The notes under the pieces were generated by a model. That model did no database searches, was not told where the DNA came from, and worked only from the letters and a program-made list of their open reading frames with translations. A program made the translations under genes and the position numbers. DNA of 63,921 bases, filler included, from Octopus bimaculoides (taxonomy: Eukaryota), in NCBI RefSeq assembly GCF_001194135.2. It is 5 parts of 5 records of this genome, joined end to end, with 100 filler letters (N's around TTAATTAATTAA, not from the genome) between each part and the next. Parts side by side here need not be neighbours in the genome. Positions count along the whole stretch, not along the records: positions 56,024 to 63,921 come from NC_068989.1; 4 more parts are not named here. One strand, 5' to 3'. Shown in pieces: positions 1 through 63,921 of the stretch (the stretch's first letter is position 1; the number at the start of each line of letters is the position of its first letter).

Positions 1-14272: not shown

Positions 14273-14560
14273 TAACGTGTAAGTGGCTGAGCACTCCACA
14301 GACACGTGTACTCTCAACGTAGTTTTCCGGGAGATTCAGCGTGACACAGTTTGTGACAAGGCTGGACCTTTGAATTACAGGCACAACAGAAACAGGAAGA
14401 AAGAGTGAGGGAAAGGGTACAGCAGCGTTCACCATCAACCCCTGCCGGAGTCTCGTGGAACTTTAGGTGTTTTCGCTCAATAAACACTCACAACGCCCGG
14501 TCTGGGAATCGATATCGCGATCCTACAACAGAACGTCCGCTGCCCTAACCACTGGGCCAT
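14273..14560 (-). mobile_element. tRNA-derived SINE, family C (partial)
   Basis: Homologous to 28294-28677, with head ATGGCCCAGTGGTTAGGGCAGCGGAC on the minus strand. Confidence 0.8.
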
Positions 14561-15165
14561 ATATATATATATANNNNNNNNNNNNNNNNNNNNNNNNNNN
14601 NNNNNNNNNNNNNNNNNNNNNNNNNNNNNNNNNNNNNNNNNNNNNNNNNNNNNNNNNNNNNNNNNNNNNNNNNNNNNNNNNNNNNNNNNNNNNNNNNNNN
14701 NNNNNNNNNNNNNNNNNNNNNNNNNNNNNNNNNNNNNNNNNNNNNNNNNNNNNNNNNNNNNNNNNNNNNNNNNNNNNNNNNNNNNNNNNNNNNNNNNNNN
14801 NNNNNNNNNNNNNNNNNNNNNNNNNNNNNNNNNNNNNNNNNNNNNNNNNNNNNNNNNNNNNNNNNATACATACAAACATACAGCAAGATTTTCCGTCTTA
14901 GCCACCGTTGTGTTTCAGTTATATTTCTAAGTATTATCCTATTAAAATACCCAGGTGGCAGAATTGGTAATCATCAGGCTAATTATAATACGAAGAAACC
15001 AATATATTATCGATCTTAAACATTAATCTACTTTCGTATTCATCGACCTCGAAGCTAAAAAGCTCTAAAATCATGTAATCTCGTAATGCTGGCCATTTCT
15101 AGTAATGCAAAACCTCGTTTGCTTAAGTTCATTTTAAATACCATTTCTACGACTAACTTCAGTGA

Positions 15166-15201
15166 TCATCTCTCTCTCTCTCTCTCTCTCCCTCCACACC
15201 T

Positions 15202-15232
<31 letters not shown>

Positions 15233-15485
15233 CCTCCACACCTNNNNNNNNNNNNNNNNNNNNNNNNNNNNNNNNNNNNNNNNNNNNNNNNNNNNNNNNN
15301 NNNNNNNNNNNNNNNNNNNNNNNNNNNNNNNNNNNNNNNNNNNNNNNNNNNNNNNNNNNNNNNNNACACCTTTCTCTCTCTCTCCCTCCACACCTCTCTC
15401 TCTCTCTCTCTCTCCCTCCACACCTTTCTCTTTCTCTCTCTCTCTCTCTCCCTCCACACCTTTCTCTCTCTCTTTCTCTCTCTCC
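15166..15485. repeat. CT-rich compound minisatellite, (CT)n-CCCTCCACACCTT units, spanning a gap
   Basis: CCCTCCACACCT recurs at least five times between CT runs. Confidence 0.85.
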
Positions 15486-16469
15486 CTCGTTAAACGGTTT
15501 ATCAGACAGGAAAGTCATAAAAGATTTGTTGAGCTTTCAAGTCTTCATATTCAGCGTTAATGGACTTCATACAATCATTATCTCTCTCTATTTAAAAAAA
15601 ATTTAAACTTAGGACTTGTAGAATCACCAGCTAGTGTCCCTAAAAAATATTGAATATATGTTTGTTGAATACAGTGCTTAAGATTTTCACCAAGATATTA
15701 TTAAAGAGACTGTCTCTTGTCATCAGTTTGATTGGAGAAGCCTAAATGCATGCAATCCTCAGTAGATTTATCTAGGCAAACCCCACCTCATTAGATACAT
15801 CGACTTTGACGGAGCCTGATCAATTTAGATCAATCGGAAATTTAGTAGCTGTCTTGAAAGGGGTCAGTTTCAGACTTGTTTTCAAAAGCTGGATCACAGC
15901 AATGCACAGGAGTGTGTTTCCTCTAGGGTAAAATTGAGGGACCACTTCTTGAAACACTTTCATATCGGGTGCTTACTCTGTCAAGACTGTCTGCTCTTGT
16001 ATCTTCTGTACGAATTAGCCTTTGCGGAAGCAAGAACTCTCAGTGTTCATTCCTTTTGCGGTGGGGGATGCTGGGAAGTTGTATCGGAGTATCTTAGTAA
16101 TGGTGTCGGAGGGACAAATCAGTGGATTCGCAGCTCGGCATATGGAGAAGTAAGTCTGTTCCATTGAACCGAGTGGTAGGTCACAGAATAAATAGATTGA
16201 TTGCGGGAGGACAACAGAGAGAAAACACATGCCTTAAATGTCAGTGTGACCTTAGTTTTTGTGAGGTTTCCACTAAAAGCCCTCGGAAGTCTCACTCTTT
16301 TAAGTAATTTTTCCTTTTCGAAATTTATCTTCACCCTTCTTCTTCGTTTTATTCGCTCCTTCAAGGACTCGCACATTGTGTCACCCTGTACCTTCCTCAA
16401 TGTTCTTCTTGAGAAGAACATTTGATGGTTCATAAAAAACGCTCTATTGTTATTAGTAATATTACTTAC

Positions 16470-16655
16470 AGCGAACCAGCAGAAACATTCGCACATCGTA
16501 CAAAATGCTTAGCGGTAGTTCGAATGTCTTTACTTTCTAAGTTCAAATCCTGCCGAGGGCGAGTTTGCCTTTCATCCTTTCGGGGTCGATAAAATAATTA
16601 TCGGTTGAGTACTTACATCGACTTGTGCTGACCCACCAAATTTTGGGCGCTTGTT
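16470..16655 (+). mobile_element. SINE family B, degraded
   Basis: Shares AAAATGCTTAGCGGT...AGTTCAAAT...TTTGCCTTTCATCCTTTCGGGGTCGATAAAATAA with 20479-20716. Confidence 0.75.
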
Positions 16656-17222
16656 GCTATACTACTACTACTACTACTACTACAATTACTACTGCTGTTG
16701 TTGCTTCAAAGTAACCGAGGATATCTGTTATAGCGCATAACTGTCTTTTCAAAAACTAACAACGAAAATAAAAGGAAACAAATAAATACATAAATGTATA
16801 TATATAACAAAAACAACTTTAAAATACCTAGTCACACACAGACACACAGACAGACGCACATATAAACATACCTACCATAACGAAAAGACAAAAAACAAAA
16901 AAACAAGCCACATAGATACTCCTCCCTCTCTCAACCCACCCCAACGTTGTTGTTGTTGTTGTTGTTACTGCAGTCGTTACTTCTGCTGCACTATCGCCTA
17001 TATCCTCGCGCACCTGTTTCTATTCTGTTAAAATGTTGTTTTATTGGCGCGATAGTAGCGCCCCAGCCCCGTCACCCACCACTTCAACACGAAAGACACC
17101 CTTCAATGTTATCATTTTGGTAAAAAAACAAAACAAAAACAAACAAAAAAACATTCGCTTTATTCAGCTGACAACGAAAGCCATTCCAGTTTTCTCCTTT
17201 CCACTCATATCAAACTCATCGA

Positions 17223-17273
<51 letters not shown>

Positions 17274-17284
17274 CATTATTGTTG

Positions 17285-17350
<66 letters not shown>

Positions 17351-18086
17351 NNNNNNNNNNNNNNNNNNNNNNNNNNNNNNNNNNNNNNNNNNNNNNNNNN
17401 NNNNNNNNNNNNNNNNNNNNNNNNNNNNNNNNNNNNNNNNNNNNNNNNNNNNNNNNNNNNNNNNNNNNNNNNNNNNNNNNNNNNNNNNNNNNNNNNNNNN
17501 NNNNNNNNNNNNNNNNNNNNNNNNNNNNNNNNNNNNNNNNNNNNNNNNNNNNNNNNNNNNNNNNNNNNNNNNNNNNNNNNNNNNNNNNNNNNNNNNNNNN
17601 NNNNNNNNNNNNNNNNNNNNNNNNNNNNNNNNNNNNNNNNNNNNNNNNNNNNNNNNNNNNNNNNNNNNNNNNNNNNNNNNNNNNNNNNNNNNNNNNNNNN
17701 NNNNNNNNNNNNNNNNNNNNNNNNNNNNNNNNNNNNNNNNNNNNNNNNNNNNNNNNNNNNNNNNNNNNNNNNNNNNNNNNNNNNNNNNNNNNNNNNNNNN
17801 NNNNNNNNNNNNNNNNNNNNNNNNNNNNNNNNNNNNNNNNNNNNNNNNNNNNNNNNNNNNNNNNNNNNNNNNNNNNNNNNNNNNNNNNNNNNNNNNNNNN
17901 NNNNNNNNNNNNNNNNNNNNNNNNNNNNNNNNNNNNNNNNNNNNNNNNNNNNNNNNNNNNNNNNNNNNNNNNNNNNNNNNNNNNNNNNNNNNNNNNNNNN
18001 NNNNNNNNNNNNNNNNNNNNNNNNNNNNNNNNNNNNNNNNNNNNNNNNNNNNNNNNNNNNNNNNNNNNNNNNNNNNNNNNNNNNNN

Positions 18087-18117
<31 letters not shown>

Positions 18118-18622
18118 CATACACACATATATATATATACATACACACACACACATATATATAAACGTATATATATGTATATACATACATTCATACACAT
18201 ACACGCACACACTTTAACGGTGGTATTATACGAATAGACACGTAGTTCGATTCCCGTTGGTTTTTTCTATTCTCTCCTCTTCTGTGTGGGTACGTGTGCG
18301 CGCTGACATTTGTGTGTTATTTCATCGAATGACTTGGTTTCAAACCTCTCTACACCTGAAAGGAACGAAAACGAATTTGTGAACATTCATCTTGTTTTGG
18401 GATGGAAAATAAGTTGAGATACCTGGAAGTGAATGTATATTTCTGTATGCGTGTGTGTGTATGTATGTGAATATGTACGTATATATGTATGCAGGAACAT
18501 GTATATTTATTTAAATGCACATATACTGTATAAACACATAAATGCATATAGATTAATATATATGTATACTTATATCTTTCTGTATATATGTGTGTACATA
18601 TATCTGTATACATTATATATAC

Positions 18623-18653
<31 letters not shown>

Positions 18654-19432
18654 TGTATGTATGTATGTATGTATGTATGTGTGTATGTATGTATGTATGT
18701 ATGTATGTATGTGTGTGTATGTGAATGCCTCTCTGTACTTTTATGAACGGGATTTTTTGTATAGAAGAAATGTACCATAGAAATTCAGTTTTTGTGTAGA
18801 AGACAGTTTTATTCTTGAAGGATAAAAGAGACTTTTTGTCTTCCAGTCTTTTAGGGAGAAAAGGGTAGATTGGAAGATGAAAATTGATGAGTGAATGGGT
18901 GAAAGCAGAAGGGAGTAATATGAAATGAATTGAAGATAGAGCGGGGGGTATTATGCTTATGTATGTGTCTACGTATGTGAGTGCGTGTGTGTATGGTGGG
19001 GAATTGTCGTTAAACTGTGAGAATAGATATATTAATAGCAAGTTGCTTTAAAGGTGTTAGTGGGTAGGGGATTCGATGGAATAAATATGATAATTAGGTT
19101 GTTAGGTAAATAGGTATTAGATCTGATTATTATGAAGCGAGGTCGCTGTTTATTAATTCTGAAAAAGACCCCCTGATTGCAGGTTCAGATATGTCAGCTT
19201 TTCAAGACGGCGCAGATAATTGCTAGTTTTGACGACTTGTAAAATATGTAATTTATTTCAACCATTCTGCGGGTTTAACGACAAAGTAGATTGATTGTTT
19301 GATGGATTGACGATGGGGAAGTCATTTCCAGCTCAATTCTTTGCGTACATACTTACAGATATACATGCATATGTGTGTGAGTATGTGTGAATGAATGCAT
19401 GTTTGTACGTATGTATGTATGTACTGTATATA

Positions 19433-19620
19433 TGGGAGAATATACGAAAAGACAACAACAGACGAGGACAGGTGGTGTAAATAACAAAAGGATGTATTAG
19501 TATGACGCTCGGGAATACAGAAAGTCTTTGACGTTTCGAGCTTCGCTCTTCAACAGAAAGAATACGGAGACAAGGAGAAAAACACGGAGAAAAAAAATTG
19601 AATAGTGTTCAGTCAACGGT
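19433..19620 (-). mobile_element. Non-autonomous Penelope-like-derived repeat carrying a hammerhead-like motif
   Basis: Minus strand reads CTTT-CTGTTGA-A-GAGC-GAA-GCTC-GAAAC-GTC-AAAG. Homologous to 8328-8396 and 8460-8690. Confidence 0.6.
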
Positions 19621-20004
19621 CAATCATAATAATGTATATATGTCACCGCTTAAAATTGGATGTTGTGCTAGAACACAAAATACTGCGATAGTTACCATGA
19701 TAAATCTTCTCATACGATTCTGTAGTTCATTGAAGCATATGTAAACAAGAGTGCTTATATGCCCCGCAAAACCGTATGAGAGATTCTCTCATTGGTGACT
19801 ATCGCAGTATTCGGTGTTCTAATGCAATATCCACATTTAAACGACGATAATGGTGATAAATATTATCTTCTGGTATTAAGCAAGTGGAGCAATGTCGCAG
19901 CTTCAACACCTCTGGTCGTCTGACATCAACCCAACAACGAAGAAAAAGATGCGCAAAACTCGGTGTCTTCCGGTTTTTACATATGGAATACGTGTGTGTG
20001 TGTG

Positions 20005-20238
20005 TATCTTTTATCTTTCGCTTGTTTCATTCATTTGACTGCGGCCATGCTATGGGTACCACCTTGAAAGGTTTTAGTCGAACAAATCGACCCCAAGACT
20101 TAATTTTTAAAGCCTGGTACTTATTCTATCCGTCCCTTTTGTCGAACCCTTAAGTTACGGAGACTTAAGTACACCAACACCGGCTGCCAAGCGGTGGTTC
20201 GAGACAAGCACAAATACAGAGACACACATTTAGATATA

Positions 20239-20281
<43 letters not shown>

Positions 20282-20342
20282 GACGGGCTTCTTTCAGTTT
20301 CTGTCTACTAAATCCACTCACAAGGCTTTGGCCGGCTCGAGG
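20005..20342 (-). mobile_element. SINE family A lacking the tRNA head
   Basis: Body and tail homologous to 4836-5235. Confidence 0.8.
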
Positions 20343-20478
20343 TTAATTATCCACCCAAAATACTGACGAAACCAGCTTCAGGATGATTTGAACCCAAGAT
20401 ATACAAGTCGGTAGTCACTACGTTATCTTTTAGGCCATTTCGCCTCTCATGCCTGTTGGTAGTATTAATTAGATCCTA

Positions 20479-20716
20479 TAAGGCGGTGAGCTGGCAAAAT
20501 CGTTGATATGCCGGACGAAATGCCGCTAAGCATTTCGCCCGGCATACCAACCATTTCGTCCGTCCTTACGTTCTGAGTTCAAATTTCGCCGGGATCGACT
20601 TTGCCTTTCATCCTTTCGGGGTCGATAAAATAAGTACCAGTTGAGTACTGAGGTCGATGTAATCAGCTCAACTTCCCGAAATTGCTGGCCCTGTGCCAAA
20701 AGTTGAAGCCAATATT
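20479..20716 (+). mobile_element. tRNA-derived SINE, family B, full length
   Basis: AGGCGGTGAGCTGGCAAAATCGTT...GAGTTCAAAT (B-box-like)...GCCAAAAGTTGAAGCCAATATTA; at least eight homologs in the window. Confidence 0.8.
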
Positions 20717-20727
20717 AATTAGATGCC

Positions 20728-21093
20728 CAATCCTTAGAACTCCTAATTGGTCGATTAACTTCTATATGTTATCGTTAATCAGTCTGCAGGAGAACTCCGT
20801 CATTATTACTTCAGTTGATATCAGAAGAGAAGGGAGTCAATAGGTAACGAGTTAACCAGGGAAACATAATGAAGGGCTGGAAACCTGGATGGATTTAATG
20901 AGACAATCAGGAGCTCAGTTAATAAATTGGAGAATAATAGGACGGAATGAAATGAAGGAAGAATTTAATTATTGCTTAAATGAGTTAATGTGTATCGGAA
21001 GAGTAATTATTAATGAAATTAAATGGACAGGAATGTAGAGTAATTAAGGATACAGGGACAAGTTAACTAACCAATTAGGGGCTCTAAGAATTG
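20728..21093. mobile_element. MITE-like element with imperfect terminal inverted repeats
   Basis: CAATCCTTAGAACTCCTAATTGGTCGATTAACTT (20728-20761) versus the reverse complement of 21060-21093 (CAATTCTTAGAGCCCCTAATTGGTTAGTTAACTT): 28 of 34 identical. Confidence 0.6.
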
Positions 21094-21359
21094 TAGTTTT
21101 AACCAGTATCGCCAAAATACGTATGAGAGAAGAAATGGTCAAAGAGACTACCACCTCATAGGTCTTGGGTTCAAAGTCACTTAAAGTGATGTCTTCTGTA
21201 TTTTGGTAAAATATTTAAATCTTTGTTAATGATTTCATCGAATCAATATTGACTGGATAGATCCATCCCATCGTGGGGTATACATTGCCCCTTTGTTGAC
21301 TTCAGAATACGAGGAGGCTCGGTTCACTAGAGATCTCTGTCTCTGTCTGTCTCTCTTCC

Positions 21360-21405
<46 letters not shown>

Positions 21406-21505
21406 NNNNNNNNNNNNNNNNNNNNNNNNNNNNNNNNNNNNNNNNNNNNTTAATTAATTAANNNNNNNNNNNNNNNNNNNNNNNNNNNNNNNNNNNNNNN
21501 NNNNN
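21406..21505. other. Assembly gap placeholder N44-TTAATTAATTAA-N44 (also at 29369-29468, 45644-45743, 55924-56023)
   Basis: Four identical 100-bp constructs. The 12-mer is palindromic and puts TAA in all six frames. Confidence 0.95.
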
Positions 21506-23538
21506 TACATATGTACATATATATATATATATGTGTGTGTGTATGTATGTATGTGTAAGTATGTAGATAATGACGTCAGACTGAGAAGGTGACGGCCTTC
21601 ATGTCACATCAGGAGGGAATCTACTGGATTCGAAACATGATGTCTGTTGCCTCATACATTCTTACCACTAATAAGTTCAAAGTGTACTTGCGCAATTAAA
21701 TGCACGCATCTCTCAATTAGCTCTCTCTATCTCTCCCCCTCTCTCTCACTTCATTTCCATCCATCTTCCTATCTGTGTCATTTCAAAACAGAAAAGAGAT
21801 TTATTTATCCTTATGACTTTCTTATGATTACGGCTGCTTCACACACATACACTCACACACTGACACACACACACACACATGCACGCACACGCATGCACAC
21901 ACACATTTATATACATATATACATATATGTATGTATACATTTATGTATGTGTGTGTGCATATGTGTGTGTGTATTTGTTGTGGCTGAGACAAAAATCCTT
22001 CATGCTTTCCCTGCACGAGCTCCGAATGGCAGTTAAGGGCAATCGTCAGAGTAACTGGTCTTGTTTTTTCTTTCATATTCTTCTTTTCTCTTTCGAATTA
22101 TTAGCGCACTTTTTTCGGTCATATTGACAAAACCCCCCAATGCTGTTATGACACTGCGTCGAATAGAATTGTGAAACTCATAATTTTAATATTATTATAT
22201 AAATTACACTGACGCCCGTCATTGCACTTATTGAAGACGCTCTTCCTTGTTAGAGACTCTATAACAATCTGTTTCATATATATGAGTATATGTGTGTGCA
22301 TGCGTGTGTGTGAGAGAGAGAGAGAGAGAGAAAGAGGAAGAGAGAAAGAGAGAGTACATACAAGACCTTACACACACACAGACGTAGATATATATGGTGG
22401 CAGTCGATTCGCTGTCAAGTATGACCGCCCTTTATTTTTCACGCTAATGTTACAAATGGTTTGCTCTGCTTGCTTGGGGCTCCCGTGATGAAGAGGACAA
22501 ACATCATCACAGAAGAACGAAAACCACTACTACCACAGCCGGCGCCACCACCACTTTGACACCGGCGTCACTTCAGCGAAAGACGCAGCTGCACAGGCGA
22601 CAAGAATACGTATATAGACAGATAGATAGATAGATAGATTATACATATACTCACATGTAATTTTATATTTTCTTCATATTTTATTCTCTATTTTTTGTGC
22701 TCCATGTAAATATATTTATATGAAACCTAACAGTATTTATCTTCCTTACTACATCCATATCAGCTCAATTCAGATTTCTCTTATAGCCTTTCTTGACGGC
22801 ACAGGTCATGCCGTGGACGAAGAATCGAAGTTTAACTTCAAATCCTTTTGAACATTACTTTGTATTTTCTGTAATGAACATACCAACTCTCACCTATTGT
22901 CTGTACGTATATATATATATATATATATATATAATAAAAGGAAAATGGGTAGTTTACATAGTTTTAATATATTTTATAAGTGAAAGAGTATTGTGTGTAT
23001 CGACCGGTTTCTCTTTCGCTAATCATGACATTGAAATTATTGTAATTTCGTATTTTCGTAAGTACCATGCTTTAAAGAAATAAAGTACCGGGGCCAATTC
23101 GTTCGATTAAACTTCTTCAAGGCGGTGCCAAAACATGGCTGTAGTTTAAATATTAAAACAAAAAAAAAAAAACAGATAAATAAAGATACAAGCATTCAAT
23201 TTTTTTATCATTTTTCTTATCGTGCCTACACCTTTCTTTCAAACAATAGATGTGGTGCATGAGAGAAACACATGGCAACTATCATGCACAACTGATGTAA
23301 TCAGCAAAGCATCAGAGAAACAAAAGGACCGATGCAAGGAAACCAGCAAATCCTATTTAGTCTACAAGCAGAAATCACGAAAATTCAATCCGCCATGTTA
23401 CTTTTAACATCCCTCTTTGTGCATTATCTGCCGATGTTTAACAAAGTAGACAACAGATGAACGACTAAATCTAAATATATTTATTTATGATAGATAAAGC
23501 TGAAGTCCTGTATCCACTCACTCAGGAAATAGTGTGTG

Positions 23539-23578
<40 letters not shown>

Positions 23579-23588
23579 NNNNNNNNNN

Positions 23589-23623
<35 letters not shown>

Positions 23624-23899
23624 CATATACATATATGTGTGTATATATATATATAAAAATAAACATACATATATATATATAAACATACATATATATGTAT
23701 ATATGATGTGTGTGCATGTTAGACAGAACAGAATAGCTTTGAGCATAAAAATGAACATCTTTCTCGCGGCTGTAATTACATCAGTCATGTTTCCGTGTGT
23801 TGTATACAAAACCGGGATTTCAAGGTGGATCTGATAACAATACAAGTTTACTCTGTTTGTCTCAGTCATTCGTTTCTTTTGTGCATTAAATGAATATTT

Positions 23900-24530
23900 A
23901 CATCAATCGTTGCAAATACAACAATGTACATATAGCAGGTGTTGCACGCGATCTCTGCATGGAGCTCCGTCATGCTGAAAACTTCACCTTCATTCAAGTC
24001 TGGTATCAAATTCTCCTCCAGCAACTGGATGTATTTGGCACTACTGAAGTTACCATCAATTTTAACCAACTTTCTTGAACCATCACTTTTTATGTATCCT
24101 CAAAGCATCAAACTTTCACCCTGCAAACTTCACTATTTTCGTCGTGTAACGTGAGTCGTTTCGCTTTCTAATAAGCGAGAATTTGTAAGAAGGCCTCCAG
24201 GAAAGCAAAACGATCCAAGTTACTTCTCGAAATGAACATTATGCAATAAATTTTCATTATAGACATTTTTCTGTTTTAAAACACTGTATCTTCATTGGTT
24301 TATGTGAGGTGGCCGAAAACTTTTGCACGGCCATTTTTGGTGGTCGCTTCGCATATCTTCCTCTCATTCAGAACCCTTACTACAAAATATAATGATTAGG
24401 TATGGAAATGACTAACAGGGGCCAGTGTTTCATCTGTGAAAAACGCAACGCGAAACATCCACTTGAAAGTTAGCAATTTATGAAATTTACAATAGTTTAA
24501 AGTGGCCGAAGACTTCTGCACGGTACTGTA
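23900..24530 (-). mobile_element. Tc1-like DNA transposon remnant: 5' terminus plus internally deleted transposase
   Basis: Minus frame SLML*GYIKSDGSRKLVKIDGNFSSAKYIQLLEENLIPDLNEGEV, then after a frameshift FQHDGAPC (second catalytic D motif). Terminus TA|CAGTACCGTGCAGAAGTCTTCGGCCAC at 24530-24502. Confidence 0.8.
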
Positions 24531-24568
24531 TATGTACATATATATTTGTCACCGCCGCTGCTGCTGCT

Positions 24569-24768
24569 GTCGTTGTTAATCGTGTTGTTGACATGGTTGT
24601 GGCCGTCCGTGAAATTTCTTGCGTGTGTTTATGTGTGTGTGTGTGGATTCGCTTCAAAGGGCATGGATACATACAACATACGAAACGAAGCCATACATAC
24701 GCATAAACACGCACACAAGAAATTTCATGGACGGCCACGGCAATGTCAACAACACGATTAACAACGAC
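24569..24768 (+). repeat. Fold-back inverted repeat with ~83-bp arms and a 34-nt loop
   Basis: 24569-24651 pairs with 24686-24768; the outer 26 bp are perfect. Confidence 0.9.
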
Positions 24769-25062
24769 ATATATATTACATTCATAAACACATACAGACC
24801 CACAAGGTCAAACATACTTACGCGCACACACATACACAAATACCCAAACTCGTGTTTCCATTCGAAACTTTCTGAATATGGCGAGCGATGGCGTCAATTG
24901 GTGCTCTTAATATCAAACTGATATAAATATATTTTAGCGTGAAATTTTAAACAATCAACTTTGTGTCAACACATTACTTATAGTGTGTGTGTGTATGTGC
25001 ACGAGTGATATATATATACACATATATATATACCAACTATATATGTATGTACAATATTTATA

Positions 25063-25098
<36 letters not shown>

Positions 25099-25102
<4 letters not shown>

Positions 25103-25228
25103 TTAAGGAAAAAGTTCGTGCGCCGTGTTAAAATAATGCTGTTTTATATATTTTTGTGGTATGTTCATTCAGTTCATGTCATGTTCAATAGTGACTCACG
25201 GCGGCGCACGAACTTTTTCCTAAACTTA
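25099..25228. mobile_element. 130-bp mariner-type MITE inside a (TA)n tract
   Basis: TIRs TAAGTTAAGGAAAAAGTTCGTGCGCCG and the reverse complement TAAGTTTAGGAAAAAGTTCGTGCGCCG (26 of 27 identical), with TA-repeat flanks. Confidence 0.75.
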
Positions 25229-25624
25229 GTATATATATATAAAGTTAATAAAAGAAAATGGAGAAGAAAAAACTATAGTGGATGCTTAGTTAAATTTATT
25301 TGTATCACAGTGAAAAATTAATACGTATAAGAATCAGTATATAAAGAGACCGGATCAAGAAAAGAAATAATCAAAAAATAACCCCAAAACATCCTACGTA
25401 TGTTTCAACCCGGCCTTAGGTTTGAATTATCAGCATTCAAGTTATTTTAGCTGTAAAAAGACCATTTTTAGTTAGATATTTTCAGAGATAGCCGTGTACT
25501 TTCAGGTGTTGAACCATGAAATAAAGTTAACACCTAGTTTTAATATTAATTATAAGGATGATAATCCTGTCTTAACACCTAATTCTTAGAGGAGGACTAG
25601 TAGGAATTCTTTTAACCATGAGTA

Positions 25625-25920
25625 CCAAATACAAGTGAATAAATGCCTGTGTAATTGTAAAAACAAAATTGTGTGTCCTTTAGAAAATCAGTGCATAAAG
25701 GAAAATATAGTCTATCAATGTAAGGTAATGACAGAGGATCTTAAGTATTATTACATAGGTTCATCTGCTATAATTTGGAAATCTAGATTTCATGCTCATT
25801 TTCATTCATATAAGTATAGAAGATAGAAACATAAAGTATGATTTAAAGTCGTTCGTTATTAGTTATCACCTTCGTACAATATTGAGAATTCTACACGTGA
25901 TCTTTGCCTTGAACAAATGT
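25625..25920 (+). mobile_element. Penelope-like element GIY-YIG endonuclease remnant
   Basis: CNCKNKIVCPLENQCIKENIVYQCKV...YYYIGSSAIIWKSRFHAH: Cys-rich leader plus IVY...YIG...R..H motif typical of Neptune-type PLE endonuclease. Confidence 0.75.
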
Positions 25921-39633: not shown

Positions 39634-40097
39634 AATATTGGTTTCAAAATTTAGCACAAGGCAAGCAATTTCCATGGGGTCGATTACATTGACCCCACTG
39701 TACAAATGGTACTTATTTTATCGACCTCGAAAACAAAGTCGACCTTGGCAGCATTTGAACTCAGAACTTAAAGACGGACGAAATGTCGTTAAGCATTTTA
39801 TCCATTGTGCTAACGATTCTGCCAGTTCGCCACCTTCCGGTTTCTCTTTCATTTTGCAATTAATATTAGTAATTATTTTAAGACGGCGAGCTGGAAAAAT
39901 CGTTAGCGTGGTGGGTAAAATGCTTAGTGTCACTTCGTCCGTCTTTATGTTGAGTTCAAATTCCACCGTGATCGACTTTCCGTTTCATCTTTTCGGGCTC
40001 GATAAAATAAGTACCAGTTAAATACTGGGGTCGATGTAATCAATTTACCCCCTCCCCGAAATTGTTGGCCTTGTGCCAAAATTTGAAACCAATATTA
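39634..40097. mobile_element. Head-to-head inverted pair of SINE family B copies (39634-39838 minus, 39880-40097 plus)
   Basis: Both match family B. Outer ends TAATATTGGTTTCAAA and TTTGAAACCAATATTA are exact inverses. Confidence 0.85.
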
Positions 40098-40361
40098 GTA
40101 AATTTTTTTACAGTACCAGGTGGATGCATTGTGTTCTTGAAGGAAAAACAACTTCGTTTCACGTTGCCCAAGTGAACTCAGCTGTAAATGAGTAACCCTG
40201 AGACGAACTCCTTGCAGATGAGCACCACCTTGTCATTGAATTACAGTTCGCTGCAGTATAGTGCTTTGGGGATGCAGTGAACTGGCGAACAAGCAAAACA
40301 CACACATTGAGTATACACAGTCGATAATGTATACAAAACTAGCGTTGTTTTAATCCAAGCC

Positions 40362-40632
40362 AGACAGGTCGAAGGGTAGAGACCAGACGAAGTGTACTCA
40401 ACTGGTCCTCCAGGTTGGGGGTTTAGCATTGGGCTAACAACCCGGTCAAGTAAAAAAACATACCTGTTACAGAAACCGCAACGGCACTCCCAAACGACGT
40501 GGTAGAGGAAGAGTCCTCTCCGGTAGAGCGCATGACGCGAGACGTGGGTGAAGCTGAAGAGGATCTCCCAGAACCGCGTCTGTTGGAAAAATGTTGCTGC
40601 GGCCTTATGTCCCCTGAGAAATCAAGAGGCTT
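40362..40632 (+). mobile_element. Internally deleted (bipartite) RTE element: 5' leader fused to ORF C-terminus, with (GA)n tail
   Basis: Leader motif CTGGTCCTCCAGGTTGGGGGTT...GGGCTAACAACCC...GTAAAAAA (recalled RTE 5' motif), then QNRVCWKNVAAALCPLRNQEA* (RTE C-terminal R..W..V.ALC motif). Confidence 0.6.
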
Positions 40633-40654
40633 AAGAGAGAAGTGAGAGAGAGAA

Positions 40655-40720
<66 letters not shown>

Positions 40721-42105
40721 TTGGCGTCCCATTCAGAGGGTAGTGTTGAGATCTCGGTCATTTTGTATGCCATGGAAACCGAGTAAACCCGTCCTTTGAG
40801 TTCTAAGGGCACGAGGCAGTGATGGCTAGGGAACTAAGTACTTTAACACCGGGTCATCTTCGACAACCATTGATCAAAAGACATACCGTCCGTGGCCATA
40901 ACACACATTTTAAGATGATAGAGGGGAGATTTGATGGAAAATTGGTTGATGTCTCGTAGATCTAGTCACCGCGTAAGTGTCTAAATGTTTCAGCATGGAA
41001 ATAAGATAGGAATAATGTCAGATTACTGTTGGTACAATTACTAGTTATTGTCGTCGTTGTTGTTGTTTCCTCATCTGTTCTTTTCATACAAGAGCCTATA
41101 CTCGAGACGTTAAAAACTTCTAATTTTCTGAGCATAAACCTAATACACCTTATTCGCGATTTTTATGTTTGTATCACACACACACATACACGCGCGCGCT
41201 AAAAGATGGAGGGTAATTGTACTAACATCCATTATAGGAATGGAAATATTGGAACAATTCCAAACGCGAACACTGCAAATTTTGCACAACGACAGATTAC
41301 AGGGTATCACTGCTATAAATTTGATCTCAACGTTCGCACACACGCGCGCGCGCACACACACATCGTATAATTATATATCGCATATTGAAAATTTCTACAT
41401 AAGTTGTTTGTACGAATTTAACCGCATCCACCTGGTACCGCATGGAAATTTAATAACGGTGATTGCAAAATGGCTCTGCTGCTGTTGCTAAATTGTTTTC
41501 TCTTTTAACAAACGTTAACGAATAACCCACTAACAATAACAGCAACAACAAAAACAACAACAGCAGCAACAACAACAACAATTCTCTCAAATATCCAGTT
41601 ATGATCGTTTATTGTTGAAATCAAATACTGTGAATTAACGTTTCCTGTTCAGTTACTTGTAATTCGAATCAAGTCATAAAAACAGATAAATGTCTCTTAC
41701 TTCAAAATCTTCCATCAACTTCAAAATCACGAAATTAACGGCAGACAATCACAACAGAAAGGTTTTATTAGAAATATTAATTGATTTCTTTCCGTATAGA
41801 ACGTTAGTTAAATTTATTTTTGTAAGAAAACTTTAAGTTCATGGAATCGCTTTCAGTATATAACTGGTATTATATAATTATCAAACACGGGAGGATGTAA
41901 AAGAAAGCTGACCTTGGACTCACAATGTTCAGGGGTAAACACATGTGTGTTGTTGCGTAATTGGTGTTTCTGAGTTCAAATTCCGCAGAGGTTCACCTTG
42001 CTTTTCATCTTTTCGTGGTCAATGAAATAAGTACCTGTTGAACTCTGAGGTCCTCCCCTAAAAATCTCAGGCTTTGTGCCTCTCATAGAAAAGATTATTA
42101 TTATT

Positions 42106-42760
42106 GGAGGACTTTCGGGCACGGTAATACTATGAATAACTTCCTGAAGTCCCTCACCTGGCCGTGTTACCGATTAACACTAACAGCTCGAGATAAACTC
42201 CACTGGCACGGAAGCGCTAACAGGCGAGGCTGTCCGAGAAGAGCACAGAGTGACGAAACCGTTCTGCATGCACTCTTGCAATGTCCGAATACTAACAACT
42301 TGTAGAATTATGTCGAACAACTGTTATCACGTGTGGGACAAATTCGACTATCGGTCAAATCCATCGTGAGGATCGCCCCACTATTACCTGTCACAAGACC
42401 GGGCAGAGAGTGTTCCTCTGTCTAGTGATAATGGTGAATGAGGTTGTGAGGTGGACAAGGCTGAAAGGACAGAGGAAAGACACCTTCCTCTTCGGTCAAG
42501 GTTTCATCAACTTTATTAAGTTTCACTTGGAAAGAAAAGTGAGGGTGGAGAGGGAGGCGCTACCTTCCCCGCCTCCACCCAGCAAATTTTTGAAAAGATG
42601 GGTGTCTGTGGCAAAAATGGATAGAGAGAATGGCCTTACTCTAAGTACACGCCTGTAGATTGGAGAGCAGGCAATAGGGTTCATACGTAGGTGGAGTTCC
42701 TTGATTGGCTCTAGCTGGAGTTTCTCCTGTATCAGGAGGACTGCATAATTCATTGTTTAC
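42106..42760 (+). mobile_element. Tx1/L1-clade LINE 3' fragment (zf-RVT-type knuckle and C-terminus)
   Basis: NNFLKSLTWPCYR...RDKL...CPRRAQSDETVLHALLQCP...GQGFINFIKFHLERKVRVERE...FLKRWVSVAKM; stops and a frameshift. Confidence 0.75.
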
Positions 42761-42769
42761 TCTACTCTT

Positions 42770-42971
42770 TACTCATTACTCTTTTACTTGTTTCAGTCAT
42801 TTGACTGCGGCCATGCTGGAGCACCGCCTTTAGTCGAGCAAATCGACCACAGGACTTATTCTTTAGATGCCTAGTACTTATTCTATCGGTCTCTTTTGCC
42901 GAACCGCTAAGTTACGGGGACGTAAACACACCAGCATCGGTTGTCAGGCGATGTTGGGGGGACAAACACAG

Positions 42972-43024
<53 letters not shown>

Positions 43025-43094
43025 TACGACGGGCTTCTTTCAGTTTCAGTCTACCAAATCCACTCACAAGGCTTTGGTCGGCCCGAGGCTATAG
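42770..43094 (-). mobile_element. SINE family A running into a gap
   Basis: Near-consensus match to 4836-5235 and 38289-38603. Confidence 0.85.
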
Positions 43095-43416
43095 NNNNNN
43101 NNNNNNNNNNNNNNNNNNNNNNNNNNNNNNNNNNNNNNNNNNNNNNNNNNNNNNNNNNNNNNNNNNNNNNNNNNNNNNNNNNNNNNNNNNNNNNNNNNNN
43201 NNNNNNNNNNNNNNNNNNNNNNNNNNNNNNNNNNNNNNNNNNNNNNNNNNNNNNNNNNNNNNNNNNNNNNNNNNNNNNNNNNNNNNNNNNNNNNNNNNNN
43301 NNNNNNNNNNNNNNNNNNNNNNNNNNNNNNNNNNNNNNNNNNNNNNNNNNNNNNNTTGATATGGTCGACTAGTCCCCTCCTTCAAAATTTCAGGCCTTGT
43401 ACCTATAGTAGAAAGG

Positions 43417-43476
<60 letters not shown>

Positions 43477-44017
43477 GAGTGAGAGAGCAGTGCATGCCAT
43501 CAAAGTGACATTGGGATAAAATATACGAAGCTCAATATACCCATTATGACTACCCGTCTGATAAGAGTACACCAGGCACATGCATCACAACCATATGTGC
43601 GCGACATGGTGATCTCATATGAAGATAAACAGCGCATGACCTCGTAAGTGGGGCCCAGTTAGAACTTTCTTCAGGTCGAGTAGCCCATCCCGCTCAAAAG
43701 GTCCCTGAATAAGGTTTGTTTAAGGATGTTGAGCAAAACACCCATGTTTCCAAAGGTGAATTATTCAAACCCCAAAGAATTCCTCTCAACACATGGCTAT
43801 GATGCTCCCTACTACTTCTGATCGTGATCAGAGATGCACATATTCATCAAGGGACATGCTCAACTGGTTAAGGTCAAACAACTGAGAAGCAAATCTGTGG
43901 TATTAAGCAGAATATTTGCTGTAGCCCATCTTTTTATACCAAGACAAAACAATGTACATGATAACACTTCCAATCAGTTAAGATCAGAAGCCATGAGAGC
44001 CACTGCCTAGTACTGCA
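43477..44017. mobile_element. Unclassified ~540-bp non-coding element embedded in an (ATT)n array
   Basis: Sharp boundaries with (ATT)n on both sides; complex sequence; no ORF with a recognisable domain. Confidence 0.5.
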
Positions 44018-44057
<40 letters not shown>

Positions 44058-45213
44058 NNNNNNNNNNNNNNNNNNNNNNNNNNNNNNNNNNNNNNNNNNN
44101 NNNNNNNNNNNNNNNNNNNNNNNNNNNNNNNNNNNNNNNNNNNNNNNNNNNNNNNNNNNNNNNNNNNNNNNNNNNNNNNNNNNNNNNNNNNNNNNNNNNN
44201 NNNNNNNNNNNNNNNNNNNNNNNNNNNNNNNNNNNNNNNNNNNNNNNNNNNNNNNNNNNNNNNNNNNNNNNNNNNNNNNNNNNNNNNNNNNNNNNNNNNN
44301 NNNNNNNNNNNNNNNNNNNNNNNNNNNNNNNNNNNNNNNNNNNNNNNNNNNNNNNNNNNNNNNNNNNNNNNNNNNNNNNNNNNNNNNNNNNNNNNNNNNN
44401 NNNNNNNNNNNNNNNNNNNNNNNNNNNNNNNNNNNNNNNNNNNNNNNNNNNNNNNNNNNNNNNNNNNNNNNNNNNNNNNNNNNNNNNNNNNNNNNNNNNN
44501 NNNNNNNNNNNNNNNNNNNNNNNNNNNNNNNNNNNNNNNNNNNNNNNNNNNNNNNNNNNNNNNNNNNNNNNNNNNNNNNNNNNNNNNNNNNNNNNNNNNN
44601 NNNNNNNNNNNNNNNNNNNNNNNNNNNNNNNNNNNNNNNNNNNNNNNNNNNNNNNNNNNNNCTCACACACACACACATGCATATTTATGCGACACTATTA
44701 ATTTGCATGTTTGCGGATTGCGTAAAAAAATAATAATAAAATAAATAAACGAAATAATTTAGTAGACATGTCTATCTCTGTGTGACTTTTGACTTTTCAT
44801 ATCTAACATGTAATTACCGAATTGAAGAATGCTCCTCACTTTCAAGATAAGATGGAAGAATTCATACTTGGCATTGAAATATTTCTGTGATATTGCGTAA
44901 AAGCACTTACTTCTATTGTTAGCTGAGTGACATACGCATAACTGCTGTCATCTCGTCGGAATCCAATACTGAGGTGTATAGAGTTTTTACATAGGAAAGA
45001 ACTTAGATGTATATGCGACGAGAAATGAAAGAGTCTGCGAGAACGCAAGGATTTTTTATTTATACATTTATTTATTCATTTGTTTGTTTATTTATTTATT
45101 TATTTATTTATGAAATTCTGAAAAGCATTTCAAAAGTAAGTGAAATAGCTTCAATCATGATCACGAATCGAAACCACTCATGCCCTACCTAGAACGTCAA
45201 ACATCTGTCAGCC

Positions 45214-45269
<56 letters not shown>

Positions 45270-45577
45270 AGTTTGTCTGTCTATCTGTATGCATGCAGGT
45301 ACGTGTATATGTATGTATTTATGACGGTATATAACTATGCATGAATATACGTGTGTGTGTGTGTGTGTGTGTATTTACATGTACGTATACATACATACAT
45401 ACATACATACATACATGCATACATGCATATACATTATATATATATAGTTGCAAGTATGTATGTATGTATGTATGTATGTATGTATACACAGACTTACACT
45501 GACACATACAAGCATACATACACACAGGCACACACACACACATACAACAACAATGACAACAACGCGCACACATATAT

Positions 45578-45643
<66 letters not shown>

Positions 45644-45743
45644 NNNNNNNNNNNNNNNNNNNNNNNNNNNNNNNNNNNNNNNNNNNNTTAATTAATTAAN
45701 NNNNNNNNNNNNNNNNNNNNNNNNNNNNNNNNNNNNNNNNNNN

Positions 45744-45779
<36 letters not shown>

Positions 45780-46239
45780 TCCGGTCTAGTAATTGTATTA
45801 GTCCGCAATTATGAAAAAACTTCATGTTGAATACAAATTATTTTGTAAATGGTTTTTCTTTTTTTTTTCTTAAACTCACAACATGGCCAAATTTGTTTCT
45901 GCAAACATGACGTTTCTGAAATAGCTTAGAGAACGTTTTCTTCGCTGATACAAGAGGGAGAGAGAGAAATATATGAAATATAGTCTTCGTCCTAAACTAC
46001 TTGGAAGTGGAATTTGCGAGGAGGTTTCGAAACCTGGTTTCGTCTATTCCATTTCATTTGACTTACATTACCGATGTTCCCATGAAAGACATGATTTCAT
46101 ACCTTTCACATCAGTCTTGTTCGTATTCATTTATTTTTATTTCTCTAGACCAAATGTTTGCGGGAATGAATCAGTGCCTTTGGATGAAAGAATATATGAA
46201 GAAATGAAAGCAAACAGAACTAAGTGAATAAGTTGAAAT

Positions 46240-46969
46240 CAAATGATTGAATGACTGAATAAATGATTGAGTAAATAAGTAAATTATCGAATGAAAGAAT
46301 GAGTCAATGAGTCAATGAGGGAATGAAGAGTAAACGAATGACTGATTGAGCGAATGGTTGTGACTGAGAGATTGATAATGTGAATGAATGTTTGATTGTG
46401 TGACTGAATAAAACCCTGATTGACTAAGTGAATGAATTAATGAGTGAATGACTGGATGAGTGAAAGATTAAATGAGTGTATCAATTAATCAATTAATTAA
46501 TTAACGTATGAATGAGTGAATGAATGATTGGCTGAATAAATGATTGAATGTAAGAGTTACAAATAATTTATTGAACAAAAGAATTAGAAAACGAAAGAAA
46601 ATATTCAGTGGATTAATATACTGATATTCGAAAGAAAATATTCGCTGAATTAATATACTAACTTATTAATTTATAGCAATATTGACAAAAATCAATAAAT
46701 AAAACCAAAACAAAAATATAAAAATTATATTATATAAGAATTATAAGGAAAAACAACTGGACCAATAGCTGTAAGAAAGAAGAAATTGAATGAATGCAGA
46801 AAAGAATAGAAAACAATGAATGCAAAACAGGAAAGAAAAAGAATTAATGCATAAAAGTAGGAATGAATAAAACGAAAAAGCAAAACAAGACGGCAGAAGG
46901 TACAGGTAAGGAAAAGGAAAGAAAAGCAGAAGTATTCAAAGTAGGAAATGAAAAAGAGAAAGAAAGAAT

Positions 46970-47046
<77 letters not shown>

Positions 47047-47169
47047 AAAGAAAGAGAGAGAGAGTGATCACGAAAAAGATAAAGAATGAATGTATAAACG
47101 AATGAATGTATAAACGAAAGAATGTTGGAAAAAAGAGAAACAGATAAGAAAGCACGAAAGTAAAAATGA

Positions 47170-47225
<56 letters not shown>

Positions 47226-47460
47226 AAAGGAAAGAAAGGAAGAATAAAAAGAATGAAACCAGGAAGTAAGAGAAGGAAGAAATGAGAAAATTTTGAAAAT
47301 AAATGCAATCAAAATGAAAAAAATTAAAAGTGTAAATAAAATAATGAATTAATGAAGGTAAGGAAAGATAAAAATGAATAAATGAATAACTAAATAAGTA
47401 AATGAAAAAATGAAAGAAGCAATGAAGGAGAAAAGGGACGAATAACAGAGAGAATGACAG
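46240..47460. repeat. Purine-rich low-complexity region: degenerate (AATG)n, (GATA)n and (GAAA)n
   Basis: Directly visible; source of the FL/SIYL ORFs. Confidence 0.9.
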
Positions 47461-47961
47461 AGAGGAAGACAGAGAGAAGGGGTGGGAGAAAAGAGAATCT
47501 ATATCACCATGGGAACAAAGCTGACACTAACGGTGTTTGCTGCATCATGTCATTTGAATAATTGATTCTGGACTCGTACATAAGAACGTATCTTATACTG
47601 AGATTGTAGTGTGCTGAGGTAGAGGGGGAATTGTGAAGTAAATAGAGGGGGGAGTGTTGGGGGTAAAGAGTGTGAGGGTCAGGAAAGGAGGCGGGAGGGG
47701 GAGATTGTGATAGGGAGAAGGAGAGCAAGGAGGAAATAAATACTAACGGAGATGGTAATGGTTGGAAAAGGAAAAGAAAAAGGAAAGAGACATTCTGACA
47801 CATGAAAACAGAGAGTTGCGCATGTGCGCACGATCACACACATAAGAACGCACACGCATATATACATGTATATGTATGTGAGCGTGTGCAGGTGTATGCG
47901 CGTGTAGGTATGTGTGTGTGATATATGCATGTGTATGTATGTATATATATGTGTATATATA

Positions 47962-48023
<62 letters not shown>

Positions 48024-49529
48024 NNNNNNNNNNNNNNNNNNNNNNNNNNNNNNNNNNNNNNNNNNNNNNNNNNNNNNNNNNNNNNNNNNNNNNNNNNNNN
48101 NNNNNNNNNNNNNNNNNNNNNNNNNNNNNNNNNNNNNNNNNNNNNNNNNNNNNNNNNNNNNNNNNNNNNNNNNNNNNNNNNNNNNNNNNNNNNNNNNNNN
48201 NNNNNNNNNNNNNNNNNNNNNNNNNNNNNNNNNNNNNNNNNNNNNNNNNNNNNNNNNNNNNNNNNNNNNNNNNNNNNNNNNNNNNNNNNNNNNNNNNNNN
48301 NNNNNNNNNNNNNNNNNNNNNNNNNNNNNNNNNNNNNNNNNNNNNNNNNNNNNNNNNNNNNNNNNNNNNNNNNNNNNNNNNNNNNNNNNNNNNNNNNNNN
48401 NNNNNNNNNNNNNNNNNNNNNNNNNNNNNNNNNNNNNNNNNNNNNNNNNNNNNNNNNNNNNNNNNNNNNNNNNNNNNNNNNNNNNNNNNNNNNNNNNNNN
48501 NNNNNNNNNNNNNNNNNNNNNNNNNNNNNNNNNNNNNNNNNNNNNNNNNNNNNNNNNNNNNNNNNNNNNNNNNNNNNNNNNNNNNNNNNNNNNNNNNNNN
48601 NNNNNNNNNNNNNNNNNNNNNNNNNNNNNNNNNNNNNNNNNNNNNNNNNNNNNNNNNNNNNNNNNNNNNNNNNNNNNNNNNNNNNNNNNNNNNNNNNNNN
48701 NNNNNNNNNNNNNNNNNNNNNNNNNNNNNNNNNNNNNNNNNNNNNNNNNNNNNNNNNNNNNNNNNNNNNNNNNNNNNNNNNNNNNNNNNNNGTGTGTGTG
48801 TTTGTGTGTGTCTTCCACCACTACTTAACGACCAGTATTGTTTTATTTAGGTACCGGACTTTAAAAGCAACTAGTACTGGGGTTGTATAATTTTTCAAGG
48901 TGCCGCTCCATCATGGCCGCGTTCTAATGACTGAAATAGGCAAAAGGTAAGAGATATAATTTGGTATTTCCGTTTAAAGTTCTTAGAATATCTGCTTAGC
49001 CACCCGAATTCGTGAACCACTACCTCCAGTTCTATACATCAATGAAAGCTCAACTTTTGTGCGGTGATAGATATGAAGGTTTACATTCTGCAGTGTAAAA
49101 ATAGTAGTCAGCTAATGTTATATTCTAGCTCCTAAACTCTTTAGTATCTGCGTCAAGTTTCTGACTTCATCGTTACACAAAGTGATGTACAGAGGGCAGG
49201 TGTTACTATGAATTTATGATTTGTTGATGACCCGTTTATAATCCGAAACATTAAACCAATCTGGCAGCATCTATGCTTTTTATTGGCATGCTAGAAATTG
49301 GAAGCAAACCTCCTTCAGATCATTCCACTGATGTGTGAAAGAGAGACGTCATAATGTTTGATATAGTACAAGATATAGTCTATCAAAATAAAATCTCATA
49401 GTCGGGAGCATAACGATTTTAATCATACGTACACTCTATCAGAGACGATGGAAGATGAACCACCACCAGCAACAACAACACAACCATTATAAGGTTGCTG
49501 ACAATCACCAAGCTGAGATTTTAGGAGAT

Positions 49530-50100
49530 ATTGATATGCAGTATTTTGATAACTTTCACTCTTAGCACACATTCCAGAAACCCTAGATACCATTATCTGC
49601 GCTTTTGTTATAACATTTACAAGAATGGGTTTGATAATTAACATCCAGATAACTGAGGGAAATAACGCATTTAAAAACTACCTCTGCCGACATTCTCGAT
49701 ACAGAAGCAACAACCAATTAGCTATAGAGTCCAGATTCAGTTACCCAGGCAGCAGTATCGCTACTGAAGGCACATTTGGGCGAGAAACTTCAAAACTAAC
49801 TTCTGTCATTGCTACTTCTAGAAGACTTAGAAAGCAGGTCTCTCTAAACCTCTATCTCTACTTCCATAGAAAGGTTTTCGCCTACAGTGCAGTTAGGACT
49901 TCTATTTTCTTAAATAGGACCAAAACATAGGACTACATACACCCGTCACATCAAGGTGCGCTGATTCTAAACATCCAGTGCTTCCAGAAGACTTTCAGCT
50001 GCCTAAATAGATCGTCTGTTGAAACAAAACCAGCAACATTAGATCCACACTGCACAGATCCAAACACGGACAAATCGATGTTTATCAACTTGATGTCATA
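49530..50100 (+). mobile_element. Old RTE-clade LINE RT/thumb fragment
   Basis: MQYFDN...LLAH...GLIINIQIT...FSYPGSSI...TTYTRHIK: decayed QYADD / GL.IN..KT / YLGS / TWT.Y.RHIK series. Confidence 0.6.
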
Positions 50101-50869
50101 ACAGAAATTTCCTTCAATTTCTTCTGATTATAACGGAATTTTGATTTGAATTTAACCAGTTAATGGAAGCCCTGTATAAAAGATTTGATATCTGAGCTTG
50201 GCGAGGATCTGCAACTATATACTATTTCTGTTCTGGTAGGTGTTGTTGAATCCTTGATCGTCTCTAACGGAGTGGACATATGACCAAAGACGTTGCACTC
50301 TTGACCATGATATATTTTTAGATAGACTATACCAAGGGCTATATCAAATAAAGTGACGTTCTCTATTTATGTATTTTGAGGAATACTTTACAATTTAATC
50401 TTGAAATAAATGAACAACAAATGAATTACACACAGGACGTTCATTATATGTTATGAGTTTTATTTCTGAAGCACGAGATCCAAATTTTGAACGAAGTGCA
50501 AAAGTTTCTATTATAAATGCTTCTGTATGTTAGCGAGAAATTTATAGAGAGCGAACAACTCTTGACTTGTTTTTTTTTGTTTTTTTTTTAAAGAAAGCAG
50601 TGCTTGTGAATCGGCGATCGCGTCTGCAAGTGATGGTGTGCGCGAGTCTAATGCGAGTGAAAGTGATTCAGAAAACGATTATATTTTTTATTATAAACGA
50701 TCTTGACATTCTTTTTACTTTAGATAAAATATCCTTTGCATTCTACTGTTGTTTCATTGCCATTTATTTACGAGTATTTTAAATTTAATAGGTAGAATAT
50801 TTTTCTGGGAACGAATTACGATTTATAATATTGCTACTATGGGAAATTATTGCCCTGCTTTACGATTTT

Positions 50870-50925
50870 TCACTTTACGAGCGGTCTCCGGGAACAAATT
50901 AATTCGTATGTCGAAGCATTACCGT
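50870..50925 (-). mobile_element. Possible pogo/Tigger-like terminal inverted repeat, one end only
   Basis: Minus strand TA-CGGTAATGCTTCGACATACGAATTAATTTGTTCC resembles Tigger-type termini; no partner end found. Confidence 0.35.
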
Positions 50926-53765
50926 AACTGAAATCTTAATAGGAATACTACCATCATATAATTGATAACTTAGAAAACATTAAAAAAACATTAAAACTTA
51001 GTGTTCCCGAAAAATTACATGATGTCTTTATAAGTTTCAGAAGAGAAATATACAAAAACAAATCTTAATCAGAAGCAAAACAAAACAAATTGTAAATAAT
51101 CATAAAATCTCATTACAAATAAATCATAAAGAAAACGAAAAAATAGTAACCATAGATAATAAACAATAGAAAAAAAAATTCAGAAAACGACAGACACAAT
51201 ACGAAAATTGCTTAAAAATAGACTCGGCCAGACATTTTCTTCATTCAGTTACAAAGCACTTGCGGCACAAGCAAAAAATATTTTATTTTCATTTGGAGTA
51301 TTCATGTGTTGACAAAATTTAGTTACTTTTAAAGATCTTAGTCAATAAATGACACAGATGGAACAATATCATTTAAACAAATAACACATTTAATAAAGAT
51401 ATTAAATAAAAATACACACCTTTTACACCTTACAAATATGAAAGATATATACATGTATGCATGCACGAACACACATACACACACACACACATACTGACAA
51501 CACAAAACCCTGTACAGATACTACCAGTTCGGCCAATCTACCGCATCGTGGATTGGTACTATGTTGTGTCTACTGTCGTAAGCCGCTCGCTAATCACGAT
51601 GTTCCATCCTTTCTCTGTATTGTGTCATGTCTCTTGAAGTCCCACCTGTCTTATATTTTGTTCCTATAACCATCAACTTAGAATTATTCAACCTGATCTA
51701 TGTATATAAAATGCAAGTTCAAAATGCCGTGCTGTCTGGTCGAATCCAGAACCGAATGGTTGCGAATCAAACTTCCTAACACGCCTGCATTTTCCTACCA
51801 AAATAACAAGCATTTTCATTAAATATAGTAACTAATTAAAGAAAAATAATCTTTAAAAAATGAGTTTAGAAATCTAAATATTGCTGTCGTCGTTGTTGTT
51901 GATACAGCTTTTGCCTCAGGTGAGATCTGGACATGGTAGTCTATACTTGCAAAACTCCCATCCGTGACCATCTCGTTTATTTTTCAACAGCTGCAATGTA
52001 TTTATCACTACATCATATGATGTGTCATTTAATTAAGTCAGTAGGATATGATTTGAAGAGGATTTGCTTGCTATTTCTAAAACTTCAAACAACTACGTAA
52101 AGGCTTCGCTGTCTCGCCCAGAAGTGAATGTATATTAAACGTACATTAATAACTGACTACAATACTTTTATTTATTTCCCATTTTCTGCCTTGTGTTCTA
52201 ATCATTTAAATGGATTGCATTTATTTTTCATCAAACAATGTTCAACTCCACCACACATTGTTTTACTGTCCCATGATAACACAGATTATTTAACCTGGGG
52301 AGTTTGATTTTGTTATAACCATTCTAGCGGACAGCAGTACATTATCTTGTGTTTACTAAATTCCTGTCCAAAACATCAACAGTGCAGCAGCAGCAGCAGC
52401 AGCAGCAGCTCCTGCAGCAACATCAACAACAACAAACAATGGTTATTACCAAGCGCAACAACAACTACAACAACTTTGAATTTTGATGCTTCTGACTATC
52501 GTTCAGCCTTCTCGAAATCCATATTGGATTATCTTTTACAGACATTAAGGTAATCACGGATGATTGGCAGACAGGACCGAGAATAATACTCCATTGAAAT
52601 GCAACATCATTTATTCAAACTCTGCTATTTCCCTCAGGAGACTTCTGTCTTGCACTTGTTACATTTCAAACCGTCAGTGTAACACGCTGATATCTAATCT
52701 TTCGTCATGGATGTGAATTCTCTATGTTGAAATATAAATTCGAAATGATTCATAGAGGTTGTCGTCTACACGGCTTAGCTTTACAGTTGATGCATTTGTT
52801 AAAGTATTGCTGTCCACTTGTTCTATGAAAATCAGAATGACTTTATTCTCTCGTTACTGGGAAAGGTGGTTGCTAGCTACGTGAGGATGTGATAGACCTG
52901 TAAGTATGTGTTTAACGCTAGTTATATGAATACTAAAAGTAGAAGCGAAATGGGCGAGTGAGTAAGACATCGTTATCAAATCATGAAGCATAAGTTCAAA
53001 TTTGCTTCTGGTGTCTTCATTGCACCTTTGCTCATAACTATTATGCTATCAACCATTAACAACGGAGGGAGTCTCTACGTCTAAATATATTAAAAAGTAG
53101 TAGATAAATCTCCCTGAAAATAATTCCACACGTTTTAGTTCAACAAACTACAGAAATTAACACAAGGAAATACGTTAAGTGCGATGTAGTAGTGTCATTA
53201 TTATACTCTGATACATTCAGACTAGGAACTCATATTTGATGTTATAGTCAGACTAGGGACTTATCTTTGTTGTTTCGGATGGTACGCAAGCGTCATATCC
53301 AAGAAGAGCTTTGTTTGCAATCTGAATAATGTTAAAAAGGAATTAGTTCTATGGCGTAACTTTCTCAAGAAGTTCAAATACATTATATATAACAACTAGA
53401 GTTCTATATGTAACTGCATTGATATGTCGAAAAACAGCGAAGTTGAACATTTCACGAATCCCTTTTCTGTCGAAACTATACTTATGGGAGGTAAACTCAG
53501 ACATGAGAGTAAATAAAATGATGCTCGCCATTTATACGGTGCTCTCATTTTTTCTAACAGAGGACTATGCATATACAAGTGATACTATTTTGAAAGTAAA
53601 GATAAATTAGATTGAATCAAAAGCAGGAAATGTATTGATACCAATTCTAAAAGGTTAAAAAGTAAAATTTGCTCCAAATAGGATTTTAACTCACATCACA
53701 GGAAAACAAAAATAGAGTAATCTGATATGAAGCTGCTGCTCTACTTTGTCTACCATCAGAGAAAA

Positions 53766-53899
53766 CCAAGGCAGGACCAGTATCTCAAGTCATTTGAAAT
53801 AATTTAGCGTAATTTATAATTTAAAATTATCTAGGGTAAGGTGAAATTCACCTTACTCTAAATTATTATGAATGACTTGAGATACTTCTCCTGCCTTAG
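53766..53899. repeat. Palindromic fold-back element centred at 53846
   Basis: GTAAGGTGAA-A-TTCACCTTAC core; outer arms CCAAGGCAGGACCAGTATCTCAAGTCATT...TAATTTAG versus the reverse complement of the right arm, 36 of 42 identical. Confidence 0.85.
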
Positions 53900-54797
53900 C
53901 ATTTACTGTCCTTCTCGTCTAATATATACTTGCTAACACGAAAGCCTAATAGATCATCAGTGAACTAAACCCCCCATATTCTTNNNNNNNNNNNNNNNNN
54001 NNNNNNNNNNNNNNNNNNNNNNNNNNNNNNNNNNNNNNNNNNNNNNNNNNNNNNNNNNNNNNNNNNNNNNNNNNNNNNNNNNNNNNNNNNNNNNNNNNNN
54101 NNNNNNNNNNNNNNNNNNNNNNNNNNNNNNNNNNNNNNNNNNNNNNNNNNNNNNNNNNNNNNNNNNNNNNNNNNNNNNNNNNNNNNNNNNNNNNNNNNNN
54201 NNNNNNNNNNNNNNNNNNNNNNNNNNNNNNNNNNNNNNNNNNNNNNNNNNNNNNNNNNNNNNNNNNNNNNNNNNNNNNNNNNNNNNNNNNNNNNNNNNNN
54301 NNNNNNNNNNNNNNNNNNNNNNNNNNNNNNNNNNNNNNNNNNNNNNNNNNNNNNNNNNNNNNNNNNNNNNNNNNNNNNNNNNNNNNNNNNNNNNNNNNNN
54401 NNNNNNNNNNNNNNNNNNNNNNNNNNNNNNNNNNNNNNNNNNNNNNNNNNNNNNNNNNNNNNNNNNNNNNNNNNNNNNNNNNNNNNNNNNNNNNNNNNNN
54501 NNNNNNNNNNNNNNNNNNNNNNNNNNNNNNNNNNNNNNNNNNNNNNNNNNNNNNNNNNNNNNNNNNNNNNNNNNNNNNNNNNNNNNNNNNNNNNNNNNNN
54601 NNNNNNNNNNNNNNNNNNNNNNNNNNNNNNNNNNNNNNNNNNNNNNNNNNNNNNNNNNNNNNNNNNNNNNNNNNNNNNNNNNNNNNNNNNNNNNNNNNNN
54701 NNNNNNNNNNNNNNNNNNNNNNNNNNNNNNNNNNNNNNNNNNNNNNNNNNNNNNNNNNNNNNNNNNNNNNNNNNNNNNNNNNNNNNNNNNNNNNNNN

Positions 54798-55923
54798 ATG
54801 TGGGGTAGATGAGGCCCATTAGCCAAGTGAAGGCAACTCTTCTAGGAGAAGGACACTCCGACATAAAACCAGGTCCATGACTTCTGTGGGAGCAGACTGG
54901 GCTCTTTTTTTTTTTTTATGAGGTCGTGGTTAGGACAACCAGTATAGGAGAATAAAACTCCGAATTCAAATTGATCTACCACTGCTGGCTTGCAGTCTCC
55001 TTTTGAGGAAAAGCCTAGGAGAGGATACTCTGATATAAAACCTGCAGTCAACTTAGTACTAGTCATCTTGCTCTCGCTTGTCACTGGATTATACTATTTT
55101 GACCTAGAGAGTGGCAAAGGTGTTGTACAAGCGTTTGTCCCTAAAATCCAATGAAGTACAGATGTCCCCAAAACACTGTCAAATCACAGTCATCTTAGTA
55201 TGACCCGAGAAAAAATTAGGGAAAAGAAAGAGAGAGAGGGGAGAGGGAAGGATGGATGGGGGGAGGAAGGAACAAGGAGTGAGAAGGGCAAGAGAGGAGA
55301 GGAAGAAAGAAGAAAGGAGGAGAGAAAAGTCCTGTGGCGATGGAGGAGTGGTGACGTATACAGACTTGACCGGTTGGAAGCATACAGTTACAAATCTGCA
55401 CATAAGGCGGCAGGGTTCTTATCTTAACATCGCTAACATGTCTTCATGGACAGGGGCTGTTTTCCATGGAGAATCCTGTGTCTGAGCAGCCCTTTTAAGG
55501 AGAACACTGCTCACCAGGATAACCTGGGAAGTTGCTAGAAAAGGTGCATTAAAAATTGTCTGTCCGCACTCTGCTGGTTAGCTTACTGCGGCTAACGGTG
55601 GTTCAATACAGCAGGAACGAACGAAGAAATATAAGCAATAATAAAAAGTATGCGAGGAAAAAGGTTTTACTTAACTTGGCATGCTGGAATGTGAGAACTC
55701 TCTTGGATCGAGCGGATAGGCCTGAAAGAAGAACAGCTCTAGTAACTAAGGAGCCGAGACGTCTTAATGTTGATATTGCAGCTCTATCTGAAACAAGATG
55801 TTCAGGTGAAGATCATCTTGTTGAAAGAGCAACCGGCTTCACAGTGTTCTGGGTTGGGAGGCCAAAGGGAGAGAAAAGGGAGGGTGGTGTTGGGTTTGCA
55901 ATTAGAAGTAATTTACTGAAAGA
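54798..55923 (+). mobile_element. 5' end of an RTE/BovB-clade LINE: leader plus N-terminal apurinic endonuclease, truncated by a gap
   Basis: Open frame 55553-55923: LACWNVRTLLD...ERRTALV...NVDIAALSETR...G...TVFW.G.P...REGGVGFAIRS, the classic RTE APE motifs. Confidence 0.9.
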
Positions 55924-56023
55924 NNNNNNNNNNNNNNNNNNNNNNNNNNNNNNNNNNNNNNNNNNNNTTAATTAATTAANNNNNNNNNNNNNNNNNNNNN
56001 NNNNNNNNNNNNNNNNNNNNNNN

Positions 56024-56213
56024 TTTTTTGTCAGGGCTGCAGGTGCAACATCGGCGAGATCGCTTGCGGGGGCCTCAACTGGAACAGCGGCAGCATTTTT
56101 TGCGAGGGCTGCAGGTGCAACATCGGCGAGATCGCTTGCGGGGGCCTCAACTGGAACAGCGGCAGCATTTTTTGTCAGGGCTGAAGGTGCAACATCGACA
56201 GGTTTAGCTTGCA
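56024..56213 (-). CDS. Exon 3 (partial) of a putative secreted Ala/Pro/Val-rich 24-aa-repeat protein
   Basis: Acceptor TATATTTCAG|TG at 56214/56213 is phase-1 compatible with exon 2. Reads (V)QAKPV-DVAPSALTKNAAAVPVEAPASDLA-DVAPAALAKNAAAVPVEAPASDLA-DVAPAALTK. 72-bp repeat period; GC-rich relative to flanks; open into the gap. Confidence 0.8.
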
Positions 56214-56879
56214 CTGAAATATATAATATAGTGGTAATTATGAGACATATTTTTGTGTTTTGCATAAAGTCACAGATATTTTCAAAATTGGTTAGTACAA
56301 CAAAACTGTCAGAAGAGACATGTGGTTTATTGAAAGTAATTATAAATTTCCCAGAATTTTTAACTGATTAAGATGTTTTGAGTTTAATGCAAAACTACTA
56401 GATTTTTGTGGAAAAATTGCGTTTTTGCGAGAAAGAAATGCTTTCTAATATGCTTAAAGATAACTATTATTTGCTGTATGTATTAATAGTTTATTTTGCA
56501 ATTTCATTGAATAAATTTTTAGATCTAATTCTAGCTTAGTAAATGAGATCATATGATTAAATAAATGTAAATACTGTTTCATTACATTTGAAACTATTAT
56601 TAAACATATCGTCTAAAGTAATTTGGATGGTGAGTGAGAAACGGAGTGTCGGATGGTAAATTGCCCACGAAAATGGTCATATTTAGAAACCAGAATGTTC
56701 AGAAGAAACCGACACATATAAACATCTAAACTACAGTACGTATAGTGAAAAAGCAATGATAAAAGCTGTGATGAACAATCAAACTATATTTCGCGACTTT
56801 ACCTATAACAGTTCTGGCAATTCTGAACATTGCCTCCGGAAGCACAATGATTTGATTTCACTTACATCATTATAAAACG

Positions 56880-58030
56880 TGAGACAATAGAATTTCCCAT
56901 CTCTTGACTTACCTACACTGACAATGCAGTATTCTTCAAAATGCCACCCACAACTGTTTATGTGTATTCTCGTGATTTATTTATTGACATAGCAAAGCTT
57001 AGATGTTCTGGTGGAAACTGAAGTTTTCTAAATCGAAATACATCAGTTTGTTTGAGTGGAATGCTGAGCATAATTTGTCTCATCTTTAGGGCATCCAGCA
57101 ATATTGACAGTCGGATACAATGTAGTATAAACTTCTTAACCATTAATCTGGTGCCAATGTATGAGTGCAGTTGATCTAAATTAGATAGCGCCATTGTTGG
57201 AGATCTTTTAGCAGAAGTCTATGCAACTGTAAATCTCAAGCTTCCAATGAGTTTTAGAATTCTACTGCACAGTGAGTTATTTGTTCCTGATGTGCAATAA
57301 TGTCTATTGATTTACAGATACGATTATTTTCTAAAAGCTTCTATAAACGTGGCCAGTTGATGTCATTGATCAAAATTTATTTTCCCCTGCTCAGCCACTA
57401 ATGTGTTAGATAATGAGTTACTGCCTTTAGAGAGACTGGATCTATGACGTCATTACTGATTGTAGAAGATTTTCTTTCTCCAACTGTAAATAAATATTTA
57501 ACAAATAACCAGATAGTTGATCTTCAAAAGATTGGCTCTCATGTTAGGAGACAACTTGAAGCACAGGCGATTAGCGGGAGCACAGAATATTGATCTTAGT
57601 TAAGTTGAGGAAGTCCTATTTTTTCACTTCTTGGCCATTATATATCTTTAAGCTTGTCGATAAGAGTTGCATGGTAGATTTCCTCTGTATTGTCTACTTC
57701 CACATTCGAGTACATCTACTGAGTTTGATGTTTGAAATCTTCGGCAAGGTCATCACTTATTAGAGTTAAAGCCGAGGCAAACTACATGGTTCACAGCGTT
57801 TCAACGGCATCGTGAAAAGAAACCCAAGATTCTTAGCTGCTTGATATATAAAAGTGTTTAACTATGCAGCATCATCTTGGAAAACATTTACCAGAAATCT
57901 CTGCAATGGCTCTCTGTAAATGTATACTCCGCCATTGACTATTCGAACGATGTATATTAGAGCGAAATTGGAGACAGAAACATTCCTGAGGAGTACAATA
58001 TACACTCTTCTGATGGCACTCTCAAAATTT
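56880..58030 (-). mobile_element. Helitron RepHel remnant (linker plus Pif1 helicase), heavily decayed, in intron 2 of the repeat-protein gene
   Basis: Minus frames: IRRVYIVLLRNV...RIVNG...FQDD...LFTMPLKRCEP...IGLP; WLSRGK*IL...CKSID...AVEF*NSLE; GTRL.V...IPL...FRKLQFP...LSFAMSINKS. Confidence 0.75.
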
Positions 58031-58214
58031 ATATCAAATTGGCCACTAACAGGAGCATGTTGCTTTCTTCATCTCCGTTGCTTTCTTCGTGTAAAGTAGG
58101 ATGGGACCTGATGATACAGCAACATTTTTGCGAAGGGATCATATTGAGCCAGCTTTAAAAATACTGCAAGTGTTGTGCCCCTTGGAGTTTGTGCTTGCTG
58201 TTCAGTAGTTGCTA

Positions 58215-58368
58215 AAATGACCCCAGTGTTTGACCGACACTATATTTTATCGACCCCAGAAGGTTAACATCAGTGATATTTTAACTCCGAATGCAAAGTA
58301 CCGGAATAAATACTGCAAAAAATTTTATCGGATGTTCTAACGATTCTGTCAGTCCACTGAAAATCAGT
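58215..58368 (-). mobile_element. SINE family B, degraded
   Basis: TATTTTATCGACCCCAGAAGG...CTAACGATTCTGTCAG is the reverse complement of family B. Confidence 0.65.
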
Positions 58369-58652
58369 GACATTATAACATGGTAGTTCTTTAATTGTAT
58401 GGACACTACTTCGTCGGATTTAATGTTTTAAATAACATTTTAAATAACAATCTTTTGACGTATCTGTGTTATGAGTTCGCATCATGCGGAAGACGATAAA
58501 CTAAACTAAAACCAGAAACACGAAGTAGATTCGATCGCCTATGTCCACCTTACAACACAATACTGATTTACTGCTTATGTAAGAGTTCTGATTTATTTCA
58601 TGAAATTCCAATAAAATCTATAAAATCTAGAGAAAGGTGTATTGGTACTTAC

Positions 58653-58704
58653 CAATTGCAATTATGGAAAGAATGGAAACAAGCAGAGACATATTAGGAG
58701 CCAT
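58653..58704 (-). CDS. Exon 2 coding part: start codon and signal peptide MAPNMSLLVSILSIIAI (exon 58714-58653)
   Basis: Acceptor TTGTTTGTTTTTTTTCGGCAG|G, Kozak-like AGAAATGG (A at -3, G at +4), hydrophobic core, donor G|GTAAGT (phase 1). Splicing to 56213 gives ...IIAIVQA|KP. Confidence 0.8.
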
Positions 58705-59252
58705 TTCTAGTTGCCTGCCGAAAAAAAACAAACAATGATATACATACATGTGTGTGTAAGTGAGTGAGTGAATGAGTGAGTGAGTGAGTGTAGAAGTAAT
58801 GTTTATCGCCACTTCATCATAGCTGTTCCATGTTTAACCCCAGGAGGAGGCCTCTTCCAGCTGGCTATCGATGCAATCTGCACCCGATATGTATTGCAAG
58901 CAGAGGACCGAACTCCTACTATCTTCTACTGACAACCACAGGACTGCCAGACCGTCCTGTTTCGAGCTATTTGTGCTCATCCTCAGTGGTGGACACCAGT
59001 CCGCCAGAGAGAGTAGTAGTTCGTTCCAGCTGGCAATATATAGAAAAATAAGTGACAACCAGCAACTGATCTTGCAACAAACAAAATAGCAAGGTAGAAA
59101 ATCTCTATAAGATATGAAAGTAGTAAATATACTGAGAAGTAAGGTTTATCAGCAGGGGACGTAAATGCACCTGCATCGGTTGTCAAGCGATGTTGGGTAG
59201 GAACAAACATAGACAGACATATTCACACACATACACTTATATGTATATACAT

Positions 59253-59291
<39 letters not shown>

Positions 59292-60449
59292 NNNNNNNNN
59301 NNNNNNNNNNNNNNNNNNNNNNNNNNNNNNNNNNNNNNNNNNNNNNNNNNNNNNNNNNNNNNNNNNNNNNNNNNNNNNNNNNNNNNNNNNNNNNNNNNNN
59401 NNNNNNNNNNNNNNNNNNNNNNNNNNNNNNNNNNNNNNNNNNNNNNNNNNNNNNNNNNNNNNNNNNNNNNNNNNNNNNNNNNNNNNNNNNNNNNNNNNNN
59501 NNNNNNNNNNNNNNNNNNNNNNNNNNNNNNNNNNNNNNNNNNNNNNNNNNNNNNNNNNNNNNNNNNNNNNNNNNNNNNNNNNNNNNNNNNNNNNNNNNNN
59601 NNNNNNNNNNNNNNNNNNNNNNNNNNNNNNNNNNNNNNNNNNNNNNNNNNNNNNNNNNNNNNNNNNNNNNNNNNNNNNNNNNNNNNNNNNNNNNNNNNNN
59701 NNNNNNNNNNNNNNNNNNNNNNNNNNNNNNNNNNNNNNNNNNNNNNNNNNNNNNNNNNNNNNNNNNNNNNNNNNNNNNNNNNNNNNNNNNNNNNNNNNNN
59801 NNNNNNNNNNNNNNNNNNNNNNNNNNNNNNNNNNNNNNNNNNNNNNNNNNNNNNNNNNNNNNNNNNNNNNNNNNNNNNNNNNNNNNNNNNNNNNNNNNNN
59901 NNNNNNNNNNNNNNNNNNNNNNNNNNNNNNNNNNNNNNNNNNNNNNNNNNNNNNNNNNNNNNNNNNNNNNNNNNNNNNNNNNNNNNNNNNNNNNNNNNNN
60001 NNNNNNNNNNNNNNNNNNNNNNNNNNNNNNNNNNATATATATACGTGTGTGTGTGTGTGGATCATATTTCTTTCAAACAGACACACACACACACATACAC
60101 ACACATCTGTTTTGTCTGAGATGCCAACAAGTTTGTTGTCACAGATTGTTTTAAATGAAATTAAATTAAATTAAATTAAATTCCTCAACTTTGTCCCATA
60201 TACTTATCGAATTGGTCGAGTGCGATTGTTACGAATAGGACTGCGGGTCGTTAAATTCACCTTTGATCGTATCAGTTTTTAGTCAGATCAACACTCCCCA
60301 ATGGAGAAAGACCATGTTACTTGGACATCTTCTCTCATGCAAGACCTCACGATTATATAATCAATGAGGTGATAATGGTTGGATCAGGGATGCTTCCATA
60401 TAGTTTTGTGGTGGTTGGAGAGTTGGAAAATAGCATTAGTAATCAAAAT

Positions 60450-61337
60450 TCCATATTCATTGCTAAGCGATTGTTGCAGATGGCCGTTTGAGTTTACCTT
60501 GCCAACCCCATGATTCCTTAATTACGTCACCCAACATGTAGTAAAATTTGAGTGCAGAACCAGTGGTGACTTGTTCAACGAACAGCGCTTCAAAGAAAAA
60601 ACTAAGACTTTGATACAAAACAGTTCGATATTTGCTCTTCGTAGACGATTGTGCACTTGTAGCACACACGTTTGAAGACTAGCGATGGATTCTAACCAAC
60701 AACTCGCGTGCATCGAAGGCTTTCCGTTTGACCATAAGCATCAAGGAAACTGAGTTTGTCCATCAGACCATTCATTACCATCCTCCCTCTGTTGCCCCTA
60801 CTGTGTGTATGGATGGGATAGCGTTAAAATCTTTCCGCCTTCACTTGTCTTGGTTCCATTATGTTCAGTGATACTAAGATAGATAAAGAAATTGAGTCAA
60901 AAATCGAAAAGGCTTAGTTCCACTTTCGGCAAGCTTTATCACAGGCTTTGGAACAGCCCCGACGTATCATTAAAGATGAAAGTCGGTGTGGTATAAGTCG
61001 GCGGTTTTGACATCATTGCTTTACAGTGTTGAATCTTGGACCCAGTACCGAAAGCACATCAACTTGCTTGGCGCTTTTCATACGTGATGCTTGCGTACCG
61101 AGTGACCATATTCGCAACAGTCACCATATTCGTAAGAGTGAGGTAATAACAAAATGCAATATATCAGGTATTGAAGCCAACCTCATCAAAATACAGCTTA
61201 GGTGGTCAGGTTATCTTTCATGTATGAGTGATGTCGGAATTTCAAAGCAACTTCTCTTTGGCCAATTCCTAACAGGTAAGTCAGTTGGAGGGCTACTCTT
61301 GCGTTTCAAAGACATGCTAAAAGTAAATCTAAAGTGA
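60450..61337 (+). mobile_element. RTE/BovB-clade LINE RT and C-terminal fragment, antisense within intron 1
   Basis: GDLFN..RF...LLFVDDCALVAH...AFRLTISIKET...IDKEI...ESWTQYRKHI...IKIQLRWSG...KQLLFG...RFKDMLK; several frameshifts. Confidence 0.85.
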
Positions 61338-61669
61338 TACAATATTCCCTTTTCTCGCAGCGTCGTCTATCCAGACTATAAGATGCAAACATTTCGGAGT
61401 AGTTACCTGCTTTTCAGTCAATGAAACCGGGCGGTGGATCAGTGAGCTGATAAGAGAGACAATCTCTCTTCTGTTTTTCCACTCAACATACGTCGGCTGG
61501 TAGCGCAAATCGACGACTCATCGTAATTAAATAACGGGTGATTGCGCTAAACGGTGATAAGTAAAAATGCAATGTTAATATACCAGTTCGAATTTGCTAA
61601 GAGCACTTCAGACTTGTAAATAAGTCATTCGCCGTGTTTTATCGTGGAGAAAATTTCTCGCTATAAGCG

Positions 61670-61703
<34 letters not shown>

Positions 61704-62337
61704 GTTATGCTGACACAGTGACCTACTACCCGGAGTTTCTCCGATATGTTGCTATTTCCCAGACAGAAATAAACTACACTGCATATTTATGTTCACAAGT
61801 CGTAATATTACTTTTACTCTTTGCAGCATTATCATTATTGTTACACAACTACCTGTTGCATCAATCTCGTATTTTTTAAAAGCGTGATCTCGTACTTTCT
61901 CACGGTTGCTAAAACGTCAAGTGTAAAGTGTTGCACGTTACGATTGCGTCATGTGATTCAATTAATCATTATTGTTACTTGCTTTTTAGTATTCTAACTT
62001 TTTAATAAATAAATTAATTGAAGTAGAGCCTCATAAATTTCGATGTGAAGGTCTTTAGCAAAGTTTCCAATTAGCGCTTATCAAATATTAATTTAAAATA
62101 GCATTTTTACCATTTATAACATAAGTACAGAGTCACAAATCTATTGTAGGGGTTTAAAGCAGTCGATTATGCATTGTACTCGATATTTTGTTAGTAGCTT
62201 AGTTTCTTGATCCTAAACAGTTTCATAATAAATTCACAAAACAGTTGTACGAGAAACACTTTGATGGACTTTGTCCGATGCTCTGTCAAGTCTACCGTCT
62301 AGCTCCTTTTTACCAAAATATAAAAAAGAAAACTTAC

Positions 62338-62422
62338 CTATTTATTCACTGACAGATTAACGTGGAAAATACTGATGCGATGTTGGTGCGGTGTTTCTGG
62401 CGAAGAACAGAAAACGCTGACT
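62338..62422 (-). other. Putative non-coding first exon (85 nt) of the repeat-protein gene
   Basis: Starts at the A of a TCAGT initiator, contains no ATG, and ends in the consensus donor AG|GTAAGT (62338/62337). Confidence 0.6.
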
Positions 62423-62453
62423 GATTTTGTGAAGGAACTCTCCTGTATTTATA
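62420..62453 (-). promoter_or_regulatory. TATA box plus initiator core promoter
   Basis: Minus strand TATAAATA at 62453-62446; its first T is exactly 31 nt upstream of the A in TCAGT (62422). Confidence 0.65.
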
Positions 62454-63329
62454 GGCAGAGACGTGCGTTTAAAATGAATATAGTCTTTTCTAAGGAACTT
62501 TTTGTCCACTATTCACTAAAACGAAAACAAGTGAGCTACTGAAAAGACAATCCCTTTCTTTGTTCTTAAACTGGAGAAATTATATGTAGGACGGTGGAAT
62601 TGTTTTTAAACTAAAGAAATATGTAGGATGGTAGAAAATAAAATCACAATAGATGCAGGAACTAAAGGAGTGACAAAAATTTTAGAAAAGACATAGGTAA
62701 TTTAAAATAAAACCCTTATAAATGCAGCGGCAAAAGGTAGGGCAAAGTCTCCTGTACAATGTTCTCATGTTCTATGTATTTTACAATGTTTTGATTCACA
62801 CGATCTATTGTAAACGTTATTTCACCTTTCAAATTATACGGCCTTGACGTTGAATGATACAACGTCACTTTTCTAAACTACAACCTTCAATAGTAAATGT
62901 AAGAAAACCCGGAATTTATTTATATTTTAAAAAATAATGATTTCGCTTTCTGTCTAACCGGTGATTAACAGTAAGTCCTCAAACCAACACAAAGATCCTC
63001 CTTCATACTTATTTTTTTAAAAACAGGAACTTTTATGTAAACTACGGAGGTGGTATAGATATCACGTTGATATACATGTGTGTATTTTACCGGCCCAAGT
63101 TGTCAGATTATTGAACTTCCAAAATGGTAGCTCAATGGTTCGTACCCCGTCATCGGCACTATATTTTGTACTTAATCAAAATATCTTAATTTATGTTGGC
63201 CATTTTAATAAAGTTGGATATAGGTACCTAGTGGGGTTGTTATTACTGTCGTTGCTTTTAAGCCAGAATCAATTCTGATAAAGCAGAACTATGAACAAAC
63301 CAATTTTAAAACAACCAGGAAGGAAATAA

Positions 63330-63921
63330 GCTATGTAGTATGAAATTTGCTTACCAACCACAGTATTCTGGGTTCAGTTACACAGCTTGACGCCTTGAGC
63401 AAGTGTCTCCTATAACAACCCGGACCGACTAAAGCCCTTGTGAGTAGATTTGGTAGGCAAAAACTGCAAAAAAAAAGAGACCTGTCGTATATGTGTGTAC
63501 CTTTCTTTTTGCGTTTGACCCCACCACATTTCAGAACTTGTGTTTGGCCCCTACTCCAAATTTCAGGCTTCGTGCCTTTAGTAGAAAGGATTATTATTAT
63601 TATTATTTATATGGAGACTAGGTGGCGAACTGGCAGAACCGTTAGCATTCCGGTATTCTGTCTGTAAGGCTGACTTTGCCTTCTATTTTTAATCGTTCCC
63701 AAGGCATCTCATTATGGAAAGTGTTTCTTTTTTCAATCTCACATTCTGTTTATCTCTATTTTCAGATCTTTGTATTTGGGTAGTTCTTTCATTTCATTTA
63801 AAGATTTAATACCATCTTTGATATTGGTATAAAGGATACATTAATCATCATCATCATCATCATTATTAAGGCGGCGAGCAGACAGAATCGTTAGCACGCC
63901 GGTATTCTGTCTGTAAGGCTG
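63330..63921 (+). mobile_element. Cluster of degraded SINEs: family A remnant and family B pieces
   Basis: GGTTCAGT...CCTTGAGCAAGTGTCT (family A); GGCG(A/G)...CAGAA.CGTTAGCA and ...GTAGAAAGGATTATT (family B). Confidence 0.65.

What the first reader, a model, noticed from the sequence alone, without database searches (positions are those of the whole stretch)
56024..62453. Hidden three-exon gene for an unrecognised secreted repeat protein
Independent signals line up on the minus strand: TATAAATA at -31 and a TCAGT initiator; an 85-nt ATG-free exon 1 ending AG|GTAAGT; exon 2 with a strong acceptor, a Kozak ATG (58704, with an in-frame TGA upstream in the spliced UTR) and a phase-1 GTAAGT donor; and a TTTCAG acceptor at 56214 that restores the frame. 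The product is MAPNMSLLVSILSIIAIVQA|KPVDVAPSALTKNAAAVPVEAPASDLADVAPAALAKN..., a 20-aa signal peptide with a V-x-A cleavage site. A TATA promoter, a signal exon and a repeat exon are typical of tissue-specific, highly expressed secreted proteins. It does not resemble reflectins, suckerins or His-rich beak proteins as I know them.
Basis: partly seen in the sequence, partly recalled or inferred. Interest (0 to 1): 0.85.

Follow-up and report, generated by a model that had tools for sequence, protein, structure and literature searches.

The report
Annotated octopus gene, small secreted repeat protein

Summary
These are the TATA box, the initiator, the ATG-free exon 1, both GTAAGT donors, both acceptors and the restored reading frame.

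The assembly gap (59292-60034) lies wholly inside intron 1. It sits between dinucleotide microsatellites and touches no coding sequence. It only leaves the link between exon 1 and exon 2 dependent on the scaffold being right.

The spliced 80-residue product matches RefSeq XP_052826398.1 at 100% identity over its full length. That entry is [quoted passage not shown], 98 aa. So the gene is not hidden. An independent annotation uses the same start codon and the same coding splice junction.

The full product has:
- a 20-residue signal peptide;
- three 24-residue repeats rich in Ala, Pro and Val;
- a C-terminal NPTKRL.

The "IF-2-like" name is a low-complexity artefact, because no IF-2 domain is detected. 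Searches of 1.84 billion and 5.8 billion proteins find no relative, and no paper mentions the protein. It is an uncharacterised orphan whose mature part is predicted to lack a stable fold.

Function, expression and exon 1 could not be tested here.

The parts
62446..62453 (-). TATAAATA, candidate TATA box 31 nt upstream of the proposed start site
   Evidence: Three copies on this strand against 0.41 expected, so the motif alone is weak. Its position relative to the initiator and exon 1 is what counts. Not experimentally verified.
62420..62424 (-). TCAGT initiator-like motif; proposed transcription start at the A, 62422
   Evidence: TCAGT occurs 16 times on this strand, so it is informative only in combination. 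Inferred.
62338..62422 (-). Proposed exon 1: 85-nt non-coding leader with no ATG, ending TAG|GTAAGT
   Evidence: It contains the in-frame TGA of the spliced leader. Prediction only. It is separated from exon 2 by an intron that holds the assembly gap.
58715..62337 (-). Intron 1: 3623 nt as assembled, including the 743-N gap at 59292-60034 flanked by TG/CA/TA microsatellites, and a degraded LINE-like remnant on the + strand
58653..58714 (-). Exon 2: 10 nt of leader, the ATG at 58704-58702 and 17 codons plus 1 nt (MAPNMSLLVSILSIIAI + G); donor TTG|GTAAGT in phase 1
   Evidence: The start and junction match XP_052826398.1.
56214..58652 (-). Intron 2: 2439 nt, 34% G+C, with a degraded Helitron-like helicase remnant at about 56961-57218
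56024..56213 (-). Exon 3, cut by the piece edge: end of the signal peptide (VQA, to 56206), then KPV and the 24-residue repeats
   Evidence: 56.8% G+C. Identical to residues 18-80 of XP_052826398.1. 18 more codons and the stop lie beyond the edge.
56024..56197 (-). Tandem array of a 72-nt (24-codon) unit, 2.4 copies visible, 95% matches; units at 56196-56125, 56124-56053 and 56052-56024 (cut)

Best explanation
This is a genuine spliced protein-coding gene of Octopus bimaculoides. RefSeq already lists it as XP_052826398.1, 'translation initiation factor IF-2-like isoform X2'.

Shown here:
- Exon 2 supplies the start codon and 17 residues of a signal peptide. A phase-1 GT-AG intron of 2.4 kb joins it to a G+C-rich exon.
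- That exon completes the signal peptide (...IAIVQA|KPV) and encodes three tandem 24-residue units, DVAP(A/S)AL(T/A)KNAAAVPVEAPAS(DLA/NPT), followed by KRL.
- The units differ at only a few bases, which points to recent tandem duplication of a 72-nt unit.

Inferred:
- A TATA/initiator promoter at 62453/62422 drives an 85-nt non-coding first exon.
- The precursor enters the secretory pathway and is cleaved after Ala20.
- The product is released as a 7.5-kDa peptide with 33% Ala, 14% Pro, 13% Val, a mild negative charge and no Cys, Gly or aromatic residues. It has no stable fold.
- Such a peptide would act outside the cell as an extended matrix, coating or spacer-type component, not as an enzyme or a folded ligand.

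It is not a translation factor. It has no detectable relative, so it appears restricted to this lineage.
For: - Sequence features verified at the stated coordinates.
- The spliced product matches a 98-aa RefSeq protein of O. bimaculoides at 100% identity and 100% coverage.
- An 'isoform X2' label implies more than one transcript model. From my knowledge of NCBI's pipeline, alternative isoforms are reported only with transcript support.
- The combined promoter and exon-1 signals arose in 0 of 2000 shuffles, and exon 3 is 56.8% G+C against 34% in intron 2.
- Signal-peptide anatomy: a short n-region without charged residues (MAPNM), a 12-residue hydrophobic core with mean Kyte-Doolittle hydropathy 2.75, and Val at -3 and Ala at -1.
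- In the AlphaFold2 model the only substantial helix is residues 4-18. The rest is coil at pLDDT about 45-50.
- Composition of the mature peptide.
- No Pfam family, no IF-2 model in NCBIfam, and only a chance-level TonB match in the PDB.
- No relatives in 1.84 billion representatives or 5.8 billion clusters.
Against: - XP_ records are computational models. I could not see any RNA-seq or cDNA data here.
- Isoform X1 could not be retrieved, and the gene's locus is not on record under X2.
- With no homologue there is no conservation or purifying-selection evidence that the peptide is made or functional.
- Five of six frames are open across the repeat.
- Exon 1 and the promoter are motif-based only, and they lie across an assembly gap from exon 2.
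- The charge-hydropathy plot places the mature peptide on the 'ordered' side (H 0.53 against a boundary of 0.42) because it is Ala/Val-rich. The disorder call therefore rests on Pro spacing and on a single-sequence AlphaFold2 model, which is weak evidence.
- The extracellular structural role is inference from composition only.
Confidence: 0.8

Rival explanations
1. The gene model is an annotation artefact. A G+C-rich 72-nt minisatellite happens to be open in frame and lies downstream of chance splice and start signals. Any transcript is non-coding, or no stable protein is made.
For: Five of six frames are open across the repeat. No homologue exists anywhere. No literature mentions it. The XP_ entry is a predicted model. 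The protein is absent from all other sources in the collection.
Against: A start codon in good context, a signal-peptide-like exon, a consensus phase-1 donor and an acceptor that restores exactly the repeat's frame are unlikely to coincide by chance. The promoter and exon-1 combination arose in 0 of 2000 shuffles.
Confidence: 0.1
2. The coding region can also, or instead, be read unspliced from the ATG at 56265 inside intron 2. That start is in frame with exon 3 and gives MQNTKICLIITTILYISVQA|KPV..., which is also signal-peptide-like. This would be an alternative internal promoter or isoform.
For: ORF 55972-56265. Its hydrophobic core has mean hydropathy 2.43 and the same VQA cleavage motif. 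RefSeq has a further isoform that I could not see.
Against: The start context is poor (TTTATGC, with T at -3). The core holds two Thr and a Tyr. There is no TATA or initiator pairing upstream. Any protein containing the 78-residue mature part should have been found, and only the spliced form was. The RefSeq form uses the spliced start.
Confidence: 0.07
3. It is a precursor of a processed peptide (hormone, pheromone or neuropeptide-like). It would be cleaved at the C-terminal Lys-Arg, and possibly elsewhere, rather than acting as a structural or coating protein.
For: Signal peptide, small size, and a dibasic KR two residues from the C-terminus.
Against: There is only one dibasic site, at the very end. 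There is no Gly for amidation and no Cys. The repeats are not separated by cleavage sites, so processing would merely trim three residues. No similarity to any known precursor.
Confidence: 0.07
4. It is what its RefSeq name says: a relative of translation initiation factor IF-2.
For: Only the database name.
Against: It is 98 aa with a signal peptide. Pfam gives no hit at all at E<=10, so none of the families I expect in IF-2 (its GTPase, IF-2 and IF2_N domains) is matched. NCBIfam returns only two chance-level hits far below cutoff. No IF-2 appears among hits in two exhaustive searches. The name reflects Ala/Pro-rich low complexity.
Confidence: 0.005

Closest known systems
RefSeq XP_052826398.1, 'translation initiation factor IF-2-like isoform X2' [Octopus bimaculoides]
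   Same: Identical over all 80 residues encoded in the piece, including the start codon and the exon 2/exon 3 junction. It is the same gene.
   Different: Nothing in the coding part. The RefSeq protein continues for 18 residues beyond the piece edge (NAAAVPVEAPASNPTKRL). Its name does not describe it.
Bacterial translation initiation factor IF-2 (source of the name)
   Same: Some IF-2 proteins have an Ala/Pro/Glu-rich low-complexity N-terminal region (my own knowledge). That composition resembles the repeats.
   Different: No GTPase or IF-2 domain. It is roughly a tenth of the length (my own knowledge of IF-2 size), is secreted and is encoded by a spliced animal gene. Not a member.
Proline-rich extended spacers such as the TonB periplasmic linker
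   Same: The only PDB sequence match is TonB (1xx3, E = 1.2). It is driven by alternating Pro/Ala/Val/Glu/Lys. It suggests a similar extended, non-globular physical character.
   Different: The match is at chance level. There is no homology and no shared context.
Ala-rich, Pro-flanked modules of structural proteins: suckerin M1 modules, arthropod cuticle AAP(A/V) repeats, elastin Lys-Ala cross-linking domains (from memory; a lead, not a test)
   Same: Short Ala-rich stretches bounded by Pro (P-AALTKNAAAV-P), one Lys per unit, a secreted product and tandem repeats.
   Different: It lacks the Gly/Tyr/His modules of suckerins. Pfam finds no domain, so no chitin-binding domain. It also lacks the VPGVG-type units of elastin. 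It has only three units and no sequence match to any of these.

Membership tests
Translation initiation factor IF-2 | Translational GTPase domain and IF-2 C-terminal domains | tested here: not met
   Pfam returned 0 families at E<=10. NCBIfam returned only two chance-level hits (E 0.2 and 4.7), far below cutoff and neither an IF-2 model.
Translation initiation factor IF-2 | Cytoplasmic protein several hundred residues long (my own knowledge) | tested here: not met
   98 aa with an N-terminal signal peptide.
Classical secretory proteins (cleavable N-terminal signal peptide) | Short n-region, hydrophobic core of 7-15 residues, and small uncharged residues at -3 and -1 before the cleavage site | tested here: met
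   MAPNM / SLLVSILSIIAI / VQA|K. Core hydropathy 2.75, Val at -3, Ala at -1. Residues 4-18 are helical in the model. This is a heuristic test. SignalP was not available, and secretion itself is untested.
Reflectins | Repeated Met-rich reflectin motifs; composition rich in Met, Tyr, Arg, Asp (my own knowledge) | tested here: not met
   The mature peptide has no Met, no Tyr and one Arg. No reflectin appears among the search hits.
Suckerins | Alternating Ala/His/Thr-rich and Gly/Tyr-rich modules (my own knowledge) | tested here: not met
   Gly, Tyr and His are all absent.
His-rich beak proteins | High His and Gly content (my own knowledge) | tested here: not met
   His and Gly are absent.
Mucin-like secreted repeat proteins | Pro/Thr/Ser-dominated repeats that carry dense O-glycans (my own knowledge) | tested here: not met
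   Ser plus Thr make up only 9% of the mature peptide, while Ala is 33%. Glycosylation itself cannot be tested here.
Spliced animal protein-coding gene with transcript support | Junction-spanning cDNA or RNA-seq reads | not testable with these tools
   No cephalopod transcript data is reachable. The only indirect support is the identical RefSeq model and the existence of an isoform label.

The most novel reading that the evidence does not exclude
The gene is a young, octopus-lineage-restricted gene. In this reading a 72-nt minisatellite became coding by being spliced behind a signal-peptide exon. Its product would be a new class of small Ala/Pro/Val-rich extracellular protein used in an octopus-specific secreted material such as a sucker or gut cuticle, egg coating, mucus or an elastic matrix. 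The total absence of relatives among 1.84 billion representative proteins is compatible with this. It is equally compatible with fast-evolving low complexity or with missing annotation in other cephalopods.
Probability: 0.15. Interest if true: 0.45.

Novelty: already known. Interest (0 to 1): 0.18.

Why it matters
It matters little as a discovery, because the gene model is already public. Two small points have value.

- The RefSeq name "translation initiation factor IF-2-like" is wrong and could mislead functional enrichment or proteomic tables. "Uncharacterised secreted Ala/Pro-rich repeat protein" would be accurate.
- The gene is an example of a lineage-restricted secreted repeat protein in a cephalopod with no detectable relatives. 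Such genes are candidates for taxon-specific extracellular materials, and a tissue-expression look-up would be cheap.

As a check on method, the tool-free reader reconstructed the coding exon structure exactly.

Tried and rejected
- Stop-masked translations of the intron regions gave no Pfam family. The LINE-like remnant gave nothing in the PDB. The Helitron-like remnant gave only Helraiser at E = 0.53. These transposon assignments therefore remain motif-level leads.
- The look-up of encoding contigs for XP_052826398.1 reported no gene on record under this isoform. I could not fetch the full locus, its neighbours or the annotated gene range that would have tested exon 1.
- Isoform X1 did not appear in either protein search, even at E<=10.
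- The two weak hits of the exhaustive search were rejected as repeat-against-repeat noise. They are P0002, a 1203-aa Cys-rich multi-repeat protein containing DNADVSPASLKN, and P0003.
- Rfam hits to mir-297, mir-466 and others next to the gap score 21-36 bits against gathering scores of 70-90. They are TG/CA microsatellite artefacts.
- No tRNA genes were found.
- Four literature searches (by name, accession, peptide strings and octopus arterial elastomer) found nothing. A fifth, general search on secreted repeat proteins in O. bimaculoides listed 32 papers, none of which I opened.
- The bacterial promoter and terminator scanner was not used, because it does not apply to an animal gene.
Full report
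**Observation.**
- TATAAATA lies at 62453-62446.
- TCAGT follows, with its A at 62422.
- Exon 1 is 85 nt (62422-62338), has no ATG and ends TAG|GTAAGT.
- Exon 2 (58714-58653) sits behind a long pyrimidine tract, TTGTTTGTTTTTTTTCGGCAG.
- The ATG is at 58704 in the context GAAATGG.
- An in-frame TGA lies in the spliced leader.
- The exon 2 donor is TTG|GTAAGT in phase 1.
- The acceptor TATATTTCAG| sits before 56213 and restores the frame.

The translation is MAPNMSLLVSILSIIAIVQAKPVDVAPSALTKNAAAVPVEAPASDLADVAPAALAKNAAAVPVEAPASDLADVAPAALTK. It is then cut by the edge of the piece.

**Chance.** In 2000 first-order Markov shuffles of the strand, the expected counts per strand are 0.41 for TATAAATA (3 seen) and 0.33 for GGTAAGT (3 seen). 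The combination of TATA, initiator, ATG-free exon and GGTAAGT never arose. Exon 3 is 56.8% G+C against 34% for intron 2. One caution applies: five of six frames are open across the repeat, so the open frame there is not evidence by itself.

**The gap.** The N run at 59292-60034 lies entirely inside the proposed intron 1 (58715-62337). The whole visible coding sequence (58704-56024) is on one side of it, so continuity of frame across the gap does not matter for the protein.
- Both flanks are TG/CA/TA dinucleotide microsatellites. This is the usual reason for such a gap and is compatible with continuity, but it does not prove it.
- What depends on the scaffold being right is only the link between the non-coding exon 1 and exon 2.
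- The long ORFs and the 397-nt 'inverted repeats' spanning the gap are artefacts of the N run.
- The weak mir-297 and mir-466 matches beside it are microsatellite artefacts far below the gathering scores.

**What it is.** A search of 5.8 billion protein clusters with the 80-residue product returned one hit. It has 100% identity over 100% of the query and is a 98-aa protein that NCBI and UniRef call 'translation initiation factor IF-2-like isoform X2 [Octopus bimaculoides]', XP_052826398.1, seen on a 96.9-Mb contig. Its sequence adds NAAAVPVEAPASNPTKRL beyond the piece edge.

So the window is O. bimaculoides, and the gene is already annotated with the same start codon. Only the junction 58653|56213 gives ...IAI-V-QAKP under the GT-AG rule, so the coding splice is the same too. 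The 'isoform X2' label means NCBI models more than one transcript. From my knowledge of that pipeline this normally requires transcript evidence, but I could not see that evidence. Isoform X1 did not appear in any search, and the locus is not on record under X2. I therefore could not read the annotated gene range to test exon 1.

**The product.** It has three parts:
- a 20-residue signal peptide: n-region MAPNM, hydrophobic core SLLVSILSIIAI with mean hydropathy 2.75, Val at -3 and Ala at -1;
- then KPV and three tandem 24-residue units: DVAPSALTKNAAAVPVEAPASDLA, DVAPAALAKNAAAVPVEAPASDLA and DVAPAALTKNAAAVPVEAPASNPT;
- then KRL.

The mature peptide is 78 residues and 7.5 kDa. It is 33% Ala, 14% Pro and 13% Val, with net charge -2. 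It has no Cys, Phe, Gly, His, Ile, Met, Gln, Trp or Tyr. At the DNA level the 72-nt units match at 95-97%, which points to recent tandem duplication. A single-sequence AlphaFold2 model has mean pLDDT 50. Its only substantial helix is the signal peptide, and the rest is coil. This is weak evidence, but it fits a peptide with Pro every 2-10 residues that has no stable fold.

**What it is not.**
- Pfam finds nothing at E<=10.
- NCBIfam gives only two chance-level hits far below cutoff, neither an IF-2 model.
- The PDB gives only TonB's proline-rich region at E = 1.2.

The name 'IF-2-like' is therefore a low-complexity artefact.

**Relatives.**
- An exhaustive phmmer search against 1.84 billion representatives found only the protein itself. 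It also found two repeat-against-repeat chance hits at E about 5e-5, a Cys-rich multi-repeat protein and another repeat protein.
- The word-indexed search at E<=10 found only the protein itself.
- No paper mentions the name with octopus, the accession or the peptide strings.

It is an uncharacterised orphan as far as public protein sets go. I could not search other cephalopod genomes at the DNA level, so 'lineage-restricted' is provisional.

**How it most likely works.**
- Shown: the coding structure, the repeat architecture, the signal-peptide anatomy and the lack of any known domain.
- Inferred: transcription from the TATA/initiator promoter, entry into the ER with cleavage after Ala20, and secretion of a small, mildly acidic, extended Ala/Pro/Val-rich peptide. 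Such a peptide would serve as an extracellular matrix, coating or spacer-type component.

I hold the gene and secreted-repeat-protein part at about 0.8. The specific extracellular role is much less certain.

**Rivals.**
- A non-coding or artefactual model, about 0.1.
- An unspliced start at ATG 56265, about 0.07. It also gives a signal-like N-terminus, MQNTKICLIITTILYISVQA, but it has a poor start context and no supporting database entry.
- A processed peptide precursor using the terminal KR, about 0.07.
- A true IF-2 relative, effectively excluded.

**Verdict.** The claim that the gene is hidden or unrecognised is not: the model is public, though misnamed and uncharacterised. Novelty: already known. 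Interest is low.

Noticed in passing
window 56205-56265, minus strand: An ATG at 56265 inside intron 2 is in frame with exon 3. Read unspliced, it gives a second signal-peptide-like N-terminus (MQNTKICLIITTILYISVQA|KPV). It shares the VQA cleavage motif, and its start context is poor (TTTATGC).
   Followed up: partly
window about 60560-61334, plus strand (inside intron 1): Frame-shifted, stop-riddled remnant that looks like the C-terminal part of a LINE reverse transcriptase (…LLFVDDCALVAHT…, …AFRLTISIKETEFVHQ…, …LRWSGYLSCMSDVGISKQLLFGQFLTGKSVGG…RFKDMLK…). I recognised it from memory of LINE ORF2 tails. Pfam and the PDB gave no hit.
   Followed up: partly
window 56961-57218, minus strand (inside intron 2), perhaps extending to about 58240: Degraded Helitron-like helicase remnant (…FRFRKLQFPPEHLSFAMSINKSREYT). 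The only PDB match is the Helraiser transposase, residues 1353-1441, at E = 0.53. Pfam gave nothing.
   Followed up: partly
window 63620-63672 and 63869-63921: Two copies, 87% identical and 249 nt apart, of a 53-nt element (minus strand CAGCCTTACAGACAGAATACCGG..GCTAACG.TTCTG…). On the minus strand a trinucleotide microsatellite lies downstream of each: GAT repeats directly after one copy, AAT repeats 14 nt after the other. They look like ends of a dispersed SINE-like repeat. The second copy is cut by the piece edge.
   Followed up: no
window about 62567-62637, minus strand: Imperfect tandem duplication of about 34 nt (TTCTACCATCCTACATATTTCTTTAGTTTAA / TTCCACCGTCCTACATATAATTTCTCCAGTTTAA), about 150-210 nt upstream of the proposed start site. 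It might be a duplicated regulatory element or just AT-rich slippage.
   Followed up: no
window 59204-59291 and 60035-60113: The assembly gap is flanked by (AC)n on one side and by (AT)n(GT)n followed by (AC)n on the other (plus strand). This switch of strand sense in the dinucleotide repeat could explain why the assembly failed here. The N run itself produces spurious long ORFs, 397-nt 'inverted repeats' and weak mir-297/mir-466 matches.
   Followed up: yes
window 56024-56197: The 72-nt coding repeat has a faint 36-nt half-period (about 60% identity between halves). The 24-residue unit may therefore derive from an older 12-residue unit (DVAPAALTKNAA / AVPVEAPASDLA).
   Followed up: no
window 58759-58790: A (CACT)n/(AGTG)n tetranucleotide microsatellite of 8 copies lies about 45-75 nt upstream of the exon 2 acceptor, inside intron 1.
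   Followed up: no
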